Program-made: the position numbers and the translations under genes
Part shown: piece by piece, positions 1 through 64,000 of the stretch
Layout: the number at the start of each line of letters is the position of its first letter
Position numbering within the stretch: position 1 is the stretch's first letter
Notes under the pieces: generated by a model
What the model saw: only the letters and a program-made list of their open reading frames with translations
Told to the model about the DNA's origin: nothing
The model's database searches: none
NCBI GenBank assembly: GCA_964545575.1
Contig: CAZJFL010000001.1
Span: 69,878-133,877, forward strand
Origin: an uncultured Planctomycetales bacterium
GTDB taxonomy: Bacteria; Omnitrophota; Gorgyraeia; Gygaellales; Profunditerraquicolaceae
Length of the DNA stretch: 64,000 nucleotides
Direction of reading: 5' to 3'

Positions 1-1272
1 CAGCCTGATGGGGCTGGCTTCATGCATAAAGGTGGCCAGCGACATTTTAACCCTGCCTACAGCGGTAATAATATCCTGCCAGGAATCTTTTATGTTCTCC
101 AAAGACACTCCCGGATTATTCTCTACCGGCTCTACCTTGTTTTCCTGAGGCTGTTTTTGGAGAATATTCTGCGCAGGGGGATCTTTTTTGATATGGGTTA
201 ATTTAACCAGCGCTATCTCCAGCGGTATGCGCAAAGAATCCAGCCGCCTGGACATTTCATGCGTGTTGACCAATATGTTGAAAACGCTGAATATCTCTCC
301 CAGGCTAAAGGACCCCGATTGCTCCAGCAATCTATCGCAAATATCCTGCGGTAAATCTATTAATTTGGCGTCTGCCTGCGTGATTTTGGCGATCATCAGG
401 TTGCGGAAATGCTCAATCAGATTCGTCAGAAATACGCTGGTATCCTTGCCTTCTTCGATAACGGTGTTTAATAAATTGAGGGCTTTTTCTGTATCTTTTA
501 CTATTATGGTATCGGCTATGGCAAATAATGCCTCCTGCTCCACGAGGCCAAAAAGCGATACGATATCCTCTAGAGACACCTCGTTTTTAGCAAAGGCGAC
601 CAGCTGGTCTAAAACCGATTCCGCATCCCGAAGAGACCCGTCGCTGCTCTTGGCTATGGCAAATAATACTTCCTTGCTTACCTTGGCCTTTTCCTGCCCG
701 GCTATTTTTTCAAGCTGCGCAATTATCTCTAATACCGGGATGCGCCGGAAATCAAAACGCTGGCACCTGGAAAGCACCGTCGGGATAACCTTGTGGGGCT
801 GGGTGGTCGCGAAGATGAACTTAACAAACTCCGGAGGCTCTTCCAGGGTTTTCAGCAGCGCGTTAAAAGCATCCGTAGTCAGCATATGCACTTCGTCGAT
901 AATATAGATTTTGAATCTTGCGCTGACCGCGGCGAACTTTACGTTTTCCCGAAGCGTGCGGATTTCGTCGATACCCCTGTTAGAGGCGCCGTCTATCTCG
1001 ATGACGTCGAGGCTGCGCCCTTGCGTTATCTGGAGGCAGGAAGTGCATTTCCCGCAAGGATTAGCGGTTAGGCCCTCTTTACAATTTAAGGCCTTAGCTA
1101 AAATCCGGGCGGTAGAAGTTTTACCGACTCCGCGCGGGCCGGTAAAAAGATAGGCGTTGGCGACCCTCTCCTTCTCCAGGGCAGCTTTTAATTTGGTAAC
1201 TATATGGGCCTGCCCCACAATCTCATTAAAGCTCTGCGGCCGCCACTTCAAAGCAAAAACCACATATCCCAT
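1..1272 (-). CDS. dnaX: DNA polymerase III subunit gamma/tau, C-terminal part runs off the window start
   Basis: Minus-strand translation from ATG (complement of 1270-1272) gives MGYVVFALKWRPQSFNEIVGQAHIV...FTGPRGVGKTSTARILAKALNC...IIDEVHMLT...SRCQRFDF, i.e. Walker A, DEAD-like box and clamp-loader motifs. There is no stop before position 1. It is absent from the ORF track only because it is truncated by the window edge; the plus-strand ORFs 188..907, 793..1071 and 911..1153 are its shadows. Confidence 0.9.
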   Translation of the reverse strand, partial: MGYVVFALKWRPQSFNEIVGQAHIVTKLKAALEKERVANAYLFTGPRGVGKTSTARILAKALNCKEGLTANPCGKCTSCLQITQGRSLDVIEIDGASNRGIDEIRTLRENVKFAAVSARFKIYIIDEVHMLTTDAFNALLKTLEEPPEFVKFIFATTQPHKVIPTVLSRCQRFDFRRIPVLEIIAQLEKIAGQEKAKVSKEVLFAIAKSSDGSLRDAESVLDQLVAFAKNEVSLEDIVSLFGLVEQEALFAIADTIIVKDTEKALNLLNTVIEEGKDTSVFLTNLIEHFRNLMIAKITQADAKLIDLPQDICDRLLEQSGSFSLGEIFSVFNILVNTHEMSRRLDSLRIPLEIALVKLTHIKKDPPAQNILQKQPQENKVEPVENNPGVSLENIKDSWQDIITAVGRVKMSLATFMHEASPIRL

Positions 1273-1273
1273 C

Positions 1274-2608
1274 TTATAAATCCTTACTCTTTAAACCCAG
1301 CTCTGCGATTGCCTGCTCAGGGCTACTGGTATATTTACGGCAGAACCTGGTGACCTGCTGTATGTCGGTAATGCCCTTTTCTGAAAGCGCATCCACCAAT
1401 CTCACCCTTCTCTTTAATTCCTCGACCAGCTCTCTGGAAGATCTGCCGCTTATCTGGGAGAGCCTGTCCCTGTAGGTGCCGCCCCCTCCCGGCTCAAGGA
1501 ATTCGTGCTTGGGCAAATCATAAGACCAGAGAGAGCCCAATAAAACCGTGTTTTTTTCCATCCCGCCGGTCTCAGCCAGCTCTCCTACCACGCGCTTGAT
1601 CTGGCCGTCTACTTTAAACCGGCGCATAACCACAAAGACATCGATTAAGTTTATCAGCGCGTTGGGTATATTCATCGGTTCGTTTTCCAGGCGCATTACC
1701 GTCTCTCTGGGTGTGGATGCGTGCAGGGTCCCCATGCAATACTTGCCGATATTCATGGCGGTCATCAAATCCTGGGCTTCTCTGCCCCTGACCTCTCCCA
1801 CAATCACTCTATCCGGGCGCATGCGTAAAGAGTTCTTGACTAAATCCGCCAGCGTCGTTTCCTCATCACTCTCCAGGCGCGAACAATTCTCTTCCAAATC
1901 GGTATTTAACTCTAAGGTGTCCTCAATAACCACTATCCGTTCTTTTGCGGGGATAAAACTAAAAAGCGCGTTTAATAAAGTGGTCTTGCCCGAACCCGGG
2001 CCTCCGGAGATGATAATATTTGCCGGCTTGACATTAAGGCCTTCTACGTAAAGCCAAAGCTGCGCGGCTAATTCAGGGTTAAGCGCGCCGTTATTCACCA
2101 GCTCGATGATGCTTAAGGGTTTTTCTTTGGCGCGGGTGATGGTAATCTGCGGCCCGAAGGGGGAATACACGATGTTGGCTCTTCCCTTTACTTCGGCAAG
2201 CTCGACGTTATTTATCTTTTTGATATCTTTCCTCCCCGAGAAAAAAACCAGCTTTTTGATAAAGAGGTCCAACTCTTCGCGGGAAGAAAACTTTTTATCC
2301 GTAGTGATCATGCCTACCCTGGTCTTGTGCACATAGATAGGAGAAAGATAGTTGATCATAATATCTTCCACTTCCGGGTCGGAAAGAAACTCCTCGATGA
2401 TCCCGTAGGAAAGAAACTCGTTAAAAAACTGCTCTAACTCCAGCCCCTTGCATTTATGGATAAACCTCTGGCAGACGGGAGAATTATAGTATTCCAAAAA
2501 AACCTGAAAGATGACCTCACGTTTGCAGGTCAGGTCTTGCAGCAGAAAAAGCTTACCCAATAGCTTATCCAGTATATCGTTTTCAATAGCGATTCTTTCT
2601 TTATCCAT
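1274..2608 (-). CDS. Type II/IV secretion system ATPase (TadA/CpaF/FlaI-like)
   Basis: 444 aa with Walker A GGPGSGKTTLLNALFSF, Asp box VIEDTLEL and His box GTLHAS, the architecture of the GspE/VirB11/FlaI family. Its stop lies 2 nt upstream of the dnaX start, consistent with co-transcription. Confidence 0.8.
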   Translation of the reverse strand: MDKERIAIENDILDKLLGKLFLLQDLTCKREVIFQVFLEYYNSPVCQRFIHKCKGLELEQFFNEFLSYGIIEEFLSDPEVEDIMINYLSPIYVHKTRVGMITTDKKFSSREELDLFIKKLVFFSGRKDIKKINNVELAEVKGRANIVYSPFGPQITITRAKEKPLSIIELVNNGALNPELAAQLWLYVEGLNVKPANIIISGGPGSGKTTLLNALFSFIPAKERIVVIEDTLELNTDLEENCSRLESDEETTLADLVKNSLRMRPDRVIVGEVRGREAQDLMTAMNIGKYCMGTLHASTPRETVMRLENEPMNIPNALINLIDVFVVMRRFKVDGQIKRVVGELAETGGMEKNTVLLGSLWSYDLPKHEFLEPGGGGTYRDRLSQISGRSSRELVEELKRRVRLVDALSEKGITDIQQVTRFCRKYTSSPEQAIAELGLKSKDL

Positions 2609-2622
2609 ATTTTCTCCTTATT

Positions 2623-2686
2623 GGGCATGCACTCCGCTCGCTAAACCGCTTGTCGCGGTTTGCCCTTCGGGCCGCTCGCTTGAGTG
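2623..2686 (-). ncRNA. Candidate structured RNA element, copy A, next to tRNA-Ser(GCT)
   Basis: GCACTC-CGCTCGCT-[hairpin AAACCGC/GCGGTTT]-[GCCC-UUCG-GGGC]-CGCTCGCT-GAGTGC. It shares its architecture with the copy at 6590-6646 but shows compensatory changes in the stems. Strand of function is uncertain. Confidence 0.4.
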
Positions 2687-2721
2687 CCGAAAAAATTTTG
2701 TTTGTCTCAAAATTTTTTCGG
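2687..2721 (-). terminator. Perfect AT-rich hairpin abutting and overlapping the tRNA-Ser(GCT) 3' end
   Basis: CCGAAAAAATTTTG-tttgtctc-AAAATTTTTTCGG, a 13-bp stem. A similar hairpin lies downstream of tRNA-Ser(TGA). Confidence 0.4.
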
Positions 2722-2808
2722 AGAGGCAGGGATTCGAACCCTGGGGGCCAGTTACCCAGCCCAATTGCTTAGCAGGCAACTCCGTTAAGCCAGCTCCGGC
2801 ACCTCTCC
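2719..2808 (-). tRNA. tRNA-Ser(GCU), class II with long variable arm
   Basis: Manual fold of GGAGAGGTGCCGGAGCTGGCTTAACGGAGTTGCCTGCTAAGCAAT...GGTTCGAATCCCTGCCTCTCCG gives a 7-bp acceptor stem, 3-bp D stem, anticodon loop CUGCUAA and a T arm GGTTCGAATCC. CCA is not encoded. Confidence 0.85.
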
Positions 2809-2877
2809 AAATTCAATGAGCGCACAATTTACGGAACGAAGTGAATGTAAATTGTATGCGCGAATTAATCCCGCACG

Positions 2878-3333
2878 CTATTTATTACGTTTGCGGGAAA
2901 AAAATTCCGTTAATAAAGAGCTGCATTCCTTTTCTAAAATCCCGCCCTTTACTTTAATGCGATGATTTAATTTCTTATGATTTATAATATTCACTACAGA
3001 GCCGCATGCGCCTGTTTTGGGGTCCTTTGCGCCGTAATACAGGTTCTTAATGCGCGCCAGAACAGAAGCACCGGCGCACATACTGCACGGTTCAATTGTA
3101 ACATAAAGACAGCATCCGGACAACCATTTGCTCCCCAGGTAATTAGTCGCAGAAGTCAAAGTCAACATCTCGGCGTGTGCGGTAGGATCCTTCAGGGATT
3201 CAACTTGATTATATCCGCGGGCGATAATCCTATCTTTATAAACTACCACCGCTCCGACGGGAACTTCATCTTTTTCAAAGGCTTTACGGGCTTCCTTTAA
3301 AGCCTCCTGCATAAAACGGGTATGTTTTAGCAT
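2878..3333 (-). CDS. tadA: tRNA-specific adenosine(34) deaminase
   Basis: 151 aa with the CDA-fold zinc motifs HAEMLTL and IEPCSMCAGA. Its size matches TadA, and it sits immediately downstream of its substrate tRNA-Arg(ACG). Confidence 0.85.
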   Translation of the reverse strand: MLKHTRFMQEALKEARKAFEKDEVPVGAVVVYKDRIIARGYNQVESLKDPTAHAEMLTLTSATNYLGSKWLSGCCLYVTIEPCSMCAGASVLARIKNLYYGAKDPKTGACGSVVNIINHKKLNHRIKVKGGILEKECSSLLTEFFSRKRNK

Positions 3334-3345
3334 TGCCTAAATAAG

Positions 3346-3419
3346 TGCGCCTGGCTGGGATCGAACCAGCAACAACCAGCTCCGTAGGCTGATGCTCTAT
3401 CCAATTGAGCTACAGGCGC
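3346..3419 (-). tRNA. tRNA-Arg(ACG)
   Basis: GCGCCTGTAGCTCAATTGGATAGAGCATCAGCCTACGGAGCTGG...GGTTCGATCCCAGCCAGGCGCA, with anticodon loop CUACGGA. This is the A34-to-I editing substrate of TadA. Confidence 0.85.
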
Positions 3420-3465
3420 GTTAATCTTTTTGCCTCCTGTAGCGAATCCGCCAACGTTCTGTGGC

Positions 3466-3481
3466 AGAGAGCTACAGGCGC
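3466..3481 (-). repeat. 15-16 nt exact copy of the tRNA-Arg(ACG) 5' end (gagctacaggcgcgt), about 47 nt upstream of the tRNA
   Basis: An exact match to tRNA positions 1-14 plus one flanking base, sitting in an imperfect hairpin CCTGTAGC...GCTACAGG. Confidence 0.6.
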
Positions 3482-3486
3482 GTATC

Positions 3487-3798
3487 TTAAAGCTGAAGGA
3501 TAATTTCAAAGAGGAACTTCATATCCAGAATCGCAAGCAAGATCAAAATAGGTCCTGCTATCAGGTGGTAATTAAATAACAGGTTATCTAGCCAGGTTAT
3601 ATTGGCGTCCAAGGGGACAAGCGCAGGCGTATGAAACACCTCCAGTTTTAAGCGCTTGTCTATCTTATAATAAATCTCCAGCGAGAAAGTAAAAATCATG
3701 CTTATGATACAGATTAATCCGTAAGTAACGAAAACTAAGGCGCTTAAAAACCACCCCAATTCATCGACAGTCATGAAATTGATATTGGTATTAAACAT
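3487..3798 (-). CDS. Small hydrophobic membrane protein, hypothetical
   Basis: 103-aa ORF with two predicted TM stretches (LGWFLSALVFVTYGLICIISMIF; LIAGPILILLAILDM). No recognisable family. Confidence 0.35.
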   Translation of the reverse strand: MFNTNINFMTVDELGWFLSALVFVTYGLICIISMIFTFSLEIYYKIDKRLKLEVFHTPALVPLDANITWLDNLLFNYHLIAGPILILLAILDMKFLFEIILQL

Positions 3799-3856
3799 TT
3801 TTGCGTTCCTTTCTCGTCACTACGCCCATTGTCGGACAAATAATCCTAGTACTAAT

Positions 3857-3993
<137 letters not shown>

Positions 3994-4003
3994 CAGATAT
4001 GAA

Positions 4004-5005
4004 TTAGACTTTTGAATTCTTATAAGACCTAAATCTCTCTATATGTTTACTATTATGACTACCGATTATTTGCATATATTTGTTAACTTCTTTTCTATCA
4101 TAAATGAAAATATGCCTTCCTCCGGCAGTTTTGCAATTTAAACTAAACCTCAGAAACATTTTATACGCCGAATTCAAAAGAGCTTTTGAATGACTCGTAA
4201 AACACAAACCCATATGCCTGTATTTAATTCCCTTGGTAGTGTGATTATGGAAATAAATACCTCCATCGGTATCCATTAAGCCCCTCAGGCAACTTTTTAC
4301 AAACTCGTTATCCTTAAAAATCCATTGCGGCACATCTGTGCCATTTAACATCTTGTTCCCTTTCTTCATACCGCAATTTATCAGAAAAAGAACGAGGTTT
4401 TTACTCGATACTGTAACAACAATGGTATTTTTATCCCTGACTGTGACAGTAGAGGTTATCTTAAATAAATCAGTGACAATTTTTTTGATGAAATAGGCAT
4501 AATCCCTGTCAGTTTTATTATTATAGATTCTGACTTGATGTTCATTTATTGAGCCATCGCCTAAAAGAATCCCAATAAATTCTGCTAACAAAGAAGATCT
4601 TCGAGGATAAATAATATTTTTCCTTAACTTAAAACCTACCTTTTTAGCGAATTCCGGGTCATTCCGAAATTTCAAAGCAGAGACCATACCCCCTTTTCTT
4701 CTGCCTTCTACTGTACCAAGACGCCCGTATAATTCATTCCGCCTTAAAGCCCCCAACCTTGCCGCGCTCTTAATATTCCAATCATCCGGGAGAACTTCTA
4801 TTCTTGGAACAGAAATTCTTAGTTTCTTCTTTAATGATTGAAGAGAAACGTAATTCATTTGATATTTATCCCTTCGCCAGTCAAATAAAGTTCGCTTATC
4901 CACCTTGCAAATTCCGGCTAAATTATGCCAATCAAGATTATTTTCTTTCTTAATCTTCCCCAGAAAACTTCTCTGTTTATTTTCTAGAAATTTTACTCTT
5001 GGCAT
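4004..5005 (-). CDS. Double-motif LAGLIDADG homing endonuclease, free-standing
   Basis: Two LAGLIDADG motifs (LAEFIGILLGDGSI and LRGLMDTDGGIYF) about 100 aa apart, plus an N-terminal basic HTH-like region. The true start is MPRVKF (ATG at 5003-5005). The track ORF 4004..5191 is artificially extended by reading through tRNA-Ser(CGA) and the 59-bp repeat. Confidence 0.75.
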   Translation of the reverse strand: MPRVKFLENKQRSFLGKIKKENNLDWHNLAGICKVDKRTLFDWRRDKYQMNYVSLQSLKKKLRISVPRIEVLPDDWNIKSAARLGALRRNELYGRLGTVEGRRKGGMVSALKFRNDPEFAKKVGFKLRKNIIYPRRSSLLAEFIGILLGDGSINEHQVRIYNNKTDRDYAYFIKKIVTDLFKITSTVTVRDKNTIVVTVSSKNLVLFLINCGMKKGNKMLNGTDVPQWIFKDNEFVKSCLRGLMDTDGGIYFHNHTTKGIKYRHMGLCFTSHSKALLNSAYKMFLRFSLNCKTAGGRHIFIYDRKEVNKYMQIIGSHNSKHIERFRSYKNSKV

Positions 5006-5048
5006 AATATAATTCCAACCGCTCTGCCACCTCTCCAAGAATTTTATT

Positions 5049-5107
5049 GTATGGCGGCGCCGAAGCCAGAGGCTTCGGCATCCGCCATGTTTTTCAAGAG
5101 AAAAACA
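5049..5107 (-). repeat. 59-bp perfect direct repeat, copy 2
   Basis: Identical to 3857-3915 and positioned immediately 3' of tRNA-Ser(CGA). Confidence 0.85.
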
Positions 5108-5196
5108 TGGCGGAGAGTGGAGGATTTGAACCTCCGTACCTCTTACGAGGTAACGCGCTTTCGAGGCGCGCGCTTTCAACCACTCAGCCAACTCTC
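5107..5196 (-). tRNA. tRNA-Ser(CGA), class II
   Basis: GGAGAGTTGGCTGAGTGGTTGAAAGCGCGCGCCTCGAAAGCGCG-[variable arm]-GGAGGTTCAAATCCTCCACTCTCCGCCA, with anticodon loop CUCGAAA. CCA is encoded. Confidence 0.85.
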
Positions 5197-5381
5197 CAAA
5201 ATTTAAACGGACCCGTTTTGTTTACTTAAGCCGCTTCTCGAAGACCGCAAGCGCCGAATTCATATTGTCGGGGCTTCGATGAAATCCCCCATAGTCGGCA
5301 TTATCATCTTCAATCGCGCAGTCTGCAATACCAGCGTATTTACATATCCATTCGACCGCTTCACGCATGCCGTCGATACCA

Positions 5382-6461
5382 TCACCCTCCGGGTTCGGGT
5401 CCTGTTTTTACATAGGTTCTTTTGCCAAATGAATTACTACGGCCATCAAGACAAGTTCCGCAAACCGGTAAGCTTTTTCTATCCGCATGTATTTTTCTTC
5501 TAAGATTTTGGTATTTTCCATTTCTCCAGATATCCCGTAAATCGTCTCGGAAAATATTTCCCATTATATGAAAAGATGCTAGATCGCTACAGCAAGGAGT
5601 TACATCGCCGTTAGAATTGATGACCGTGTAATACTCGATAGAACTACAGGAATTCGGTACTGCGACCTCGTTTACAAAAAGTCCGTCTTTTTCAACGTAG
5701 TTTCTATTAAACGAGGTATCGCGGGGAAAAATCTCTTTTGCTACTTTCTGAAAGTCAGAGCCATCAAAACCGATACCGACCGCTTTTTCCCTATATACAT
5801 CAGCATGCAGTTTTCCGGACATCTCTAACATCATTTGGCGTTGATGTTCGTTATGTTTCATGACAATAAATTGTAATTCGACTATCGGCTTTCTAGATTT
5901 CAGCTCTTTTTTTGCTTGATAGATTAATTCAAATCCTTTTATAACTGCGCTAAAATCAGCTCCTTTTCGGTATTTGTTATAGGTTTCGTGATCCGCGCCA
6001 TCAAGGCAGATAATTAAGTAATATAGGCCGCTTTTAACAACATATTTACAATATTCGATATCCTTAAAAAAAGTACCGTTCGTACATATGCGGATTCTAA
6101 TTCCAGATTCAGTGGCGTATCTAACCATTTGTAGAATATCTTTATGAAGGAAAGGTTCGCCAAGATTCCATAAATCTATATGGGCAATATAAGATCTAAC
6201 TTCATCAACGATTTTTTTAAATTCCTGCAGGCTCATTGATCTTGCTAGCCGATTTAATTTATTCGTACCTGTGGGGCATGCGATACAGCGGAGGTTACAA
6301 AGATTTGTCGGCTCTATAACAAGATAAAAAGGCAGAGGGGAAAATAGCGACTTTCCCGTTAATCCTTTTAATAATTTATATAAAATAATGTCAAAACGTC
6401 TTTTCTTGATTATTAAACAAAGCGCTTCTATTTTTTCAGTGAGGTATTTCATGAAATTCAT
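5382..6461 (-). CDS. Radical SAM protein with C-terminal SPASM/twitch domain
   Basis: CNLRCIACP (CxxxCxxC) in the N-terminal part and a Cys-rich C-terminal region (TPCCSDLASFH...CGTCLDG). A 47-codon continuation in the +1 frame immediately after the stop suggests a possible frameshift or a small downstream ORF. Confidence 0.8.
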   Translation of the reverse strand: MNFMKYLTEKIEALCLIIKKRRFDIILYKLLKGLTGKSLFSPLPFYLVIEPTNLCNLRCIACPTGTNKLNRLARSMSLQEFKKIVDEVRSYIAHIDLWNLGEPFLHKDILQMVRYATESGIRIRICTNGTFFKDIEYCKYVVKSGLYYLIICLDGADHETYNKYRKGADFSAVIKGFELIYQAKKELKSRKPIVELQFIVMKHNEHQRQMMLEMSGKLHADVYREKAVGIGFDGSDFQKVAKEIFPRDTSFNRNYVEKDGLFVNEVAVPNSCSSIEYYTVINSNGDVTPCCSDLASFHIMGNIFRDDLRDIWRNGKYQNLRRKIHADRKSLPVCGTCLDGRSNSFGKRTYVKTGPEPGG

Positions 6462-6514
6462 TATTTTGTTTGAAAGTTTATTTCTATTATTTTACCATTA
6501 TTTCGGTAGCCCTA

Positions 6515-6556
6515 CGATTTCGAGGCGCGCGCTTTCAACCACTCAGCCAACTTTCC
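6515..6556 (-). repeat. Diverged copy (40/42) of the 5' half of tRNA-Ser(CGA), positions 1 to about 42, upstream of the radical-SAM gene
   Basis: ggaaagttggctgagtggttgaaagcgcgcgcctcgaaatcg versus tRNA ggagagttggctgagtggttgaaagcgcgcgcctcgaaagcg. Similarity ends after the anticodon loop. Confidence 0.75.
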
Positions 6557-6589
6557 AAAGCTATAAATTTTCCTTATCAGAATGTATTG

Positions 6590-6646
6590 TGGTGCTAGCA
6601 CCACGCTCGCTATTTTGCTTGTTGCAAAATTACGCTCGCTTTGGTG
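6590..6646 (-). ncRNA. Candidate structured RNA element, copy B, next to tRNA-Ser(TGA)
   Basis: GGTGC...CGCTCGCT-[hairpin ATTTTGC/GCAAAAT]-CGCTCGCT-TTGGTGCC. It has the same architecture as 2623-2686, with covarying stems. Confidence 0.4.
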
Positions 6647-6681
6647 CCGAAAATTTTTTCTTTATCAGAAAAAATTTTCGG
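6647..6681 (-). terminator. AT-rich perfect hairpin abutting the tRNA-Ser(TGA) 3' end
   Basis: CCGAAAATTTTTTC-tttatcag-AAAAAATTTTCGG. Confidence 0.4.
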
Positions 6682-6765
6682 AGGCGGAAGGATTCGAACC
6701 CTCGATGGGCGTAAACCCACAACGGTTTTCAAGACCGCCGCATTCAACCGCTCTGCCACGCCTCC
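6679..6765 (-). tRNA. tRNA-Ser(TGA), class II
   Basis: GGAGGCGTGGCAGAGCGGTTGAATGCGGCGGTCTTGAAAACCGT-[variable arm]-GAGGGTTCGAATCCTTCCGCCTCCG, with anticodon loop CUUGAAA. Confidence 0.85.
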
Positions 6766-6770
6766 CTCTC

Positions 6771-7448
6771 TTACCTTAAAAATAATTGCCTAAAGATAAG
6801 GTAAAATATATCGCTTGCCGCCCGGAAAGAACCCGAATAAAAATTGACCAACGAAAACTCTTTAAAAATAAAGCTCAGGCCCAGCCCAAGCAACGCAATA
6901 TTAACCAGGTACAGGAAAGAAAAACCAAAGAGATAGTTGGCCTTTAAAAAATCCCCCTGCTTCAGGCGCAGAGATTTTGCGCTGAATACAAGGTGCAGGG
7001 CGATGCTAAAGCCAAAAAAGAAAATAAAATAATTTATTAGATCCGCCGATTTAAAAATAGCCGCGGCCGGCGCATAGAGGACAAACAGGATGATGGTATA
7101 GACGGGTAATAGATAGGGCGCGAATTTTACCAAGGGATGAAAAAACTTAAATATTGCCTCTACCAGCTTCTGCCCCCTGGAATAAACTGTTACCGGCTCC
7201 CAAAGAAACAGATAAACCGCAAGAAACGCGATAACACCGCCCCAAAAATACCACTGAAGTTTAAAATCTATAAGATCAAGCTCCTTGATAAAGGCAACCG
7301 ACAGTGAATAAACAAAAGGCAGCAGGCAAAGCCCCAGAATGAACTTTACGATGCCGAAAACGCGGCCGGAGAAACCGGACATTCTAGGCACGGGAGCGCT
7401 GATTTCCACTTTGGGAATTTCTTTTTTAAGGGATTCTTTCTTTTTCAC
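6771..7448 (-). CDS. Polytopic integral membrane protein, hypothetical
   Basis: 225 aa with about 6 hydrophobic helices. No recognisable motif. Confidence 0.5.
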   Translation of the reverse strand: MKKKESLKKEIPKVEISAPVPRMSGFSGRVFGIVKFILGLCLLPFVYSLSVAFIKELDLIDFKLQWYFWGGVIAFLAVYLFLWEPVTVYSRGQKLVEAIFKFFHPLVKFAPYLLPVYTIILFVLYAPAAAIFKSADLINYFIFFFGFSIALHLVFSAKSLRLKQGDFLKANYLFGFSFLYLVNIALLGLGLSFIFKEFSLVNFYSGSFRAASDIFYLIFRQLFLR

Positions 7449-7457
7449 AATAAATTT

Positions 7458-8726
7458 CTATCCTATCCTCTCTTGGCCGTCAAGATATGCCTTTAAAACC
7501 TCAGGGACAATAACTGATCCGTCTTTCTGCTGATAATTTTCTAAGATAGCTACCAGGGTGCGCGCCAAAGCCACTCCGGAGCCGTTTAAAGTGTGCACAA
7601 AATCTAATTTTTTAGTATCTTTTCTTCTGAACTTTATATTTGCCCTGCGGGCCTGAAAACTTTCAAAATTACTGCAGCTGGAAACCTCCAGCCACTTATC
7701 TATTCCCGGGGCATAGGCCTCTAAATCATAACATTTGCTCGCGGCAAAACTTAAATCTTGCGTCGGCAAAACCGCTACCCTGTATGGAAGGCCAAGAAGT
7801 TGCAGTACCTCTTCGGCATCTGCGACCAGTTTTTCCAATTCGTCATATGAACTTTCCGGTTTCACAAACTTGACCAGTTCTACCTTATCAAACTGGTGCA
7901 CCCTGATCAGGCCTTTGGTGTCTTTGCCGTAGGAACCTGCTTCCCGGCGGAAGCAGGCGGTATAGGCGGTATAATAAACCGGCAACTTATCTTCATCCAG
8001 TATCTCATCGCGGAATATATTGGTTAGCGGGACTTCGGCGGTAGGAATAAGAAACAGATCATCATCTTTTAAGCGGTACATGTCTTCTTCCAGTTTCGGG
8101 AGCTGGCCGGTTCCGGTCATCGAGGCGCGGTTGACTAAAAACGGCGGGGATACCTCGGTGTAACCGTGTTTTTTGATATGTAAATCCAGCATAAAATTAA
8201 TCAGCGCCCGCTCCAGCCTGGCGCCCCAGCCTTTATAAAGTATGAAGTTTGAGCCGCTAATCTTTGCCGCCCGGTTAAAATCGATGATATCCAGATGCTG
8301 GCTGATTTCTATGTGGGTAGCCGGTTTAAAATCGATTCTTTTAGGTTCGCCCCAGGAACGCACTATTTCTTTCTTTGTCGGGTCTCCGACAGGAACAGAT
8401 GCGTGCGCTATATTCGGGATAACTAAAAGCAGCTCGGACAGCTGGATATCCAGCTTTTTGACTTCGTCTTCCAGCTTACCGATCTCCTGCGAAACCTTCT
8501 TCATGGAAAATATTTTATCCTTGGCGTCTTTCTTAGCCTTTAACAAAGCGCTGATCTCATCATTGGCTTTGTTTTGCCTGGCGCGGTAATCTTCTAATTC
8601 GGAAAGGCTCCTGCGGCGCAGATCGTCTAATTTAAGCAAGCTATCCAGGTCCAGCTTTAAATTGCGATTCTCCAAAGACTGCCTTACCAGATCCGCGTTT
8701 TCTCGGATAAACTTTAGGTCTAACAT
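7458..8726 (-). CDS. serS: Seryl-tRNA synthetase
   Basis: 422 aa with an N-terminal coiled-coil tRNA-binding arm and class II aaRS motifs (FRREAGS...[12 protein letters not shown]...[10 protein letters not shown]). It lies next to four tRNA-Ser genes. Confidence 0.95.
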
Positions 8727-8752
8727 AGTTACCTCTCTTTAGCTGTCTTCTG

Positions 8753-10213
8753 CTATCCCTTAATAACGCACAATGGCCGCATACGACAGACGCGTTTGGA
8801 GATTCCTGCGCGATGCACCACATCTACTACGTCGTTAACATCCTTGTAGGCCTGGGGTGCTTCTTCTACGAGTGTTCCTCTACCTGAGGCCTTAACCATT
8901 ATACCCTTGGATTCCAATTCTTTCAATAAGGTAGCTTCATTTATCGACCTGCTTGCGGCGGTGCGGGATTTTAACCTGCCTGCGCCATGGCAGGTCGAAC
9001 CGAAAGTTTCTTCCATGGCTTTTTGGGTACCCACTAAGAGATAAGAATTTCTCCCCATATCTCCGGGTATAATCACCGGCTGGCCTATTTTTTTATACCT
9101 TTCAGGCAACGCCGGATGCCCCGGGCCAAAAGCGCGGGTGGCGCCTTTACGGTGGACGCAGAGCATTTTTTCTTTTCCTTCAATAGTATATTTTTCGATC
9201 TTGGCGATATTGTGCGCGACGTCGTAAATCAAGAACATCCCTAATTTCTGCCAAGAGATAGCGAATATTTTTTCAAAAACCTTACGGGTAAGATGCATTA
9301 AACACTGCCGGTTTGCCCAGGCATAGTTTGCCGCGCACTTCATCGCTCCCAGATACGCCTTACCTTCGGCAGAATTAACCGGTGCGCAGGCCAGCTGCCT
9401 GTCCGGGACATTGATCTGGTATTTCTCGAGGCAATGTACCATATCTCTGGTATAGTCCTCGCAAATCTGATAGCCCAATCCCCGTGAGCCGGAATGAATC
9501 ATCAGCGTAATCTGCCCAAGATTTAAACCTAATTCATCAGTTATATCCCTATCGTATAATTGATCGATGGCCTGCACTTCCAGGAAGTGATTCCCTGAAC
9601 CTAAGGTGCCGGACTGGGCCTTACCTCTTTCGTAAGCCCGCTGGGAGACCGTATCCGGATCAGCCCCCTGGATGGCGCCGTTCTCTTCAGTGCATTCCAG
9701 GTCATCTTCCGTGCCGTAGCCTTTTTCTACCGCCCACTTTGAACCTTTAAGTAAAATCTCCTTTTCTTCTCTGGCGCTTACCCTGATATCGCCTTTAGAG
9801 CCAACTCCTGCAGGAATATCATTAAATAAAGCGTAAACCAGGTCTTTTATTTTATCTTTTATATCTTCAAATTGAAGGTTGGTTTTAAGCATGCGCACGC
9901 CGCAATTTATGTCAAAACCGACCCCTCCGGGAGAAATTACGCCTCCGTTTTCGATATCGGTCGCCGCCACCCCTCCAATGGGAAAACCATAGCCCCAGTG
10001 GATATCGGGCATAGCCATTGATGCATTTACTATGCCGGGCAAAAACGCCACGTTAGCTACCTGCTCCGCTGCCTTATCCTGCCTGATATCTTTCAATAAT
10101 TTTTCATCGGCATAGATAATCCCGGGCACGCGCATCCCCCTTTTATAGCTTTTAGGTATCCGCCAGCGGAAATCGTCAATTTTCTCTAAAGGTACGGCCG
10201 GGTTTTCAGACAT
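8753..10213 (-). CDS. rtcB: RNA-splicing ligase RtcB (3'-phosphate/5'-OH RNA ligase)
   Basis: 486 aa matching the RtcB signature regions (MPDIHWGYGFPIGG, GFDINCGVRML, SGSRGLG, HNIAK, HRKGATRA). Confidence 0.95.
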   Translation of the reverse strand: MSENPAVPLEKIDDFRWRIPKSYKRGMRVPGIIYADEKLLKDIRQDKAAEQVANVAFLPGIVNASMAMPDIHWGYGFPIGGVAATDIENGGVISPGGVGFDINCGVRMLKTNLQFEDIKDKIKDLVYALFNDIPAGVGSKGDIRVSAREEKEILLKGSKWAVEKGYGTEDDLECTEENGAIQGADPDTVSQRAYERGKAQSGTLGSGNHFLEVQAIDQLYDRDITDELGLNLGQITLMIHSGSRGLGYQICEDYTRDMVHCLEKYQINVPDRQLACAPVNSAEGKAYLGAMKCAANYAWANRQCLMHLTRKVFEKIFAISWQKLGMFLIYDVAHNIAKIEKYTIEGKEKMLCVHRKGATRAFGPGHPALPERYKKIGQPVIIPGDMGRNSYLLVGTQKAMEETFGSTCHGAGRLKSRTAASRSINEATLLKELESKGIMVKASGRGTLVEEAPQAYKDVNDVVDVVHRAGISKRVCRMRPLCVIKG

Positions 10214-10622
10214 CCAAAATCACCTCTGCCTGCCAGCCGCCTGCCTTCTTTGCGATTTTTAATTGATGGTAAGTGGCGGCTTTTATCTCGGTGTTGACTT
10301 TATAGTTATTGATATTGCTTGCCACGGCAACTGCCTCCAGGCGCTTCTGGTTTATTTTTTTTATGCGTAAATCCTCAAAAATCAGGCCCTTAGCCGAAGA
10401 TAAAGATATTAATTCATTCAGCCAGTTAATCAGGAGCTCCTCTAGATTATCCGCTTCCTGGACTATCGCCAAATTATGCGGCTTTGTATTTTTAATTTTC
10501 TTTTTCTCTGCGATGATCTGGAATATGGCGAGGCCGGCGTTCCTGAACAGGTCTTTTAAAGAACCGCCTTTTACCCTGATGCCTATATCTGCGGTATGGT
10601 CGATAAGTTCGTATTTAACCAC
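10206..10622 (-). CDS. Archease (RtcB activator)
   Basis: 138 aa beginning MVKYELIDHTADIGIRVKG, the conserved archease N-terminal HTAD motif. It overlaps rtcB by 8 nt, consistent with an operon. Confidence 0.85.
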   Translation of the reverse strand: MVKYELIDHTADIGIRVKGGSLKDLFRNAGLAIFQIIAEKKKIKNTKPHNLAIVQEADNLEELLINWLNELISLSSAKGLIFEDLRIKKINQKRLEAVAVASNINNYKVNTEIKAATYHQLKIAKKAGGWQAEVILDV

Positions 10623-10637
10623 GCAGTTATAATTTTA

Positions 10638-10713
10638 TGGTGGGCCATGCGGGAGTCGAACCTGCGACCTTGACATTAAGAGTGTCCTGCTCTACCAATT
10701 GAGCTAATGGCCC
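10638..10713 (-). tRNA. tRNA-Lys(CUU)
   Basis: GGGCCATTAGCTCAATTGGTAGAGCAGGACACTCTTAATGTC...GGTTCGACTCCCGCATGGCCCACCA, with anticodon loop CUCUUAA. CCA is encoded. Confidence 0.8.
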
Positions 10714-10776
10714 GGATTTGATTTTAGATTTATTATTTTACCCTAAAACAGGATGCTTTGCAAGATAAGGATTTAG

Positions 10777-10850
10777 TGCGCCTGGCAGGAATTGAACCTG
10801 CAACGCCTAGCTCCGAAGGCTAGCGCTCTATCCAATTGAGCTACAGGCGC
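10777..10850 (-). tRNA. tRNA-Arg(UCG)
   Basis: GCGCCTGTAGCTCAATTGGATAGAGCGCTAGCCTTCGGAGCTAG...GGTTCAATTCCTGCCAGGCGCA. It shares its 5' half with tRNA-Arg(ACG) at 3346. Confidence 0.85.
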
Positions 10851-10851
10851 A

Positions 10852-11571
10852 TTACAGAATCTCGCACTTATCTCCGATGATTTCCTTGATTTTTTGAAGT
10901 TTACTCTTACCTACCGGCAAGATACCGGGTTCGCTGGTAGCGCGTACGGGGGAGTTCAACTGTACTTTATCCGGGTTTATTTTATCTATGGCTTCTTTTA
11001 ATTTTCTGATCTCGGGCAGGACGTCATTTACGCCTTTTACCAGCATCACCTCCAGCCAAATCTGGCCTGCAAACTCTTTTCTTAAGGCTATCAGGCCGTC
11101 TATGATATTCTTTATTTTTATGCCGCTTAAAGGCCGGTCTATTTTTTCAAATACTTCTTGAGTTGCTGCATCCAAAGAGGGGACTATTAAACCTGCACCT
11201 GATAATTCCTGCCTGACCCCGGGCGCCCCCAACAATGAAGAGTTAGTCAATACCGCTACGGGAAGAGAAGTAATTTTTTTTATCTCCGTAATTAACCTGC
11301 CTATCTTATCATGTAAAAGCGGCTCGCCCGAACCGGATAGGGTAACATAATTTAACCTGCTTGCTTCCGAAGGGTTGTTTAGAAGCCATAGCTTAAATTC
11401 AGCCAGGATCTCCTCGGGCGGAATATACTCTTTACGTTCGCCGGTCTTATCGCTGGTCTTGCCCAGCTGACAGTAAATACAGTCGAAATTGCAGGCCTTT
11501 GAGGGAGTGAGGGTCATCCCTAAAGAAAACCCCAGCCTCCGTGAATTTACCGGACCGTACAGGTATAGCAT
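10852..11571 (-). CDS. Radical SAM domain protein (COG0731/PflX-like Fe-S oxidoreductase)
   Basis: YGPVNSRRLGFSLGMTL...CNFDCIYCQLG is a CxxxCxxC motif in a characteristic N-terminal context. Exact function unknown. Confidence 0.7.
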   Translation of the reverse strand: MLYLYGPVNSRRLGFSLGMTLTPSKACNFDCIYCQLGKTSDKTGERKEYIPPEEILAEFKLWLLNNPSEASRLNYVTLSGSGEPLLHDKIGRLITEIKKITSLPVAVLTNSSLLGAPGVRQELSGAGLIVPSLDAATQEVFEKIDRPLSGIKIKNIIDGLIALRKEFAGQIWLEVMLVKGVNDVLPEIRKLKEAIDKINPDKVQLNSPVRATSEPGILPVGKSKLQKIKEIIGDKCEIL

Positions 11572-11644
11572 AGCTTATGACATAATAAACCCCCACCCTT
11601 GTAAAATTAGATTTAAAATCAATTCACAAAAGTGGGGGCAATAT

Positions 11645-11920
11645 CTATTTTACTTCTATCACGCAGTTTTGCGAACCAAAGGCGTTGGAAACGTAGCCCG
11701 AACAACGGGGGTCGTTAACCCAGCTGCCGTCAACAAAGAACTTATACTCATGCCTGCCGGGCCTCAAGCTTGTTTTTACTATCCAATTCCCGCGGGAATC
11801 TTTCTTAGCGGATAGATTCCTGGTGTCCCAGTTATTGAAACTGCCTGCCAGATACACTCTTTTAGCCTGCGGAGCATAAAGTTTAAACTCCGTTGCTTTT
11901 GCCTTCATTATACCTGCCAT
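11645..11920 (-). CDS. Glycogen-binding (CBM48 / AMPK beta-like) domain protein
   Basis: 91 aa: FKLYAPQAKRVYLAGSFNNWD...HEYKFFVDGSWVNDP, an early-set carbohydrate-binding motif. Confidence 0.6.
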   Translation of the reverse strand: MAGIMKAKATEFKLYAPQAKRVYLAGSFNNWDTRNLSAKKDSRGNWIVKTSLRPGRHEYKFFVDGSWVNDPRCSGYVSNAFGSQNCVIEVK

Positions 11921-11975
11921 ACCGGCCTCCTTTGTTCTATTTTCCCCTCTAAAACTTTATCTAAAACAGGGCTGA

Positions 11976-12407
11976 TTACCTGGTGGTCACCGCAGCAGCT
12001 GGTGCGGCATTGAAATACTTGCTCAACAAGCTCCAGGTCTTACGGCCTACTTTCCCATCGGCTTTCAGGTCGCTGGCCTTCTGGAACTCTTCGATTGCCT
12101 TCTTGGTCTTAGGGCCCATTTTTCCGTCAAGCGAACCTTTATAATAACCGGCATTTTTTAAAGCGGTCTGTATCTCTTTAATCGTAGGGGTAATAGGCGC
12201 TACTTTTGGTTCGGCTACCACGGCCGGTTGCACTACCTGGGGCTTAACCGGTTCAGGAGTTGCCGCGGTCATATTAACATTCAGCGCATTCATCGCCTCA
12301 ATAGACATGGCTTCCTGGGCCTCTTGGGGCGTAACGTTCTTCTTGCCGCAACCTAACATATAAACGCTAAACAGAACCGCTAAAATTATAAATACATATT
12401 TTCTCAT
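11976..12407 (-). CDS. Lipoprotein with peptidoglycan-binding (PG_binding_1) domain
   Basis: The true start is MRKYVFIILAVLFSVYMLGC (lipobox LGC), with an SD AAGAGGAAG upstream. The C-terminal part carries GPKTKKAIEEFQKASDLKADGKVGRKTW. Confidence 0.65.
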   Translation of the reverse strand: MRKYVFIILAVLFSVYMLGCGKKNVTPQEAQEAMSIEAMNALNVNMTAATPEPVKPQVVQPAVVAEPKVAPITPTIKEIQTALKNAGYYKGSLDGKMGPKTKKAIEEFQKASDLKADGKVGRKTWSLLSKYFNAAPAAAVTTR

Positions 12408-12571
12408 CTTCCTCTTCCTTTCTTTTAAGTATAAAATAATTTTATTTTTTAGCCCGTCTCTTTTATTATCCTTATCTTCACCTCCTAAAAAGGCGCACAA
12501 AGAGAACCTTAACTATGGTAAAGCTTATTTTAATACTAATTTAGGAAAAAGCAACAAAACATTTAAACTGA

Positions 12572-13051
12572 TCATTTAGCATGCATAGAGATTATCTTTA
12601 AAACCTCTTTTCCGTCCTTTGCTTTCTTCAGTTTCTCGACGATAAACTTATCTTTTACCAGGCGGGATATCTCGGCCAATATCTTAAGGTGACCGCCCAC
12701 CTCCTCTTCCGGAGAGGCAAGGGCGAAAAATAGGTGCGTTTTTTCTCCGTCCAATGCCCCAAAGTCTATGCCGCCTTCGGCCCTGGCAAAAACCAGGATA
12801 AAACCGCCCACTGCTTTTGATTTGGCGTGAGGTATGGCGACACCCCCGCCGATACCGGTAGAACCGAGGCGCTCGCGTTCCATGACGGTTTTAAAAAAAG
12901 TCTTTTTATTTTTTAACTTTTTGGAGGTGGCGATAAGCTCGACTAAATTATAGATGATTTCATGCTTATCTTTCCCCTCTAACTCCAAATCAATAAACTT
13001 CTCTTTGAGTAAATCGGTTAACATTATATCTTTCTGTTTTCTGCCGCCCAT
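12572..13051 (-). CDS. ptsN: PTS EIIA(Ntr)-type protein (nitrogen regulatory IIA)
   Basis: 159 aa containing GIGGGVAIPHAKS with the phosphorylatable His, the PTS_EIIA_2 fold. Confidence 0.75.
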   Translation of the reverse strand: MGGRKQKDIMLTDLLKEKFIDLELEGKDKHEIIYNLVELIATSKKLKNKKTFFKTVMERERLGSTGIGGGVAIPHAKSKAVGGFILVFARAEGGIDFGALDGEKTHLFFALASPEEEVGGHLKILAEISRLVKDKFIVEKLKKAKDGKEVLKIISMHAK

Positions 13052-13066
13052 TTTATTAAATCCCTC

Positions 13067-14263
13067 CTAGATATTCCTTATCTCTGGATACAATATATTG
13101 ATTACCAAAAAAGAAACCGCGCAGATTGATCCGCTTAGAGTAACGGTGAAAGTTACTCCCCAGCCTTGCGATAAAACACCGGCGAGAAGATTGCCGAAAG
13201 GCATAGCTCCGGCAAAGGTAAACATATACGCGCTCATTACCCGGCCCCTGAAATTATCCGGTACCAGCTCCTGTAACGAAATATTAATCAGGCTGGTCGC
13301 CGTAACCGAAGACCAGCCTATTAACGCCAGGGCAAGAAGCGAAGAAAAATAAACTTTCGATAAAGCAAAAAGTACCAGCGAAATAGAAAATACGGCCAAA
13401 GAAAAAGCCAGGAATCTTCCTTTATTTTCAAGCTTACTGAAACGTGCCAGAGACAACGCTGCCACTAAAGCGCCTAATCCCGCCGCCGACATCAGCGCCC
13501 CCAGGCCCCTGGCTCCGACTCTAAGTATATCGTTAGCAAATATCGGCATCAGTATAACGTAGGAGATACCGAATAAACTGGTAATACCGACGGTAGTAAT
13601 CAATAAAAGGATGATGCGGTGATTCCTGATAAAGCGCAAACCCTCCAGCAGATCTTTGCTAAAGGCAGCTTTACTCTCTTTTTTAAATCCGGGAGTGATT
13701 TTAATAAAGGTAAGCGCTGCGATTACGGCGAGAAAACTTATTCCGTTTATATAGAAACAACCGCTCATACCGATAATAGCAATCAATACACCCGCCAGCG
13801 CCGGGCCGATGAGGCGGCTGGAATTAAAAGCTGCGGAGTTTAAGGCAACGGCATTAAGGAGATGCTCTCTACCGACCAATTCCGCCACTATCGCCTGCCT
13901 CGCCGGGCCATCAAAAGCCATCACTGTACCGTTTAATAACGCAATAAACATAACCTGCCAGGGGGTAATCAGCTTTAGTTGTGTCAGGACCGCTAAAATA
14001 AAAGCCAGCGCCATAAAAGCGTTTTGCGTAAATAAAAGGATGGACCTCTTATTAATCCTGTCGGCAGCCACTCCGCCGAATAAGGATAAAAGAAACATCG
14101 GTATCGAACCCAGGAATCCTGCCAGCCCCAGGAGAAATGCAGACTTGGTCAAATCGAACATCAGCCAGCTCTGGGCTACGATCTGGATCCAGCTACCGAC
14201 GAGCGAAACGAGCATCCCTACCCAGTAAATCCGGAAATTTCTTATTTTTAAAGAAGAGAACAT
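13067..14263 (-). CDS. MFS transporter
   Basis: 398 aa with about 12 TM helices and the MFS signature GxxADRxxKR (GGVAADRINKR). Confidence 0.8.
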   Translation of the reverse strand: MFSSLKIRNFRIYWVGMLVSLVGSWIQIVAQSWLMFDLTKSAFLLGLAGFLGSIPMFLLSLFGGVAADRINKRSILLFTQNAFMALAFILAVLTQLKLITPWQVMFIALLNGTVMAFDGPARQAIVAELVGREHLLNAVALNSAAFNSSRLIGPALAGVLIAIIGMSGCFYINGISFLAVIAALTFIKITPGFKKESKAAFSKDLLEGLRFIRNHRIILLLITTVGITSLFGISYVILMPIFANDILRVGARGLGALMSAAGLGALVAALSLARFSKLENKGRFLAFSLAVFSISLVLFALSKVYFSSLLALALIGWSSVTATSLINISLQELVPDNFRGRVMSAYMFTFAGAMPFGNLLAGVLSQGWGVTFTVTLSGSICAVSFLVINILYPEIRNI

Positions 14264-14264
14264 C

Positions 14265-14741
14265 TCAAATCGCGGTTGATAAAATATTTTTATCGATAAA
14301 TGCGCTGATTTTTCCGGCGATTTCTTCTTTCTTTTTTTCTAATGCCCCGCTTAAGCCCTCGCCAAAAGAAGTATCCCCGACCTGTATGCCGGCTACATAG
14401 ATCCTGGCCTTCAGGTTAAAATTTTTAGAAAACTCAAAAATATCTTTCAGGCTAAGCTCATGGGTGGACATGGCCGGGTTTTTAAGATTATACTCTGCAT
14501 CTTTTAATTCAAATATCTTAAGTTCGCCGGGGGATAAACCTGCGTTTACGCCGTCGATAAGAAGGACGCTATCATAATCCTGCATCCGATGCGCCAGATC
14601 AAAGCTGGCTATCCCGAAATCAAGATAAGCTACTCCTTCTCTCTGATAAAATTTAAGGAGAGATTCTAGAATTATTATTCCGATTCCGTCGTCTCTCCTT
14701 AAGGTATTACCTATGCCGATGATAGCTACTTTTTTAGACAA
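14265..14741 (-). CDS. Hydrogenase maturation endopeptidase (HycI/HyaD family)
   Basis: MSKKVAIIGIGNTLRRDDGIGI is the N-terminal signature of this family. It lies immediately downstream of the hydrogenase large subunit. Confidence 0.8.
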   Translation of the reverse strand: MSKKVAIIGIGNTLRRDDGIGIIILESLLKFYQREGVAYLDFGIASFDLAHRMQDYDSVLLIDGVNAGLSPGELKIFELKDAEYNLKNPAMSTHELSLKDIFEFSKNFNLKARIYVAGIQVGDTSFGEGLSGALEKKKEEIAGKISAFIDKNILSTAI

Positions 14742-16086
14742 ATTTTACATCCAATATGTGGGTGGCGCAGGATATGCAGGGGTCATAGGCCCTGGCAAGC
14801 ATCTCTAAATCGAGGGTAATCTCCTCTTTAGTCTTTTTACCGAGTAGTTCGGGAACGATTTTACGCATATCTGCCTCTAGATTCCCCATATTTTGATTTG
14901 TAGGTATCGCACAATTTGCCTTGGTAATATGCCCTGTCTCGTCTATGGAATACTCATGAAACAAGCTGCCCCGCGGGACTTCCACGCAACCGATCCCTGC
15001 GCCAGGCGCATATTTAATTTTATTCATTTCACTTCTTTTCGGCCAGGAGGAAACCACCACTTTGTCTGTATTGAGGCCGTCTTTTAGGATCTTCTCCATT
15101 ATTTTAATCGACTCCTCCAGGCAATGCACCCATTCTACCAGCTGGGCCACGGTATTAAGGTAAGGATTGTGGCACGGCGCATTAAGCCCCAGTTCCTTAG
15201 CCACTGACTTTGCTTGCTTATTGAGCTGGGCGGAATTATTATTAAACCTGGAAAGCGCGCCCACGGCATAAGGCTTGCCGTTGATAGCGGCTATTTTTGC
15301 CCGCGAATAATCTACCACTGTCTCGGTAAAAAGCTTTTTATAATCACTGACTTTTGTTTTTTGCCCGCCGCTTACTACCAGGTCTCCCTCATACATCGCA
15401 TATTCATCATCGCAAGACAACGACATATACTGCGTCGGCCTCTGGAACTCCGGGAACTTAAGTCTCTTAAATATTTTGACCGTTTCTTCCCCGTCTTTAC
15501 GCGCTGCCAGCATCAATTTATATAATTCTTCCAACCCGTCCTTCGACGGCAGCTGCGTCAGCCCTCCGATAACATAGCTGATAGGATGGATATGGCGTCC
15601 GGCAAGGACCTCTCCGGCATAATCGCTCATTTTTTTCATCCGTAAGGCCATCTCAATCACCGGACGGTGCGTTTTAACTAAGGGCATAATGCTTTTTACG
15701 CCTAGTAGATCGGGTGCGACCAGGATATAAATATGCAGGATGTGGCTATCCATCTGCTCGGTATACAAAAGCAGTTTGCGTAGCATCACCGTTTCGCTGG
15801 AAGGCGCTACACCCAGAGCATCTTCGCCGGCTTTGATGCTGGCTAAACTGTGTCCGCAGGCGCAGATGCCGCAGATACGGCTGGTCAGATGCTGGGCTTC
15901 CCAGATTGACCGGCCCACCAGCATAGATTCAAAGAAACGCGGGGATTCGATGACCTGAAATTCGCATTTAGTGAGCTTCCCTTCTTTTACATCCACCACT
16001 ATATTACCGTGCCCTTCCACCCTGGTCAGGTAACGGACGTCTACTTTGACATTCTTGGAATCTATTTTATTTGAACTCCTGGCCAT
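14734..16086 (-). CDS. hydA: [NiFe]-hydrogenase large subunit, group 3b (sulfhydrogenase alpha)
   Basis: N-terminal RICGICxxxH and C-terminal DPCISCATH Ni-Fe ligand motifs. About 450 aa. Confidence 0.9.
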   Translation of the reverse strand: MARSSNKIDSKNVKVDVRYLTRVEGHGNIVVDVKEGKLTKCEFQVIESPRFFESMLVGRSIWEAQHLTSRICGICACGHSLASIKAGEDALGVAPSSETVMLRKLLLYTEQMDSHILHIYILVAPDLLGVKSIMPLVKTHRPVIEMALRMKKMSDYAGEVLAGRHIHPISYVIGGLTQLPSKDGLEELYKLMLAARKDGEETVKIFKRLKFPEFQRPTQYMSLSCDDEYAMYEGDLVVSGGQKTKVSDYKKLFTETVVDYSRAKIAAINGKPYAVGALSRFNNNSAQLNKQAKSVAKELGLNAPCHNPYLNTVAQLVEWVHCLEESIKIMEKILKDGLNTDKVVVSSWPKRSEMNKIKYAPGAGIGCVEVPRGSLFHEYSIDETGHITKANCAIPTNQNMGNLEADMRKIVPELLGKKTKEEITLDLEMLARAYDPCISCATHILDVKFV

Positions 16087-16831
16087 ACTTTTCTCCCAGC
16101 GAATCGTTGTAGAGAGTAAAATTTTGCAGTATCTCTTCCAATTTCAGGCCGTATTTTACTAAAATATCCTTGGCTGCATCTACAGCCGGATTTTCCACCA
16201 ACCCCCGGCAGCCATAACACCTGTTCCCGTTATTCACGCACCAGGAATTACACCCGGCCCTGGTTACCGGGCCCATACATTCCTGGTCTTTTTCGTAGCG
16301 GCAGACATTTTCGTTCATCTTGCATTCCTGACAGACCGCATAATTAGGCACTACGTAAGGCTTGCCCATCAAAATACATTTAATCACAGTAATGACCTCC
16401 GGTATATATACCGGACAGCCGTGGATAAAATAATCTACTTTAACTATTCTGTGCACCGGCATCGCCACAATAGTATTTATTGTATCTTGCCTGGGGCCAT
16501 AGACTCTTTGTTTCGCCACATCTAAAGAGGTGCGATTTTTAACTCCGTTTACCCCGCCGATTGTAGCGCAAGAGCCAAGGGCAACCATTATCTTTGCCTT
16601 TTCCCTGATTTTCTTTATCCGCATTACGTCATGATCGGTAGTAATGGCCCCCTCGATAAAGGCTATATCATAGTCCTCGCCCGCTTCAGACATGATCTCT
16701 CGGAAACTTACGATATCTACGAGCTTGGCAATCTCAAGCAGGGTCAAACCCATATTCGCAAACTGCAGCTGGCAGCCCTCGCAATCCGTGAAATCAAAAA
16801 AAGCGACCTTTGGTTTAGGCTGCTTTTTCAT
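16067..16831 (-). CDS. hydD: [NiFe]-hydrogenase small subunit, group 3 (delta)
   Basis: VAFFDFTDCEGCQLQ proximal-cluster motif plus additional Cys clusters. Confidence 0.85.
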   Translation of the reverse strand: MKKQPKPKVAFFDFTDCEGCQLQFANMGLTLLEIAKLVDIVSFREIMSEAGEDYDIAFIEGAITTDHDVMRIKKIREKAKIMVALGSCATIGGVNGVKNRTSLDVAKQRVYGPRQDTINTIVAMPVHRIVKVDYFIHGCPVYIPEVITVIKCILMGKPYVVPNYAVCQECKMNENVCRYEKDQECMGPVTRAGCNSWCVNNGNRCYGCRGLVENPAVDAAKDILVKYGLKLEEILQNFTLYNDSLGEKYGQEFK

Positions 16832-17681
16832 GGCATTCTCCTTTAAAATTCTTTAACTGGCTGTAGTCAAATACCGGCCCGGACTGGCAAATATAAAGTC
16901 CTTCAACCTGACAATGGCCGCATTTACCTAAACCACAGCGCATCCTTCTTTCCAGCGACACAATGATCTGGTGCTCGGGAATATTTTTATTCAGTAACTC
17001 GCGAATAACAAATCTATACATTATCGGAGGGCCGACCACTACCCCGTAAGTCCTAGCCGGAAAAATATCTACGCCCGGGATTAAGGTGGTAATCAGCCCG
17101 ACGTTGCCCTTCCATTCAGGATCAGCCTTATCTACGGTGCAGTTTAATTTGATTTCCGCCCGTTTCATCCATTCCTTGGTTTCTTCCTGAAATAAAAATT
17201 CCTTAGGCGTTTTGCAACCGATGAGTATTTGCACGTGGCCAAAATCATTTTTATTATAGGTGACATATCTGATCAGCGAGCGTAGCGGCACTATCCCCAG
17301 GCCCCCGGCAACGATAACCAGATCATAGCCGAACATCCGGTCTACGGGGAAACCTTTGCCAAACGGCCCGCGGATGCCGACGATGTCGCCCCGGCCTAAC
17401 TTATGCAATTTATCGGTGAAAACTCCCACATTCCTTACCGTAAGGTCAAAATAACCTTTGTCCGTAGGCGAAGAACAGATAGATATCGGGGCTTCTGCGT
17501 AGCCGAATATGGAGACCATCACAAACTGCCCCGGCTCATGGCCAAGATTGATTTTTCCTTCCAGTTCAATGCGGAAGAACTTTTCTTTCTCGGTAAGCAT
17601 CCTTGACTCCATGATCTTGCCTCTCATCGGCTTATAAGGAGAGGTCTTCATTTTTTCCAGGAGTATTTCTCGGTCAATCAT
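16815..17681 (-). CDS. hydG: Hydrogenase gamma subunit (FAD/NAD(P)-binding oxidoreductase, 2Fe-2S)
   Basis: Ferredoxin-NADP reductase-like fold with a C-terminal CGxGxCGxC (CGLGKCGHCQ). Confidence 0.85.
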   Translation of the reverse strand: MIDREILLEKMKTSPYKPMRGKIMESRMLTEKEKFFRIELEGKINLGHEPGQFVMVSIFGYAEAPISICSSPTDKGYFDLTVRNVGVFTDKLHKLGRGDIVGIRGPFGKGFPVDRMFGYDLVIVAGGLGIVPLRSLIRYVTYNKNDFGHVQILIGCKTPKEFLFQEETKEWMKRAEIKLNCTVDKADPEWKGNVGLITTLIPGVDIFPARTYGVVVGPPIMYRFVIRELLNKNIPEHQIIVSLERRMRCGLGKCGHCQVEGLYICQSGPVFDYSQLKNFKGECHEKAA

Positions 17682-18718
17682 TTTTGCTCTCCCTTTTCAG
17701 CCAGCAGCGCATTCACTGTCTCCACCAAATTAATCTCAGCCATACAGGCCCTGGTGCATCTTCCGCAGCCGGTGCAAAAATAACGGTTGAACTTATCCAC
17801 CGGATATTTGAATTTCCGGTAATACCTGTGCCTTTGCCTGGTGTCGCGGCCTTTGCGGAAATCTTCGCCCCCGGCTACCTTGGCAAAATCATCCATCTGA
17901 CAGGAGTTCCAGATGCGGTAGCGCATCCCTTCATTAAAACTTAAACCCATTTCGTCCATGACGTCAAAGCAGTAACAGGTAGGACAAACGGTGGTGCAAT
18001 TGCCGCAGGCGACACAACGCCTGCCTACATCCTTCCAGACATCCGAATTAAAACGTTTATCGAATGCCTCGTAGACCACAGGTAAAGAAGCATTAAACTC
18101 TTCTTTAAATACTTTTTTCTTAGCCTCTCTAGCGCGTTCGAGGCTAAGCATATCTTTCTCATCCGCTTCCTTAATATAATCTAACCCATGGATGAGCTTT
18201 TCTCCTTTTTCCGAATTGATATGTAAAATAAACTTTTCGCCCAGATCCACCATCATCAAGTCATAGCCACCCCGGGGCACGTGGTTACCCATAGAAGTGC
18301 AATTAGCGAATTTATCGCAATACTCCAGGCACTCTATGCCGATGATGGTCATTTTATCTTTGCGATTCAGGTAATTCGGGTCTTCGGGGCTATCCCTGAA
18401 TACCACATCCATGCATTGGATGCCGGCGATATCGCAGGTATGCACCGCAAAAAGAATATACTCCTCGAACTCTTTGATGGCTTTAGCGGTCTTAAAAGGC
18501 TTAAGCGTAAATTTTAATAATTTTTCTTTTTGGGGAAAATAATATTTCTTGGGAGGCAGTATGGTAGGAATATATTTCAGGGTGATCTCATTTACATCTT
18601 TGACGGGCCTGAAGATAAAAAGGTTTTCTTTTTTCTTTGGCGCATAGAGCCTGGCTCTTTTCTGTAAATGCTGGAGCCATCTATTCAAGTCTTCTTTTTT
18701 TATAGTCGCATATTTCAC
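17678..18718 (-). CDS. hydB: Hydrogenase beta subunit (4Fe-4S protein, AsrA-like)
   Basis: Multiple Cys clusters (CVACGNCTTVCPTCYC; CTGCGRCTRAC). It is the first gene of the hydBGDA order. Confidence 0.8.
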   Translation of the reverse strand: MKYATIKKEDLNRWLQHLQKRARLYAPKKKENLFIFRPVKDVNEITLKYIPTILPPKKYYFPQKEKLLKFTLKPFKTAKAIKEFEEYILFAVHTCDIAGIQCMDVVFRDSPEDPNYLNRKDKMTIIGIECLEYCDKFANCTSMGNHVPRGGYDLMMVDLGEKFILHINSEKGEKLIHGLDYIKEADEKDMLSLERAREAKKKVFKEEFNASLPVVYEAFDKRFNSDVWKDVGRRCVACGNCTTVCPTCYCFDVMDEMGLSFNEGMRYRIWNSCQMDDFAKVAGGEDFRKGRDTRQRHRYYRKFKYPVDKFNRYFCTGCGRCTRACMAEINLVETVNALLAEKGEQK

Positions 18719-18733
18719 GCTGTTGCCCCCAAT

Positions 18734-18976
18734 CTATGCAAAATCCAATTTAGTAATCTCTAATTCCGGCCCGTAGGGGACCTTGGTGATTTGTATCTGG
18801 AGGCTCTCCCATTTTGTGCCGGCCGATTGTCTCCTGTAGTGCTCTTTAAAATGCTCCTGGCTGATGCCCCCGAATTCAGAAAGCGAGATATGAATCTTGC
18901 GGATTCTTCTGGAAGATAGTTTTTCTTCTTTATCCAGGTAGGCAAATATATTTTCTAAAAGGTGCGCTTCGTGCAT
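18734..18976 (-). CDS. HypA-like N-terminal domain protein, truncated and lacking the zinc finger
   Basis: It starts MHEAHLLENIF like HypA (MHELS...) but is only 80 aa and has no CxxC pairs. Confidence 0.4.
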   Translation of the reverse strand: MHEAHLLENIFAYLDKEEKLSSRRIRKIHISLSEFGGISQEHFKEHYRRQSAGTKWESLQIQITKVPYGPELEITKLDFA

Positions 18977-19056
18977 TGAGCCTTAATTAAATGGGGAATT
19001 GATATGGAATTATATGATACCATAATTCTTCAGGGGGTCAAGAAAAAAGACAGGGA

Positions 19057-19527
19057 TTAAGGAGAAGGGGGAGGCGGGGATAACCTCAACCTTACTAAAT
19101 CGCTGACTAATTTTCCGTCTGCCTGCCCGGACACCTTAGCCGTAACTTCCTTCATTACCTTACCCATATCCTTTAGGCCTTGGGCGCCCGTAGAAGCAAC
19201 CGCCTCCTCAATGATCTTCTTGATCTCTTCTTCCGGCATCTCGGGGGGTAAATAGGATTTTAAAATCGCCAGTTCCTTTGTTTCTTTATCCGCCAGATCC
19301 TGACGCCCCCCTTTGGTAAATTGCTCTATAGAATCCTGGCGCTGCTTAATCTGTTTTTTAATCACCGGGATGATTTCGGCATCATCGAGCTTTGCCTTCT
19401 TCTTAGCCGTGGCCGTATTGATCATCTCTGCGCGTAAAAAACTTAAAACCGAGCTCTTCAGCGTATCTTTTGCTTTCATCGCCTCTTTATAGTCGTTAAG
19501 GACTTTCTCTTCTAATGGCATGGCCAT
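19057..19527 (-). CDS. GatB/YqeY domain protein
   Basis: About 150 aa ending with the YqeY-type C-terminal region (LKSYLPPEMPEEEIKKIIEEAVASTGAQGLKDMGKVMK). Confidence 0.8.
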   Translation of the reverse strand: MAMPLEEKVLNDYKEAMKAKDTLKSSVLSFLRAEMINTATAKKKAKLDDAEIIPVIKKQIKQRQDSIEQFTKGGRQDLADKETKELAILKSYLPPEMPEEEIKKIIEEAVASTGAQGLKDMGKVMKEVTAKVSGQADGKLVSDLVRLRLSPPPPSP

Positions 19528-19550
19528 CTCCCTTCTCTCTGCCCAATCAA

Positions 19551-19680
19551 GGGACAGTTCTACTACTAATCGGGGGACGTTTCTCGTTCCAATCGAAGAA
19601 CTGTCCCCTTTTCCTTAACCTTGGGGACACTTCTAGCTTTGACAGAAGAAACGTCCCTGCTTCAGTAGGAGAAGCGTCCC
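19551..19680. repeat. Cluster of six GGGAC-N(3-5)-TTCT / AGAA-N-GTCCC palindromic motifs
   Basis: gggacagttct, gggggacgtttct, agaactgtcccc, ggggacacttct, agaagaaacgtccc, agaagcgtccc. The same family occurs at 49812-49885. Confidence 0.7.
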
Positions 19681-20573
19681 TAAAAATAGCTTTGGAATTT
19701 TTTAAGCCTTTGTTTTAAATCTTTCATCGTCAGGCGGGCCGTCCGTTCTAGCCCGAAGCCCTCGACATTGAATGAAGCGGCAACCGTACCGTAGGCAAGC
19801 GCCCTTTTAATAGCCGCCGCATTAATTTTTTTGCTTTTGCTTAAATACCCCATAAAACCTCCGGCAAAAGTATCCCCTGCTCCGGTAGGATCGACTACTT
19901 TTTCCACCGGATAAGCCGGCAGCGAAAAAAGTACATTATTAGCGTAAAATAAAACTCCGTGCTCTCCCTTTTTTACCAGGACCATTTTCGGCCCGAGGTT
20001 ACAGAGACAACGCGCAGCCACTACTAAATTACGCTCCCCTGACAATAATCTTGCTTCCTGGTCATTGGCCACATAGATATCCACTTTTTTAAGCAATTGT
20101 AAAAGCGAGCGGCGTTTATGCTTAATCCAGTAATTCATACTATCCAAGCCCACCAGCTCCGGGGAGCGCATTCCGGACAATAAATGCCTTTGTATATCGG
20201 GATCGACGTTAGCTAAAAATATATGCTTGATCAAGCGCTCGCCTTCAGAAATAAACGGCCGGAAGCTGGAAAGCACGCCTAATTCGGTATTTAAAGTAAT
20301 TGCCGTGTTTAAATCGCCGCTATACCGGCCCTGCCAACGGAAAGTCCTGCCTCCGGCCTTAACCAGCGAATCCAAAACTAATCCTTTTCTGCGCAGTAAA
20401 CCTGTGTGTTCGGCGGGAAAATCTTCCCCGATAACCGCCACTAGATGGACGCTCGTAAACAGGCGAGCGGACATGGCAAAATGCGCGGCTGAACCTCCGA
20501 GCATCTCTCTTCTTTTGCCGGAAGGAGTCGTCACATCATCCAGGGCTACCGTACCTAATACTACTATACTCAT
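19680..20573 (-). CDS. PfkB-family carbohydrate kinase
   Basis: C-terminal DPTGAGDTFAGGF motif of the ribokinase superfamily. Confidence 0.8.
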   Translation of the reverse strand: MSIVVLGTVALDDVTTPSGKRREMLGGSAAHFAMSARLFTSVHLVAVIGEDFPAEHTGLLRRKGLVLDSLVKAGGRTFRWQGRYSGDLNTAITLNTELGVLSSFRPFISEGERLIKHIFLANVDPDIQRHLLSGMRSPELVGLDSMNYWIKHKRRSLLQLLKKVDIYVANDQEARLLSGERNLVVAARCLCNLGPKMVLVKKGEHGVLFYANNVLFSLPAYPVEKVVDPTGAGDTFAGGFMGYLSKSKKINAAAIKRALAYGTVAASFNVEGFGLERTARLTMKDLKQRLKKFQSYF

Positions 20574-21313
20574 CTGATAAATATTAAGCTAAGCGCTGCT
20601 ACCAATACGCAATAATAGCCGAAATAATCGAGCCGGGATTTACGCAAAACTAATTTTAATAGCCAAAGCGAAAAAAGCCCAGTAATAAAACTAAAGACGA
20701 AACCCAAAGCGTAATCGCCGAATTTTCCCTGTATAGCAAAATCAATTTTTTTTGCCTCCAGGAGAGTAGCCCCGAGAATCGCCGGGATAGAAGCAAGAAA
20801 GGAAAATTTAAAACTAACTTCCCAGGTCAACCTGCGAAATAATAGCGTAGAGATAGTTATCCCTGAACGCGAAATCCCCGGGATGATAGCCAGCCCTTGA
20901 GCAAACCCTAAAAATAAAGCGTCGCTTAAACCCAACATTTCTCTGTTCGGGCGCCGGAACCTGCGTGTCAATATCAATATTACACCTGTGACCAAAAGTG
21001 CTGCAGCCGCTAGCTTAACCGAAGCAAACAGGCCTTCAAAAAAATCCTTTCCCGCTATTCCGATGACGCCGGTAATAGCTGTGACTATCAAAATAAGCAA
21101 TAGCCATTTAATATTGCGCAATAATCCTAATATATCTTTAAAAAAGAATACCGTCAGGGCAAGGACCGTCCCCAGATGAAGGACTATAGAAACAACTAAT
21201 TCTTCTCCGCTGAGGCCGAGGATTTTTTGCAGGATAACTAAGTGGGCGGAACTGCTTACCGGCAAAAACTCGGTTAACCCCTGGACTACCCCTAAAAGCG
21301 CATATTTAAGCAT
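20570..21313 (-). CDS. uppP: Undecaprenyl-diphosphatase
   Basis: GVVQGLTEFLPVSSSAHL and PGISRSG motifs. Confidence 0.9.
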   Translation of the reverse strand: MLKYALLGVVQGLTEFLPVSSSAHLVILQKILGLSGEELVVSIVLHLGTVLALTVFFFKDILGLLRNIKWLLLILIVTAITGVIGIAGKDFFEGLFASVKLAAAALLVTGVILILTRRFRRPNREMLGLSDALFLGFAQGLAIIPGISRSGITISTLLFRRLTWEVSFKFSFLASIPAILGATLLEAKKIDFAIQGKFGDYALGFVFSFITGLFSLWLLKLVLRKSRLDYFGYYCVLVAALSLIFIR

Positions 21314-21932
21314 ATTTTTCCAGCAACCCCTTCATATCCGGCGGTAAATCCGCATGTAGCCTTATAAGCCTTTTAGTAACCGGGTGCGTCAACTCCAGCT
21401 CTTCGGCGTGGAGACAGAGCCTTTTGGCCTTAACCGTAAAATCCCTCCGGAAAGCATATTTGGTCTCGCCTAATATCGGGTGGCCGATCGCTTTAAAATG
21501 TATCCTTATCTGATTGGTGCGGCCGGTAGAGGGATAGGCTTTCACCAGGCAAAAACCGCCCATTTTTTTTACCAGCCGGTATTTTGTCAAGGCGTTCATT
21601 CCCTCAATAGGAAACTTTATTTCCGCGCAGACTTCTCTTAATATGCCGCGCACAAAAGCCAGATAAGTCTTTTTTATCTCTTTGCCTTTAAAAAGCGCCA
21701 TCATTTTTTTCTGGACGGATTTCCCCTTGGCATAAATGATTAACCCCGAAGTCTCCCGGTCAAGGCGATGGCAGGGATGCAGGCGGTAGGAAACTCCTTT
21801 ACTCTGGAGCTCATCATTGAGTATACTTGTTAATGTGCGTCTTTCGTTTTTTGGTGTGGGTATCGTCAATAATCCCGAAGGCTTGTCTACTACTAACAAC
21901 CAGTCATCTTCGTAAATAACAGGTATGTTCAT
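21306..21932 (-). CDS. RluA-family pseudouridine synthase
   Basis: Catalytic HRLDRETSGL motif. Confidence 0.85.
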   Translation of the reverse strand: MNIPVIYEDDWLLVVDKPSGLLTIPTPKNERRTLTSILNDELQSKGVSYRLHPCHRLDRETSGLIIYAKGKSVQKKMMALFKGKEIKKTYLAFVRGILREVCAEIKFPIEGMNALTKYRLVKKMGGFCLVKAYPSTGRTNQIRIHFKAIGHPILGETKYAFRRDFTVKAKRLCLHAEELELTHPVTKRLIRLHADLPPDMKGLLEKYA

Positions 21933-22906
21933 TATATAATTTCCAACATCCTGTCTATTGCTTTTCTGGCGCGCTGGCGTATCTGGTCAGAAATCCTCAC
22001 TTCCTCTTTAAGTTCTTCCAGCGCCCAAAGAATCTTCTCCTGGGTGGTGCGTTTCATATTCGGGCAAATCGCCCGTTCCGAAGCCGGATAAAACTCTTTG
22101 GCGGAATTGTCCTCTTTAAGCCGGTAAAGCAAACCCACTTCTGTGCCGACAATAAACTCTTTAGCCTCGGTTTCTTTGGCGAATTTACCCATCTGGCTGG
22201 TGGATAACGCCGCATCCGCCATCGCCACCACCTGCGGCAGGCATTCAGGGTGCACCATCACCTTGGCAAAGGGATGAAATTTCTTTTCTCTTTTAATGTC
22301 TTCGGGAAGAATCTTGATGTGGGTAGGGCAAAAACCGTTCCAGGAGATAAGCTTCCTGCCGGTCTTTTTAGAGACATAATCGGCAAGGTATTTATCCGGC
22401 ACAAAAATAATCTCTTCTCTTCCGCCAAAGACGGATCCCTGCCCGTCCGGCAGGCGGGCGCCTACGGCGGAATCTTTTATTATTGCATTCACCACTGCGA
22501 CCGCATTTGTCGAGGTGCAGCAGACATCCAGCTCCGCCTTTACCTCTGCCGAAGTATTCACGTAACCTACTGCTACGGCCTGGGGATGTTCTTTTTTTAG
22601 ATTCCTTAAGTCCTGGGCTGTAATCATATCGGCCATCGGACAACCAGCATTGACGTCGGGCATCAGTACTAATTTATCCGGACAAAGTATGGAAGCGGTC
22701 TCAGCCATAAAATGCACTCCGCAAAAGACGATCACCCGGGCCGTGGTTTTAGCGGCAATACGGCTTAATTCCAGGGAATCGCCCCGGTAGTCCGCGACAT
22801 CCTGAACCTCCGGCAGCTGATAGTTGTGCGCCAGGATTACGGCATTGCGTTTTTTCTTTAATTCGGAGATCTTTTTCTCTAAGCTATCCTTGACTTTCTT
22901 ATCCAT
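21932..22906 (-). CDS. nadA: Quinolinate synthase
   Basis: NAVILAHNYQ, three conserved Cys and the overall NadA pattern. Confidence 0.9.
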   Translation of the reverse strand: MDKKVKDSLEKKISELKKKRNAVILAHNYQLPEVQDVADYRGDSLELSRIAAKTTARVIVFCGVHFMAETASILCPDKLVLMPDVNAGCPMADMITAQDLRNLKKEHPQAVAVGYVNTSAEVKAELDVCCTSTNAVAVVNAIIKDSAVGARLPDGQGSVFGGREEIIFVPDKYLADYVSKKTGRKLISWNGFCPTHIKILPEDIKREKKFHPFAKVMVHPECLPQVVAMADAALSTSQMGKFAKETEAKEFIVGTEVGLLYRLKEDNSAKEFYPASERAICPNMKRTTQEKILWALEELKEEVRISDQIRQRARKAIDRMLEII

Positions 22907-22918
22907 TATCTTGCTCCT

Positions 22919-24001
22919 TTAAGCTATTATCCTGTCAATGATTCCTCCGCCTATCGCCGTATCCCGGGAATAGAATACCGCGGATTGGCCCGGAGTAACC
23001 GCAAACTGCGGTTTTTTAAAGTTGACCTTTATTTTTCCTCTGCAAGGCATCAGTTCTGCTTGCGCTTCCCTGTGATTATATCGTATTCTCACCCTAAGGA
23101 CAACTTTCTTTTTTGGGGGGCAAGCGGTAAAATGCACCTTCTTTACCAGAAACCGGCGCGCAAATACGTCTTCTTTTTTACCCAGGATTATCTGGATTTT
23201 ACGGGGATCGATTCGCAAGACATATAGGGGATACCCCATAGCCACGCCTAAACCTTGGCGCTGGCCGATAGTATAAAATGCAACCCCTTTATGCTCGCCT
23301 AAAACATTACCCTGCCTATCGGTAATTAAACCCGGCTTTATTTTGCCGATGCGCCCTTTTAAGAACTTCCGATAACCTGTTTCCGGTAAAAAGCAGATCT
23401 CCTGGCTGGCTACTTTATCCGCTACCGGCAGAGCAAAGTCTCTAGCCAGGCGGCGCACCTGGTCTTTGGTATAATCTCCCAAAGGAAAAAGAATATGCCT
23501 AAGCTGATGCTGATTTAGGCGGTATAAGAAATACGACTGATCTTTATTTTTGTCTTTGGCTTTCTTCAGTAAATATCTCTGAACTCTGAACCCTGAACCC
23601 TGAACTTTAACCACGCGCGCATAATGTCCGGTAGCAAGATACTGCGCACCTAACGATAGAGCCTTCTTTAATAAAATATCAAACTTGAGAAACTGATTGC
23701 ATCTGACGCAAGGATTAGGAGTCCTGCCGCTGGCATATTCCCGGCAAAAATCTTTAATTACTTTCTCTTCCAGGGATTTCTGCATATTTATTACATAGTG
23801 TTTAATTCCTAACTTGTGCGCTACTCGCCTGGCATCCTCTATACCCTGTATGCCGCAGCAGCGCGGTTTTTTGCTGGCAACATCAGGCAGATTAAAACAC
23901 ATGGTGATACCGATAACCTCATAGCCGCGTTTTTTTAACAAGGCGGCGGCTACCGAGGAATCGACCCCCCCGCTCATCGCGACAACTACCCGTTTTTTCA
24001 T
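22919..24001 (-). CDS. mnmA: tRNA 2-thiouridine(34) synthase
   Basis: PP-loop VVVAMSGGVDSS, catalytic Cys and the KDQSYFLY motif. It contains a 4x heptamer repeat at 23578-23605. Confidence 0.9.
   Translation of the reverse strand: MKKRVVVAMSGGVDSSVAAALLKKRGYEVIGITMCFNLPDVASKKPRCCGIQGIEDARRVAHKLGIKHYVINMQKSLEEKVIKDFCREYASGRTPNPCVRCNQFLKFDILLKKALSLGAQYLATGHYARVVKVQGSGFRVQRYLLKKAKDKNKDQSYFLYRLNQHQLRHILFPLGDYTKDQVRRLARDFALPVADKVASQEICFLPETGYRKFLKGRIGKIKPGLITDRQGNVLGEHKGVAFYTIGQRQGLGVAMGYPLYVLRIDPRKIQIILGKKEDVFARRFLVKKVHFTACPPKKKVVLRVRIRYNHREAQAELMPCRGKIKVNFKKPQFAVTPGQSAVFYSRDTAIGGGIIDRIIA
23578..23605. repeat. Heptanucleotide tandem repeat (YCTGAAC)x4 inside mnmA
   Basis: tctgaac tctgaac cctgaac cctgaac, encoding VQGSGFRVQ. 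Confidence 0.8.
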
Positions 24002-25836
24002 CTTTCAATCTTTACTTCGGTTAACCCACGCACGGAATTACACAAGAATATCTTGTCGGCTTTTAATAAATCTTTCCGGAATATCATTTTTTCTTGCGCT
24101 CTATGTTTCTTGATAAAATATTGGCGGAAGATCCCCGGCAAGATCCCGCTCGATACCGGCGGAGTATAATATTTTTTATTTTTTTCGATGATTATATTCG
24201 AAATTGCCCCTTCCGCCACTTCGCCTCTGGTGTTCAGGAAAATTACGTCGAAATAACCCTTCTCTAGATAACAGAGGTGTTGCGAGTCGTAGAGGTTGCG
24301 GTTAGTTGTTTTATGATAACAGAACGGGTTTTGCGGGTCAATTTTATAATCAGAGATAGCGGCGTATTTTATGCCGGCCTCCCGGGGAAGTCGGGAGTAT
24401 TCCGCTTTTAAAGTGCCCTTTCTATCTAACAACAAACGCAGCTTATAGCGGCTGCCGCTTTGAAATTTGTTTTTTAAAGCCCCCAGCGCTTGTTTTATTC
24501 TTGCGCGGTCAAAACAAAAACCAAAGTATTGGGCCGAACGCTCCATTCTTTTTAAATGCTCCTCTAGGAATTTATATTCCCCGTCCCAGAGAATAGTTTC
24601 TAATAAACAAAAGTCCTCGTATCTATCGGTAAGAAACTTGGCTTTGAGGATACACTCTCTAAACTCGCGATGAGCCTCTGAATCATAAACTATACCGCTG
24701 CCTATGCCCATCTCTCCTTTATTTTTAACCAGAGAGATAGTCCTGATCGGCAAATTAAATATTGCTTTTCCCTTAGGAAAAATGATCCCCAATGCCCCGC
24801 AGTAGATATTGCGCGGCCCCTTCTCTAATTCTTTGATGATCTGCATGCTTTTTATTTTAGGCGCGCCCGTGACCGAGCCGCCGGGAAACATGCTTTTAAA
24901 TATATCAAAATAACTCGTCCCTCTTCTTAAAGTAGCCCGCACTTCGGAAGTCATCTGAAACAAGGTATTGTATTTCTCGATATTAAACAAAGCGGTTGCC
25001 TTTACGCTATCCGCCCGGGCAATACGGCCTAGATCATTGCGGATCAAATCTACGATCATGATGTTCTCTGCTAAATCCTTACTGCTGTTTTTTAATTTCA
25101 GCGCCTGCTCTTTATCTTCTTTGATATCCCGGCCCCTGCCGATGGTGCCTTTCATCGGACAAGAATATATGCTGCGGCCGTTTCTTTTAAAGAACAATTC
25201 CGGAGAAAAAGACAATACGTATTCGTCTTTAAACTTACAGAATGCGCTGTAAGGGACGTTTTGCCGGTTTTTTAGACTCTCGTAAAAAGAGAATGCCGAG
25301 CCAGAGAAACGAAAGCGGTATTTTCCGGTAAAGTTTATCTGGTAGGTATCGCCGCGCCTGATATATTCCTTTATGCGCCGGATTCTCCCCGTATATTCCT
25401 TTTCATTAAAATCGAACTTTAAGCTTCCTGCCGAGAAATCTTCCTGCTTGCTTTTCGTTGCAAAAATACCCGGGAGATGCCCGCTTAGTTTTCCGGTTTT
25501 ATGATTAAAAGAAGCGGCCTGATCAAAAACAGCGATCTGTATCAGGGGAAAAGGCGCGGATTCCTTAAAGCCGAATTGCTTATTCTCAAAATAATACCCC
25601 AGTTCATAAGAAAAATATCCGGCCAAAAAATATTTTTGTGCGTAATATTCTATCCGGCTAAAAGCTTTTTCTATATCGGCGTAACGGTTTATTTTAATTA
25701 TTTTAAGCGGATGGGTAAAAATATAACTGGAGGAATTATCTTTATCAAAGAGGGTGGTTTCAAAAAGAAAAAAATAATCCTGCTGCTTAATATATCCGGG
25801 GTCCAGGGACGGTAGGGAAAAATATTTTCTCGTCAT
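23998..25836 (-). CDS. Aminodeoxychorismate synthase component I fused to aminodeoxychorismate lyase (PabB-PabC)
   Basis: The N-terminal 400 aa form a chorismate-binding enzyme (GAPKIKSMQII, SGIVYDS). The C-terminal 200 aa form a class IV aminotransferase/ADC-lyase fold. Confidence 0.75.
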   Translation of the reverse strand: MTRKYFSLPSLDPGYIKQQDYFFLFETTLFDKDNSSSYIFTHPLKIIKINRYADIEKAFSRIEYYAQKYFLAGYFSYELGYYFENKQFGFKESAPFPLIQIAVFDQAASFNHKTGKLSGHLPGIFATKSKQEDFSAGSLKFDFNEKEYTGRIRRIKEYIRRGDTYQINFTGKYRFRFSGSAFSFYESLKNRQNVPYSAFCKFKDEYVLSFSPELFFKRNGRSIYSCPMKGTIGRGRDIKEDKEQALKLKNSSKDLAENIMIVDLIRNDLGRIARADSVKATALFNIEKYNTLFQMTSEVRATLRRGTSYFDIFKSMFPGGSVTGAPKIKSMQIIKELEKGPRNIYCGALGIIFPKGKAIFNLPIRTISLVKNKGEMGIGSGIVYDSEAHREFRECILKAKFLTDRYEDFCLLETILWDGEYKFLEEHLKRMERSAQYFGFCFDRARIKQALGALKNKFQSGSRYKLRLLLDRKGTLKAEYSRLPREAGIKYAAISDYKIDPQNPFCYHKTTNRNLYDSQHLCYLEKGYFDVIFLNTRGEVAEGAISNIIIEKNKKYYTPPVSSGILPGIFRQYFIKKHRAQEKMIFRKDLLKADKIFLCNSVRGLTEVKIER

Positions 25837-25844
25837 GCTTTAGG

Positions 25845-27629
25845 TTACCACTGGCATCTGATACCCCCCTCGATGGCCCTTCCCGGCTGAGGGATGCCTG
25901 CTATTTCTTCATATTTTACACCGAGGAGGTTGGTAATGTCCAAGAAAATCTGGCCATTCCGATGGATTTTATAAGCGAAATGGCTGTTTAAAATAAACCA
26001 CCCGCCGCGGCCGGGCCTCTCTTTGTAGGTTAATGTCAAACCTTGAATCCCGCAGGGCAGATTAAAGTCTACCATAGCATTGGCCAGGTGGCGAGAATAA
26101 TTCCGTCCATATTTGTATAGGTAGCCGCGGGTATCAGCCTGCTTATTAATATAGGTATAGTTGCAAGACATCTTGATATATTTATTAAATTGCCAGCTAA
26201 AATAGTTTTCTAAACCCAGGACCCCGGTATCGCTTATGTTTTCAGCCTGCCATTTTGCTTGCAGGGGGCTACGCTTTATCCAGTCAATTACATCTATTGC
26301 TTCCCGGAAGAAAAAAGCTGTGCCTAAGGAAAAACCGTCTTTCTTATAGTCATAGCCTAACTGATAATTAACCGATTCCTCTACGCTAAGATTACGGTTT
26401 CCTGCGGTAGTAGGGTCGTTATAATAGAGTTCGGTAAAGGTAGGGATGCGGATACTTCTGGCTATACCCAAAGTTAAACCACTGGCTCCCCCGACTTTAT
26501 ATTTTAAATTTAGTGCGCCGGTATAAGCGGTGTTGAAACCCTCAAAATTATCCATCCGCAAGGACCCGGCCAGAGAAAACCTCTGATTGATATCTTTGTT
26601 GTCGTCAAAAAAGATGCTTTCGTGATTACGATAGTGCTTGCCTAAGTTAGTGGAATGGATCTCTTCCCTGCCGTACTCAAAGCCCAGGCCCGCTCTCCCC
26701 AGAAAGCCGGTTTGTTTCTGGAAATAAATATTAGGGGTATAGATATCGGTGCGGTGCTGATTAAGATAACGGCTGCGCACTTCTGTTTTATCGAGCATAA
26801 ACTTATCGTAATGCCGGCGCCATAAAAAATTCGGCTTGATGATTAACCCTTCATTTTCAGAAAGCAAGCCCGCCTCCAAAAGATAAGTCTTGGTCCATTC
26901 TTCTGAAGGGTATCCTAAGCCCGGGGTATAAAAATCAAATGCCCCGAACTCCTTATCCTGATAGCCAAAGTCTAAATTAACTGCGCCGCATGGCACATCC
27001 AGCGAAGAGCTGAAAGTGGCGGTATATTTTTTAAAATCCGTATCGTAATGAAACCCGTCTGATTGCGCATATTCGGAGGAAACACGGAAACTTAAGTCTT
27101 TTATTTTCTCCGTAAAGCTGAATAGCCCGGCCTTGGTATCAAAAGAGCCGTAGCTACCTTCTAAAATTAGCTCTTTCTGTTGCGGTTTTTTAGTCAGGAA
27201 ATTGATTGCTCCGCCGATGGCGTCAGGCCCGAATAGTGAAGAACTAATGCCGGGGATCAAATCAATTCTTGCAATATCCGCTTTGGTTAAGGGAATGTCT
27301 GAATTATGATGCCCTGTCTGGGGGTCGTTGATACGCTGGCCATCGATAAGGACTAAAACTCCCTGAAAGGTTGAACCCCTCAGGGAAAAATCTGTCTGGA
27401 TGCCTTCGCGGAGAGAACGGCTCTGTAGGTCTAGCGGCAGGAGAGACAAAGATTCTATTGGCGAGGCATAAAAATCTTCTACTTTCAGGGTAAAGGTATG
27501 CGAAAAATAAGCCTTTTCCTTTGCCACCACTATGCGCTCTAAATCCCGGGGCGGAATTTGGGCGCCATAGGCAAGGCCGGGCAAGATAAGAAAAATAAAA
27601 AATAAACCGCACCAATTTATCTTTGCCAT
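25845..27629 (-). CDS. TonB-dependent outer-membrane receptor
   Basis: Signal peptide, plug domain (LDGQRINDPQTGHHN) and a Tyr/Gly-rich beta-barrel ending in an aromatic residue. Confidence 0.8.
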   Translation of the reverse strand: MAKINWCGLFFIFLILPGLAYGAQIPPRDLERIVVAKEKAYFSHTFTLKVEDFYASPIESLSLLPLDLQSRSLREGIQTDFSLRGSTFQGVLVLIDGQRINDPQTGHHNSDIPLTKADIARIDLIPGISSSLFGPDAIGGAINFLTKKPQQKELILEGSYGSFDTKAGLFSFTEKIKDLSFRVSSEYAQSDGFHYDTDFKKYTATFSSSLDVPCGAVNLDFGYQDKEFGAFDFYTPGLGYPSEEWTKTYLLEAGLLSENEGLIIKPNFLWRRHYDKFMLDKTEVRSRYLNQHRTDIYTPNIYFQKQTGFLGRAGLGFEYGREEIHSTNLGKHYRNHESIFFDDNKDINQRFSLAGSLRMDNFEGFNTAYTGALNLKYKVGGASGLTLGIARSIRIPTFTELYYNDPTTAGNRNLSVEESVNYQLGYDYKKDGFSLGTAFFFREAIDVIDWIKRSPLQAKWQAENISDTGVLGLENYFSWQFNKYIKMSCNYTYINKQADTRGYLYKYGRNYSRHLANAMVDFNLPCGIQGLTLTYKERPGRGGWFILNSHFAYKIHRNGQIFLDITNLLGVKYEEIAGIPQPGRAIEGGIRCQW

Positions 27630-27688
27630 AAAGGCATTATAGCGGGTGCGGCATAACTGTCAACTTGAAAATTATATTTGGTTTACGA

Positions 27689-28648
27689 TTACCGACAGTG
27701 CACTACGTCCCCGGCCATCACCTTCTGGGTTAATCCGGAATCCCTCCTTAAGAGCAGGCCTCCGTCGGTATCAATACCCACTGCCTCCCCCTCCATGTGT
27801 GCCTCATGGGAAATAACCTTTATCCTCCTGCCGAGAGTCAGATTAAAAATATGCCATTTATCAATGATCACCTTGGCTGTTTTTTTCTGAAAAAGCAGGT
27901 AATTAAATTCTATGCGGCGCAATATCTCCTGAAGCAAAACAATGCGGTTTACTTCTTCCCTCTTTTGCTCCTTTAATGAGGTAGCGCCTTCTACCAGTGC
28001 TTTCTTATCGTTGTTGACGTTTAAGCCTATGCCGATAACGATAAAACGGATTTCGTCGGTCTCGGCACTCAATTCAGTCAGTATTCCGCCGACTTTTTTA
28101 TTATGGATCAGGACGTCGTTAGGCCATTTAATCTTGGCCTCTAATCCGCAGGTTTCCTTTATTGCCTCGCAGATACTTACCGCAGCCATAAGCGTCAGGA
28201 TCGGCGATTGCGCCGGCATAATCTTAGGCCTTAAGACCAAAGATAAATATATACCCTGATATTTAGGCGAAATCCATGCCCTGCCGAGCCTGCCCTTGCC
28301 TCTGGTTTGCGCTTCGGCTACCACCACCGCCCCTTCCGGGCAGCCGCTAATCCCCATCTGGGCTGCGATGCCCATAGTCGAGGGCACCGTTTCCAGATAA
28401 CAGATTTTTCTACCGATGAACTTTGTGTTCAGGCCGTGGCTTATCTCACCCGCCAGGAGCCTGTCCGGCGAAGAAAGTAACTGATAACCTAAGTGCGGGA
28501 CAGCCACAATGTCATAGCCAGTATCCCTTAATTCCTGGATATGCTTCCATAATGCCTGGCGGCTTATCCCTAAACGTTCGCTTATTTCTTCTCCGGAGGC
28601 GTATTCCGATTTTTTCTTCAGGAATTCAAGGATTTTATCCCGTATCAT
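27689..28648 (-). CDS. birA: Bifunctional biotin-protein ligase / biotin operon repressor
   Basis: N-terminal HTH (GEEISERLGISRQALWKHIQEL) plus a BPL catalytic domain with GRGRLGRAW. Confidence 0.9.
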   Translation of the reverse strand: MIRDKILEFLKKKSEYASGEEISERLGISRQALWKHIQELRDTGYDIVAVPHLGYQLLSSPDRLLAGEISHGLNTKFIGRKICYLETVPSTMGIAAQMGISGCPEGAVVVAEAQTRGKGRLGRAWISPKYQGIYLSLVLRPKIMPAQSPILTLMAAVSICEAIKETCGLEAKIKWPNDVLIHNKKVGGILTELSAETDEIRFIVIGIGLNVNNDKKALVEGATSLKEQKREEVNRIVLLQEILRRIEFNYLLFQKKTAKVIIDKWHIFNLTLGRRIKVISHEAHMEGEAVGIDTDGGLLLRRDSGLTQKVMAGDVVHCR

Positions 28649-28653
28649 TTTTT

Positions 28654-29031
28654 TCAGGAAGGATTTTTCTTGCGGTAATCTTCGATAGCTGACTTTAGAG
28701 CTTCTTCCGCTAAAACCGAGCAGTGCATCTTAACCGGTGGCAGCCCCCCTAAAGCCTCTGCTACTGCCTTATTGGAAATCTCTAATGCCTCTTTGATGTT
28801 TTTGCCCTTGATCATTTCCGTAACCATGGAGCTGGTAGCTATGGCTGCGCCGCAGCCGAAGGTTTTAAATTTAGCGTCGGTAATTATCCCATCTTTAACT
28901 TTTATATAGAGCTCCATGATGTCTCCGCAGATAGGATTGCCGACCTTGCCCCTGCCGTCGGGATTTTCGATTTCTCCGACATTGCGCGGATGCAGAAAGT
29001 GATCCATTACTTTTTCGCTATAATTCTCCAT
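28654..29031 (-). CDS. Fe-S cluster scaffold NifU/IscU
   Basis: GNPICGD...FKTFGCGAAIA...HC conserved Cys triad. Confidence 0.85.
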   Translation of the reverse strand: MENYSEKVMDHFLHPRNVGEIENPDGRGKVGNPICGDIMELYIKVKDGIITDAKFKTFGCGAAIATSSMVTEMIKGKNIKEALEISNKAVAEALGGLPPVKMHCSVLAEEALKSAIEDYRKKNPS

Positions 29032-29032
29032 T

Positions 29033-30193
29033 TTATCCTTTATAAAGCGGCGACATCTTGCGCAGTTTTTCTACCACCGACGGCAATTGCTCTAATAAAT
29101 AATCAACATCTTCTTTGCTAGTCCATCTGCCTAAAGTAATACGCAATGAACCATGAGCAATCTCATGGGGCAGGCCGATGGCTAATAATACGTGCGAAGG
29201 CTCTAAGGAACTAGAAGTGCAGGCAGAGCCGGTAGAAGCGGCAATTCCCAGCATATCCAGGCTAAGCAGTATCGACTCTCCTTCAATATACTTTATGGAA
29301 AAGTTTACGTTATTAGGCAGCCTTTTTGTGGCGTGGCCGTTTAGATAAACCTCAGGAATCCTCTTGGGGATTTCTGCAATCAGCCTATCGCGCAAACTGC
29401 TCTGTGCCTTCGCTTCCTCTTCCATCTTGTCGCTACAAAGTTCTATCGCCTTTGCTAACCCCACTATCCCCGGTGTATTATGCGTCGAGGCCCGCCTGTC
29501 TCTTTCCTGGTCTCCGCCGTGTAAAAACCTTTCAATGCGCGTGCCTCGTCTGATGTATAAAGCGCCAACGCCTTTCGGACCGTAAAATTTATGGGCAGAG
29601 AGGGATAACAAATCTACGCCCAGAGTATTTACGTTAACCGGTATATGTCCTACGGTCTGCACTGCGTCGCTATGAAAATAAATCCCTTTTTCCCGGGCGA
29701 TTTTGCCGATATCCGCTATCGGCTGGATAGTGCCGATTTCATTATTGGCGTGCATCACTGAAATAAGAATGGTTTTATCGGTAATTGCCTTTTTAATCTT
29801 GGCGGGATCAACCAGGCCGTATTTATCCACCCCCACAACCGAAATTTCAAAGCCCCTCTTCTCTAAAAACTTGGCCGGCTCACCAACCGCATGGTGCTCA
29901 ATAGCCGAGATAATGATGTGATTTCCTTTTTTCTCGTTTGCATAAGCAACACCTTCGAGAGCAAAATTATTTGCTTCGGTTCCCCCGGAGGTAAAAACGA
30001 TCTCCTCGGGTTTTGCGCCGAGGAAGGAAGCGACTTTTTCGCGGGCATCCTCGATTGCCTTTTTAGCTTCCTGTCCGTAAGTATGGATACTGGAGGGATT
30101 GCCGAACAGCTCAAAGAAATAAGGCTCCATCGCCTTGATCACTTCGGGGTCGGTGGGGGTAGTGGCAGCGTAATCTAAATATACTCTTTTCAT
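29033..30193 (-). CDS. Cysteine desulfurase (NifS/IscS)
   Basis: PLP-Lys motif SAHKFYGPKG and active-site SGSAC. Confidence 0.9.
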   Translation of the reverse strand: MKRVYLDYAATTPTDPEVIKAMEPYFFELFGNPSSIHTYGQEAKKAIEDAREKVASFLGAKPEEIVFTSGGTEANNFALEGVAYANEKKGNHIIISAIEHHAVGEPAKFLEKRGFEISVVGVDKYGLVDPAKIKKAITDKTILISVMHANNEIGTIQPIADIGKIAREKGIYFHSDAVQTVGHIPVNVNTLGVDLLSLSAHKFYGPKGVGALYIRRGTRIERFLHGGDQERDRRASTHNTPGIVGLAKAIELCSDKMEEEAKAQSSLRDRLIAEIPKRIPEVYLNGHATKRLPNNVNFSIKYIEGESILLSLDMLGIAASTGSACTSSSLEPSHVLLAIGLPHEIAHGSLRITLGRWTSKEDVDYLLEQLPSVVEKLRKMSPLYKG

Positions 30194-30984
30194 TTCTTAA
30201 ATACCTCATTCATGCTTCCGGTACGATAACCTTCCAAATCAACAGTGATGTAATTATATCCTAAACTCTTCAGCCTATCCAGTATAAAATCCCTTTTCTT
30301 TATCAGCCCCGGTATATCATATTTAGGCACTTCTATACGGCAGAGGCCGTGGTAATGCCTTAATCTCACCTGAGCAAAACCTTGTTTTCTTAAAAAATTT
30401 TCCGCGCGGTTAATCCGGGATAATAAAAGAGGCGATATTTTTATACCGTAGGGAATCCTTGAAGCCAGGCAGGCCAACGACGGCTTATCTGCCGTAGGCA
30501 GCCCTAAGGCTTTGCTTTGTTTGCGGATATCCTGCTTGGTAAAACCGGCCTCTTGTAAAGGAGAACGGACTTTTAATTCAATTCCTGCGATATTGCCCGG
30601 ACGGAAATCTCCTAAGTCAGAAACATTGCTGGCGTCAGCGATAAAGTTTAATTTATTTTTTTGGGCAAGGCCTTTTAAGCGGCTAAAAAGTTCCCTTTTA
30701 CAAAAATAACAGCGGTTAACCGGATTAGAAACGAACTTTTCGTTTTTTAATTCGCGGGTGTGGATGATTTTATGCCGCATCCTAAGTTTACGCGCCATCT
30801 TTTTCGCAAAAACCAGCTCTTCGGCGGGGTAAGTCGCGGAATCCGCCGTAACCGCCAAAACCTTATCTCCCAAAGCTTCTTGCGCCACCTTAAGAAGAAA
30901 AGTACTATCCAGGCCTCCGGAATAAGCGACCAGAACCGAACCCATATTTTTTAAGATTTTCTTTAGCTTCTCTAACTTATTCAT
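30190..30984 (-). CDS. PP-loop ATP pyrophosphatase, LarE-like sulfur transferase family
   Basis: The true start is MNKLEKL (ATG at 30982-30984). It carries the SGGLDS PP-loop and a CYFCK Cys motif. The track ORF start at 31119 reads through the upstream intergenic region. Confidence 0.7.
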   Translation of the reverse strand: MNKLEKLKKILKNMGSVLVAYSGGLDSTFLLKVAQEALGDKVLAVTADSATYPAEELVFAKKMARKLRMRHKIIHTRELKNEKFVSNPVNRCYFCKRELFSRLKGLAQKNKLNFIADASNVSDLGDFRPGNIAGIELKVRSPLQEAGFTKQDIRKQSKALGLPTADKPSLACLASRIPYGIKISPLLLSRINRAENFLRKQGFAQVRLRHYHGLCRIEVPKYDIPGLIKKRDFILDRLKSLGYNYITVDLEGYRTGSMNEVFKK

Positions 30985-31096
30985 AAATAAGGAGTGTCTG
31001 TAATTGAAGTGAGTTTGTGTGAGTTTTGCGGGTGGCGCGAAGTGTTTTAAAGGAGCATGATGCGACGAGAAACACGAAGCGACAGGACCCGCAAAA

Positions 31097-31504
31097 CTAA
31101 AAACGAACCTCCATTGCACGGGTAGGACACACCTTCACGCACAACTCGCAGGCGATACATTTATTATCATAAAAATGGACTTTGCGCGTAATCGGATCTA
31201 TCGCTAAAGCCCCGGTAGGGCAAATGGGCACGCAGACTCCGCAGTCAGTGCATTTGACTTCGTTACGGATGACATCCTGACTTAAAGGCTGGATCCGCAC
31301 GCCACAGGACTCTAAATATTTCATACCTTGATTAAAGTTTTTATCCTCACCGGCGAGCTCCAAAACCATCAACCCTTCTTCCTGCGGCGTAACATAAGCC
31401 TTGAGGATATTAAACTGCAGGTCATACTCCTTGACTAGCTTATAAATAATCGGCTGGTCCACCAGCCGGTGCGGAAAATGCAGAACTACGCGTTTGGAAA
31501 TCAT
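31097..31504 (-). CDS. NIL-domain / 2x[4Fe-4S] ferredoxin protein (MA1822-like)
   Basis: The start MISKRV overlaps the nfu stop (ATGA). It has [12 protein letters not shown] and [12 protein letters not shown] motifs. It is the partner of the COG1900 protein in homocysteine biosynthesis. Confidence 0.7.
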
Positions 31505-31734
31505 ACTGCAATCACCTCTTTTACTTGCGGGACTTCCTGCTTTATAATCCGCTCGATACCCATCTTTAAAGTTATCTGGCTCATCGGGCAACACCCGCAG
31601 GCCCCGGTAAGTTTTACTTTGACTATACCATCATCGCTAACATCTACTAATTCCACATCTCCGCCATCAGCAGCAAGCATCTGTTTTACTTTCTCTAAGA
31701 CCTTCTCTACTTGTTCGCGCATGTTATCCTCCAC
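31501..31734 (-). CDS. NifU-like C-terminal (Nfu) Fe-S carrier domain protein
   Basis: 77 aa with [10 protein letters not shown], probably using a GTG start. Confidence 0.7.
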
Positions 31735-31853
31735 TAATGATCATGTGAATTAATGCACACGATGATTAGCAAAGCTAATCATCGTGTGTAAATTCAGGCA
31801 GAGACTTGCGTTCGCTCACGCTCCGCAAGTCTCGCCTTCATTTAATTATATCA

Positions 31854-33053
31854 CTAAATAGCCCTCTCTTTCAAGGGCTTAAAGGCATAGCCTGAATCTG
31901 CCCCGGGTAAAGCTGCCACGGGTTCGGTGAGCATAAAATCACGCTTTTCAATCCAGGCTTTCAATTCCTGCGCGATCTCCCGCGCCTTGGAATAACTGGA
32001 GAGGTTTCCGGTAGGGATCTCCTTGCCCTGCACCTTGATTTTACCGGATTTTAACTGGCTGTAACTAACCTCGGCTAAACTACCCGGAATCATCTGGGGA
32101 TAACTCTGGCTGTAATCTACTACCTGAGCATAAATCTCCTCGTCTTTGGCTGCTGCGTATTTAACCGTCTCTTCATCTAATATAGGTATGGGAACGCCAA
32201 TACCCACGGTCAGGGTTACGCCGTAACCTAACATACTCGTCCCCACCAGCCATTCGGGTTTCATCTGCTTTAAGTCTCCGATTACTGCCAGTGTCCCGGC
32301 AGGGGCTTGGGGGATACCGTTATCCGTCCTCTTTACTCCCGGATTATGCTGGGTGCCGTGCCAGGCGACATACCCGATACCTCCGCCTAACCAGATCTTG
32401 GTACCCACTCCGATAGTCTTGTAATTTGGGTCCTTTAACAAAGGGGAAAGCTGGCCGGCAGAGCAATAATTAGCATTACCCAGATGCGGCTTTAATACGC
32501 CCATATAAGTATAAATTATTTTATCCGAAAGATTCACCGCCACATTATAGTTCTGATAGCAGTTACGGATATTAAAAAGTACGGCCTCATTCAAATCCTT
32601 GATATTGATCAGCGTTTCCAGTTTCTTGCGCGGATAACAGTCTGTGCCGTAAGCACTCGCCTCCAGGCGGATATCCTTGCCGGCAACCAACTCCTGAATT
32701 ACGTGCCCGCCGCCGTATTTGAATTCTCCCGGGAAGACTTTATTGCGCGGGTCATCGTCGGGCATGGCAGTTGCGCCCAGATAAAAATCCATGGCCGCAA
32801 AACCGGTATAAACCGGCACATCGTTTAGTTTACATATTCCGCCGCCTAATTTTATTCGAGGGCGAGAGTGGCCGATATTAAAATAAGCGCCGGATGAACA
32901 CATCGGCCCGAAAGTTCCGGTAGTGACCACGTCTACTTCCTCTGCCGCCTTAGCCGAGCCTTTTTTAGCCACTAGGTCAATGATTTCTTCCGCCGTAACT
33001 ATCACGGCTTGGCCTTTTTTAATCTTCTCATTAATCTCTTTAATCGTCCTCAT
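31854..33053 (-). CDS. COG1900/DUF39 homocysteine-biosynthesis protein (MA1821-like)
   Basis: 399 aa with an N-terminal VDVVTTGTFGPMCSSGA region, characteristic of DUF39 sulfide-incorporating enzymes. Confidence 0.8.
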   Translation of the reverse strand: MRTIKEINEKIKKGQAVIVTAEEIIDLVAKKGSAKAAEEVDVVTTGTFGPMCSSGAYFNIGHSRPRIKLGGGICKLNDVPVYTGFAAMDFYLGATAMPDDDPRNKVFPGEFKYGGGHVIQELVAGKDIRLEASAYGTDCYPRKKLETLINIKDLNEAVLFNIRNCYQNYNVAVNLSDKIIYTYMGVLKPHLGNANYCSAGQLSPLLKDPNYKTIGVGTKIWLGGGIGYVAWHGTQHNPGVKRTDNGIPQAPAGTLAVIGDLKQMKPEWLVGTSMLGYGVTLTVGIGVPIPILDEETVKYAAAKDEEIYAQVVDYSQSYPQMIPGSLAEVSYSQLKSGKIKVQGKEIPTGNLSSYSKAREIAQELKAWIEKRDFMLTEPVAALPGADSGYAFKPLKERAI

Positions 33054-33077
33054 TATTCTTTCCTCCTTACCACCTAT

Positions 33078-33998
33078 TTAAACAAATAAATCGGTAGAAA
33101 GATACCTCTCTCCGGTATCCGGTAAAATTACCACGATAAGTTTGCCTTTATTCTCCAGCCGTTTTCCCACCTGGACTGCTGCCCAGGCCGCGGCACCCGA
33201 AGAAACTCCGGCCAATATCCCCTCTTCTTTGCTCAACCGCTGCGCCGTGGCTTTGGCATCGTCGTAACTGACCTGAATAATCTCATCGATAATTTTACGG
33301 TTCAGCACCTCCGGCACAAAGCCGGCGCCGATACCCTGAATTTTATGCGCTCCCGCCTTACCCCCGGATAATACCGGGGAATCCTTCGGCTCTACGGCCA
33401 CTGCCTTAAAAGAAAGCTTCTTCTGTTTGATTACCTCTGAAATACCGGTAATGGTACCGCCGGTGCCTACGCCGGACACTAAAATATCTATTTTACCTCG
33501 CGTATCCTCCCAGATCTCTATTGCCGTGGTGCGGCGGTGAACCTCCGGGTTTGCCAGATTCTGAAACTGCTGCAGCAGAAGATAACGCTTATCTGTCTTG
33601 GCTAAATCTTGCGCCCTTCTGACGGAGCCCGACATACCCTCGGCTCCCGGAGTAAGAATAATTTCCGCTCCGAAGGCAGAAAGAAGCTGGCGGCGTTCGA
33701 TACTCATCGTCTCCGGCATGGTCAGGACTAACTTATAACCCTTGACTGCACAGACGAAAGCCAAGGCAATCCCGGTGTTACCCGAAGTCGGTTCAATAAG
33801 AATAGTATCTTTTTTAATCTTACCTTCAATCTCGGCCTTCTCAATCATGCTCAAGCCGATCCTGTCCTTGACCGAAGAGCAGGGATTAAAGGACTCTAAT
33901 TTGGCAACCACCTCTGCGTTGCACTCTTTGGTAATCCGGTTTAAACGCACCAGAGGAGTATTTCCTATGAGTTTAGTGATATCTTTGGCAATCTGCAT
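33078..33998 (-). CDS. cysK: Cysteine synthase A (O-acetylserine sulfhydrylase)
   Basis: PLP-Lys SVKDR and GNTG/GTGGT glycine loops. Confidence 0.9.
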
Positions 33999-34012
33999 AC
34001 TCTCTCCTTGAA

Positions 34013-34453
34013 TTAAATCTGATAAATAAAAGCGGGGTCCTGCCTCTTTATTTTCTTTGCCAAATCTTCAAAGGTAACGCTGTCGATAATTCCAGAGGTG
34101 GACTCAGCAACCTTAGTCCAGATATCCCTAAAGGCGCATTTATAGATATCGCTGCAGCCCCGGTATTTCTTATCCACGCAAGCAATGGGTTCAATGGGCC
34201 CATCAATAAACCTGATCACCTCACCCAGTCTTATCTCTGACGGTGCCTTAGCTAAAAGATAACCCCCTATTTTGCCGCGCCGGCTTTCGACAAAGCTGCC
34301 TCTTTTTAAATCCAGAAGTATCTGCTCCAAAAATTTAACCGGGATATCCGCCCGCTTAGCCAGCTCATGAATAGCCACCGGGCTCTCCCCGTAATGCAAG
34401 GCTAAATCCAGAATCGTCTTTAAGGCGTAATCCCCTTTATAAGTAATACGCAT
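34013..34453 (-). CDS. Rrf2-family transcriptional regulator (IscR/CymR-like)
   Basis: N-terminal wHTH ([11 protein letters not shown]...[19 protein letters not shown]) and a C-terminal Cys cluster. Confidence 0.85.
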
Positions 34454-34510
34454 AGTTATATCCTATAATCTCTATCAACATAGTAGAGTATACTGAGAAA
34501 ACGTATTTTG

Positions 34511-35287
34511 TCAAGTATTTTTTTTAATTAACTCCTTGGCTACCTTTTCTCCGGCAAGAAGCATTCCGCCGAAAATCGGCCCCATGCGCGGGCCCCCGAA
34601 TACCGCGTTTGCGCACATGCCGCAGGCATATAACCCGGGGCAGATTTCTTTTGAGTTCTTTACAATCGTATCCTCTCCTACCTCTGCCCACATAGACTGT
34701 TCACCCATGATTTTTCCGGTTTTTGTCTTCAGCCGGATGCCGGATTTCTTCTCAATAATCCGGGCTATCTCCGCAGGATGGCCGGTGGCATCCACCACGA
34801 ATTTAGCGCGCATACTAATGGGGTCAACATGCAGATCGGCTATTTCAACCGCTGTCCAGTTTAATACCAGCCCCACTACTTTCTTATTGCGCACCATCAC
34901 GTCTTCGGCGCTGATAAGATTAAAAATTTTCAAACCCGCCTTTACCGCCTTAGAGCAAATAGTTGAAACTGATTCGATGGAATCCGCTAAATAATAGCCT
35001 CGGGCGTAGCGTCTGCTTTTAATGCCAAACTCATCCAGTATCCTTCTGGCTTTCTCCTGGACCACAATTTCATTAAACATCATACCCCCGCCCCACATGC
35101 CGCCGCCGACGGAAAGCTTTCTTTCAAAAAGCACTACTTTTTTTCCTGCCTTGGCTAAATAATAACCGCAAACCATACCTGCCGGGCCGGCGCCGACAAT
35201 AGCCACCTCAACATCAAGTGCTGCAACCAGCTTATCTTTATAAGATTCTATGATTGCATTGGAAATCACTATTTCATCTAACTTCAT
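34511..35287 (-). CDS. thi4: Thiazole synthase Thi4 (archaeal/sulfide-dependent type)
   Basis: FAD motif [10 protein letters not shown] and the GMWGGGMMF region. It lies downstream of a TPP riboswitch. Confidence 0.85.
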
Positions 35288-35359
35288 TTTAGTCTCCTCC
35301 CTTAACCCTTAATAAATAGGAAACCCTTATGCCAAATACATAAGGGTTATACACATTCA

Positions 35360-35455
35360 CTCCTCCTTTTCCTACGCTGGTATTATCCAGATCAGGTTAT
35401 CAGGGTCACCCCGCTTAAGCGGGGACTCTCAGGCCGTTATCACGACCTCCCCATA
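35360..35455 (-). promoter_or_regulatory. TPP (THI-box) riboswitch in the thi4 leader
   Basis: On the minus strand: GGGGUGACCCUGAUAACCUGAUCUGGAUAAUACCAGCGUAGGAA plus an upstream CUGAGAG, the two conserved THI-element blocks. Confidence 0.75.
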
Positions 35456-35467
35456 ATCTTATTTATT

Positions 35468-36196
35468 TTAATGCCCCAGCCTTTTTTGCAGGAAGGCGCG
35501 GAATTCAGGCGGAAACTCAATCTTAGCCCTGCCGGCAGAACACTTATCCAGGCTATCGATAATCTTAGGTAACATTTTGTAAGGAAAAGTAAGAATCAAT
35601 TTATCTTTTTCTACGTTGCACATTTTTCTGGCAGTATAGTCGTAAAAGGAGAGGTTAATTTCTCCGCTGAGCAATGGATAAATGATGCTTAAGCGGCAGG
35701 TCGGCCCGCCCATCTTGATTTTCGGCATCACCCCATCAAAAAAAGTAGCAAAAGTAAGCAAGCGGCAGGCCTGTTCGGCATTAACAATAAAAATCACCAA
35801 TTGCGGCTCTGCTTCGCACTTCTCTAGAGGAGAGAGTAAAAAGCGCTTTCCGGAATTATCCGGAACATCTTCGATCTGCGACAAGAGCTTATCCAAGGCC
35901 TCATAAGAACAAAAAAGCTTCTCCCCTTCTACTACAAATTTACGGATCATCCCCAAAACCTCGGGGTCTTTAACCCGGTGAAAACCTAAATGCCAGGAAG
36001 CGCCGAAACAGGCGTTATTCGCTTTATCTAATTCAATTACCTCGCCCTTTCCTGCTTCAAGGATTGCCCGGCAGATACGTATTTTTTTCTCTGCCGGCTT
36101 AGCACTTGCACCCTCAAGCAGGCTTACCCCCAGCGGGCTGTATTCTAAACCTAAGAGTTCTTTTAAAGTTTGCGCGTAGCCTTGCCAGTCTTTCAT
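35468..36196 (-). CDS. DUF169 family protein
   Basis: MKDWQGYAQTLKELLGLEYSPLGVSLLEG is the typical DUF169 N-terminus. 242 aa. Confidence 0.6.
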   Translation of the reverse strand: MKDWQGYAQTLKELLGLEYSPLGVSLLEGASAKPAEKKIRICRAILEAGKGEVIELDKANNACFGASWHLGFHRVKDPEVLGMIRKFVVEGEKLFCSYEALDKLLSQIEDVPDNSGKRFLLSPLEKCEAEPQLVIFIVNAEQACRLLTFATFFDGVMPKIKMGGPTCRLSIIYPLLSGEINLSFYDYTARKMCNVEKDKLILTFPYKMLPKIIDSLDKCSAGRAKIEFPPEFRAFLQKRLGH

Positions 36197-36198
36197 CG

Positions 36199-36867
36199 CT
36201 ATTTAGATTTAATCGCCAAAATCTTAATTAAGTCAGCTGCGTCTTCTATCTTATCCGTCACTCCTTCAAGGTACTCTGCCAGCTGGTAGCAAAGAAGCAA
36301 ACTGGTTGGCTCAAGTTTTTCGTGAATAATCGCTTCGATCAGGGTTTTCTTCTGGTCATCGGCTTGATGCTCCAGCCGGTCTACCTCTTCGCAATCTGTC
36401 AATGCTTTTTTAAGGTCGTTTTTGGAAAGCGACTGGATCCCCTCTTTTAGTTTAGAGATAGAGTTAACGATTAATTCCGTTGCCGATGAGATATTCTTTA
36501 AAATGCTCTCCGGAAGCTTCTGCTCGATAAACCCTAAGATGCGCGCAGCACCATTAGTCCAATCGGCAATCTTATCCAGGGTCTTGACAAAATGCATCAG
36601 GTCTTCCCGGTCCGGAGGAAGAAGCAGGCTCTCGGCAAGCTCGCTGACCATTTTCGACCTTAAAGTATCTGCCTCATGCTCGCTAACTCTGACGTTTTCA
36701 ATCGCCACGGTCTTGGCATTTAAATCCCCCTGAATAAACGCGCGCACTGCCTCGGAAAAATGGGTCACGGTTTTATAAGTCTCCTCCACGTGCTTCTGGG
36801 CATCCTTTAAAATAGAGAGCTCCTCAGCCATTCCTAACCAACCTAAGATATTCCTCGTTTCTTTCAT
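36199..36867 (-). CDS. DUF47 / PhoU-like phosphate-transport regulator
   Basis: 222-aa helical protein of the type that accompanies PiT transporters (COG1392). Confidence 0.7.
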   Translation of the reverse strand: MKETRNILGWLGMAEELSILKDAQKHVEETYKTVTHFSEAVRAFIQGDLNAKTVAIENVRVSEHEADTLRSKMVSELAESLLLPPDREDLMHFVKTLDKIADWTNGAARILGFIEQKLPESILKNISSATELIVNSISKLKEGIQSLSKNDLKKALTDCEEVDRLEHQADDQKKTLIEAIIHEKLEPTSLLLCYQLAEYLEGVTDKIEDAADLIKILAIKSK

Positions 36868-37031
36868 CTTTTACCTCCTTAAATGAGCAGAAAACTTACG
36901 GAGCGAATGAAATGAGCGACGTAAGTTTTAGCGTCCGTTATTTACTTGCCTATCAGCGTCTGCGAATTTACTCCGCTGCAGCAATCGTATTAATAACCAG
37001 CGGAGCAACAATCCATAGCTAATGCCCTTAC

Positions 37032-38012
37032 TTATATTTTAACAAATATCATAATTCCCTTTAAAACCAAAAAACTGATTATGCCTGAGACAAAAGGCGT
37101 AGCCAGCCAGCAGAAAATTATCTCGCGTATAATCCTTATATTTAAAACCCGTACTCCCCTTACCAGGCCCACGCCAAAAATTGCTCCGACAATAGAATGA
37201 CTGGTGGAAACCGGTATGCCAAAAACAGTGTATATATGGACATTAATGGCGCTGGCAAGCTGGGCAGAAAATGCCATAATTGGCAAAAGATTGGTGATCT
37301 CCGAACCGATCGTCTCTATAACCTTATAACCCCAGGTCATAATGCCTAAGACGATTGCCAGGCCGCCCAGTATCACGCTCGTTTTTGCAGAAAGAATATT
37401 TGCCCCCACAATCACGCCGGTAGCATTGGCCACGTCATTGGCGCCCCAGGTATAAGCCACGTAACAGCCGCTTAAGATGATCAGCACGGCCAGGCTCCAC
37501 CTTAAATGTTTGCGCGGGATAATCCTGTAAAGCACATTTTTAAAAATCCGGTAAAATATATACCCTAAAACCGCCGCACCCACCGGAGTAAAAATCCAGC
37601 AGATAAAAATATCTCCCAGCACTTTCCATCTTACGGGAGCGCCCACCGCAAGGCCGGCGCCGGCAACCGCGCCGACAATAGAATGACTCGTAGAAATAGG
37701 CATCTTCCAGTAGGTAGCCAGCACTACCCAAGCGCAGGCGGCAAAAGCAGCTACTAAAGCTAAATAAAGAGCTATGTTTTTATCCAGCTCATTTATCGGC
37801 ACAATGCCTTTGCCGATAGTCTTAGCTACATGCCCCCCCTGTAAAAATGCGCCCAGGAAACCGAAGGCGACAATTAAAATAATCGCCTGTTTTAAATTGA
37901 GTACCCGCGAGCCGACAGCGGTGCCTAAAGAGTTGGCGGCATCGTTGGCCCCGATTGACCAGCCGACGCCAATGCTCATTAACAAAACTAAACCGACTAA
38001 TAAGACATACAT
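37032..38012 (-). CDS. Inorganic phosphate transporter, PiT family
   Basis: GANDAANSLGTAVGS and a repeated GANDVANATG signature. Confidence 0.9.
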   Translation of the reverse strand: MYVLLVGLVLLMSIGVGWSIGANDAANSLGTAVGSRVLNLKQAIILIVAFGFLGAFLQGGHVAKTIGKGIVPINELDKNIALYLALVAAFAACAWVVLATYWKMPISTSHSIVGAVAGAGLAVGAPVRWKVLGDIFICWIFTPVGAAVLGYIFYRIFKNVLYRIIPRKHLRWSLAVLIILSGCYVAYTWGANDVANATGVIVGANILSAKTSVILGGLAIVLGIMTWGYKVIETIGSEITNLLPIMAFSAQLASAINVHIYTVFGIPVSTSHSIVGAIFGVGLVRGVRVLNIRIIREIIFCWLATPFVSGIISFLVLKGIMIFVKI

Positions 38013-38079
38013 TTAATTTTATGGGGGTGGTAGGACGCCTAAATTATATCATCCAAATACAAGAAGTAAAGAAAATAGA

Positions 38080-38736
38080 TTAAAATAAGGCCTTTAACTT
38101 AGCGCCTAATACGTTAACGTCCGCCCATTTTATTGAGCCTTTGCTACTCTGCAGCATATAATAAATTTCCGCCTTCAGATTCTTAGTTAGTTTCATACTG
38201 AGCCCGGAAGAAAACCTGTTTTGATTTAAATCACTCGGCAGGCCGTCAAAAACGATAAATATTTCATCTGAAATATATGGCTGGATTTCTATCCTGGTAA
38301 ATTTCCAGGGTAATTTTAAGGTGAACTTATTGCGGTACCTCCAAAAATCAACTTTATAGTCAAACTCATTATATTCCATCCGGCTGCGGTCTTCCAAATT
38401 AAAACCCTTGAACGCGCTGGATAGCGTTAAGGTCAAATAAGGCTCTTCGCAGGGGAGAAATTTTCCTTTGACTAAATCATAGATCTGGCGGTACCCGCCG
38501 CCGATATTTAGATATTCTTTGAGATTATAGAAAAATCCTACATCGTAGTGTTGGTAATAAAACTCGCCGGCATTGTTTCCCCAGCGGAACTCCTGCTCAA
38601 AGGCTATTTTGGAATCTTTATTGATCTTGAATTCCTCTACGTCAGTATTCCAGACCTGAAAGTCTCCGTCATCAAAAGCATAAACATAACTTGTAAAAAT
38701 TAAAAACAGGCCTGCGACTAAAAACTTTAGCTTCAT
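38080..38736 (-). CDS. DUF2490-like outer-membrane beta-barrel protein, secreted
   Basis: Signal peptide MKLKFLVAGLFLIFTSYVYA followed by alternating aromatic and hydrophilic strands. Confidence 0.45.
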   Translation of the reverse strand: MKLKFLVAGLFLIFTSYVYAFDDGDFQVWNTDVEEFKINKDSKIAFEQEFRWGNNAGEFYYQHYDVGFFYNLKEYLNIGGGYRQIYDLVKGKFLPCEEPYLTLTLSSAFKGFNLEDRSRMEYNEFDYKVDFWRYRNKFTLKLPWKFTRIEIQPYISDEIFIVFDGLPSDLNQNRFSSGLSMKLTKNLKAEIYYMLQSSKGSIKWADVNVLGAKLKALF

Positions 38737-39413
38737 AGTCGGCGTTCTTTTCCCTTGCAAACCTTAACGCATACCCCGCAGATATACTGGTCGACTAATT
38801 TTTGTTTTTGAAAATCTTTAAGCTTTTCAAAACATTTAAAGTGGTCGAAATCGGACGGGCTATCCTTTATTGCCTGCGCAGGGCAGGCCGGGATACATAG
38901 CCTGCAATCCCGGCAAGAGCCCTTAAGAGGCTTATCTAGCTTTAAAGGCATATCGGTAAGAATAGAAACTATGCGGAATTGAGAACCGGCTGTTTTGTTA
39001 ACCAATAAATTATTCCTGCCTATCCAGCCTAAACCGGCAAGTTGTCCGATTTGCTTATGCGAAAGATGCGCCTTCTGGTTTTCCCAGTCTAGAATTACCG
39101 ACGCCGGTATAGGTAGGGCCAGAAAACCTTTGTCCTGTATAAAATTAGTCAGGCGCAGTGCAGCCTGATCCAGGGCGGCGTTCAGGGCGCGGTAATGATG
39201 GAAATAAAGCTTGGTGGGCTGCTCCTCTATTTCTTCTAAGACAGCTGCTGAGATGCGCAGGCCCAGACAAATAGCTTTATCGAACTTTTTTATCGATCCG
39301 GCAGACAACAAAAAATCATTTTTAACTCTACTTATATCCGCAACGCCGAATATATCTATGCCTAAACTCTTACAGAACCTCTTCAGGCTAAGATAGTTTT
39401 TATTTTTATCCAT
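38733..39413 (-). CDS. QueG-like 4Fe-4S protein (epoxyqueuosine reductase family, short form)
   Basis: GWIGRNNLLVN...TDMPL...CRDCRLCIPACPAQAI resembles the QueG core. Confidence 0.5.
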   Translation of the reverse strand: MDKNKNYLSLKRFCKSLGIDIFGVADISRVKNDFLLSAGSIKKFDKAICLGLRISAAVLEEIEEQPTKLYFHHYRALNAALDQAALRLTNFIQDKGFLALPIPASVILDWENQKAHLSHKQIGQLAGLGWIGRNNLLVNKTAGSQFRIVSILTDMPLKLDKPLKGSCRDCRLCIPACPAQAIKDSPSDFDHFKCFEKLKDFQKQKLVDQYICGVCVKVCKGKERRL

Positions 39414-41262
39414 TTAGTTTCCTTAAAGACACCATTAAAATTGAGATTGCTGCCGGGGTAACGCCGGAAATCCGCGAGGCCTGGCCTAAATTAACCGGTT
39501 TAAATCTGGCGAGCTTCTCCTTTATTTCGCGCGAGAGGCCGGCGATAACGGCATAATCTAAATCTTGGGGAAGCCTGATCTTTTCCAAGTTCTTGAACCG
39601 CTCTACCTCGGCAAGCTGCCGCTTGATGAACCCGGAATATTTTACTTCAATTTCGACCTCGCGCAAAGCAAAATCCGGGATATCTAAAGCAAGGTGGTCC
39701 AAGCTTTCCAAATCCGCGATACTTATTTCCGGCCGTTTAAGCATTTCTTCTAAGGCCACGGATTTTTTTATCGGCGAAGATTTAAAGCCCTCTAAACGCG
39801 CATTTAATTCCGGCGAAGGCTTAAGCTGTTTTTCCTTTAAGAAAGTTATCCCTTGCTTAATTGCCCGTTCTTTTTCCTGTAGCCGCTGGTAATCTTGCGG
39901 GCTTACTAAACCTAAATCATAACCTATCTTTCTTAAACGCAGGTCAGCGTTATCTTCGCGTAAAATCAGGCGGTATTCTACGCGCGAGGTAAACATGCGA
40001 TAGGGCTCATTTGTGCCTTTAGTGGTCAAATCATCTATTAATACGCCGATATAACTAGTGGCGCGGTCTAAAATCAGCGGTTCTTTGGACTGGGCGCGTA
40101 AAGAAGCGTTTATTCCAGCAATTAAACCTTGGGCTGCTGCTTCTTCATAACCGGTAGTGCCGTTAATCTGTCCGGCCAAATACAGGTTCTTAATTAATTT
40201 AGTCTCTAATGTCGGATAAGTTTGAGTCGGCTCAACTATGCTATGCTCTATCCCGTAGCCAAAACGTATCACTTCGGCTTTTTCCAGCCCTTCAATAGAG
40301 CGTATCATTTCTGTTTGCACGTCTTCCGGAAGGCTGGTGGAAAGTCCGTTAGGATAGACTTCGTCGGTCTGGTAACCCTGCGGCTCTAAAAATATCTGGT
40401 GGCGTTCTTTATCGGCAAATTTGACTATCTTATCCTCGATTGAGGGGCAATAGCGCACGCCGGTTGCTTTAATTGTCCCCGCATACAATGGCGATCTGTC
40501 AAGGTTATCCCGGATAATCTTATGCGTATTTTTATTGGTATAGGTAATATGGCAGGATACTTGCTTCTGCTCTAACTCTAAGGTGGAAAATGAAAACGGT
40601 TTTGGCGGGCTATCGCCCTTTTGTTCAATAAGGCAGGCGCAATCTATCGTTTTTTTATCCAGGCGCGGGCAGGTGCCGGTCTTAAATCTTAAAATATTGA
40701 ATCCAAGGTTTTTTAAATCCTGCGCCAAAGCAACTGATGCCGGTTCATTGATGCGGCCTCCGCTGGTATGGTTTAAACCGCGGTGGATTAACCCCTCTAA
40801 AAAGGTACCGGGGGAGATGACTACGCAGGTAGCGCTGATTTCTTCTTTATCCGTGATTACCCCTATTGCAATATTGTCTTTAACTAATAATTTCTTTACC
40901 TCTGCCTCTTTGAGAGAAAGGTTTTTCTGCTCCGAAACCATCCGGCGCATATACTCTTTATACATCTCCATATCAATCTGCGCGCGCGATGATTGTACTG
41001 CCGGGCCCTTGGAGGCATTGAGTATCCTGAATTGAATCCCGCAGGTATCGGCAGCTTTGGCCATTTCGCCGCCCAAGGCATCTACTTCTTTGACCAGCTG
41101 GCCTTTGCCTACCCCGCCGATAGCCGGGTTGCAGCTCATCAGGCCGATGGTCTTAGCGCTTAGCGTCAGCAAAAGAGTCTTACAGCCCATGCGCGCCGAA
41201 GCTAATGCCGCCTCAACGCCAGCATGTCCTGCGCCGATAACTATAACCTCATAACTAGTCAT
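39406..41262 (-). CDS. mnmG: tRNA uridine-5-carboxymethylaminomethyl synthesis enzyme
   Basis: FAD motif VIVIGAGHAGVEAA, the GidA family signature and a C-terminal tRNA-binding domain. Confidence 0.95.
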   Translation of the reverse strand: MTSYEVIVIGAGHAGVEAALASARMGCKTLLLTLSAKTIGLMSCNPAIGGVGKGQLVKEVDALGGEMAKAADTCGIQFRILNASKGPAVQSSRAQIDMEMYKEYMRRMVSEQKNLSLKEAEVKKLLVKDNIAIGVITDKEEISATCVVISPGTFLEGLIHRGLNHTSGGRINEPASVALAQDLKNLGFNILRFKTGTCPRLDKKTIDCACLIEQKGDSPPKPFSFSTLELEQKQVSCHITYTNKNTHKIIRDNLDRSPLYAGTIKATGVRYCPSIEDKIVKFADKERHQIFLEPQGYQTDEVYPNGLSTSLPEDVQTEMIRSIEGLEKAEVIRFGYGIEHSIVEPTQTYPTLETKLIKNLYLAGQINGTTGYEEAAAQGLIAGINASLRAQSKEPLILDRATSYIGVLIDDLTTKGTNEPYRMFTSRVEYRLILREDNADLRLRKIGYDLGLVSPQDYQRLQEKERAIKQGITFLKEKQLKPSPELNARLEGFKSSPIKKSVALEEMLKRPEISIADLESLDHLALDIPDFALREVEIEVKYSGFIKRQLAEVERFKNLEKIRLPQDLDYAVIAGLSREIKEKLARFKPVNLGQASRISGVTPAAISILMVSLRKLNG

Positions 41263-41272
41263 ATTATTCTAG

Positions 41273-42565
41273 CTACTCTTGTGCAGCCTTTACAAGGAGG
41301 GGCATGATGTCGCGGCCGAGAATTTCACCGATAGAGCCGAGTTTCGCCGCTTTTTCGGAAAAACTTAAAGAGCCATCGGGCTTAATATTGCCGCCGCAAA
41401 CCAAAAGCGGCACCGGGTCAGCGGAATGCGCCTTCATCGCACAGACCGTAGAGTGATCCGCAGTCACAGCGATAATAGTATCAGTCATATCTAATTTAGG
41501 CAAAAGACTGGAAAAGAAAAATTTGTCAATCGCTTCGATCACTTCTTTTTTCTTCTGGAAATCTCCGTCATGCGCCGGCTCATCCGGGCCTTTAATATGC
41601 ACGTAAATCCCGTCATACTTCTTAATCGACTCCAAAGCAACCTTCGCCCAGATGGGGTAATCCACATCTAAATGTCCGCTTGCATCCGGCACAGCAATAA
41701 TTTCCATCCCGGTCAAAAGCGCAATCCCTCTTTCTACCGGCATTTGCACAAAAGAGCCGAATTTCAGATTATGCAGGCTCTGGATATCGGGAAATTTAGG
41801 CAGGCAGTCGCCGGCATCCCGGGATAAAATCAGATTACCCGGCATTTTGCCGTCAGCAACCCGCTTTTTATTTACTGCCGCTTCATTTAAGGCCTGATGA
41901 GATTTTTGGGTGAATTCATTCAAAAGCATGGCCGCCTCTTTCGCCTCAGAATAATTCTCGTATCCAGGCATAGGCATAGATTCGGCCACGGTATTTTCGA
42001 ATTTTTCCTTGGCCACGCCAAAAACTCCCTCTCTGTCATATGCCGGATCGGTATTGGTGACCCAGCCGGATAATTTCGAATGCATTCCGCGGATCACTAA
42101 AACGCCGCGGTGGCCGATGGTATTTTTAAATTCAAAAGTGGCGCAGGATAAAGTGACTTTTGAATTTATCTCCTTGGATAATGCCGTAGCTTCTTCGGTA
42201 GTCAGGTTTCTCCCCACCCGCCGGTCTTTAATCGTTTTTCCGTCTGCCTCTACGGTAGCGAAGTTAACGCGCAGGGCAAGATTTCCCTCACTTATCGCTA
42301 ACCCCTCTGCGAAAGCCTCCAGCGGCCCCCGGCCGGTATAATATTTATGGGCATCGTAACCTAAGAGGCTGATTACCGCGATATCGGATTCCGGGGCAAT
42401 ACCGCGGCCCACCGGATACACTAAACCCGTCCTGCCGTTTTGCGCCAGGCGGTCCATATTCGGGGTGAGCGCCGCCTCTAAGGGAGTCTTATTACCCAGC
42501 TCCTCTAGCGGTAAATCTCCCAAACCGTCCAGGACTATATATAAAATTTTCTTCATGATTAGCAC
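41273..42565 (-). CDS. apgM: 2,3-bisphosphoglycerate-independent phosphoglycerate mutase, archaeal type
   Basis: LYIVLDGLGD, DSGHLD-like metal sites and a TADHST motif. Confidence 0.85.
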   Translation of the reverse strand: MLIMKKILYIVLDGLGDLPLEELGNKTPLEAALTPNMDRLAQNGRTGLVYPVGRGIAPESDIAVISLLGYDAHKYYTGRGPLEAFAEGLAISEGNLALRVNFATVEADGKTIKDRRVGRNLTTEEATALSKEINSKVTLSCATFEFKNTIGHRGVLVIRGMHSKLSGWVTNTDPAYDREGVFGVAKEKFENTVAESMPMPGYENYSEAKEAAMLLNEFTQKSHQALNEAAVNKKRVADGKMPGNLILSRDAGDCLPKFPDIQSLHNLKFGSFVQMPVERGIALLTGMEIIAVPDASGHLDVDYPIWAKVALESIKKYDGIYVHIKGPDEPAHDGDFQKKKEVIEAIDKFFFSSLLPKLDMTDTIIAVTADHSTVCAMKAHSADPVPLLVCGGNIKPDGSLSFSEKAAKLGSIGEILGRDIMPLLVKAAQE

Positions 42566-44865
42566 TTAGAAAAACCGCAGGCCTGGCACTTGACGCAGCC
42601 TTCTTCGTGGCGTAGGGCGCCGCCGCAATCAGGGCAGACCCCCACGATATCTCCGTGCAGCTGGAAATCGTCGGCATCGGTGGTGCTAGGCGTTTCATCG
42701 CCGTGGGAATGCTTCATGGCTACCTGCGGGATCTGGAGGGATATATTAGCCGCTTCGTCGCTGACTAATCTTTGTTCAATCACGCGGGCGATGGCGTCGG
42801 CGCAGGAAAAAATGCGCTGGCCCTTCTCCCAGGAAGGCGAAGGGCAACGGATATTGCGCAATTGTTCAATAATCGCTTTTACTTCTATGCCGGTCCTGAA
42901 AGCCAGGGAAACCAGGCGCCCGACTGCTTCCAGCTGCGAAGCAGCGCAACCGCCGGCCTTGCCCATCTGGGTAAATAATTCAAAGGGCCTGCCTTCTTCG
43001 TCGCGGTTTATGGTCACATAAAGATTGCCGCAACCGGTAGCCACTTTAGTGGTGGTCCCGTTGATCACTTCCGGCCGGGGCCGGGGGGCGATATTATACG
43101 GCTCGGCCGCGGCTGCCTGCGCCAGGGCGGGGCTGCTCTTACCTATATTTAAGACCTGTTCTTCGCGGCTCTTGTCGCGGTAAATGGTAATACCTTTACA
43201 GCCTAATTCGTAGGCTAAGAGATAGGCTTTTCTGACCTCTTCGAGGCTCGCGTCATGCGGAAAATTAATGGTCTTAGAAGTGGCGTTATGCACGTATTTC
43301 TGAAATGCCGCCTGCATGCGCACGTGCCATTCGGGAGAGATATCATGCGCGGTGACAAAAATCTTTTTTACATCCGGGGGAATACCTTCCATATCTTGAA
43401 TTGAGGCGCTCTCGGCGATTTTCTCCATTAATTCCCGGCGGTAAAATCCCCGCTCGCGGGCGATCTCCTCGAATAAAGGATCCACCTCCACCAGTTTATC
43501 GTTATCCATGACATTACGGTAATAAACAATGGCGAAGAGCGGCTCAACACCCGAAGAGCACGGCCCGGCGATAATGCTGATGGTGCCGGTAGGGGCGATA
43601 GTAGTGAGGGTGGCGTTACGGATTTTTAAACCCCCATCTTTTTTATCGTAAATACTGCCCTTAAAAGCCGGGAATGTCCCGCGCTCGGCTGCCATTTCTC
43701 TGGATTTGGCAGTTGCTTCGCTTAAGATAAAAGACATTAGCTTCTCGGCTAAGGCCACTGCCTCGTCGCTATTATAGGGCGTGCCTAAGCGGGCGAGGAG
43801 TGTCGCCCAACCCATCACCCCGAGGCCGATCTTACGCGTCAGTTTTGTCGCCCTTTCTATCTGGGGAAGCGGGAACTTATTTACGTCGATAATATTATCT
43901 AGAAAATGCACCGCTAAACGGGTTACTCTTTTTAATTTATCCCAGTCGATTTCATAGCGGTCGCCGGCTGCGCGTTTATACATGCGCGCCAGATTTATCG
44001 AGCCTAGGTCGCAGCTTTCGTAAGGCAGGAGCGGCTGTTCCCCGCAAGGGTTGGTGCTTTCAATTTTACCTAATTTAGGGGTCGGGTTATACTGGTTAAG
44101 CCGGTCAATAAAAATCACCCCCGGCTCGCCGTTCTTATGTGCCTGCCTGACGATCAGGTCGAAGACCTCTTTGCTATTCAGCCGTTTTACTACTTTTTGC
44201 GTATGCGGGTCTATTAAATCGTAGTCCTCGTTATTTTTTAGTTTTGCCATAAACTCATCGCTGATGCCGACTGAAATATTAAAATTAGAAATATCGTTAT
44301 TGTTTTCTTTGCAGGTAATGAACTCTAAGATATCCGGATGGTCAACCCTTAAGATCCCCATATTCGCGCCGCGGCGGGTGCCTCCCTGTTTTACCGCTTC
44401 CGTCGCCGCATCGTAAACCTTCATAAAAGATACCGGGCCGGAAGCAATGCCGCCGGTAGTCTTGACCATCGAACATTTTGCGCGCAGGCGCGAGAAAGAA
44501 AACCCAGTTCCTCCGCCAGACTTGTGAATCATCGCGGTGGCCTTAAGAGTCTCAAAAATAGAATCCATGGAATCGTCTATCGGCAAAGTAAAACAGGCGC
44601 TTAGCTGGCCTAATTCCCTGCCGGCATTCATCAGGCACGGCGAATTAGGCACAAACTCCAAATCCGTCATTATCCGGTAAAATGATTCCTTCAGGCCTAC
44701 AATTTCTTTTTCGCTCCTACCGTAAAGCTTATCCGCATCGGCAATGGCAGCGGCAACCCTTAAGAACATCTCTTCGGGAGTCTCGACCACTTTACCCTCT
44801 TCATTCTTCTTCAGGTATCTTCTTTCCAATACCTTCAAAGCATTGTCTGATAGTTTTAAATGCAT
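42559..44865 (-). CDS. nrdJ: Adenosylcobalamin-dependent (class II) ribonucleotide reductase
   Basis: 768 aa with catalytic NPCGEQ and the B12-binding region, plus a C-terminal Zn ribbon CPDCGG...CVKCQACG. Confidence 0.9.
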   Translation of the reverse strand: MHLKLSDNALKVLERRYLKKNEEGKVVETPEEMFLRVAAAIADADKLYGRSEKEIVGLKESFYRIMTDLEFVPNSPCLMNAGRELGQLSACFTLPIDDSMDSIFETLKATAMIHKSGGGTGFSFSRLRAKCSMVKTTGGIASGPVSFMKVYDAATEAVKQGGTRRGANMGILRVDHPDILEFITCKENNNDISNFNISVGISDEFMAKLKNNEDYDLIDPHTQKVVKRLNSKEVFDLIVRQAHKNGEPGVIFIDRLNQYNPTPKLGKIESTNPCGEQPLLPYESCDLGSINLARMYKRAAGDRYEIDWDKLKRVTRLAVHFLDNIIDVNKFPLPQIERATKLTRKIGLGVMGWATLLARLGTPYNSDEAVALAEKLMSFILSEATAKSREMAAERGTFPAFKGSIYDKKDGGLKIRNATLTTIAPTGTISIIAGPCSSGVEPLFAIVYYRNVMDNDKLVEVDPLFEEIARERGFYRRELMEKIAESASIQDMEGIPPDVKKIFVTAHDISPEWHVRMQAAFQKYVHNATSKTINFPHDASLEEVRKAYLLAYELGCKGITIYRDKSREEQVLNIGKSSPALAQAAAAEPYNIAPRPRPEVINGTTTKVATGCGNLYVTINRDEEGRPFELFTQMGKAGGCAASQLEAVGRLVSLAFRTGIEVKAIIEQLRNIRCPSPSWEKGQRIFSCADAIARVIEQRLVSDEAANISLQIPQVAMKHSHGDETPSTTDADDFQLHGDIVGVCPDCGGALRHEEGCVKCQACGFSKC

Positions 44866-44899
44866 CTGGCACCCCGGACTAAAAACTTTAGAGTTTATT

Positions 44900-44990
44900 T
44901 ACTTAGAAAGCATAACACCGATTAAAATGCTTGTCAACAAAAAAATACAATATATGGTAGAGCTTAAACTAAAATATACAATAAATTGTA
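44900..44990 (-). promoter_or_regulatory. Putative nrdJ promoter with NrdR-box-like palindromes
   Basis: Minus strand: TTGACA-N17-TATGCT preceded by atacaatttattgtat (perfect 16-bp palindrome) and ccatatattgtat. Confidence 0.4.
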
Positions 44991-44995
44991 TTATC

Positions 44996-46018
44996 TTAAG
45001 GAGCGACCGGCCGGCAGGATTCTCGGATTACCAATTCTGTCGGGAGAACGACTTTTTCTATTTTCTTCTTTTTCCCGGACATCAAAAGGTTCAATTCTTT
45101 AACGCTTTCCTCCGCCATTTTGACCAAAGGCTGCTTTACCGTAGTTAGGGATACCGGCCCGTAAAGCCCGGAAGGATTATCATCAAAGCCGATAATGGAT
45201 AAATCCTGCGGTATTTGTTTGCCCGACTCTTTTACCACGGCCATCACTTCCAGGGCCATCGAATCGGAAGCTACAAACACGGCGGTAGGCGCATCTTTCA
45301 TATTCAGGATTTTTTCCGCAGCCTGGCGCGCCTGCCCGCGCGAGTAATCGGTTTTTAAAATATAATCCTCGCGCAGGGCGATGTTATTTTTCTTTAAACC
45401 CGCCTTATACCCTTCCAGGCGCTGCATCGAGGCCTGAGTAACTAAATCTCCAGTAATGTGCGCGATCTTCTTATGCCCTAAGCTGACTAAATAACTTACC
45501 GCGCCCTCCGCTCCTCCGGCATTATCCACGGCGATACAGCTGACCTCTAATTCTTTCACGTAATTATTAATCACCACGCAGGGTATGCCCTGCTGGAGCA
45601 TTTCTTTAAGCTGGTGCCAGTTGCCGATAATATCGGCAAAGATGATCCCTCCCACCCCTTTTAAGTTAAGGGGAGAGCGCGTATCGGTCAGACGCAGCAA
45701 TAAATCTAATTTTAACCTGTCGCAAAGCGTGCCGATGCCGCGCAGTAATTCCAGGGCGTAAAAAGAATAGAATACGTCGGTGTAGCGCGGGATGACTAAT
45801 GCCACCACATTACTTTTTCCGGTAGCCAGACGCTGGGCGAATACGGAAGGCTCAAACTTCAGTTCTTTTATCGCATCTAAGATTTTGAGGCGGTTTTTCT
45901 CCTTTACCGAAGGCATCTTGTTGATCACGCGCGATACCGTAGTAATGGATACACCTGCCAGGCGGGCAACATCTTCTATGGAAATGGTCTTGGAGGGGCC
46001 TTTTCTGACTCGCACCAT
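44996..46018 (-). CDS. LacI-family transcriptional regulator
   Basis: N-terminal HTH ISIEDVARLAGVSITTVSRVIN and a periplasmic-binding-protein-like core. Confidence 0.85.
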   Translation of the reverse strand: MVRVRKGPSKTISIEDVARLAGVSITTVSRVINKMPSVKEKNRLKILDAIKELKFEPSVFAQRLATGKSNVVALVIPRYTDVFYSFYALELLRGIGTLCDRLKLDLLLRLTDTRSPLNLKGVGGIIFADIIGNWHQLKEMLQQGIPCVVINNYVKELEVSCIAVDNAGGAEGAVSYLVSLGHKKIAHITGDLVTQASMQRLEGYKAGLKKNNIALREDYILKTDYSRGQARQAAEKILNMKDAPTAVFVASDSMALEVMAVVKESGKQIPQDLSIIGFDDNPSGLYGPVSLTTVKQPLVKMAEESVKELNLLMSGKKKKIEKVVLPTELVIRESCRPVAP

Positions 46019-46034
46019 TTAAATAAAGCGACGA

Positions 46035-47195
46035 TTATCTAACGTTATCTCCGATCTGTATCGGAGTAGCTTCTCTTTTTATATCGCAAGCTGCGATATT
46101 CGGGCGCACCTGGATCACTTCGATGTCGGCAATCAGCTGGGATTGCCGGTAGACCTGCAAACTATCGCCTACTTTTATGCCTGTGCCCTGGCCTAAATCA
46201 ATGATCACAAAATTATTATCGCGCTTGACGGCTAAGACTTTGCCGTCGAGCGTCGTCGCTACCCCGGCACCGGCCCCTATCGCCGGCTCTCCCTGCGGGC
46301 GCACGAAGATGGGCGGCAACTCCACAGACTCCTCTGTTTTTGGCGCAGGCACATAACCGGCTGCTCCAGCCGGCTCTAGTTGTCTTCTTAAATTCTCTAT
46401 CTGCGCCATTCTATCTTTTAAAAGTTGCTCCATTTCGCCGAAACTGTTTTCTAGGCTCGTATTTGTCCCCTGCAATTCCGCCAGTTTTTTCTCCAAAACG
46501 ATCTTACGGTTACCCAGGCTCTTTAATTGCCGCCTTAAAATATAATTATCGTTCTTAATGGACTTAATACTGTCTTGGATCTGGAACTTATCATTCCTCT
46601 CCCTGACCAGTTCCTGAGCCACGCTATCCATCATCTTCTGGTTATAGTCCATCTGCCTTTTTAAGTCCTGCTTATCGCGCATCTGGTTTTTCAATTCTAA
46701 CTCTAGCGACGCCTTGCCCCTCTGCAGTTCCTCATTCTTTATCTGCATCTCCTTAAAATCCTTGCGTATATTCTCCAGCCGGATTTCTAAGTCCGTTTTT
46801 TCTTTCAGTATCGCCGCCCAGTAGGCATCATCAGTCTCCGCAGAAAGCGCCGTAAGCACTTGTGGCCGGGCAGCCTCTTCGCTGGCTTTGGCTTTCAGCT
46901 CTGCCGTAAGCTCATCTTTTTCCTTTAACAACAGCTCATATTTCTTCTCTAGTTCACTGCGATCCTGCGCCGACCTCTCCACGTCTTTGTTCAAATTATT
47001 GAACTTCTCTTGCAGCCTCCGGTTATCCTGAAGGCCGGCGTTGATTTTTGCGGCTAAAGATTCATTTTCTCTCTTAAGACTATCCCTTTCCCGCCCTATC
47101 GTCTGTTTTGCGTTAAAAACCTGAAAAGTAATAAAAAAGCTAATCAATAAAAGGCCGACCAGCCCGATCAGAATAAATTTTATCTTATCCCCCAT
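46035..47195 (-). CDS. Membrane-anchored coiled-coil protein, hypothetical
   Basis: N-terminal TM helix, about 250 aa of heptad-rich coiled coil and a beta-rich C-terminal domain. No family assigned. Confidence 0.4.
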   Translation of the reverse strand: MGDKIKFILIGLVGLLLISFFITFQVFNAKQTIGRERDSLKRENESLAAKINAGLQDNRRLQEKFNNLNKDVERSAQDRSELEKKYELLLKEKDELTAELKAKASEEAARPQVLTALSAETDDAYWAAILKEKTDLEIRLENIRKDFKEMQIKNEELQRGKASLELELKNQMRDKQDLKRQMDYNQKMMDSVAQELVRERNDKFQIQDSIKSIKNDNYILRRQLKSLGNRKIVLEKKLAELQGTNTSLENSFGEMEQLLKDRMAQIENLRRQLEPAGAAGYVPAPKTEESVELPPIFVRPQGEPAIGAGAGVATTLDGKVLAVKRDNNFVIIDLGQGTGIKVGDSLQVYRQSQLIADIEVIQVRPNIAACDIKREATPIQIGDNVR

Positions 47196-47206
47196 CTATC
47201 CTCCAT

Positions 47207-48442
47207 CTACCTTAGCTGAGCGAACATCTTCTGCATCACCAAGCTTGCTGCGCCCAAGGCTACCGCGTTCTCTCTCAACTGGGAATAAACTATTTTTAGT
47301 TCTTCCGTAGTCTCCCGGAAAGCCCACTCCCTGACCGTAGAGCTTACCTTATTTAAAAATCCTTCTCCTGCTTCCTCTATACCTCCGCCGATAACCACTA
47401 CCTGCGGGTTAAGCAGATTCACCAGGGAAGCAATCTTAATCCCTAATTTTTTAGCAGCGCGCTCGAGCGCGCTAAGAGCAACCGGATCCTTGGCGCGCGC
47501 GGCAATGAAAACGCTCTTTAAATCTAAATTATTAATACTGGCTGCGGTAAGTTTCAAAAAACTTGCTGCGCTATCTTTATCACCGGCTAACACCGCTTTC
47601 ACGTCGCTGGTAATCCCCAAATCCGTCTCCCAGCGCTTAAGAAAACAACCGTTACCCGCATCGCAACTAAATTGGTCCTGTTCCTTATAATTATAAATAG
47701 CGACTTCTCCGGCATAACCGTTTGCGCCGGTATAGACCTCCCCGTTAATCATGATGCCGCAGCCGACGCCGGAGAACATATAGATTACGTTTTTAATCCC
47801 GCGCTCAAGGTCCAGCCAGTGTTCGCCAAAACAGGCGCAGGTGGCGTCATTGTCCACCATCGTCGGTAAATTGAACTCTTTTTCGATCAGCCCCTTAAGC
47901 GGCAAATCTACGGAGGCGTAAGTATAATAGTGGTCCATCTTCTGCGGCCAGTGCACCGAACCGTCTTTTTTATTTACCAGGCCGGCAATGCCTACGCCCA
48001 CACCTTTAATGTTTTCGGCGTAATCTTTGGAGCGGCGCAGGATTTCGCGGATAATTTCCAGCAGGCATTCGGTGATTTCCTTGACTGAGGCCTGGGGGCG
48101 GGCGATCTGGGTCTTGGTGATGATGTTGCCTTTTAAGTCCACTAAAAGGCCGACCATATTCGTCAGGTTTAAACCTACTCCGATGATATAGCCGCCTTTT
48201 GAATTAATGTCCAGTAACAGCGGCCTCCTGCCGCCTTCCGAGATATCAAATTCTTTCTCATAGACCAGATTATTTTTTATAAAATCATCGATGTAATTAG
48301 AGATGGTCACCACATTGATTCCCATTTCTTTGGCGATATCCGGCCGGCTGATCGGGCCATCTCTCCTTAAGATCCCTAAAATCTCAACGCTGCGCTTTTC
48401 TTTGTCCGAGAGTTCCTCTTTTTTAAAATTAACCTGCCACAT
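47207..48442 (-). CDS. ROK-family transcriptional regulator / sugar kinase (NagC/XylR-like)
   Basis: N-terminal wHTH plus the ROK signature (CxCGxxGCLE-like: CDAGNGCFLKRWE). Confidence 0.85.
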   Translation of the reverse strand: MWQVNFKKEELSDKEKRSVEILGILRRDGPISRPDIAKEMGINVVTISNYIDDFIKNNLVYEKEFDISEGGRRPLLLDINSKGGYIIGVGLNLTNMVGLLVDLKGNIITKTQIARPQASVKEITECLLEIIREILRRSKDYAENIKGVGVGIAGLVNKKDGSVHWPQKMDHYYTYASVDLPLKGLIEKEFNLPTMVDNDATCACFGEHWLDLERGIKNVIYMFSGVGCGIMINGEVYTGANGYAGEVAIYNYKEQDQFSCDAGNGCFLKRWETDLGITSDVKAVLAGDKDSAASFLKLTAASINNLDLKSVFIAARAKDPVALSALERAAKKLGIKIASLVNLLNPQVVVIGGGIEEAGEGFLNKVSSTVREWAFRETTEELKIVYSQLRENAVALGAASLVMQKMFAQLR

Positions 48443-48552
48443 ACGCGTTATCTGGGTTTCTCCGCGGCTTAAAGATTAAAAAAAGACTTTATTTAACTTT
48501 TATTTATACTACTAACTATTGCTTAAGTCAAGCATTTTTAATGCTTTGTGCT

Positions 48553-49830
48553 TTAAGATTCGGGTGTAACCGCCTTTATCTTGGTTTCTTTGCGCTCGGG
48601 GTTCTTCCAGAAGTCCCTGACCGTATAATAAGCTTTTCTAGGCAGCCGCTTATTCAAACCGTCAACTAAATCTGGCGATAAAGCCACGATGCCAAACCAC
48701 TCTTCGTTCATATTCATATTTCCGGGCACCTGAATATCAAAATAATAACTGCCGTTGGACCAGTTGGACTCGGTATCATGCGCCTTCCAGGACTCGGCGT
48801 CATTTTCGTTATGTTTCCACCATTCGTCTGTCCATTCGAACATCACGCCCCCTAAGCAATTACCCGCGCCTGCCTTGCTCTCGGCTAGATTATTATAAAT
48901 CTGCCTCCACTGCGATTCCAGAAAAAAAGCCTGCATATCCTGGTTTTCTTTTTTTAAGTATGCGTCGTATGCATCCGCGCCGAGCTCAGCAATCAGGAGG
49001 GGCTTATTAAAGGTGGCCTTTAAAGAATTGAAAAGGTTGCCGAAGGTTTTGCCGCGGTAGATAATGCAGCTGACTAAATCCACGTCGGGGGCAAACTGAT
49101 TAGCCACGTCCAAAGCAATAAGCTCTCCGCTACCTAAGCCTACCGGATGATCGGGGTCTATTTTATGTATCTGGCGGGCTAATTCATTCACAAAAGAATA
49201 ATAGGTTTTAGCCCGCAGGAACCTTTGCTTGGCAGGGTCGGGCTCTTTATCTATCTCCTCGGATGACCAGGGGTTGACCCGCCCGGAAAAGGAATAATTA
49301 TTTTCGTTGCCTAAAGACCACAATAAAACCCCGGGTTCATCTTTATAGAGATTGACCATTTCTAAAACTTCCTTTTTTATTTTCTCCTGAAAGCATTTAT
49401 CGCCGTAAAGCGGGCAGGGATACTCCCAGAACCCCAGCCAGTGGCCGATAATGGTGCGGATGCCGAACTTTTGGTATAAATCCCTGATCACCAATTTTAC
49501 TTTTTTGGGATTATCGGATACCTGATAAAGCCGGATAGTATTGATTCCCATCTCCTGCATTAGTTTTCCGTCTACAAGCCAGGGCTTATGGGGGTCAGAC
49601 CACCAGTCATAGGCATAATTGCTGCCGATGGGGATAGGATTATAACAGACGCCTTTTACAATATAAGGCTTACCGTCTACGATTAACTGGTAACGGCTGT
49701 TTTGGATTGCCTTGATGTAGACTTTGGGCTGGGGCTTAGGAAAGGCTTCGCCCAAAATAAAACAAGAAAAGATAAGCGTTGCGATAAAAAGCTTCTTGCT
49801 CATTTTAAAGAGGGACAGGTCCCAACCCAA
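48553..49830 (-). CDS. Secreted clan GH-A (TIM-barrel) glycoside hydrolase
   Basis: Signal peptide, acid/base LGNENNY and nucleophile LIAELG motifs. Paralogous to the C-terminal domain of 51157..53442. Confidence 0.6.
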   Translation of the reverse strand: MGWDLSLFKMSKKLFIATLIFSCFILGEAFPKPQPKVYIKAIQNSRYQLIVDGKPYIVKGVCYNPIPIGSNYAYDWWSDPHKPWLVDGKLMQEMGINTIRLYQVSDNPKKVKLVIRDLYQKFGIRTIIGHWLGFWEYPCPLYGDKCFQEKIKKEVLEMVNLYKDEPGVLLWSLGNENNYSFSGRVNPWSSEEIDKEPDPAKQRFLRAKTYYSFVNELARQIHKIDPDHPVGLGSGELIALDVANQFAPDVDLVSCIIYRGKTFGNLFNSLKATFNKPLLIAELGADAYDAYLKKENQDMQAFFLESQWRQIYNNLAESKAGAGNCLGGVMFEWTDEWWKHNENDAESWKAHDTESNWSNGSYYFDIQVPGNMNMNEEWFGIVALSPDLVDGLNKRLPRKAYYTVRDFWKNPERKETKIKAVTPES

Positions 49831-49885
49831 AGCAAGAAGTGTCCCTTGCAGGGGACACTTCTTTGATCAGGTCAAGAACTGTCCC
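49812..49885. repeat. GGGAC/GTCCC palindromic repeat cluster, including the perfect hairpin agaagtgtccc-ttgca-ggggacacttct
   Basis: Same motif family as 19551-19680. Confidence 0.7.
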
Positions 49886-49891
49886 TAGATT

Positions 49892-51052
49892 TTATTCGAA
49901 CTTAATTTCGTCCAGATAGAAGGTTGCGCCTTCCGGATTCACGTCGATGTTGGTCGCCCAGCAGAAACCGCCGATGATAAAAGACATATCTTTGCCCATC
50001 AGGTCAATGGTATACTGGGTCCAATCCTTATTCAGGATGACCGGGCCGATACCCGCGGTATCGGAATCGGAAAACTCACCCATAATCCCGCCTACCCTAA
50101 ACTCCTCTATCCTTTCGCCGCCTTTTTCTCCCCGCGCCCAAAAGGTGAGCTTGGTGGCTTTGGATAAATCATAACCGGCATCAACCATGCCCCAGTTATT
50201 CGGCGGATTCTGCCATTGTACGCCTGCCCAGCGCGCACCCTGAGAAGCTTTACCGGTGTAAACCATCTTAATACAGGTATCCCCTAAATAAGGGTCTTGT
50301 TTACATGCGCCGTCATATTTTATGTCGCCGTAATCGCCCATCCATCCGGAGGGGATGAAATGATTGCTGACTGAGCTTCTGTCGGCATAAATATAAAAGG
50401 GTACGTTCTCTTTCTTCTTTCCCTCCGGCTTCATATTAGGGTCGGCCTCGTACTTAATGTCATCGATGTAAAAAGTTACTCCGTCAGGATTCAAATCCGC
50501 GGTAGTCGCCCAACCGAACCCGCCGCTGATATAGGATAAATCTTTCCCGGCTAGATTTACGGTGTATTCCTTCCAGGTATCGGTTAATTCTACCGGGCCC
50601 ATCTCGATGGCCGCCGAATCCGGATACGCGCCTTTGATCCCGCCGATGACGAACTTCTGAATCACCTCGCCGCCTTTTTCTCCCCGCGCCCAAAAGGTGA
50701 GCTTTGTCATACCGGAAAGATCAAATCCGCCTTTTTTAGAACCCCAGTTATTCGGCGGGTTCTGCCATTGTACGCCTGCCCAGCCTTCGCCTCTTCCTGT
50801 TTTCTTAGCCGAATAAACAAATTGAATGGAACTGGAACCTGTATGAGGATTACTAAGAGACTGGTCATTTATCTTAATATCTCCGTAATCACCCATCCAT
50901 CCCGAAGGAGCATAGTGATTTTCCCTTGCGCCCTTGTCTTTGTAGACGATGAATTCCTTCGAGCTTTCCGCAACGGGCTTGGCTTCTTCTGCCCCTGCGC
51001 AAACAGGCAGAAATAACATCGCTACTGCCATTACTGCTAATAATTTCTTCAT
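49892..51052 (-). CDS. Secreted protein with two tandem about 180-aa beta-rich (CBM-like) domains
   Basis: The true start is MKKLLAVMAVAMLF (good SD). It has two repeats sharing GWAGVQWQNPPNNWG and SGWMGDYGDIK. Confidence 0.5.
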   Translation of the reverse strand: MKKLLAVMAVAMLFLPVCAGAEEAKPVAESSKEFIVYKDKGARENHYAPSGWMGDYGDIKINDQSLSNPHTGSSSIQFVYSAKKTGRGEGWAGVQWQNPPNNWGSKKGGFDLSGMTKLTFWARGEKGGEVIQKFVIGGIKGAYPDSAAIEMGPVELTDTWKEYTVNLAGKDLSYISGGFGWATTADLNPDGVTFYIDDIKYEADPNMKPEGKKKENVPFYIYADRSSVSNHFIPSGWMGDYGDIKYDGACKQDPYLGDTCIKMVYTGKASQGARWAGVQWQNPPNNWGMVDAGYDLSKATKLTFWARGEKGGERIEEFRVGGIMGEFSDSDTAGIGPVILNKDWTQYTIDLMGKDMSFIIGGFCWATNIDVNPEGATFYLDEIKFE

Positions 51053-51156
51053 CTCTAACACCTCCCCTTTCGTTTGCTTATCACTTATCGCACTATATGC
51101 CATATGCAGATTTCCTATTTTTATTTTGTATTTTTGATGCGCCTCCTTTCCCCTCC

Positions 51157-53442
51157 CTATTGACTCCATAATTTCTTATAGGTGTAATATGATTTACGTA
51201 GCTGCCTTAAATACGGACTCAACTTTCCGTCTCCCTGCCCGGCAATCCCGAGCCACTCCTCATGCATATAACCGTCGGGGAACGGGCCGGTGAATAAACC
51301 TTTGGTGTCGTGCCGGGAAGGCTCATAGGCCTTCCACCACTCATCCAGCCATTCAAAGATCACCCCGCCGATAGAATTGCCTTCGCCGCTGCCAAAGGCA
51401 GTATTGCTTTCTATATCCTCCCAGGCTCCGCTGTGGTAGGCTGCCTGAAGAACTTCCGCCTCATCAGGAGTCTTACCTTGCGCATAGGAGGGGCAGCCAA
51501 ACTCGGTGATGAACACTGGCTTATCCGCCTCCTGTTTTACCTGCCGCCACAAGAAACCGAAACCGTAATCACCGCGGTAAGCATTGGTGCCGAAAATATC
51601 AATGTCGGGCGCATCTTTGCCGAACTTATCCAGAAATAAAGTATCACCGCTACAGATAGCCACGGGGTGACCGGGGTCTATTGCCTTAATCTGCCTAGCC
51701 ACTTCATTGGCAAACTTAAAAAACGCGTCCGGATCGGTATTGGCATTACAGGCAAAACCGTAAACATTTTCATTACCCAGCAGCCAGAAAAGGATATACG
51801 GCTCGTCCTTAAACTCTAAAACCATATTGATCACCGATTCCATCATCTTCTTTTTCTGCTCTTCGTTGGTGTAATCCGTGCCCGGGTACCATTTAGCGCC
51901 GGAGCCGATAGCATATTTGCCCAGGAAATCCCCCATAATCACCCTTATGCCGTAAGTCTTATATAAATCGCGCAGCAACTCTTTGTTTGGCCAGTTATAA
52001 TCGGGGCGATGGTACATCCGTATAGTATTGACACCCATCTCTTTCATTAATGCAAAATCCCCTACTGCCGGCTCATCCGGATCTTGAAGGTTATTTTTAT
52101 TTTTATCTACGAACGAATCATAAGGCGCATCGATTTTGCCGTTTTTATTATCATCCTCAAGCTGCCAATTTTTCATTGTCCCTTCGTCGGGAGATTGGCC
52201 CACTTTCGTCGGGGAATAAGTAATGCCTTTAATAATATAGGGCTTGCCATCCGCTATCAGCTGCCAGTCGCCGGTTTCATACTGCACCAAATGCACTTTC
52301 CCCGTGCCTAAATATTTATTTACGCTTAATTCCGCCGGCGAGGATTTGGATTTCAAGTTTTCCAAGAGGCCGGACTTTTGGAACCTTCCGGGGTTAGTTA
52401 CGGCGGTATCGTTGGAGACGTTATTATCGTAGCCGTTAATAATTTTAATATCCGCATCTACTAATTTATATCCTAAATTAGGGTTGCGGCGCAGGAGAAA
52501 GTTGATCTTGGCGATCGCTGCCTGTCCGATATACCAGGGCGTATGCCAGTAAGTCCAGCTGTAGGCGCCGGGAAAATGCACCACAATAGCATAATAGCAT
52601 TTGATGGCATGTTTAATCAGCCCGGACTTTTCCAGAATCAGGCCGGTATAAAATAATTTTACTCCCTGCGGCTCGGGGGCAATGGCCCATTTTAAAAATG
52701 CCGCCTCCAAATCCGGGGAATGCAGGAAATCCCAAAGGCTCCCCTCCAGCCTTTTCGCCTCTTTGGCTTTTTTGAATTCCGGGTCCCATCTAATGGAGGT
52801 GCTATTAGGATAGACGCCTTCGCCGACTGCCGCGCTTAAACCCTCCTGATCGCTGACTACATAGCGGTAATCCTTGGTGCCGATATTCTTAAACTCGCCG
52901 TATTGCTCGTAATCTACGAAATCTTCTTTACCCGGATCGTAAAGGACTATTCTTGTCGGTAGCTGGCTGATCTTTGCCTTTTTTTCTATCTCAATGGAGC
53001 CGGTCTCTATTTTTTTCACGCTCTGCTTTGCGGTTTCGGCAAGCTGCCAGTACCAGCCGCGCTGGTCCCAGGCCTGGGCGTAATAATATTTTTCGATTAT
53101 CAATTTAAAGATCTTCTTCGCTTCCTCCGGTTTTTCCTGGCGCATATAGCTTTCGGCCTGGATAAAATATGCGGTAGCTACGTTATTTAAGTCCTGGACA
53201 TTCTCGATCGCTTCCTTATTCTTGGGAAGTTCTTTTAAAGAAGCCTGTTCTTTGTCCGCCTCATTCTTGTATAAATCAATGCACGCTTTAGTATATTTAA
53301 AAACCGCCTCAATGTCGCGCCTGCCGTGCGCCTCCCAGGCCTTGACGATCAAATCGCCGGAGGAAGGCTTATCCTGGCATATCGCATATCGCATATCGCA
53401 TATCGCAAAAAATAATGCTAAAATAATCAAGGTGCGTTTCAT
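51157..53442 (-). CDS. Secreted multidomain glycoside hydrolase (N-terminal TPR-like region plus clan GH-A TIM barrel)
   Basis: Signal peptide, LLGNENVYGF (acid/base) and FITEFGC (nucleophile). The N-terminus contains an (ATATCGC)x4 heptamer array. Confidence 0.6.
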   Translation of the reverse strand: MKRTLIILALFFAICDMRYAICQDKPSSGDLIVKAWEAHGRRDIEAVFKYTKACIDLYKNEADKEQASLKELPKNKEAIENVQDLNNVATAYFIQAESYMRQEKPEEAKKIFKLIIEKYYYAQAWDQRGWYWQLAETAKQSVKKIETGSIEIEKKAKISQLPTRIVLYDPGKEDFVDYEQYGEFKNIGTKDYRYVVSDQEGLSAAVGEGVYPNSTSIRWDPEFKKAKEAKRLEGSLWDFLHSPDLEAAFLKWAIAPEPQGVKLFYTGLILEKSGLIKHAIKCYYAIVVHFPGAYSWTYWHTPWYIGQAAIAKINFLLRRNPNLGYKLVDADIKIINGYDNNVSNDTAVTNPGRFQKSGLLENLKSKSSPAELSVNKYLGTGKVHLVQYETGDWQLIADGKPYIIKGITYSPTKVGQSPDEGTMKNWQLEDDNKNGKIDAPYDSFVDKNKNNLQDPDEPAVGDFALMKEMGVNTIRMYHRPDYNWPNKELLRDLYKTYGIRVIMGDFLGKYAIGSGAKWYPGTDYTNEEQKKKMMESVINMVLEFKDEPYILFWLLGNENVYGFACNANTDPDAFFKFANEVARQIKAIDPGHPVAICSGDTLFLDKFGKDAPDIDIFGTNAYRGDYGFGFLWRQVKQEADKPVFITEFGCPSYAQGKTPDEAEVLQAAYHSGAWEDIESNTAFGSGEGNSIGGVIFEWLDEWWKAYEPSRHDTKGLFTGPFPDGYMHEEWLGIAGQGDGKLSPYLRQLRKSYYTYKKLWSQ
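53378..53406. repeat. Heptanucleotide tandem repeat (GCATATC)x4 in the signal-peptide codons of the GH gene
   Basis: gcatatcgcatatcgcatatcgcatatcgca, encoding AICDMRYAI. Confidence 0.85.
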
Positions 53443-53789
53443 TTTAAACCCTTCTTAAATGCCCTTATTTTCCTTATGATTTTCTCTGCCTCTTCATACA
53501 ATTCTTTTTGTTTTAACTCGGTAATATATTTCCTTAACAGGGCAAAATATAGAATATTTACTGTTTCTAAAGCCGACTTTATGCTTGTATCAAGGAAACA
53601 GCTAAAATCTCTAGTAGTACTTGCTCCTGAACCCTCAGCAATATTATTCGAAATAGAAACTGCTGCTCTTCTTAATTGAGAACATAATCCATACATTTCT
53701 TTTTGTGGAAAAGAATCGGCTATCTCGTATAATTTACTTGCGTATTCCAAAGACAATTTCCAAATCTCTAAACTTTCAAATCTAAACAT
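53439..53789 (-). CDS. Four-helix-bundle protein (23S rRNA intervening-sequence protein / Avd-like family)
   Basis: 116 aa with FESLEIWKLSLEYASKLYEIADSFPQKEMYGLCSQLRRAAVSISNNIAEGSG, the TIGR02436-type signature. Confidence 0.8.
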   Translation of the reverse strand: MFRFESLEIWKLSLEYASKLYEIADSFPQKEMYGLCSQLRRAAVSISNNIAEGSGASTTRDFSCFLDTSIKSALETVNILYFALLRKYITELKQKELYEEAEKIIRKIRAFKKGLK

Positions 53790-53798
53790 TCGAATTAC

Positions 53799-53904
53799 GA
53801 TAAGCGATTAGCGATAAGCGATAAGCCCTTTTCGCATATCGCATATGGCATATCGCATGTCGTCTTTAAGATTTTACGATAAGCGATTAGCGATAAGCGA
53901 TAAG
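53799..53904. repeat. Composite heptamer array: (GATAAGC)x4 - (GCATATC)x4 - (GATAAGC)x4
   Basis: Two identical 28-bp GATAAGC/GATTAGC arrays flank a GCATATC array. The GCATATC unit is the same one found at 53378-53406. Confidence 0.85.
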
Positions 53905-53910
53905 CTAATA

Positions 53911-54759
53911 TCATCCTGCTATCGCTCCGGCTGTTACTCCCTTGACAATATACTTCTGCATCAAAAGATAAATTATAATTATCGGCAACGCAGTTATGGT
54001 TAAGCCGGCCATCAAAAGCGGGTAATTAGTGACGAACTCGCCCTGGAAAGACTTAAGAGCGACCTGAAGGGGCATGAGCTTACGCGAATCAAAGATAATC
54101 AAAGCCAGGATATATTCGTTCCAGATATTGAGCGCGTTGAACACGACCACGACCGCCAAGACCGGTTTTGCCAGCGGCAGCGCAATGTGCCACCAGAGCC
54201 CGATCTTGGAGCAACCGTCAATACGGGCGGTATCCTCGAGTTCCTGGGGCATCTTATCAAAGAATGTCTTAAGGAGGTAGATACTAGTGGAAAGCCCGAC
54301 ACTAATCATGCATAGAATATAGCCGACCGGGGTATTGCGTAGATGCAACTTATTCAAAAGTACGTAAAGGGCGACAAAACTGCCAGGAATGGGGATCATC
54401 ATCGCCGCCATAAAAATATAAAAGAGAAGATTCCTACCGGGGAACTTAAGGCGCGAAAAAGCATAAGCCGCCAGAGACGAAACGATGACTATGCCCAAAA
54501 CCACCGTCACCGTATAGAAAATGCTGTTTAAGAAATACCTGCCAAAACCGCCTTCTTTCCAGGCTAAATAATAATTCTCAAAGTGGAACTCATGGGGGAA
54601 AACCGACATGTCTTTAAAAATAGTTTCCTGGGTTTTGAGGCTGGAGGAAACCATCCAGAATAAAGGAAATAGGCAGGTGATTGCCACGAGAATAAGAAAT
54701 AAATGGATGAGCATATTCAGGGTTACTCTTTTAGTTTTATAATAAATTACTGATTTCAT
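53911..54759 (-). CDS. ABC sugar transporter permease (MalG-like)
   Basis: EAA loop region (DGCSKIGLWWHIALPLAKP). Confidence 0.85.
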   Translation of the reverse strand: MKSVIYYKTKRVTLNMLIHLFLILVAITCLFPLFWMVSSSLKTQETIFKDMSVFPHEFHFENYYLAWKEGGFGRYFLNSIFYTVTVVLGIVIVSSLAAYAFSRLKFPGRNLLFYIFMAAMMIPIPGSFVALYVLLNKLHLRNTPVGYILCMISVGLSTSIYLLKTFFDKMPQELEDTARIDGCSKIGLWWHIALPLAKPVLAVVVVFNALNIWNEYILALIIFDSRKLMPLQVALKSFQGEFVTNYPLLMAGLTITALPIIIIYLLMQKYIVKGVTAGAIAG

Positions 54760-54765
54760 CGCGCC

Positions 54766-55644
54766 TTAAGCCTGCCTTGCTTTTTTAGAAAAACGGTATT
54801 GAATAAAAGAAATTATAACCAGAATTGCGCCAAAGGTAATCCCCTGCGCGCAGGCATAACCGAAACGCGAAGAGCCGCGCATGGAAGCCAGAATCCTTAA
54901 TACCGGGACCTGGGTGTGGTATGCCGGGCCTCCGTCGGTCATGGCAATAATCAAAACAAAGGCCTGCATTGTGCCTAAAACCGTCAGTATCGCCACCAAT
55001 ACCGCCACCGGTATCATCAAAGGCGCGGTGATATTTTTAAAGGAATGCCAGGCATTTGCCCCATCCACGCGCGCGGCTTCATAAAGTTCGCGCGGTATAG
55101 TCTGCAGCCCGGCTAAAAATATCAGGAAACCCCAGCCAAAACCTTTCCAGGAGTGCACCAGTGCCACCGCCGTTAACGCGGTCTGCGGATCGGATAGCCA
55201 GTTTCTCGCCAGGTTTTGAAAACCGAAATGCGCCAGCCAGCTGTTTAAAATACCGTAATTGCCGTCTAAAATCCACTGCCAGACAAGGCCTACTACTACT
55301 TCCGACAAAACCGGGGGGATAAAAAATATCAGGCGGTAGAAATTTTTCATCCGGATTTCCCGGTCGCAGGCCCAAGCCAGCAAAAACGCCAAAGCATTCT
55401 GAAAAGTCAGGGCGATGAGCGTAATGTATCCGGCATTGAGCATCGAATGCCACCAGATTTTATCAAGGGTAAAGATCTCCTTGAAATTGTCAAAGCCGAC
55501 AAAGATCTTGGTCGGAAGGATGCCGTCCCAATCAAACATCCCGAGCCAAAACACCCATAAAAACGGAATGATATAGAAAATCGTAAAGATAGTTAACGCC
55601 GGTAATACGAACGCGTAATTTTCGAGCGTATCTTTGATCTTCAT
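54766..55644 (-). CDS. ABC sugar transporter permease (MalF/UgpA-like)
   Basis: EAARVDGANAWHSFKNITAPL EAA motif. Confidence 0.85.
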   Translation of the reverse strand: MKIKDTLENYAFVLPALTIFTIFYIIPFLWVFWLGMFDWDGILPTKIFVGFDNFKEIFTLDKIWWHSMLNAGYITLIALTFQNALAFLLAWACDREIRMKNFYRLIFFIPPVLSEVVVGLVWQWILDGNYGILNSWLAHFGFQNLARNWLSDPQTALTAVALVHSWKGFGWGFLIFLAGLQTIPRELYEAARVDGANAWHSFKNITAPLMIPVAVLVAILTVLGTMQAFVLIIAMTDGGPAYHTQVPVLRILASMRGSSRFGYACAQGITFGAILVIISFIQYRFSKKARQA

Positions 55645-55649
55645 TCTAG

Positions 55650-57146
55650 CTATTCTTCTCTTCTTTCTCCTCTTCGCCTTTCTTCCTCTACGCGTATTTC
55701 TTCTTTTCTTCTTTCTTCTCTTCGCCGCTCTACCTGCGTACGAATTTCACATGCCTTAGCTTCTGAGATTTCAAAAGTCATAATAATGAAAATAGCGACT
55801 AAAGAGGTCACAATCGGAATTCCGATATCACATATCCTCATCCAGAATAAAGCGCTGATCGTCTGGTTGGCGCCTAATGCAACATTGAAGCCGGTTACAT
55901 TCAGGAGGATTCCGGAGATAAGCGATGAAATTGCTAATCCTAGTTTTACCATCCACCAGTAAATAGCGCCAAACATGCCTTCTCTGCGTGTGCCGGTTAG
56001 AAGTTCGTCAAAGTCACAAACATCGGCTACCATGGAACTTACCAATGTGAAGAGCGATCCCAGGCCAAACGCAATGAACGGAGCAGCAATCAGTAGTAAA
56101 TATGGATGATGAGGATTATAGCCTATCCATTTCAAAGCGTAACCGATGATTGAAATGGAAACGGTGATTAAAAAGGTGTTCCGCTTCCCAATCTTTGTGG
56201 AGAGCCATGTGGCTATGAAAATGACGCAGAAAGTACAAACGGCACTAAGCGAACCAAACCAACCAAGCAATGTGCCGCCTTTTGCGTAATCGCCGCCATA
56301 AACATAGAAGAAAATAACATAGGCCGTGAAAGCGGAAGCAAGCATAAATCCGTTGAAGATCAAGAATGTTGCTGCACAAAGTTTAACAAACGGGCGGCAT
56401 TTGAAAGCAATCGCAAAACCGCGGAAGAAGTCTTTCGTAATATTCCAAGGGCCCACTCCTCTTTGAGGTCTCGCTATATTACCGAAACGCTCTTTAATAA
56501 AAATTGCCGGAAGTATGCCGCCAAACACGATAAAGGCGCCGAGGACTATTGAGAGGATCCGCGCTCCATGGACAATATCTGTAAACATGCTCTTGTTGTC
56601 CATGATTTTGAAGAACCAGGGAGCGATCACCCAGGCAAATTGACCGATAAAATTGCTGGCCGCCTGCAGCCGTGTTCGCTCATGATAATCGGGTGTCATT
56701 TCATACCCTAGCGCGATCCAGGGGATGGAAAAAAGGGTAAATCCAAGAAAATAGAGGCTCTGGAACGCCGCGAAATACCAGAAATAGAAACTTTCACTAT
56801 GCCCCTTATATAGTTGGAACATCAATGCGTATAAAATTCCCCCGATAATCGCTCCAAAGAATATAATAGGCCTACGGCGCCCCCATCGGGTTCGGATATT
56901 ATCTGAAATGTAACCGGTAAGGGGATCTGATATGGCATCGATAATACGGGGAATGGCTCCTACCAGACCCACTAAAGCGGGATTCACGCCTAATCCGATG
57001 TTTAAAATAATGACCATCGCTCCAATAGCGGCGGCCTGAATGCTATTAACTAACCCCCCTATGCTGTATACGGCTTTTTGAAAAATAGGAATGCGGTCTT
57101 CGCGGGCTGTTACGTGGTGTTTTGGTTGGCTAACTGCTTGTTCCAC
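55650..57146 (-). CDS. MFS/GPH-family transporter with a highly charged RE-rich C-terminal tail
   Basis: 12 TM helices. The C-terminus RRREERRKEEIRVEEERRRGERREE is encoded by a CT-rich tract. Confidence 0.7.
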   Translation of the reverse strand: MEQAVSQPKHHVTAREDRIPIFQKAVYSIGGLVNSIQAAAIGAMVIILNIGLGVNPALVGLVGAIPRIIDAISDPLTGYISDNIRTRWGRRRPIIFFGAIIGGILYALMFQLYKGHSESFYFWYFAAFQSLYFLGFTLFSIPWIALGYEMTPDYHERTRLQAASNFIGQFAWVIAPWFFKIMDNKSMFTDIVHGARILSIVLGAFIVFGGILPAIFIKERFGNIARPQRGVGPWNITKDFFRGFAIAFKCRPFVKLCAATFLIFNGFMLASAFTAYVIFFYVYGGDYAKGGTLLGWFGSLSAVCTFCVIFIATWLSTKIGKRNTFLITVSISIIGYALKWIGYNPHHPYLLLIAAPFIAFGLGSLFTLVSSMVADVCDFDELLTGTRREGMFGAIYWWMVKLGLAISSLISGILLNVTGFNVALGANQTISALFWMRICDIGIPIVTSLVAIFIIMTFEISEAKACEIRTQVERRREERRKEEIRVEEERRRGERREE

Positions 57147-57149
57147 TAA

Positions 57150-58487
57150 TTACTCCTTTCTTATTGACATCTGTTTCCGCTTGCGCGCCAATTCCCGCTC
57201 TTTAACCGCTTGAGTTTCGGCCGCTACCTGAACAGGCGTTTTCTCACCCAAGATGATCGACTGGATCCCCTTACTCCAAGTCTCGATCACCATTGAAAAC
57301 TCCGATACGTCCCAGGCATTAGGATGGGTCACGTAATCCATTCCTCGAGCGAACAGCGCATTGATCTTGAGGCTGCTTGCCGCGCTCTGCTTGTTCGCCG
57401 GCAGGTTGTTAGTAGCACTAGACAGATAGGACTGCTGTTCCTCATCGCTAAACCAGCGCAAGAATTTTACCGCCTCTTCTTTAAATTTTCCGCGGGCATT
57501 GACCATAAAAGACGAGCCAGCCCCGCCCCAGATACTCATCGGATAGACTTCGGACGCCTTTGGCGGCAGCATGGCCGCGTAATTCAACTGCGGGTTCATC
57601 CCTTTATACACGTTCACGCACCAAGAACCATTAAAAGCAAAGACTGCCTTACCATTGGCAAATAACTGCTCGGCGGTCTTATTGATCATCGTCACGACAC
57701 CGTTGGCTAAAACTCCCGCATCCTGCATTTCTTTAAAAAGGTTCAAAACCTTTATCCAGTCCGGGTCGGTATAAGGCACCTCGCCCCTGATCGTGGCTAA
57801 AACTTTGTCTTTACCCATAATATTAAAGGCGTAATTATTCGCAAGGCAATCTATCATCCAGGCTTCGCCCCACCCGGAAACCAAGCCCTGCTTATGGGCG
57901 GCTTTGATTTTTTTGCCTATTTCTAAAAACTCCTGAAAAGTTTGCGGCGGGCGGTCAGGGTCAAGCCCTAATTCCTTAAATAAATCCTTATTATAAAGCA
58001 TCTGGATAGTCATCACATCGATGGGCACGCCGTAAATTCCCGGCTTGACGCCATAGGTATTGCTGTCGGCGAATTCATTGACTGCCAGGGCTTTGCTGAA
58101 AAGCTCGTTTTTCCATTCACCCTGCGCTTCTTCCATATAGGGCGTTAAATCTAAAATATGGCCGGCTTTCACAAAAGAAGCGAAATCCCGTTTTTCGCCT
58201 AATATGCCAAAAATATCCGGCAGGTTTTCGCCTTGCGCCGCAGCGCGCACTTTCTGGGAATAGACATCTGAAGGCGCGTAGAGCTCAAAATTAACTTTTA
58301 TTGCGGTTTGGGCTTCATATTTTTTGGCCAGCTCCTGAAAGGCCGGGTCTCTGTCGGTCATCCAGTGCCAGACTGTAAGGGTGGCGGCTTTAGTCTGCGG
58401 TTTAGGGGCACAGCCAGAGACAATGAACAATGAACAATGAACAATGAACAATAACGAAAACATGAAAGCTATTTTACGGCTGGGCAT
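57150..58487 (-). CDS. ABC transporter extracellular solute-binding protein (family 1), lipoprotein
   Basis: The signal peptide with a lipobox (VSGC) is encoded partly by a (CAATGAA)x4 heptamer array. A mature SBP fold follows. Confidence 0.8.
   Translation of the reverse strand: MPSRKIAFMFSLLFIVHCSLFIVSGCAPKPQTKAATLTVWHWMTDRDPAFQELAKKYEAQTAIKVNFELYAPSDVYSQKVRAAAQGENLPDIFGILGEKRDFASFVKAGHILDLTPYMEEAQGEWKNELFSKALAVNEFADSNTYGVKPGIYGVPIDVMTIQMLYNKDLFKELGLDPDRPPQTFQEFLEIGKKIKAAHKQGLVSGWGEAWMIDCLANNYAFNIMGKDKVLATIRGEVPYTDPDWIKVLNLFKEMQDAGVLANGVVTMINKTAEQLFANGKAVFAFNGSWCVNVYKGMNPQLNYAAMLPPKASEVYPMSIWGGAGSSFMVNARGKFKEEAVKFLRWFSDEEQQSYLSSATNNLPANKQSAASSLKINALFARGMDYVTHPNAWDVSEFSMVIETWSKGIQSIILGEKTPVQVAAETQAVKERELARKRKQMSIRKE
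58414..58447. repeat. Heptanucleotide tandem repeat (CAATGAA)x4.5 in SBP signal-peptide codons
   Basis: caatgaacaatgaacaatgaacaatgaacaataa, encoding FIVHCSLFIVHCSLFIV. Confidence 0.85.
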
Positions 58488-58593
58488 AAACCTTTTGCTC
58501 CCTTCCAGACATATTTATCTAGCGCTCCTTACCTATATATAATAGAGGTAAACACTAAAATTTAACATAATTTTAGATGCTGGTCAAGAAATT

Positions 58594-59289
58594 TTATCTT
58601 AAAGCCCTTGACAAGCCCAATAAATCCGCCCTTTCCAGATTAATTCCGCTGCGGTATTCATTGGCGCCTTGGGGCTTTGACCAGACTACCTCCCCCCGGG
58701 TGTAAAGCGGCTCATCCCTATCCGCTACTTTAAGCCATATCTCCAGACGAGCATTGGCTTTCAGTTCAGAGCTGCTCACTAAACCGATGCCCTTGGCGCT
58801 GATATCGGAAGTCTCTGCTTCTCCTTCGCGGCCGGTCTGCGCGTCCAGATACTTTACGGATAGCTTCGCCGTCATCCTCTGGAAAATCCTCCTGTCTTCC
58901 ATGGTTTCACCTCCTTCCTTTTCATCCATACCGTTCCACCACTGCCGGTGCATTTCTTTAGGGTAATGGTGGCGCATAAAGCGGTATATCTTCTCTTTAT
59001 CCTGATCGGATATCCTGGTAAAGTAAATGCCATAAATGTTATGGCCGTCTACTGGTTTGTGCCAGCCGATCCAGGCCTCCACGTGGATGATAAACGACTC
59101 GGATAAAATAATGCTTAACTTGAAAAAGGTATCCGCTGCCAGCCGCTGTGCCAGAGAAATCCTGGCGCCTTTAAAGTTTAAGTCATGGAGGGTACAGGGT
59201 ATCGCTGCTAAGGCTCCCTCCAGCTTTATTTGCGCGCGGTTATCAATTTTCCAACGGGGACATTTTCTTTTCTCGTCCATCGGTTTCAC
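58594..59289 (-). CDS. Tandem PilZ-domain protein
   Basis: Two RxxxR...D/NxSxxG-like PilZ signatures (RKCPRWKIDNRAQ...NFKGARIS and RRIFQRMTAKLS...DISAKGIGL). Confidence 0.6.
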   Translation of the reverse strand: MKPMDEKRKCPRWKIDNRAQIKLEGALAAIPCTLHDLNFKGARISLAQRLAADTFFKLSIILSESFIIHVEAWIGWHKPVDGHNIYGIYFTRISDQDKEKIYRFMRHHYPKEMHRQWWNGMDEKEGGETMEDRRIFQRMTAKLSVKYLDAQTGREGEAETSDISAKGIGLVSSSELKANARLEIWLKVADRDEPLYTRGEVVWSKPQGANEYRSGINLERADLLGLSRALR

Positions 59290-59340
59290 CTTGGCCCTTT
59301 CTTTTGATTTTAGAAACCGTTTTTATAATCTATCCGTCAT

Positions 59341-62300
59341 TTATCTGCCATATGTAAATCCCGCAATCTCTATTAATATTTGGCGCAAAATCCCTTCCCA
59401 AGGAATTAATGCAGCTACTCTAAATGGATTTTTTCCTTTATGCAAAGCGTCTTCTAGATTCCGTATAAAATTTTCCCTTTTTTGCGAATCGTCGATTCTT
59501 TCCCTTGCCACGCCTTTTATAATCCTTAAATACCGCTTCTTTTTCTGGGAGTTATAAGTTAGCCAATCGCTGATGATTCTTAATCCTATGCCCCATAGTT
59601 CCTCCCGGTATTTATGAATACTATCCGGATTTTCTCTTATCTCGGCAATAATTTTTTCTAATTTCTTATGTTGTAATTTTATAATGACCCCCGAAGCCAA
59701 TGCCCGCAGCTCATGATTAGTATGCCCTAAATAATAACTATTGAGTATATGGGAAAGGTAAGAAATATCGTCTACCTCATCAACGATTCCCGCTAAAATA
59801 TCGATTATTACCATATCTTTCTTAAATTTTTCAAAATCTACCGGCCGCAGAAAGCTTTCTAACTTACTGATAATATTTTTATCCGCCTTTCTTTGTACTA
59901 ACACCTTCTTTGCTTCCTGCCAAAGCGCCTCATTAGATCTGCTAAATGCCTCTTCCACATAGCGCAGATAATCTCCCGCTGTAAACAATAATCCTACTGT
60001 ATCACTTTCGATCTGATAAAAGAGGGGATGTAGCTGACATAATTTCTTATGCATTCTTCTTAAAGCAAGGCTGATCAGGGGTATCGTCTTATCTTGCTGC
60101 TGAGTTGTGAAAGAAGATATCTGCTTCATCATCTCTTCAATAATTCTTATCGCCTCTGTAATATTGGTTGTGATCACGGATATATTTCTGCCTTGGCCTA
60201 GATATATCTGGGGCCCTGCCTGTTTTCTTATCTCTTTAATCTTCTCTGATAATCTCTTTATTGCGATGAGGAATTCGTTCCTTTCCTCTTCATCCAACAT
60301 ATTTACTTTCTTTAACATGTTCCTTATTGAAGACTCTAAAATAATCTGTAATTTTCTTCTTGCCGAATTGCATTCGGTAATTATTTTTTTACCTAAGTCA
60401 GAGCTTTTTAAAGGCTGCTCAGCGGCAGCAAGCTCTAATAATTCAAGAAAACAATTTATCATTTCCGAAGTATGGAATAGCCTTAATGGGTGTTTTGCTA
60501 TTCTTGCCTTTAGCATGCGCGCCACAAAAACCCCTATTCTTCTTTCTTCATAATGTAATAAACCTAAACTTTTTCCGTAACCCCTTAAGCGCAGAAAACT
60601 GCCTACATAGTCAGCTAATTCTACCCGTTCCATCCCCCGTAAGATCTCTAATCCTTTCTGTGCCAGTCCAGCCATTCGGTCTGCGATAATGCCCAATTCT
60701 TCTTTAAGTCTTACCAGTGCCCGTGTTTTATGTTTTCTCTGATAACTCTTCAAAAGGGCTCTTAGGGAATGGCCGCCGAAGAACTCTATTTTTTCATCAA
60801 AATCCAGTATGGTTAAGGCGAAAGAATTTTTGCCTAACGCCTCAGTCAAGCATTCCAAAAACTTTTTCTTTACTGCCGCAGGTACTTCTGCCCATGATCT
60901 CATTTCGTCTCTTCGTACCCGCCCCAGCCAGAAGTTAAAATTATCCTCGGAAAATTTAAAGCCCAATTGCTTTTTTAACCGACTCAGGCCGTCGTTTTGG
61001 GTATCGTGTCTTTTTTGATAAGTCTCTAAAAGACGGATCAATGTTTTCCCGAGGCGGGGGATTTTTATCTTAAAATCTTTTAAAATTAGATCTTCCGGTT
61101 TCTTACCTACCTCTTCGGCTAACAGTTCCACGCAGAATATCTTTACGATGTCGGGAATCCTATCCCAAACAGTTCTTTCAGTCCTTATGTAGTATGCCCA
61201 AGCATCGAGATCCATTTCTTGGGTGAAGGTTTCGGGAAAAACTGAATGTAATAATGCCGGAAAAGAATAATCGAACAGCCGCCAAATCCCCAAAAGCCCT
61301 TCTTTCTCCAGCATCGCTCTGTTTACCTCCCTTAAAAGCGATTCTCTGTTTGTAATATCTAAATGCAGATGCTCAACGGCAACGTGCAATAACGCGGTCT
61401 TTGCTAATTCTTTATCCCAGCCTATGACGCGCGGCCCAAAATAACTAATGAACTCCCAAATATGCAGGTGCCCGCCTTCATCGGTTTTTAAATTAAATAG
61501 CCAGTAGTAATGTTCTTTCAGCATTTTATACAGCCCGCCCTTAAACGATAAAAGCATGCCGCTTAAATTCTGCTGCTGGAATAATTCCTCCCAGCCGCCT
61601 TTTTCTATGCCTTCTCTTTTAAATAGCTCTTGGAATTTTTGCGGATGCAGTAAGTCGCTAAAAGTATTCTTGGCCGGATCGTCAGGGTCGATGTTAATCA
61701 ATTTCAGATGCTTTTCAAAGAAATGCCTGACCGCCTTTTCTATCATCTGTTCATCCTGCCATATCCCTTTCTGCAAAATAAAATCCCAAGGATGCAGGTG
61801 CCCGCCCTCCGCTGTTTCCAAATCAAACGCCCATGGATAACAGGCGCGAAACGCTCCATAGAAACTCCCCCTGAATAAATTTCCCAACACGTCTCTGCCG
61901 ATTTCTTTTCTCAGAAGCTTTGACCAATCGCTGCTCTTAAGCTGTCCGGAAAACCGCTTCTGCGCCTCCCCTGTCATAAATTGGGAATTTCTGCCTTTTG
62001 CTAATTTAACTATATATTCGGGAAATAAGCGTAGGCCTATCTGTCTTAATCTTGCATCCATTTTTAAACCAAGGTGTCTTTCAAAGATATGCCTGAGATT
62101 TTTGATGGTTTTTTCTTCTTTTTCCTCGCTTTCTTTCAGGCGCACAAAATCTAAATAATGCAGGTGGAAGCCTTCCTTGGTGCTATAATCGAATGCCCAC
62201 GGATAGACCATTTCTACTGCCTCGGCGAAACTAAGGCGGTTTACCTTACCGTCGCTACGCCGCTCTCTGAATGCTAGCTTAAATTTAGCTAAAAGCTCAT

Positions 62301-64000
62301 CCAGATGCGCCACACCGGACCTGCGGCAAAGTAAATAGTGGTTTTGGTAAAAAAGGCGCCTATCTATCTTTTCACCCTGCTTCATCTCCAATTTCAGTTT
62401 TTCTTCAAAGAAATATTTTAACAATATAAGCCGATTTATCTTTCCTGCTTTGCCTACCAAGGTATTCATGGGAAACTTGGGGTTTTTGCTACGCAGCATT
62501 GTTTCATAATACTGACGAAGGGCAGGCCCGGCACATCTTATATACTCATCTGTCAATTTCTGTCTTTCTGCATCAGATTTACAAATACTCAATAAATATT
62601 CCAGCTCGGGGATTACTTCAAATAGATTACGGCCTCTGCCGCGCCAATGGACTATCTGCTTTTCCTTTTCTCTATCGATATATCGACGGTAAAATGGGCG
62701 GTACTCTGCCCCTACAAAAGTTTCCTTTATTTTTCTCTTTCCGAAAAACCTCATCACTAAATAAAATTCTATTTCATAAATATAAAAATAAACCCCGGCA
62801 GCGGTCAATAACCTGTCCCGGAAACCTTCATTTTTTAGGTAGCCAGCGATCTCCTTAGCCTGATATTTTCTGCTTAAAGCAACATCGAGAAACGGATCAA
62901 TGCCGTAATAAAGCCTGAACGCTATCATTTTTACAAATAACTCCGCATATTCTGTGGGGTTATCTTTCTTCATCTCTAACAACTCTTCCAATGCATCTAA
63001 AACCGATGCGGCATCTATGGAAAGCTCTTGCTTATTCCTTATCTGGAGGGACCCGATAAAATCTTCCCGTATCTTTTTTCGGCTGTTGCTTACCACTGAA
63101 TCCGTAACCAGCAGAAAACCAGCTAAAGCCAACTCACTTCCCGGGGGCCGCGGATGATGAAAGACAAATAATACTAAACTGAAGATAACCCAAACCGCCA
63201 GAATTACGATTAATAATCCAATCTGGGTGAAGCCTTTTGGCCCTTTCTTTAACTGTAATTTTGCGATTATCTCTAAAGCTAATTTCCTGATATCGGCATT
63301 CATATGCCCGATATAATATCTATTTAAGACATCTTTTAGTTTGGCGATATCTTGGGCATCGCTGCAAATCTCTGTCAGAATTTCAATAATCGCCATATCT
63401 TTAACGACGTATCTTTCTTCAAAAAACCCGGGGTCAAGTATGTGCATTAAACGCAGGATTAACTTCCTGTCCCCTTTTCTTAGCTTCAGTTCATTTTTAG
63501 CTGCTTCTATCAGTTTAATATTTCCCTGGCGTATAATCGAAAAGGGATCAAGACCGGCAAAACCCAATTTTACCTTAAGGTTATTTAACGCCTGCTTTAA
63601 ATTTTCATTCTTACCACGGTAACGCTGCAAAAGTCCAATCAAGCTCTGGTTTAAAGATAGTATCTGAGTTTTAAAATCCTCCGGATTTAAGCCCTCGGGT
63701 TTTTTCTTTAACTGCGTAGTTAACAATTCCACGCACCGGCGCTGCACAGAAAGAGGCACCTTGCTCCAGACAATATGCCGGCACCTCTTTAACTGCGGAA
63801 ACCAAACCGCCCAGTCCGCCTGGGAAAATAATTCATCGAATACGAAATTTAATAAAGCCGACGCAGAACAATCAAAGATTTCCCAGAGCTTAAAGACGCC
63901 TTCCTCTTTTAAGACCTCCCGGGTCATCCCTTCGGATAACGATTCTACGCTAAGCTCTAATTTCCGGTGTTTAAGCGCAATGTGCTTTACCGCCTCTTTT
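59341..64000 (-). CDS. Giant uncharacterised protein, more than 1550 aa and N-terminally truncated by the window end, with internal duplications
   Basis: The open frame continues without a stop to position 64000. It has one predicted TM helix and three roughly 110-aa repeats sharing YPWxFDxxTxEGGHLHxW(D/E)F. The N- and C-terminal regions are also homologous to each other. No family recognised. Confidence 0.6.
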   Translation of the reverse strand, partial: KEAVKHIALKHRKLELSVESLSEGMTREVLKEEGVFKLWEIFDCSASALLNFVFDELFSQADWAVWFPQLKRCRHIVWSKVPLSVQRRCVELLTTQLKKKPEGLNPEDFKTQILSLNQSLIGLLQRYRGKNENLKQALNNLKVKLGFAGLDPFSIIRQGNIKLIEAAKNELKLRKGDRKLILRLMHILDPGFFEERYVVKDMAIIEILTEICSDAQDIAKLKDVLNRYYIGHMNADIRKLALEIIAKLQLKKGPKGFTQIGLLIVILAVWVIFSLVLFVFHHPRPPGSELALAGFLLVTDSVVSNSRKKIREDFIGSLQIRNKQELSIDAASVLDALEELLEMKKDNPTEYAELFVKMIAFRLYYGIDPFLDVALSRKYQAKEIAGYLKNEGFRDRLLTAAGVYFYIYEIEFYLVMRFFGKRKIKETFVGAEYRPFYRRYIDREKEKQIVHWRGRGRNLFEVIPELEYLLSICKSDAERQKLTDEYIRCAGPALRQYYETMLRSKNPKFPMNTLVGKAGKINRLILLKYFFEEKLKLEMKQGEKIDRRLFYQNHYLLCRRSGVAHLDELLAKFKLAFRERRSDGKVNRLSFAEAVEMVYPWAFDYSTKEGFHLHYLDFVRLKESEEKEEKTIKNLRHIFERHLGLKMDARLRQIGLRLFPEYIVKLAKGRNSQFMTGEAQKRFSGQLKSSDWSKLLRKEIGRDVLGNLFRGSFYGAFRACYPWAFDLETAEGGHLHPWDFILQKGIWQDEQMIEKAVRHFFEKHLKLINIDPDDPAKNTFSDLLHPQKFQELFKREGIEKGGWEELFQQQNLSGMLLSFKGGLYKMLKEHYYWLFNLKTDEGGHLHIWEFISYFGPRVIGWDKELAKTALLHVAVEHLHLDITNRESLLREVNRAMLEKEGLLGIWRLFDYSFPALLHSVFPETFTQEMDLDAWAYYIRTERTVWDRIPDIVKIFCVELLAEEVGKKPEDLILKDFKIKIPRLGKTLIRLLETYQKRHDTQNDGLSRLKKQLGFKFSEDNFNFWLGRVRRDEMRSWAEVPAAVKKKFLECLTEALGKNSFALTILDFDEKIEFFGGHSLRALLKSYQRKHKTRALVRLKEELGIIADRMAGLAQKGLEILRGMERVELADYVGSFLRLRGYGKSLGLLHYEERRIGVFVARMLKARIAKHPLRLFHTSEMINCFLELLELAAAEQPLKSSDLGKKIITECNSARRKLQIILESSIRNMLKKVNMLDEEERNEFLIAIKRLSEKIKEIRKQAGPQIYLGQGRNISVITTNITEAIRIIEEMMKQISSFTTQQQDKTIPLISLALRRMHKKLCQLHPLFYQIESDTVGLLFTAGDYLRYVEEAFSRSNEALWQEAKKVLVQRKADKNIISKLESFLRPVDFEKFKKDMVIIDILAGIVDEVDDISYLSHILNSYYLGHTNHELRALASGVIIKLQHKKLEKIIAEIRENPDSIHKYREELWGIGLRIISDWLTYNSQKKKRYLRIIKGVARERIDDSQKRENFIRNLEDALHKGKNPFRVAALIPWEGILRQILIEIAGFTYGR

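Follow-up and report, generated by a model that had tools for sequence, protein, structure and literature searches.

The window analyzed here, a 64,000-nucleotide stretch of DNA, carries two copies of a structured element of about 100 bases that belongs to an uncatalogued family found across many genomes of the Omnitrophota, an uncultivated phylum whose members are mostly ultra-small. Individual tRNA genes gain and lose the element, and its tandem, truncated, mosaic and optional copies show the behavior of a repeat family, not that of an indispensable signal. Selection on its fold is evident from the covariation of its stems, from the pair that it keeps with the tRNA discriminator and from the conservation of two internal sequence blocks. 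Tentatively, and with somewhat less than even confidence, we read it as a structured repeat specific to tRNA flanks, passively transcribed as a self-folding trailer or spacer with a putative function.

Two look-alike loci, at positions 2623 to 2721 next to tRNA-Ser(GCT) (copy A) and 6590 to 6681 next to tRNA-Ser(TGA) (copy B), had been singled out by an earlier reading of the letters alone (the sequence-only reading), and both are indeed present. The outer stem and inner hairpin, as that reading had it, and also the AT-rich hairpin differ in sequence between the copies with pairing kept, and the AT-rich hairpin overlaps the tRNA 3' end, starting with the last tRNA nucleotides. All parts of both copies, like the tRNAs that they follow, lie on the minus strand. 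In copy A, C72 and G73 of tRNA-Ser(GCT) (2718 to 2809; identified by ARAGORN, by the Rfam tRNA model at 51.6 bits and by its fold) are the opening bases of the first hairpin, hp1 (2688 to 2720). This is a perfect 13-bp A/T-tract hairpin, CCGAAAAAAUUUUG-AGACAAA-CAAAAUUUUUUCGG, with a GACAA loop core, which starts at the tRNA 3' end and is seen both in the predicted fold and in the family alignment A3, where its pairs covary. The rod that follows (2629 to 2687; predicted fold, 89.2 bits with the covariance model) is of a three-way subtype that alignment A3 also contains from loci L177, L194, L228 and L229. Its outer stem joins GCACUC (2682 to 2687) with GAGUGC (2629 to 2634) and encloses a bulged A (2681), the 5' block AGCGAGCG (2673 to 2680), a side hairpin (2662 to 2672), the inner hairpin AAACCGC-GACAA-GCGGUUU (2643 to 2661) and the 3' block AGCGAGCG (2635 to 2642). 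The side hairpin, taken earlier for a UUCG tetraloop hairpin, is in fact GCCC-GAA-GGGC, 11 nucleotides with a 3-nucleotide loop. An ATPase gene starts 20 nucleotides past this rod.

Copy B follows tRNA-Ser(TGA) (6679 to 6765; ARAGORN, Rfam and fold), the 3' end of which is part of its hp1 (6648 to 6680), a perfect 14-bp hairpin, CGAAAAUUUUUUCU-GAUAA-AGAAAAAAUUUUCG. Its rod (6598 to 6647; predicted fold, 98.5 bits) consists of an outer stem joining GCACCA (6642 to 6647) with UGGUGC (6598 to 6603), a bulged A (6641), the 5' block (6633 to 6640), a UA spacer (6631 to 6632), the inner hairpin AUUUUGC-AACAA-GCAAAAU (6612 to 6630) and the 3' block (6604 to 6611). The inner-hairpin sequence recurs, with GACAA or GATAA in place of the AACAA loop, in L128, L143, L147, L149, L174, L198, L206, L220 and L268. 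A degenerate third hairpin after copy B, UUCUGAUAAGGAA (6570 to 6582, minus strand), is what remains of the GACAA-loop hairpin frequently found behind the rod, which in other genomes is the seed of tandem copies; in 23 of 82 copies, the 90 nucleotides downstream contain such a hairpin or half of one.

The strand of the motif had to be revised. All seven tRNA genes that ARAGORN predicts in the window are on the minus strand, and the minus-strand folds (-43.2 and -37.5 kcal/mol; z scores of -6.2 and -7.5) are better than those of the plus strand (z scores of -4.1 and -5.8); the sense motif is therefore AGCGAGCG and not CGCUCGCU, as the sequence-only reading had written it. The pattern AGCGAGCG-N(5-35)-AGCGAGCG occurs twice in the window, compared with 0.01 expected occurrences, and none of 100 shuffles reached two. 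Hairpins with a GACAA loop are confined within the window to copies A and B, the only two copies that the covariance model finds there; a double hairpin at 31750 to 31854 scored 19.9 bits with this model, yet it is unrelated to the element. Contigs from the same population as the window are identical in sequence and thus offer no usable polymorphism. Elsewhere in the window, a TPP riboswitch (Rfam RF00059, 60.6 bits) was found at 35352 to 35463 on the minus strand. Among the same-population contigs L121, L122 and L123, a gene for a 90-amino-acid GIY-YIG endonuclease downstream of recR was present in two and absent from the third.

Defined on the tRNA-sense strand, the element thus consists of two parts, hp1 and then the rod, the latter laid out in both window copies as GCACNN, A, AGCGAGCG, a 7-bp hairpin with a GACAA or AACAA loop, AGCGAGCG and NNGUGC. 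The two blocks had been regarded as loose single-stranded motifs; in the predicted fold, they face and pair with each other, with the opposed strands giving, in order, A.G, G-C, C-G, G.A, A.G, G-C, C-G and G.A. The contacts are therewith G-C and C-G pairs, one tandem G.A/A.G and a single A.G at both ends, and with AGCGAGCG on both strands of this core, the folded helix is two-fold symmetric. Across the family, the rod comprises 21 to 22 stacked pairs with the tandem G.A at its center and a GACAA-type pentaloop as its cap (GNNAA in 82 of 84 copies). The hp1 hairpin is perfect and about 14 bp long (14 bp in 52 of 69 copies), and it begins at the tRNA discriminator, with C72 and the discriminator contributing to its first pairs; the pair with the tRNA's own discriminator is A-U in 37 copies, G-C in 16 and C-G in 5, and the discriminator is unpaired in 7. 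Three copies (L133, L210 and L238) have an inverted hp1 loop. When full precursors are folded, acceptor stem, hp1 and rod abut without linkers. Enlarged rods (L143, L159, L164, L167 and L180, and positions 5234 to 5700 of L267) contain a two-hairpin insert of about 55 nucleotides flanked by AAGC; the extra hairpins, AGCACCGC...GCGGUG and UAAUUCAC...GUGAAUUA, are conserved and are inserted at the AAGC of the 5' block.

The building blocks of this fold are familiar. 5'-GCGAGC-3' facing itself, as in the core of the element, is the classic context of a sheared tandem G.A (CGAG/CGAG), and the GACAA loops, closed by C-G, resemble GNRA-like pentaloops such as that of phage P22 boxB; both are generic RNA motifs and do not define a family. 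Unlike P22 boxB, the window copies have no boxA partner or N-type antitermination context, and we rejected a nut site or rRNA antiterminator on the grounds that no boxA-like sequence adjoins them despite the GACAA loops; a boxA-like sequence (GCTCTTTGACAA) was found in rRNA spacers only, well downstream of the element. A kink-turn was discarded as well, the tandem G.A forming a symmetric 2x2 loop between G-C pairs and the sole bulge being a single A.

To place the two copies in a family, as the sequence-only reading had suggested, genomes (one per species) were scanned with the exact pattern, which returned at least 118 stretches. About half of these were chance matches in G+C-rich genomes; the remaining stretches all came from Omnitrophota assemblies, some of them filed under other names. 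Among the matches listed, we counted 66 distinct family copies in 47 assemblies, so that at least 47 genomes contain it. A covariance model, likewise proposed earlier, was built from alignment A3 (67 sequences) and gave 90 matches on the Omnitrophota loci, including copies that the pattern had missed. In A3, 94.8% of stem cells are paired, compared with 34 to 45% when the partner strand is slid, and 391 cells are changed on both sides; in alignment A4, 95.2% are paired and both-side changes occur in 28 of 31 pairs. Overall, about 95% of stem cells are paired, compared with 34 to 54% in the slid controls. The claim that this is a conserved, covarying structured element and not a neutral duplication is thereby borne out, and of the findings named beforehand as fatal to it, a lack of further copies and a lack of covariation did not materialize.

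Compensation extends into the blocks. G-C pairs are replaced by C-G at L134:5709 and L218:3542; in L164, L169, L170 and L154 they have turned into A-U, and the outer stem of these copies differs as well, again with compensation. L267 has G-C for one A.G of the tandem, and two A-U pairs stand in for the tandem G.A at L129:4477. The blocks are kept between genomes with 16S rRNAs that are 88 to 91% identical. As a test of strand, stem G:T was compared with A:C (31 versus 20), a weak excess that leaves room for the fold to form in single-stranded DNA instead of RNA.

No Rfam 15 model matched over the elements at its gathering score in the window, nor at E values of up to 10 for positions 2400 to 7000, and none matched over the elements in 21 other loci. 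The parts of the literature that we consulted, among them the main Omnitrophota genome paper, did not describe the element. On viral contigs, a loose form of the motif gave chance matches among those listed, and the strict motif had no match. Of the scan matches outside the Omnitrophota, the covariance model retained a single one, a partial match on a Gemmatimonadaceae contig with no tRNA nearby. Two sequences with a related layout were seen: two tandem units of AGCGAGCG-hairpin-AGCGAGCG with a covarying hairpin on viral contig L026 (11279 to 11453) and a G+C-rich AGCGAGCG-hairpin-AGCGAGCG with a GCACUC/GAGUGC outer stem in Gemmatimonadaceae L156 (1327 to 1389, minus strand). Neither has a tRNA nearby or an Rfam match.

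Of 84 strong copies, 55 directly follow a tRNA (50) or tmRNA (5), and most of the others are tandem copies, lie at locus edges or follow tRNAs missed by ARAGORN, several with intron-like insertions. (A group I intron-like sequence, ...GAGAUAGUCCA..., interrupts such tRNAs upstream of elements in L220, L208, L167, L143 and L136.) The 50 tRNAs are Ala (three anticodons), Ser (three), Asp, Val, Cys, Tyr, Leu and Ile, and a tRNA-Lys with the element was found as well (see below), so the specific link to tRNA-Ser suspected at the outset does not exist. In four genomes, copies are located within 16S-23S operons, on one contig in the order 16S, element, tRNA-Ile, element, tRNA-Ala, element, 23S; another copy lies between tRNA-Tyr and tRNA-Gly. 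The next open reading frame, often less than 100 nucleotides away, is on the same strand in 56 of the 64 cases scored and convergent in 8. Neither the terminator scan nor the promoter scan flagged the elements, and no transposase, recombinase or other candidate mobilizing gene was seen next to any copy.

How dispensable the element is became apparent from 80 metagenome loci that were picked, blind to the element, by their neighbouring seryl-tRNA synthetase gene. The synteny of this gene, a membrane protein gene and the tRNA-Ser cluster is kept in these loci, in which the element occurs on 4 of 90 tRNAs: on none of 35 tRNA-Ser(TGA), so that copy B is a lineage-specific gain, on none of 5 tRNA-Ser(GCT) and on 1 of 10 tRNA-Lys(CTT), where the window lacks it. 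The notion of a required signal for tRNA processing or regulation is not supported by these counts; orthologous tRNAs are followed by this element, by a second trailer type, by other hairpins or by nothing, and given its absence from most equivalent tRNA genes in relatives, the element looks more akin to a tRNA-flank repeat or spacer than to a regulator. Truncated and mosaic copies are common. Tandem arrays, in which the unit starts in the hp1 loop, were found in L218 (three units after tmRNA), L213, L128 and L267, and mosaic arrays reach 500 nucleotides.

Several other features of these tRNA regions were recorded. The second trailer type follows tRNA-Ser(GGA) and tRNA-Ser(CGA) in the window (3845 to 3917 and 5041 to 5119, minus strand); its first hairpin, CCGCCAUGUUUUUC-UCUUG-AAAAACAUGGCGG, pairs with the tRNA end and is followed by the hairpin GCCGAAGCC-UCU-GGCUUCGGC. 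Its two window copies are identical over 55 nucleotides, and L128, L177, L209, L211, L253, L254, L259 and L325 contain relatives whose loop is AAUGU. A highly conserved stretch of about 120 nucleotides, CCAGUCGAGACGNCCCUGCGAUUU...GAGGUUCGAGCCGCAAAUUUUCAAAAAAUCUUUUUUGGGGCU, lies behind different tRNA-Ser genes in L253, L254, L267 and L282 and may be the edge of an integrated element. Over the TadA stop codon in the window (about 2822 to 2900, minus strand), we found a palindromic repeat, UCCCGCN...NGCGGGA, followed by the hairpin GCGCAUACAAUUUAC...GUAAAUUGUGCGC. This repeat is also present in L184 (2250 to 2950, minus strand), L155, L186, L150 and L161, and in other Omnitrophota it sits within tRNA genes (in the T loop or anticodon loop) with an intact copy of the tRNA alongside, so that an unusual intron or an insertion element may be involved. 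Finally, Archease and the RNA ligase RtcB are encoded directly upstream of seryl-tRNA synthetase in the window (8753 to 10622, minus strand), beside tRNA-Lys and tRNA-Arg. In several related metagenome loci, tRNA-Arg(TCG) and tRNA-Lys(CTT) lie upstream of the synthetase gene as well, and RtcB and Archease were confirmed in same-population contigs only.

Under the repeat reading that we favor, the element would spread from one tRNA 3' flank to another through local duplication and recombination, for which the repeated GACAA-loop hairpins and sites within the G.A block would provide the starting points, possibly with the aid of an enzyme, and it would be transcribed passively as a tRNA trailer or spacer. 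Its toleration may be due to a fold into two closed hairpins beginning right at the end of the tRNA, by which tRNA folding, processing by RNase P and RNase Z and downstream read-through would be left intact. If the host profits at all, for instance from an insulating spacer or from protection of the 5' end of the downstream RNA, this would be a secondary effect that it could do without. Discriminator pairing and the continuous covariation of the inner stem are not expected from plain copy-and-paste and indicate that the fold is under selection. A homodimeric protein acting on the folded strand most likely docks at the symmetric G.A helix and the conserved loop, given that such a protein would recognize a helix with two-fold symmetry. 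Our first guess, suggested by geometry and symmetry, is an RNase III-type double-strand RNA nuclease that would clear the trailer, for which the 21 to 22 stacked pairs of the rod and the 14 bp of hp1 would be of suitable size (about two turns of double-stranded RNA); alternatively, it might be an enzyme that copies the element. The conservation of the blocks between genomes as distant as those compared above fits purifying selection for a host function and counts against the repeat reading.

The main rival to the repeat reading holds that the element is a host-selected, cis-acting RNA module for processing and insulation in cotranscripts of tRNA with mRNA or rRNA, in which hp1 and rod would serve as specific nuclease sites parting the tRNA from downstream RNA, as a shield of the untranslated gap from Rho and as a fully paired, protective 5' end of the downstream RNA. 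The two differ in whether removal of the element would cost the host. Copies inside read-through operons, the close, codirectional genes downstream (56 of the 64 scored), an hp1 that begins at and covaries with the discriminator, the lack of single-stranded linkers and the sequence conservation between distant genomes all speak for such a module, as does a precedent in Escherichia coli, where RNase III cleaves a hairpin between the tRNA metY and the downstream mRNA in the metY-nusA-infB operon. Its absence from most orthologous tRNAs (present on 4 of 90), the other trailer types or none at the same tRNA in related genomes, and the common truncated and mosaic copies are hard to reconcile with this explanation, and the 500-nucleotide arrays, as in L267, are difficult to explain by function; we regard it as possible, if unlikely. 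Quite unlikely, in our view, is that the G.A rod and GACAA loops form the recognition site of a dedicated Omnitrophota system acting on tRNA 3' ends, be it a homodimeric nuclease or recombinase that would copy the element to new tRNA flanks with a hairpin incorporating the discriminator, or a lineage-specific marking or maturation of tRNA, tmRNA and rRNA precursors. A stable trans-acting RNA of about 100 nucleotides, released from tRNA or rRNA precursors and, for example, sequestering a protein that reads GACAA loops and the symmetric G.A helix, would resemble the small RNAs from tRNA 3' external transcribed spacers and would suit the highly transcribed settings (tRNA, tmRNA and rRNA operons), the compact, very stable fold and the conservation of block and loop sequence beyond the needs of pairing; however, copy number and position vary freely between relatives and degenerate copies are common, which makes this reading improbable.

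The other explanations fare worse. As a transcription terminator or attenuator for tRNA genes, hp1 does offer the layout of A-tract, stem and U-tract directly behind the tRNA, but the terminator scan passed it over, its U run lies within the stem and not after it, and the rod downstream of hp1 is still under strand-specific constraint. Copies between 16S, tRNA-Ile, tRNA-Ala and 23S and between tRNAs of one operon, as well as downstream genes that are codirectional and close, add to these objections; the many tRNA types, the tmRNA and the positions inside operons argue that the element is not a terminator, a role to which we assign a very low likelihood. An intrinsic terminator in the strict sense was rejected, as there is no G+C-rich stem with a direct U tract, the U run being part of the hp1 stem, and as copies are found inside four 16S-23S operons and between tRNA-Tyr and tRNA-Gly instead of at the ends of transcription units. 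Similarly remote is a small self-cleaving ribozyme that would form the tRNA 3' end or release the trailer: while conserved purine-rich internal loops and loops in a multihelix fold, together with RtcB and Archease encoded 6 to 8 kb away, would hint at such an activity and at cyclic-phosphate RNA ends, no ribozyme family matched even at E values of up to 10, L129:4477 has A-U pairs in place of the tandem G.A, the element is optional at orthologous tRNAs, and RtcB is linked to the seryl-tRNA synthetase and tRNA cluster generally, whether or not the element is present. The proposal, made by the sequence-only reading, that the element is the att or recognition site of a mobile element tied to the neighbouring LAGLIDADG homing endonuclease, or, in a variant, an attC-like site capturing cassettes, is close to refuted. 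In its favor, tRNA 5' fragments flank the radical-SAM and LAGLIDADG genes of the window, a methyltransferase gene lies between element copies in L128, and the bulged bases on one strand and the variable tip are somewhat attC-like. Yet none of about 70 other element-bearing loci has a LAGLIDADG relative, which removes the link to the endonuclease, both tRNAs flanking the endonuclease gene carry the different trailer type, a gene lies between copies at that one locus only, and no attC R-box consensus is visible and no integrase was seen in the loci.

Regarding the genes just mentioned, two tRNA 5' fragments lie on the minus strand of the window (about 6512 to 6553 and about 5013 to 5036). The radical-SAM/SPASM gene (5382 to 6461) is preceded by the first 40 or so nucleotides of tRNA-Ser(CGA), as far as the anticodon loop, and followed by an intact tRNA-Ser(CGA); a tRNA-Ser 5' end precedes the LAGLIDADG gene (4004 to 5005), which is followed by tRNA-Ser(GGA). 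No relative of either gene was found in the fetched Omnitrophota loci, including the syntenic L128, L134, L177 and L217, and both genes look like insertions into tRNA genes.

Among known repeats, the REP/BIME elements of Proteobacteria come close, being likewise short, imperfect palindromes in many copies, modular and tandem, located between cotranscribed genes and transcribed as hairpins, with conserved stem mismatches and a sporadic presence at orthologous sites. The element differs in being limited to the 3' flank of tRNA-like genes in a fixed orientation, in its two-hairpin unit, of which the first hairpin includes the tRNA end, and in having no GTAG-type 5' tetranucleotide (alignment A3 contains no GTAG-like invariant flank). 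Nor does it have the genome-wide extragenic spread of REP/BIME: there are two copies in 64 kb, both behind tRNAs, and nearly all of the 84 copies in other genomes are behind a tRNA or tmRNA or in tandem to such a copy. With Correia, ERIC, BOX, RUP and Rickettsia palindromic elements, it shares a size of about 100 nucleotides, modularity, nested or truncated copies and cotranscription with neighbouring genes; RNase III acts on Correia hairpins. From such miniature inverted-repeat elements, the element departs in several ways: its only terminal inverted repeat is the outer stem of just 6 to 7 bp, on which account we rejected membership, its conserved 8-nucleotide blocks are direct and not inverted repeats, and it has no clear target-site duplication and targets the tRNA 3' end instead of TA or random sites. 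Orthologous sites that lack the element are common. The candidate target duplications, CTCCACCA in L211 and the AAGC around the 55-nucleotide insert, could equally reflect pairing requirements.

Transcribed spacers 3' of tRNAs, external or internal, such as the RNase III site of E. coli metY and the hairpins of rRNA spacers, occupy the same positions, including the 16S-23S spacer, and similarly combine a double-stranded hairpin of RNase III size with a codirectional downstream gene; they are locus specific, whereas the element is an optional, multicopy family with conserved sequence and putative cleavage. Integron attC sites share a function-defining fold on one strand, bulges on one arm and a tip that ranges from a simple hairpin to a branched one. 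The element, in contrast, follows tRNAs instead of open reading frames and has no R-box or L-box consensus, cassette arrays or integrase, and attC membership was dismissed, the R and L boxes (RYYYAAC/GTTRRRY) being absent from A3 and a gene between copies being found in L128 only.

If the repeat reading is correct, the Omnitrophota possess a well-defined structured repeat for which Rfam has no entry, one that would mark the 3' ends of tRNA-like genes and be transcribed inside rRNA and tRNA operons. It would be of practical use as an annotation marker, would be a cause of assembly breaks around tRNA clusters and would show cleanly, in a natural setting, a G.A helix with two-fold symmetry. Two questions arise as well, namely which protein reads the symmetric helix and how the hairpin comes to include the discriminator of the preceding tRNA. 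Should a dedicated copying system exist, the element would represent a new kind of site-specific miniature mobile element.

Follow-up and report, generated by a model that had tools for sequence, protein, structure and literature searches.

The tRNA gene region examined here lies in a 64-kb window (the whole stretch of DNA that was analyzed) and is probably best explained as an inherited block of tRNA genes and enzymes that received two inserts at tRNA-Ser genes, with homing at the level of DNA. Judged by sequence comparison, the tRNA genes and the genes for enzymes acting on tRNA point in one direction and have been inherited vertically as a block typical of one Omnitrophota lineage, and the radical SAM/SPASM and endonuclease genes within it are two foreign low-GC genes inserted at tRNA-Ser genes. 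The parts are known; the arrangement is conserved and lineage-specific.

Conserved gene block for tRNAs and the enzymes that act on them

ARAGORN and Rfam placed seven tRNA genes in the 64-kb window, all on the minus strand, and no further tRNAs. These are tRNA-Ser(GCU) (2718-2809); tRNA-Arg(ACG), the canonical TadA substrate (3345-3419); tRNA-Ser(GGA), intact and with CCA encoded (3906-3993); tRNA-Ser(CGA), also with CCA encoded (5108-5197); tRNA-Ser(UGA), without an encoded CCA (6679-6765); tRNA-Lys(CUU), 15 nt upstream of the archease gene (10638-10713); and tRNA-Arg(UCG) (10776-10850; 70.6 bits with Rfam). The identities and anticodons given in the original prediction, made earlier for this DNA, were the same in both sets of calls. 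No tRNA intron was called in the window, including with the intron option of ARAGORN, and no group I intron was found by Rfam in the 64 kb, in agreement with the earlier reading of these tRNAs as intronless.

The protein genes of the block are likewise on the minus strand. The first encodes a radical SAM protein of 239 aa (10852-11571; Pfam Radical_SAM) and stops 1 nt ahead of tRNA-Arg(UCG); MoaA/TYW1/viperin-like matches were weak, and a specific function was not assigned. Archease, the activator of RtcB (10206-10622), matched its Pfam family over the full length (Archease, 129 bits) and NCBIfam NF001617 at 109.6 bits, under the cut-off of 126. The archease and rtcB genes had been described as an overlapping pair between tRNA genes, and the overlap was measured as 8 nt. 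RtcB, the 3'-phosphate/5'-OH RNA ligase (8753-10213; Pfam RtcB, 590 bits), is without an intein and aligned with the extein portions of the NCBIfam model for intein-containing RtcB. It resembles the RtcB structures solved for Pyrococcus (PH1602) and Thermus (TTHA1785), matches the solved tRNA-splicing ligase RtcB 7lfq (E = 1.5e-174) and the PH1602 structure 1uc2 (E = 2.3e-174), and has kept all catalytic motifs (DINCGVR, GSGNHF, HSGSRGLG, HRKGATRA, and CHGAGR). The seryl-tRNA synthetase (SerRS) gene, serS (7458-8726), begins 26 nt past rtcB, and its product was identified with Pfam and with the TIGR00414 equivalog (524 bits versus a cut-off of 302). It is followed by the gene for a 225-aa protein of unassigned function (6771-7448), which had no match in Pfam, NCBIfam, or PADLOC and is predicted from its sequence to be a membrane protein. 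The tRNA adenosine(34) deaminase TadA (2878-3333) matched the NCBIfam NF008113 equivalog (174 bits versus a cut-off of 150), and its HAE and PCxxC zinc motifs were readable in the translation. As originally observed, tadA adjoins tRNA-Arg(ACG), although the gap is 11 to 12 nt and not 13. A 103-aa protein of unassigned function (3487-3798), without a match in family searches (Pfam and NCBIfam included), is syntenic in some relatives, with homologs at the equivalent place in loci L017, L032, and L109.

The block runs in the order radical SAM gene, tRNA-Arg(UCG), tRNA-Lys(CUU), archease gene, rtcB, serS, 225-aa protein gene, tRNA-Ser(UGA), tRNA-Ser(CGA), tRNA-Ser(GGA), tRNA-Arg(ACG), tadA, and tRNA-Ser(GCU). 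The synteny check in related bins that had been proposed showed that this arrangement recurs in dozens of loci of Omnitrophota metagenome-assembled genomes, with SerRS identities of 61 to 81%. The co-localization noted originally (the four tRNA-Ser isoacceptor types with serS, tadA next to tRNA-Arg(ACG), and archease-rtcB flanked by tRNA genes) proved to be real, complete, and evolutionarily conserved. SerRS was followed by the 225-aa protein in 53 of these loci, RtcB by SerRS in 46, and the 225-aa protein by tRNA-Ser(UGA) in 42, the place of the 225-aa protein being always between serS and tRNA-Ser(UGA). By separate counts, rtcB lay directly upstream of serS in 45/68 loci and a tRNA-Ser gene lay at most 2 kb downstream of serS in 36/57; the radical SAM gene upstream of tRNA-Arg(UCG) was conserved in 16 loci, and tRNA-Lys was at the equivalent position in 24. 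On these comparisons the gene order is more than chance. The shortest inter-tRNA gaps in relatives, 7 to 8 nt, suggest that the array was originally compact. From 11571 to 6679 the intergenic gaps are so small (1 to 62 nt) that co-transcription is likely; a scan for consensus promoters and terminators gave a result no better than that for shuffled sequence. Since four independent assemblies were 100% identical from RtcB through the endonuclease, this arrangement is not a mis-assembly. The original view that such co-localization is uncommon in bacteria was partly right, but serS, four tRNA-Ser genes, and tadA are also found together in L080, a locus without an Omnitrophota label, tRNA-Ser(GCU) and tRNA-Arg(ACG) are linked in E. 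coli, and the archease-rtcB operon had already been described (PMC3973293).

A homing endonuclease gene at tRNA-Ser(GGA)

The gene at 4004-5005 (minus strand) encodes a free-standing, single-chain LAGLIDADG homing endonuclease of 333 aa (Pfam LAGLIDADG_3), with an N-terminal helical region and two LAGLIDADG domains. Its LGDG and DTDG motifs, with the catalytic aspartates, were invariant in 43 homologs. The structure model (pLDDT 89) had I-Tsp061I as its top fold match (E = 1.7e-10; TM 0.77 on target), and the other fold matches included intein endonucleases, WhiA, and the bI3 maturase. The GC content of the gene is 34.6%, against 46.6 ± 2.3% for other open reading frames, and because of this deviation the gene is read as foreign. 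Among relatives of the enzyme (33 to 52% identity), a co-oriented tRNA-Ser gene lay at most 200 nt downstream in 68/77 evaluable metagenome loci (GGA in 25, GCU in 20, CGA in 19, and UGA in 4), and closer homologs kept the layout seen in the window. Across 80 related serS loci, the family was present at only 1 of 95 tRNA-Ser genes. The endonuclease is thus most likely, as far as sequence can tell, a mobile, tRNA-Ser-specific selfish element.

A 21-nt tRNA-Ser 5' stub on the minus strand (5016-5036), consisting of the acceptor strand and D-arm and ending in the D-loop, lies 10 nt ahead of the endonuclease ATG, and the intact tRNA-Ser(GGA) starts 10 nt past the stop codon. The stub was identical at 20/21 positions to the tRNA-Ser(GGA) of an endonuclease-free relative (L015) but shared only 15/21 positions with the intact tRNA beside it, whose D-arm is unlike that of the stub. 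A match of at least 17/21 nt to a tRNA-Ser 5' end was present upstream of the endonuclease gene in 14/46 loci, versus 0/128 control windows. Family stubs had a mean identity of 11.6/21 with the adjacent tRNA, and the differences were mainly in the D-arm, where 2 to 9 of 13 positions matched. To judge from the ends of the stubs, cleavage by the endonuclease would fall within the D-arm coding part of a naive tRNA-Ser gene. The endonuclease-bearing allele would serve as the template for repair of the break, its left homology arm being supplied by the stub together with the flank upstream and its right arm by the tRNA body; the former tRNA 5' end would remain as a stub, and the tRNA beside the endonuclease would carry a different, presumably uncuttable, D-arm. 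Family members L081 and L085 had no recognizable stub, and comparison of L085 with the endonuclease-free locus L002 suggests that the insertion point was not inside the tRNA gene but approximately 20 nt ahead of it. The window's tRNA-Ser(GGA) allele was present without the endonuclease in L025; hence, allele and endonuclease are not strictly coupled.

The radical SAM/SPASM insert and structured trailers

The second insert (5382-6461, minus strand; Pfam Radical_SAM and SPASM) has a GC content of 36.9% and a GC3 of 32.5%, again compared with a GC content of 46.6 ± 2.3% for other open reading frames, and no ortholog was found in the 80 related loci. It sits between the intact tRNA-Ser(CGA) and a 45-nt 5' half of tRNA-Ser(CGA) on the minus strand (6515-6559; nucleotides 1 to 38 plus a 4-nt leader), which was 96% identical to 5156-5200, the core being identical at 35/35 positions. 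Both inserts therefore share one layout, a displaced 5' tRNA stub, a cargo gene, and an intact tRNA. The radical SAM/SPASM gene has no nuclease or recombinase gene alongside, and its insertion would fit Campbell-type or break-induced recombination via similar tRNA homology. Between this gene and tRNA-Ser(CGA), an orphan reading frame of about 60 codons (5224-5400, minus strand), whose sole database match was itself, is possibly a gene remnant. The original prediction had tentatively linked an endonuclease and tRNA fragments in this array to repair; both are present, but the fragments are DNA insertion scars, and a link to repair found no support.

A covarying structured trailer was observed to trail tRNA-Ser genes. 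Copy 1 (6598-6681, minus strand), in which hairpin 1 includes the last 3 nt of the tRNA, continues past that hairpin as GCACCA-AAGCGAGCG-hairpin-AGCGAGCG-TGGTGC and folds with a minimum free energy (MFE) of -37.5 kcal/mol (z = -7.0). Copy 2 (2629-2721, minus strand; MFE, -42.6 kcal/mol; z = -5.4) lies just beyond the stretch covered by the original prediction. Compensatory changes were found at 20/27 pairs, and the element at 6598-6681 had no Rfam family. A pair of hairpins is present twice on the minus strand, at 5059-5114 (TCCGCCA...TGGCGGA plus GCCGAAGCC...GGCTTCGGC) and at 3857-3912 (MFE, -43.1 kcal/mol; z = -12.1); a 56-nt part is identical, and the whole 82-nt repeat is 93% identical. 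This identical 56-nt trailer duplication, which flanks the endonuclease unit, falls outside the homing model. A 13-nt tRNA-Arg 5' stub (3469-3481, minus strand) and its complement form a further hairpin on that strand (3430-3481; MFE, -26.7 kcal/mol; z = -4.1) that encloses a TCTGCCA...TGGCGGA hairpin. In relatives, nested tRNA-Arg halves were seen around intact tRNA-Arg genes.

Role of RtcB-archease and alternative explanations

RtcB-archease belongs to the conserved scaffold and not to the mobile elements. The tie that had been drawn between this pair and the endonuclease or fragments was unsupported: the endonuclease is bound to tRNA-Ser at the DNA level (68/77 loci), sporadic (1/95 tRNA-Ser genes), and compositionally foreign, the fragments are insertion scars, no tRNA of the window requires a ligase, and such tRNA introns as were found in relatives belong to the self-splicing group I type. 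The block genes would be co-transcribed, and RNase P and RNase Z would release the tRNAs; with such co-transcription, the enzymes and their substrates would be co-expressed. The enzymes would act in trans in their ordinary roles, i.e., serylation, A34-to-I34 editing of tRNA-Arg(ACG), and 3'-phosphate/5'-OH RNA ligation for repair. Any selective reason for archease-rtcB staying among tRNA genes is an inference.

Two alternatives would give the RNA ligase a direct part in the cluster. It appears unlikely that the block is a dedicated tRNA maturation or repair module in which RtcB-archease heals the cluster's tRNAs after ribotoxin cuts in anticodon loops or after damage connected with the endonuclease and fragments. 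tRNA-Lys and tRNA-Arg are classic anticodon-nuclease targets (PrrC and colicin D). Archease-rtcB lies between tRNA-Lys/Arg and serS in 45/68 loci, RtcB is, by its motifs, catalytically fully equipped, and a role in tRNA splicing is known for the archease-rtcB operon (PMC3973293). However, LAGLIDADG enzymes cleave DNA rather than RNA, nearly all relatives that retain rtcB lack the endonuclease, the tRNAs of the window are neither split nor intron bearing, and the proteins checked included no recognizable toxin or anticodon nuclease; moreover, conserved order alone cannot tell function from inheritance. Archaeal-type split or intron-containing tRNAs, whose transcribed halves would pair by their flanks, be cut, and be joined by RtcB, seem exceedingly improbable. 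Matching 5' and 3' halves do bracket intact tRNA-Arg genes in relatives, with complementary flanks (TCCCTCG/CGAGGGG and TCCCGAG/CTCGGGA) whose variants still pair via G-U; the two half-pairs of L025 show compensating acceptor and anticodon stems, and RtcB and archease are encoded next door. Yet an intact tRNA of matching identity is always in the middle, which makes splicing unnecessary, decay or mismatches affect several halves (L027, L035, and L008), and the window holds only 5' stubs without 3' partners. In addition, the actual tRNA introns of the clade are group I introns, a bulge-helix-bulge could not be drawn at the junctions, and a splicing endonuclease was not seen.

Other readings concern the inserts themselves. 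That they are remnants of integrase-driven, tRNA-targeting islands, with the endonuclease as a passenger, is quite improbable, even though a serine recombinase (L081) or a tyrosine integrase (L083) lies directly downstream of an endonuclease-following tRNA-Ser(GGA), one "viral" contig begins at such a tRNA-Ser(GGA), and tandem 3' halves after tRNA-Arg in relatives resemble att-site arrays. Integrase elements normally displace 3' fragments downstream, whereas the fragments of the window are 5' stubs that lie upstream; none of the cluster genes checked was recognized as an integrase gene, the endonuclease-tRNA-Ser adjacency holds in 68/77 loci regardless of the genes further downstream, and the variable gaps of relatives hold ordinary chromosomal genes. 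We also consider it very doubtful that the LAGLIDADG protein has been domesticated to serve tRNA-Ser genes, either as a WhiA-like regulator that binds DNA or as a maturase-like factor. The association with tRNA-Ser down to 33% protein identity, the extra N-terminal helical domain of the model, WhiA and the bI3 maturase among the fold matches, and the distant members whose reading frame begins within the stub and ends within the tRNA gene would all suit such a role, but neither catalytic aspartate varies among 43 homologs, and the sporadic distribution, the foreign composition, and the occupation of four different isoacceptor genes are, together with those aspartates, hallmarks of a selfish element and not of a housekeeping factor. 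An inherited block with two inserts at tRNA-Ser genes thus remains the reading that we prefer.

Comparison with known systems

The archease-RtcB operon is known from archaea and diverse bacteria (Desai et al. 2014, PMC3973293). As in that operon, archease in the window is directly upstream of rtcB and overlaps it, but here tRNA genes and serS flank the pair, which is conserved in this setting across an Omnitrophota lineage and has no intron-containing substrate. The RtcA and RtcR partners of the E. coli Rtc system are not among the neighboring genes. In the serV-argVYZQ cluster of E. coli, tRNA-Ser(GCU) and tRNA-Arg(ACG) are adjacent and co-oriented as in the window, but that 5-kb stretch is without tadA or serS, and the remaining tRNA-Ser isoacceptor genes of E. 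coli are located elsewhere; the window has tadA between the two tRNA genes and four Ser isoacceptors with serS within 6 kb. Archaeal split or intron-containing tRNA genes (EndA plus RtcB) likewise combine tRNA halves in the genome with an encoded RtcB-archease. The organism of the window is bacterial, however, the tRNA introns of its clade are group I introns, and its tRNA genes exist in intact form; neither a bulge-helix-bulge nor a splicing endonuclease was found.

Like tRNA-targeting integrative elements, the inserts lie at a tRNA gene that is kept intact by an element-supplied segment, with a displaced partial tRNA copy marking the other end. Such elements rely on integrases, exchange the 3' part of the gene, and leave a downstream 3' fragment, whereas the cluster genes checked here included no integrase and the displaced piece is the 5' part, upstream. 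Single-chain LAGLIDADG enzymes of archaeal introns and inteins (I-Tsp061I, 2dch; TliVMA intein, 7qsu) share with the window endonuclease the fold seen in its model and two LAGLIDADG motifs with conserved acidic residues, and the window endonuclease also matches intein endonuclease domains in sequence; it differs from I-Tsp061I and TliVMA in lying outside an intron or intein and in its extra N-terminal helical region of approximately 125 aa. SegB is a free-standing homing endonuclease in the tRNA gene cluster of phage T4 (PMC13096335). Both it and the window enzyme are encoded among tRNA genes without an intron or intein. In naive genomes, SegB reportedly cleaves the region of the tRNA genes, and flanking tRNA DNA is carried along through gene conversion. 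In contrast to this phage GIY-YIG enzyme, the window endonuclease is a LAGLIDADG protein of a bacterial chromosome whose family keeps to the tRNA genes of a single amino acid and leaves a 5' stub behind, apparently a so far undescribed, tRNA-Ser-specific homing cassette.

tRNA genes and enzymes of the cluster

Seven tRNA genes were found in the 64 kb by ARAGORN, with Rfam in agreement, all of them on the minus strand between positions 2718 and 10850: Ser(GCU), Arg(ACG), Ser(GGA), Ser(CGA), Ser(UGA), Lys(CUU), and Arg(UCG). These are the identities given in the original prediction, and the reading by eye that none has an intron also held, both with the ARAGORN intron option and with Rfam, which found zero group I introns. 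At gathering as well as permissive thresholds, Rfam returned only the tRNAs and a distant TPP riboswitch (35352 to 35463, minus strand; 60.6 bits) that is unrelated to the tRNA block, with no T-box and no group I intron in the window.

The enzymes encoded between the tRNAs were TadA, SerRS, RtcB, and archease, as had been named, according to NCBIfam, TIGRFAM, and Pfam. TadA (2878 to 3333) matched the NCBIfam equivalog NF008113 at 174 bits, against a cutoff of 150, and the HAE and PCxxC elements of the zinc site can be read in its sequence (AHAEM and EPCSMCAGA). Its substrate, tRNA-Arg(ACG), does adjoin the gene, lying 11 to 12 nt upstream of the tadA start rather than at the predicted spacing of 13 nt. 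SerRS (7458 to 8726) is of the bacterial type, with the N-terminal coiled-coil arm (Pfam Seryl_tRNA_N) and the class II core (tRNA-synt_2b), and matched the equivalog TIGR00414 at 524 bits. Two conserved proteins without an assigned function, of 225 and 103 amino acids, are also encoded in the region. The 225-amino-acid protein (6771 to 7448) had no family match and is found between serS and tRNA-Ser(UGA) in 53 related loci. At the start of the block, the gene for a 239-amino-acid radical SAM protein (10852 to 11571) stops 1 nt before tRNA-Arg(UCG); the searches placed this protein in no tRNA modification family. PADLOC placed none of the cluster proteins in a defense system and reported only generic radical SAM similarity to viperins. 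The sequence from rtcB to the endonuclease gene described below was 100% identical in four independent assemblies; other assemblies of the same strain end inside the endonuclease gene or shortly beyond it.

A LAGLIDADG gene associated with tRNA-Ser genes

An open reading frame for a LAGLIDADG endonuclease (4004 to 5005, minus strand) lies 5' of the intact tRNA-Ser(GGA) gene (3906 to 3993, minus strand). Its true start is the ATG at 5005, which gives a protein of 333 amino acids, the same length as its homologs. Pfam LAGLIDADG_3 matched in two stretches, and the catalytic motifs G149-D150-G151 and T246-D247-G248, with their aspartates, show no variation among 43 homologs. The AlphaFold model (pLDDT 89.2) predicts the pseudodimeric alpha-beta-beta-alpha-beta-beta-alpha fold, preceded by an additional helical segment (about 125 residues). 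The C-terminal 200 residues of the model superpose on single-chain LAGLIDADG endonucleases, best on I-Tsp061I (E value, 1.7e-10) and then on intein endonucleases. Alongside LAGLIDADG and intein-associated endonucleases, the bI3 maturase and WhiA appear among the best 50 PDB matches.

The gene differs in composition from its surroundings, and it follows one kind of site. Its GC content is 34.6%, 12 points lower than in the host genes (46.6 ± 2.3%, with a minimum of 40.6%, for 32 other open reading frames). Homologs at 71, 56, and 52% identity are all directly upstream of tRNA-Ser(GGA), in contexts that are otherwise different. A metagenome scan with the single endonuclease protein gave zero matches, and a profile of the homologs was required; with this profile, 80 loci with relatives at 33 to 52% identity were recovered, 77 of which include downstream sequence. 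The next feature was a co-oriented tRNA-Ser gene within 200 nt in 68 of these 77 loci (GGA, 25; GCU, 20; CGA, 19; UGA, 4). Among 80 related serS loci, by comparison, only 1 of 95 tRNA-Ser genes was occupied by the family and no ortholog was found at the same place, and in locus L008 (L numbers denote the loci of relatives and homologs compared here) a 40%-identical LAGLIDADG gene precedes a different tRNA-Ser. The family was nearly absent from viral contigs, where the one close hit was at a host-prophage junction next to tRNA-Ser(GGA). The strict site association, sporadic distribution, and foreign composition together constitute the signature of a homing element, and on that signature we regard the LAGLIDADG gene as a putative homing element.

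Displaced tRNA 5' ends and a possible homing route

Residence in an intein or a self-splicing intron is how LAGLIDADG endonucleases usually spare the host gene. The open reading frame described here is free-standing, with a displaced tRNA 5' piece (a stub) on one side and the intact tRNA on the other, and neither a group I intron (Rfam) nor a Hint or intein domain (Pfam) was found in the window. The stub (5016 to 5036) copies 21 nt from the 5' end of a tRNA-Ser and breaks off in the D-loop, 10 nt before the endonuclease ATG. In 14 of 46 nonredundant upstream regions, 17 or more of 21 nt agreed with the 5' end of a tRNA-Ser, compared to 0 of 128 control windows. In distant members of the family the ATG lies inside the stub (GGAGATATGGCTGAG...), and the open reading frame may extend into the intact tRNA by as many as 44 nt. 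Stub and neighboring tRNA have the acceptor strand in common and differ in the D-arm, where 2 to 9 of 13 positions match. The stub in the window, when read against other sequences, is identical at 20 of 21 positions to the tRNA-Ser(GGA) of L015, a locus free of the endonuclease, and the intact tRNA-Ser(GGA) beside the endonuclease has a different D-arm type. A TATAAT-like box is often present between stub and ATG, some 17 nt downstream of the D-loop TTGA (L112, L134, L136, L138, L139, L162, and others); this spacing suggests that the stub may supply the -35 element of the endonuclease promoter.

A route of the following kind would leave such an arrangement. The endonuclease would cut naive tRNA-Ser genes where they encode the D-arm, a target placed there only by the end-points of the stubs, and repair would copy the endonuclease gene together with a resistant tRNA segment from the donor. 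The old tRNA 5' end would stay behind as the stub, which would then act as the left homology arm and as an expression signal. Several observations speak against this model: some members of the family have no stub, L025 has the "resistant" tRNA-Ser(GGA) allele without an endonuclease, and comparison of L085 (with endonuclease) to L002 (without) suggests insertion just upstream of the tRNA rather than inside it, in a pair whose identity of only 77 to 79% is too low to fix the exact borders. Nor does homing account for an 82-nt direct repeat (3857 to 3938 and 5059 to 5140; 93% identical, with 56 nt of trailer hairpins within it identical) that flanks the unit of stub, endonuclease gene, and tRNA and spans the 3' ends of tRNA-Ser(GGA) and tRNA-Ser(CGA) along with two very stable hairpins.

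An integrase-type island targeting the tRNA was weighed as the alternative source of the endonuclease gene and the fragments. There is no integrase or recombinase among the open reading frames of the cluster, and the fragments are 5' stubs located upstream rather than 3' pieces. Elsewhere, the tRNA-Ser(GGA) after the endonuclease is itself followed immediately by a serine recombinase gene (L081, 5271 to 6188), a tyrosine integrase gene (L083, 5268 to 6296), or the start of a "viral" contig (L171), indicating that the same tRNA is also an integration site for integrase-type elements. The endonuclease gene and the fragments of the window are explained instead by what is apparently an undescribed homing cassette specific for tRNA-Ser; our literature search turned up no account of LAGLIDADG genes adjacent to tRNA-Ser genes in bacteria. 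If active, this family would provide a natural collection of meganucleases whose targets, the genes of four isoacceptors, are related yet diversified, and would represent a selfish element that enters an essential gene by replacement and not by splicing.

The radical SAM insert and nested tRNA-Arg halves

A second gap between tRNA genes in the window is filled by a radical SAM/SPASM gene (5382 to 6461), distinct from the one at the start of the block. Both fillings are compositional outliers, the GC content of this gene being 36.9% against the same 32 open reading frames. From 5' to 3', the layout is a 45-nt 5' half of tRNA-Ser(CGA) (6515 to 6559), the radical SAM/SPASM gene, an orphan frame, and the intact tRNA. 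The half is 96% identical to the intact tRNA-Ser(CGA) and ends at the anticodon loop. In the 80 related loci, no ortholog of the gene occupied this position, and the orphan frame (5224 to 5400) had no homolog in the related loci or in the protein database. This structure is exactly what a single crossover would yield between the chromosomal tRNA and a circular DNA molecule bearing a 5' fragment of a tRNA.

In relatives, an intact tRNA-Arg may be nested like a Russian doll between matching 5' and 3' halves, whose breaks lie in the anticodon loop (L025, 5995 to 6520; L033, 3333 to 3691; L008, 15439 to 15690 and 4200 to 4385; L035, 1952 to 2330; L027, 3872 to 4090). The flanks of the halves are conserved and complementary (TCCCTCG...CGAGGGG and TCCCGAG...CTCGGGA), the 3' halves of L033 form tandem 90-nt repeats, and no protein gene is associated with these loci. 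Split tRNAs joined through a bulge-helix-bulge were rejected as the main explanation, since the intact tRNA is never missing and decay is seen in many of the halves; by eye, the junctions form a plain helix rather than a bulge-helix-bulge, and we found no description of bacterial split tRNAs in the literature. Because so many halves are decayed, we read them as probable scars, left either by repeated insertion of a tRNA-bearing cassette or by att-type recombination.

We tentatively suggest, while considering it somewhat more doubtful than probable, that a new class of homing element enters an essential RNA gene without an intron, that its cassette carries or coconverts a tRNA segment with an altered D-arm, and that the stub is retained as left arm and as promoter or start region. 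The same logic would underlie both the nested tRNA-Arg halves and the radical SAM layout, with tRNA pieces serving as portable recombination sites and the array as a platform for cassette exchange. A more remote extension is that archease and RtcB are kept in the array because the traffic of tRNA pieces, or the action of ribotoxins that target these tRNAs, yields broken tRNAs.

Structured trailers and stub hairpins

Conserved, structured trailers follow tRNA-Ser genes in this Omnitrophota lineage. One type opens with a hairpin that takes in the three 3'-terminal nucleotides of the tRNA; GCACTC, AAGCGAGCG, a GACAA-loop hairpin, AGCGAGCG, and GAGTGC come next. The element, of about 95 nt, comprises this hairpin 1, an outer stem, a symmetric internal loop formed by AAGCGAGCG and AGCGAGCG, and the inner GACAA-loop hairpin. 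Nine copies were found in the window (6598 to 6681 and 2629 to 2721, minus strand) and in the loci L005, L015, L017, L025 (three copies), and L034. Seven start 29 to 32 nt after a tRNA-Ser gene, and an eighth, the tandem second copy in L025, starts 117 nt after one. Compensatory changes were present in 20 of 27 base pairs, 90% of cells pair, compared to 33 to 51% in slid controls, and predicted stability was high (z, -5 to -12). No Rfam family matched the element between 2600 and 6800, where only tRNAs and subthreshold noise were returned. The hairpins lack T-tracts, and a terminator, a processing site, and a recombination site are all candidate roles for what is a covarying, unclassified RNA or DNA structure 3' of tRNA-Ser genes.

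A smaller structure lies upstream of tRNA-Arg(ACG) (3430 to 3481), where a 13-nt copy of the 5' end of this tRNA pairs with its own complement and thereby encloses an inner hairpin, TCTGCCA...TGGCGGA (z, -4.1). Three or four similar stub hairpins are found upstream of the tRNA-Lys of L017.

RtcB, archease, and selfish elements in relatives

The RtcB protein (rtcB, 8753 to 10213; Pfam, 590 bits) aligned over its full length to the solved tRNA-splicing ligase RtcB (7lfq; E value, 1.5e-174) and to the PH1602 chain 1uc2 (2.3e-174). The metal-binding and guanylylation residues are all kept (DINCGVR, GSGNHF, HSGSRGLG, HRKGATRA, and STCHGAGR). The archease gene (10206 to 10622; Pfam Archease, 129 bits) overlaps rtcB by 8 nt.

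Neither ARAGORN with the intron option nor Rfam found an intron-containing or split tRNA in the window that could be a substrate for RtcB. Group I introns do occur in tRNA genes of relatives, namely, in the tRNA-Lys(UUU) directly upstream of archease (L044, 6178 to 6533; L053, 7514 to 7874), in tRNA-Asn (L048, 17315 to 17611), and at another site (L008, 19929 to 20240), and default tRNA calling overlooks these genes. In-frame inserts of about 1.5 kb were present in rtcB itself, one each in L021, L022, L044, L047 to L049, and L064 and two in L001; Pfam identified those of L021, L044, and L001 as inteins, one L001 intein having a LAGLIDADG domain. The rtcB gene of the window has no intein. In seven loci (L017, L031, L038, L039, L043, L048, and L054), a gene of 350 to 550 codons lies between archease and rtcB. 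The three of its products that were tested matched Pfam DUF4139, with DUF4140 in addition in L054, and BLAST grouped six of the seven together, with weak LSM-like matches; the gene may encode an accessory of the ligase system. The neighborhood thus attracts selfish elements, as seen from the group I introns in tRNAs, the inteins in rtcB, and the DUF4139/DUF4140 gene of relatives.

The suggestion that RtcB is linked to the homing endonuclease and the fragments was not borne out. The tRNAs of the window need no ligase, and the tRNA introns of relatives are self-splicing group I introns; the attraction of selfish elements operates at the DNA level and gives no link from the RNA ligase activity of RtcB to these elements. 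Repair by RtcB of tRNA-Lys or tRNA-Arg cleaved by a ribotoxin is possible and is unsupported here. The location of RtcB beside tRNA genes should accordingly be treated with caution and is not evidence of tRNA splicing in bacteria.

Conservation of the block and comparison with known arrangements

The SerRS protein assigns the window to Candidatus Omnitrophota, and 80 species-representative loci annotated around serS were used for comparison. Dozens of Omnitrophota genomes, with SerRS identities of 61 to 81%, share the order radical SAM, tRNA-Arg(UCG), tRNA-Lys(CUU), archease, rtcB, serS, 225-amino-acid protein, tRNA-Ser(UGA), tRNA-Ser(CGA), tRNA-Ser(GGA), in some cases a 103-amino-acid protein, tRNA-Arg(ACG), tadA, and tRNA-Ser(GCU). 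The predicted colocalization of tRNAs and enzymes thus recurs in relatives. Among loci with enough sequence, rtcB is directly upstream of serS in 45 of 68, and a tRNA-Ser gene lies within 2 kb downstream of serS in 36 of 57. We conclude that the arrangement is a conserved lineage trait and not a special repair machine. All gaps from 11571 to 6679 in the window are 62 nt or less, which makes a single processed transcript of this stretch likely; a scan for consensus promoters and terminators performed no better than on shuffled sequence.

The gaps between tRNA genes vary among relatives from 7 to 8 nt up to 7.5 kb. The genes within them are ordinary ones, co-oriented and unrelated (TPR, GGDEF, permease, histidine kinase, U32 peptidase, and helicase). 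A recurrent set of mobile-element genes in these gaps could be ruled out on that account. A stable scaffold that takes up foreign genes between its tRNA genes gives a concrete picture of how a tRNA block evolves in a poorly known phylum. In five relatives with a higher GC content (55 to 64%; L095, L107, L114, L116, and L122), the syntenic tRNA-Arg has the anticodon GCG and not ACG, and the gene after it still encodes a TadA homolog (42 to 49% identity), whose editing target there comes into question.

The components of the cluster are of known kinds; no description of the Omnitrophota cluster itself was found in the literature. The view that such colocalization is uncommon in bacteria holds only in part. 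The full order is a lineage trait, and parts of it predate the lineage. At L080, a locus not labeled as Omnitrophota, serS, four tRNA-Ser genes, and tadA are found together, and the operon of archease and rtcB is an arrangement already described (PMC3973293). In E. coli, tRNA-Ser(GCU) likewise adjoins four tRNA-Arg(ACG) genes but, unlike in the window, without the enzymes.

Follow-up and report, generated by a model that had tools for sequence, protein, structure and literature searches.

A radical-SAM gene between a whole and a partial copy of tRNA-Ser(CGA) in an Omnitrophota chromosome: probably a scar of recombined foreign DNA

How a radical-SAM gene came to lie between an intact tRNA-Ser(CGA) gene and a copy of the 5' half of that tRNA, and whether it belongs to a system that matures a ribosomal peptide, were the questions raised by a window of 64,000 nt (the whole stretch of DNA analysed) from a Candidatus Omnitrophota bacterium. 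The locus is a chromosomal tRNA-Ser cluster with the order SerRS, a 225-aa gene, tRNA-Ser UGA, CGA and GGA, tRNA-Arg, TadA and tRNA-Ser GCU (Table 1). Our answer is that the radical-SAM locus is probably an insertion scar made by recombined foreign DNA and not a peptide-maturation system. Taken alone, the gene would be an ordinary orphan of horizontal transfer with no peptide system around it; the informative part is the layout, in which foreign genes lie upstream of an intact tRNA and behind the stump of the displaced tRNA, and which recurs.

Table 1. Features of the tRNA-Ser cluster around the radical-SAM gene, in window positions
Feature	Position	Strand	Basis and remarks
tRNA-Ser(UGA)	6679..6765	-	ARAGORN and Rfam; upstream neighbour of the insertion slot
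Structured, conserved trailer of tRNA-Ser(UGA)	6591..6681	-	Alignment, RNAalifold, covariance model
Putative pseudogene, 5' half (positions 1-42) of tRNA-Ser(CGA)	6515..6556	-	Sequence match
AT-rich leader, GC 25%	6462..6514	-	53 nt, from tRNA breakpoint to radical-SAM start codon
Radical-SAM enzyme with twitch-type (partial SPASM) auxiliary-cluster domain, 359 aa	5382..6461	-	Pfam, NCBIfam, alignment, PDB
Stump of truncated gene	5225..5407	-	HMMER, alignment; stop codon 5222-5224; GC 52%
Intact tRNA-Ser(CGA)	5108..5197	-	ARAGORN, Rfam; encoded CCA here
82-nt repeat	5059..5140	-	Common to tRNA-Ser(GGA) at 3857-3938; 93%
Apparent stump of ancestral tRNA-Ser(GGA), first 21 nt	5016..5036	-	Match to L014/L078 tRNA
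Putative LAGLIDADG homing-endonuclease gene, free-standing, with two motifs; 333 aa, GC 35%	4004..5005	-	Pfam
Putative replacement tRNA-Ser(GGA)	3906..3993	-	ARAGORN, comparison with relatives
15-nt direct repeat of tRNA-Arg(ACG) 5' end (13 nt of tRNA and 2 upstream)	3469..3483	-	E 0.05

A sequence-only reading of the window had placed tRNA-Ser(CGA) at 5107-5196 and a 40/42 copy of its 5' half at 6515-6556. The tRNA was present, with coordinates that proved one base off when called by ARAGORN and Rfam. The copy was recovered as a direct, same-strand match to tRNA positions 1-42 (mismatches G4A and G39T) with an exact run of 35 nt at about positions 5-39 and a blastn-short E of 4.7e-15 in the 64-kb window, confirming also that the 5' and not the 3' part of the tRNA is duplicated. 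The match rose to 43/45 when three upstream bases were added, and unbroken identity stopped at about position 38, the last base of the anticodon loop. Neither ARAGORN nor Rfam called this segment as a tRNA. Four other metagenome contigs (L001-L003 and L016) contain the same sequence at 100% identity; four independent assemblies show that the repeat is not an assembly artefact. Over its first 87 nt the intact tRNA-Ser(CGA) agreed exactly with its counterpart in the relatives L014, L017 and L078. When the upstream flanks were compared with L017 and L014 to tell which copy is the resident one, both had only a weak, AT-rich similarity. As part of the insertion-scar explanation, and with the same somewhat better than even standing, the 42-nt repeat would be the dead stump of a tRNA-Ser(CGA) gene. 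Because the intact gene downstream keeps decoding, such a stump would be free to decay, and it already carries two substitutions.

A functional half was considered in place of a dead one, acting as a split-tRNA half joined by the RtcB/archease ligase, as a decoy, or as a tRNA-like leader for the radical-SAM mRNA. RtcB and archease genes do lie 2-4 kb upstream, and the half copy immediately precedes the radical-SAM gene and is oriented like it. However, a complete tRNA-Ser(CGA) is present and no half is needed, one of the substitutions falls in the acceptor stem, and RtcB, archease and SerRS were syntenic in relatives that have no stump at all. The half copy was seen in no lineage but that of the window, so that conservation lends a function no support. 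A search of positions 2500-7000 returned no known RNA family other than tRNAs. We regard a functional half as very improbable. A group I intron or split tRNA was likewise rejected, since no intron family reached E <= 1 in the same interval and the tRNA is complete. Scans for promoters and terminators gave no excess over shuffled sequences and were uninformative.

The radical-SAM ORF was present as predicted, and its match to PF04055 scored 59.8 bits against a cut-off of 29.5, placing it in the superfamily. The CX3CX2C motif (C55-N-L-R-C59-I-A-C62) was invariant in 16/16 aligned sequences, and the window protein kept all 40 invariant columns of the alignment with 15 homologues; it is full-length and, judged by its sequence, probably functional. 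Its assignment as a SPASM-type enzyme held only in part. The Pfam SPASM model matched residues 272-337, but the seven-Cys motif (CX9-15GX4C ... CX2CX5CX3C ... C) was incomplete, with only C272, C290 (C291), C334 and C337 in place; neither the CX5CX3C part nor the final Cys occurred in the window protein or in any of the 15 homologues. Instead, C272, C290, C334 and C337 paired with cysteines of BtrN in phmmer, which places the enzyme in the twitch/BtrN type; the BtrN cluster ligands paired in this way we take to be C169, C187, C232 and C235. With BtrN (4m7s, the structure used for the pairing, and 4m7t) and BlsE (7vob) the protein shares the CX3CX2C core, the four-Cys pattern C-x17-C-x43-C-x2-C and, in its homologues, carbohydrate neighbourhoods. 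It differs from them in that the similarity is remote and covers only parts of the protein (E about 1e-10), 48 extra residues stand at the N-terminus, and the window copy is orphaned.

The same reading had suggested that the enzyme matures a ribosomal peptide, which was not borne out. Checked against the TIGRFAM/NCBIfam collection, the protein reached the cut-off of no named radical-SAM/SPASM subfamily, among them the tungsten cofactor maturase, AhbD and NirJ (best TIGR04317, 118.6 bits vs 380), and RiPP-type NCBIfam models scored 42-69 bits against cut-offs of 265-650. No RRE/PqqD match was found with Pfam, and only 48 residues precede the radical-SAM core, leaving no room for a peptide-recognition domain. 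The closest solved relatives in the PDB act on sugars or lipids. Of the five homologue neighbourhoods examined, four (L004, L005/6, L031 and the P0002 contig) contained genes for glycosyltransferases, aminotransferases or polysaccharide export, the fifth adjoined transposase genes, and no small conserved ORFs were seen in these neighbourhoods. The most likely substrate of the enzyme is a sugar or another small molecule and not a peptide. The homologue family appears normally to sit in glycan or polysaccharide biosynthesis clusters, of which the window copy would be an orphan; our literature search returned no paper on this family in glycan clusters.

An open frame of about 55 codons after the radical-SAM stop had been noticed earlier and was present, at roughly 55-60 codons, at 5407-5225. 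It corresponds to the last ~60 codons of a ~300-aa alpha/beta-hydrolase-like, uncharacterised family: an exhaustive HMMER search with the frame gave 39 matches (best full-length E 5e-10) to the C-terminal ends of proteins of 280-320 aa. Homology in the 61-codon frame ran from residue 2-3, upstream of its ATG, through to the C-termini of the relatives. No Pfam family was assigned, the only match being one of 0.007 to PHB-depolymerase esterase. The radical-SAM gene is thus not the only gene between the repeats, as had been supposed, since this truncated stump lies there too. The proposal that the Cys-containing ORF at 5222-5368 codes for a peptide matured by the enzyme, or that this ORF is a frameshifted C-terminus of the enzyme, draws on the ORF being open, holding two Cys and lying directly downstream of the radical-SAM gene, and on the Pfam SPASM match. 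Both forms of it are hardly credible. The frame is the C-terminal end of a larger protein, with homology reaching beyond its own ATG, and the one-cluster BtrN Cys pattern, the sugar- or lipid-active relatives and the glycan neighbourhoods all speak against a peptide substrate. No relatives of the ORF occurred at L004, L005/L006, L031 and L032 (tblastn for L004-L006; gene lists), the four homologue loci with DNA. As for a frameshift, homologues of the enzyme are 340-350 aa long and 15/15 stop about 6-10 residues short of the window's stop codon. Past about 5406 the ORF reads into the adjoining gene stump, which supplies its final ~7 codons and the stop, and the radical-SAM ORF appears to have lost its own stop codon.

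The radical-SAM gene was carried on an AT-rich fragment of ~1.1 kb that runs from 6514 to about 5406 and has a GC content of 37%, compared with 46% for the genome. The gene itself had a GC of 36.9% and a GC3 of 32.5%, both ~4 sd below the other 49 ORFs (46.1 +/- 2.5% and 51.7 +/- 4.5%), and together with the LAGLIDADG gene it had the lowest GC among 51 ORFs. At the first junction, identity to the tRNA ends at position 38-41; the second, at about 5406, lies inside the hydrolase-like stump of 52% GC. In the relative L017, tRNA-Ser(TGA) and tRNA-Ser(CGA) were 47 nt apart with no insert. Two methyltransferase genes and no stump lay between them in L078/L014, and L009, L012 and L026 held other cargo. 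On this comparison, the interval from tRNA-Ser(UGA) to tRNA-Ser(CGA) is a slot whose cargo varies within Omnitrophota. The relatives serving as empty sites have only ~66-70% DNA identity to the window, which leaves both the timing of events and their order loosely bounded. With the deviant GC and GC3, and with the sites of relatives empty or otherwise filled, the earlier suggestion that the tRNA repeats bracket inserted DNA stood. On its upstream side the slot is well defined. In all Omnitrophota relatives tRNA-Ser(UGA) came after the conserved 225-aa gene, and its trailer, a hairpin using the tRNA 3' end followed by a branched stem with GACAAG loops, had compensatory changes in 20/31 pairs in RNAalifold and a covariance-model match of 102.6 bits. 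This trailer is intact, indicating that the insertion lies downstream of it. A donor of the fragment was not found in metagenomes, where a 31-nt probe from the tRNA half matched nothing but the window and the intact tRNAs of its relatives. The nearest radical-SAM homologue (P0002) was 79% identical and had another gene context. A phage origin was rejected because relatives in viral contigs had at most 36% identity (at most 30% for matches over most of the protein).

We propose that an AT-rich foreign fragment of ~1.1 kb, made up of the leader and the radical-SAM ORF, recombined into the tRNA-Ser cluster. One end would have met a tRNA-Ser(CGA) gene at position ~39-42 and the other the hydrolase-like gene about 60 codons from its end; with two such ends, each would truncate something pre-existing. 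Most likely, incoming or ectopic DNA would have replaced a segment, with one of its ends held in place by homology to the conserved tRNA or to sequence past it and the other joined illegitimately. This may have been homology-facilitated illegitimate recombination or double-strand break repair, neither of which needs a site-specific integrase. The junctions at tRNA position ~39-42 and ~5406 are illegitimate, and the identity of the tRNA to that of relatives masks any homologous junction. Transcription of the radical-SAM gene presumably comes from read-through of the tRNA operon, which runs in the same direction.

Similar stumps were found elsewhere. In the window, the 15-nt tRNA-Arg(ACG) repeat precedes the intact tRNA-Arg(ACG) at 3345-3419 by 47 nt, and L014/L078 have no such repeat. 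L018 carried 5' stumps of Leu-TAG (to about position 66) and Ser-CGA (to position 35), L033 one of Arg-ACG (to position 50), and L010 one of Ser-TGA (to position 26) followed by the apparent start of a new tRNA-Ser at the contig end. The arrangement of a 5' stump, cargo and an intact tRNA of the same anticodon thus recurs in other Omnitrophota loci. Only two 3' tRNA fragments were seen, a bias that comes from about ten cases at loci picked via the window's own genes and not from a systematic survey. Breakpoints fell at 13, 21, 26, 35, 38-41, 50 and 66, and this scatter along the tRNA indicates that there is no fixed crossover site. The recurrent layout and the scattered breakpoints make recombination that is illegitimate or anchored by homology a better reading than the action of a site-specific integrase.

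Genomic islands and prophages of the tyrosine-integrase type are reportedly integrated at tRNA genes, and the window resembles them in having deviant foreign DNA beside a tRNA, a partial tRNA direct repeat and an intact tRNA that is kept. An element of this kind could have entered through an attachment site consisting of the tRNA-Ser(CGA) 5' half, with a tyrosine integrase acting at the anticodon loop, and could later have lost the integrase and the rest by deletion. The identity block, which begins no more than 3 nt from the 5' end of the tRNA and extends as far as the anticodon loop, would fit such an event. So would the L018 tRNA-Ser(CGA) stump, which breaks at position 35/36; two separate tRNA-Ser(CGA) stumps, in the window and in L018, therefore break in or beside the anticodon loop, a classic integrase crossover site. 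Integrase or recombinase genes also adjoin tRNA-Ser genes in L008, L018 and L021. By contrast, no integrase, recombinase or transposase was found within 13 kb (1-13 kb), in agreement with the sequence-only reading, and the 31-nt probe had no copy in viral contigs or any other element. The intact tRNA has the cargo on its upstream side, the far end is an illegitimate junction inside another, truncated gene, and the breakpoints of related cases (13, 21, 26, 50 and 66 among them) are not fixed. The duplicated part is the 5' segment, whereas integrases that target tRNA genes are said to duplicate the 3' part. Site-specific integration is therefore unlikely.

Another route would begin with a tandem duplication of tRNA-Ser(CGA), after which an unrelated insertion-deletion destroyed the upstream copy's 3' half together with most of a hydrolase gene that lay between the two copies. 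Unequal exchange could be driven by the long trailer repeats common to tRNA-Ser genes, such as the 82-nt repeat, which spans the T arm, the acceptor 3' strand, CCA and two trailer hairpins, and whose two copies differ only in the tRNA part, the trailers being identical. The L018 tRNA-Leu stump and its intact copy are ~98% identical, pointing to an intragenomic origin, and the identity of the intact tRNA-Ser(CGA) to that of relatives is also as expected. However, two intact tRNA-Ser(CGA) copies were seen in no relative, the excess of 5' over 3' stumps is left unexplained, and the same capture of foreign DNA is still needed, which makes this a variant of the recombination we propose. We consider it unlikely.

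Recombination anchored by homology on one side has known counterparts in homology-facilitated illegitimate recombination with sequential gene-cassette displacement (PMC3240628) and, by analogy for the displacement of cassettes, in the T6SS effector-immunity arrays of Vibrio cholerae (PMC5361080). Like those systems, the window would have had a one-sided homology anchor, an illegitimate other side and a displaced gene left as an orphan remnant. Unlike them, the anchor here would be a tRNA gene of ~90 nt or its flank, and the process is read from scars only. If it proved general, it would constitute an integrase-free route of gene acquisition at tRNA loci and would explain the tRNA pseudo-fragments in these genomes.

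A second event appears to have struck the adjacent tRNA. Positions 5016-5036 were identical to the intact tRNA-Ser(GGA) of L014 and L078 (22/22 with one upstream base, E 7.6e-07) and lie 8 nt upstream of the start codon of the LAGLIDADG gene, which has the motifs LLGDGSI and LMDTDGGI, matches PF14528 and is absent at the same site in L014/L078. Compared with the ancestral type, the tRNA-Ser(GGA) behind it has another D arm, anticodon stem and variable arm. The endonuclease gene, bringing its own tRNA-Ser(GGA), would thus have overwritten the ancestral tRNA-Ser(GGA) next to the radical-SAM insertion. A broader proposal remains tentative and, in our judgement, has the odds against it: that Omnitrophota tRNA genes are recurrently overwritten on their promoter-proximal side by cassettes with their own tRNA, the resident promoter and 5' stump driving the cargo, with the LAGLIDADG gene, tied to tRNA-Ser(GGA) throughout the phylum, as the clearest case and the radical-SAM gene as a passenger. 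If such overwriting were true, it would be a cellular counterpart of phage intronless homing and a 5' mirror image of classical integration at tRNA sites. If general, it would point to an abundant LAGLIDADG family whose target is probably a tRNA-Ser gene.

The phage precedent is SegB of T4, a free-standing homing endonuclease in a phage tRNA gene cluster (PMC2330249). The likeness concerns the LAGLIDADG cassette and not the radical-SAM gene itself, and consists in an intronless endonuclease between tRNA genes, a presence/absence polymorphism and a linked tRNA allele (in the window and L033). The cassette differs in being LAGLIDADG where SegB is GIY-YIG, in lying on a cellular chromosome and not in a phage, and, as far as the sequences tell, in being coupled tightly and specifically to one tRNA, tRNA-Ser(GGA). 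Our search for literature on an endonuclease-tRNA link in Omnitrophota returned no paper. In each of the 9 distinct arrangements examined (the window and L018-L034) the LAGLIDADG gene preceded tRNA-Ser(GGA), and the window's tRNA-Ser(GGA) was nearly identical to the one linked to an 82%-identical endonuclease in L033.

Judged from sequence, the locus is the scar of an insertion that holds a glycan-type radical-SAM gene, here an orphan. The copied 5' half of tRNA-Ser(CGA), first seen by eye, was confirmed: 40 of 42 bases were equal (mismatches G4A and G39T), rising to 43 of 45 when the three bases before the tRNA were counted, and an exact 35-mer covered tRNA positions 5-39 (E = 4.7e-15, search within the window). 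Unbroken identity extended to the final anticodon-loop base, with no relation beyond position 41, and neither ARAGORN nor Rfam called a tRNA in the copy. The region was present at 100% identity in four other metagenome contigs, excluding an assembly error. All genes in the neighbourhood were on the minus strand, in the order archease, RtcB, SerRS, a 225-aa membrane protein (matches confined to Candidatus Omnitrophota genomes) and tRNA-Ser(UGA); the tRNA half, the radical-SAM gene, a short open frame and tRNA-Ser(CGA); then the LAGLIDADG gene, tRNA-Ser(GGA), a 103-aa ORF, tRNA-Arg(ACG), TadA and tRNA-Ser(GCU).

A search with 31 nt of the tRNA half as probe yielded relatives that carried an identical tRNA-Ser(CGA). 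One of them, L017, had the 225-aa gene, tRNA-Ser(UGA), a 47-nt hairpin spacer and tRNA-Ser(CGA) in succession and is an empty site. In the nearest relative with long DNA (L014/L078), the UGA-CGA interval held two methyltransferase genes, with no radical-SAM gene, LAGLIDADG gene or stumps; L009, L012 and L026 had still other cargo. This slot varies in content, and the radical-SAM gene is confined to the present lineage. Of 51 ORFs, the radical-SAM gene (GC 36.9%, GC3 32.5%) and the LAGLIDADG gene (34.6 and 33.5%) had the lowest values, against means of 46.1 ± 2.5% and 51.7 ± 4.5% for the rest. The empty site, the differing cargo and the deviant GC uphold the insertion footprint proposed in the sequence-only reading. 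Since GC was low in the gene and in its 53-nt leader (25%) compared with 52% in the stump, the imported piece spans 6514 to about 5406, and each end truncates something. The radical-SAM ORF had no stop of its own and ran about 7 codons into the downstream stump in a different frame, placing that junction at about 5406.

The downstream open frame had been proposed as a precursor peptide or a frameshifted C-terminus; both readings are refuted. In an exhaustive search against 1.84 billion representatives, its 39 hits (best E = 4.5e-13) were to the C-termini of proteins of ~300 aa and spanned query residues 2-60, including 13 codons upstream of the ATG; it is thus what remains of a truncated gene rather than a gene for a peptide. 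No Pfam model exists for the matched family, which had a GFSRG-type motif. Fifteen homologues of the radical-SAM protein (37-79% identity, mostly 340-365 aa) stopped some 6-10 residues short of the stop in the window, so the C-terminus is not frameshifted. The database proteins most closely related to the hydrolase stump, P0243 (164 aa) and P0242 (150 aa), were short chimeras; in P0243, the same C-terminal 60 residues followed a cytidine-deaminase domain, with the fusion at a DPNP motif. Such a tail may have been repeatedly left behind or recombined.

The radical-SAM protein (359 aa, CX3CX2C core) matched the Pfam Radical_SAM and SPASM models, and no named NCBIfam subfamily came near its cut-off. 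The only cysteines in its C-terminal domain (C272, C290/291, C334 and C337) aligned with those of BtrN, the prototype one-cluster twitch enzyme, which oxidises an aminoglycoside sugar; the BtrN cysteines are the cluster ligands. Four of five homologue neighbourhoods contained glycosyltransferases, Wzy/Wzz, PMT_2 or DegT aminotransferase, one adjoined transposases, and none of the five had a conserved small ORF. Only 48 residues preceded the core, leaving no room for a peptide-recognition domain. Together, these features leave the suggested role in maturing a ribosomal peptide (RiPP) unsupported, and that reading is rejected; a sugar or small molecule is the better guess for the substrate.

The 21 nt lying 8 nt upstream of the LAGLIDADG start were identical to the first 21 nt of tRNA-Ser(GGA) in L014/L078. 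The window's intact tRNA-Ser(GGA) diverged from that tRNA in the D arm, anticodon stem and variable arm, and was nearly the same as the tRNA tied to an 82%-identical endonuclease in another relative, L033. Thus an endonuclease-plus-tRNA cassette overwrote the ancestral tRNA-Ser(GGA), leaving a 5' stump. In all other loci examined, tRNA-Ser(GGA) lay 0-40 nt after the endonuclease gene, with endonucleases 52-82% identical and differing upstream genes. The pair looks like a homing endonuclease/tRNA cassette in a cellular genome; the Omnitrophota LAGLIDADG family was abundant (437 database hits). The gene was always directly upstream of tRNA-Ser(GGA) in L018-L030, L033, L034 and the window, overlapping it by 25 nt in L026.

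The sole unusual trait of the scar is duplication of the tRNA's 5' part, and among the Omnitrophota loci scanned, which were chosen via the window's own genes, such duplication recurs at tRNA loci. Further 5' stumps lay upstream of intact tRNAs of the same anticodon (see table), with breakpoints spread along the tRNA, and only two 3' fragments were found, bearing out the earlier remark that the 5' part is the one copied. Integration at the anticodon loop by an integrase since lost is improbable: no integrase, as first noticed, and no transposase gene lay within 13 kb, the breakpoints are scattered, and the far junction truncates a gene. The same observations favour segmental replacement in which one or both ends were joined illegitimately; tandem duplication followed by insertion-deletion is rather unlikely. 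Segmental replacement would proceed by homology-facilitated illegitimate recombination (PMC3240628) or double-strand-break repair, probably anchored by homology within or beyond the conserved tRNA. In the neighbouring cassette, the endonuclease itself may make the break, as SegB does in the T4 tRNA cluster (PMC2330249). The retained 5' stump would keep the tRNA promoter ahead of the cargo and the new tRNA.

Coordinates of features in the window and in relatives' loci
Feature	Locus	Position	Strand	Detail
tRNA-Ser(CGA)	window	5108-5197	-	ARAGORN + Rfam
Repeat of tRNA-Ser(CGA) positions 1-42	window	6515-6556	- (same as tRNA)	sequence comparison
Radical-SAM ORF	window	5382-6461	-
Downstream open frame	window	5407-5225	-
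LAGLIDADG gene	window	4004-5005	-	linked to tRNA-Ser(GGA)
tRNA-Ser(GGA)	window	3906-3993
tRNA-Ser(GGA) 5' stump	window	5036-5016
tRNA-Arg(ACG) 5' stump	window	3469-3483 (other repeat copy 3405-3421)	-	13-15 nt repeat
tRNA-Leu(TAG) 5' stump	L018	1361-1427		to ~position 66
tRNA-Ser(CGA) 5' stump	L018	1653-1690		to position 35
tRNA-Arg(ACG) 5' stump	L033			to position 50, then divergent replacement
tRNA-Ser(UGA) 5' stump	L010			to position 26; contig end cuts off downstream tRNA
Serine recombinase gene	L008	5397-7190
tRNA-related enzymes	window	2878-3419, 6679-8726, 8753-10640
tRNA-Ser trailer	window	2622-2721, 6591-6681	-
tRNA-Ser trailer	L078	9222-9314, 9755-9845
tRNA-Ser trailer	L026	2543-2632
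82-nt repeat	window	3857-3938, 5059-5140		93%
Second radical-SAM gene	window	10852-11571	-	239 aa
TPP riboswitch	window	35352-35463	-	upstream of gene 34511-35287

Between the two copies of the 15-nt direct repeat of the tRNA-Arg(ACG) 5' end lay a 47-nt segment capable of pairing with the fragment; the repeat was absent from L014/L078 and may mark an earlier insertion that has since been lost. Both L018 stumps were joined to alike GC-rich hairpins (ccccgcc...ggcggggtcccgc), each followed by an AT-rich tract, possibly a small element, mobile or recombinogenic, sited where the tRNAs break off. In L008, a large serine recombinase gene directly followed tRNA-Ser(UGA); its 3' end and the next tRNA-Ser(GCU), on the opposite strand, formed an inverted repeat with the tRNA-Ser(UGA) 3' flank, and the region may be an element that inverts or has integrated.

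A conserved structured element of ~90 nt lay directly 3' of tRNA-Ser genes with four different anticodons. It had a hairpin pairing with the tRNA 3' end, an outer stem (GGCACTC/GAGTGCC) and two GACAAG loops, with compensatory changes at 20 of 31 pairs among five sequences. Its covariance model matched behind tRNA-Ser genes only, and Rfam had no such family. In both tRNA-Ser(GGA) and tRNA-Ser(CGA), the 82-nt repeat took in the 3' part of the tRNA, the encoded CCA and two hairpins of the trailer. Both copies had an identical trailer, which in L014/L078 followed only tRNA-Ser(CGA), a pattern that suggests a recent duplication or gene conversion involving these two loci.

tRNA-related enzymes were grouped with their substrates: TadA directly followed tRNA-Arg(ACG), SerRS lay upstream of four tRNA-Ser genes, and RtcB and archease upstream of those, a synteny retained in relatives L015 and L078. 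The second radical-SAM gene, unrelated to the first, adjoined the tRNA-Arg(TCG), tRNA-Lys, archease and RtcB block. The TPP riboswitch scored 60.6 bits in Rfam.
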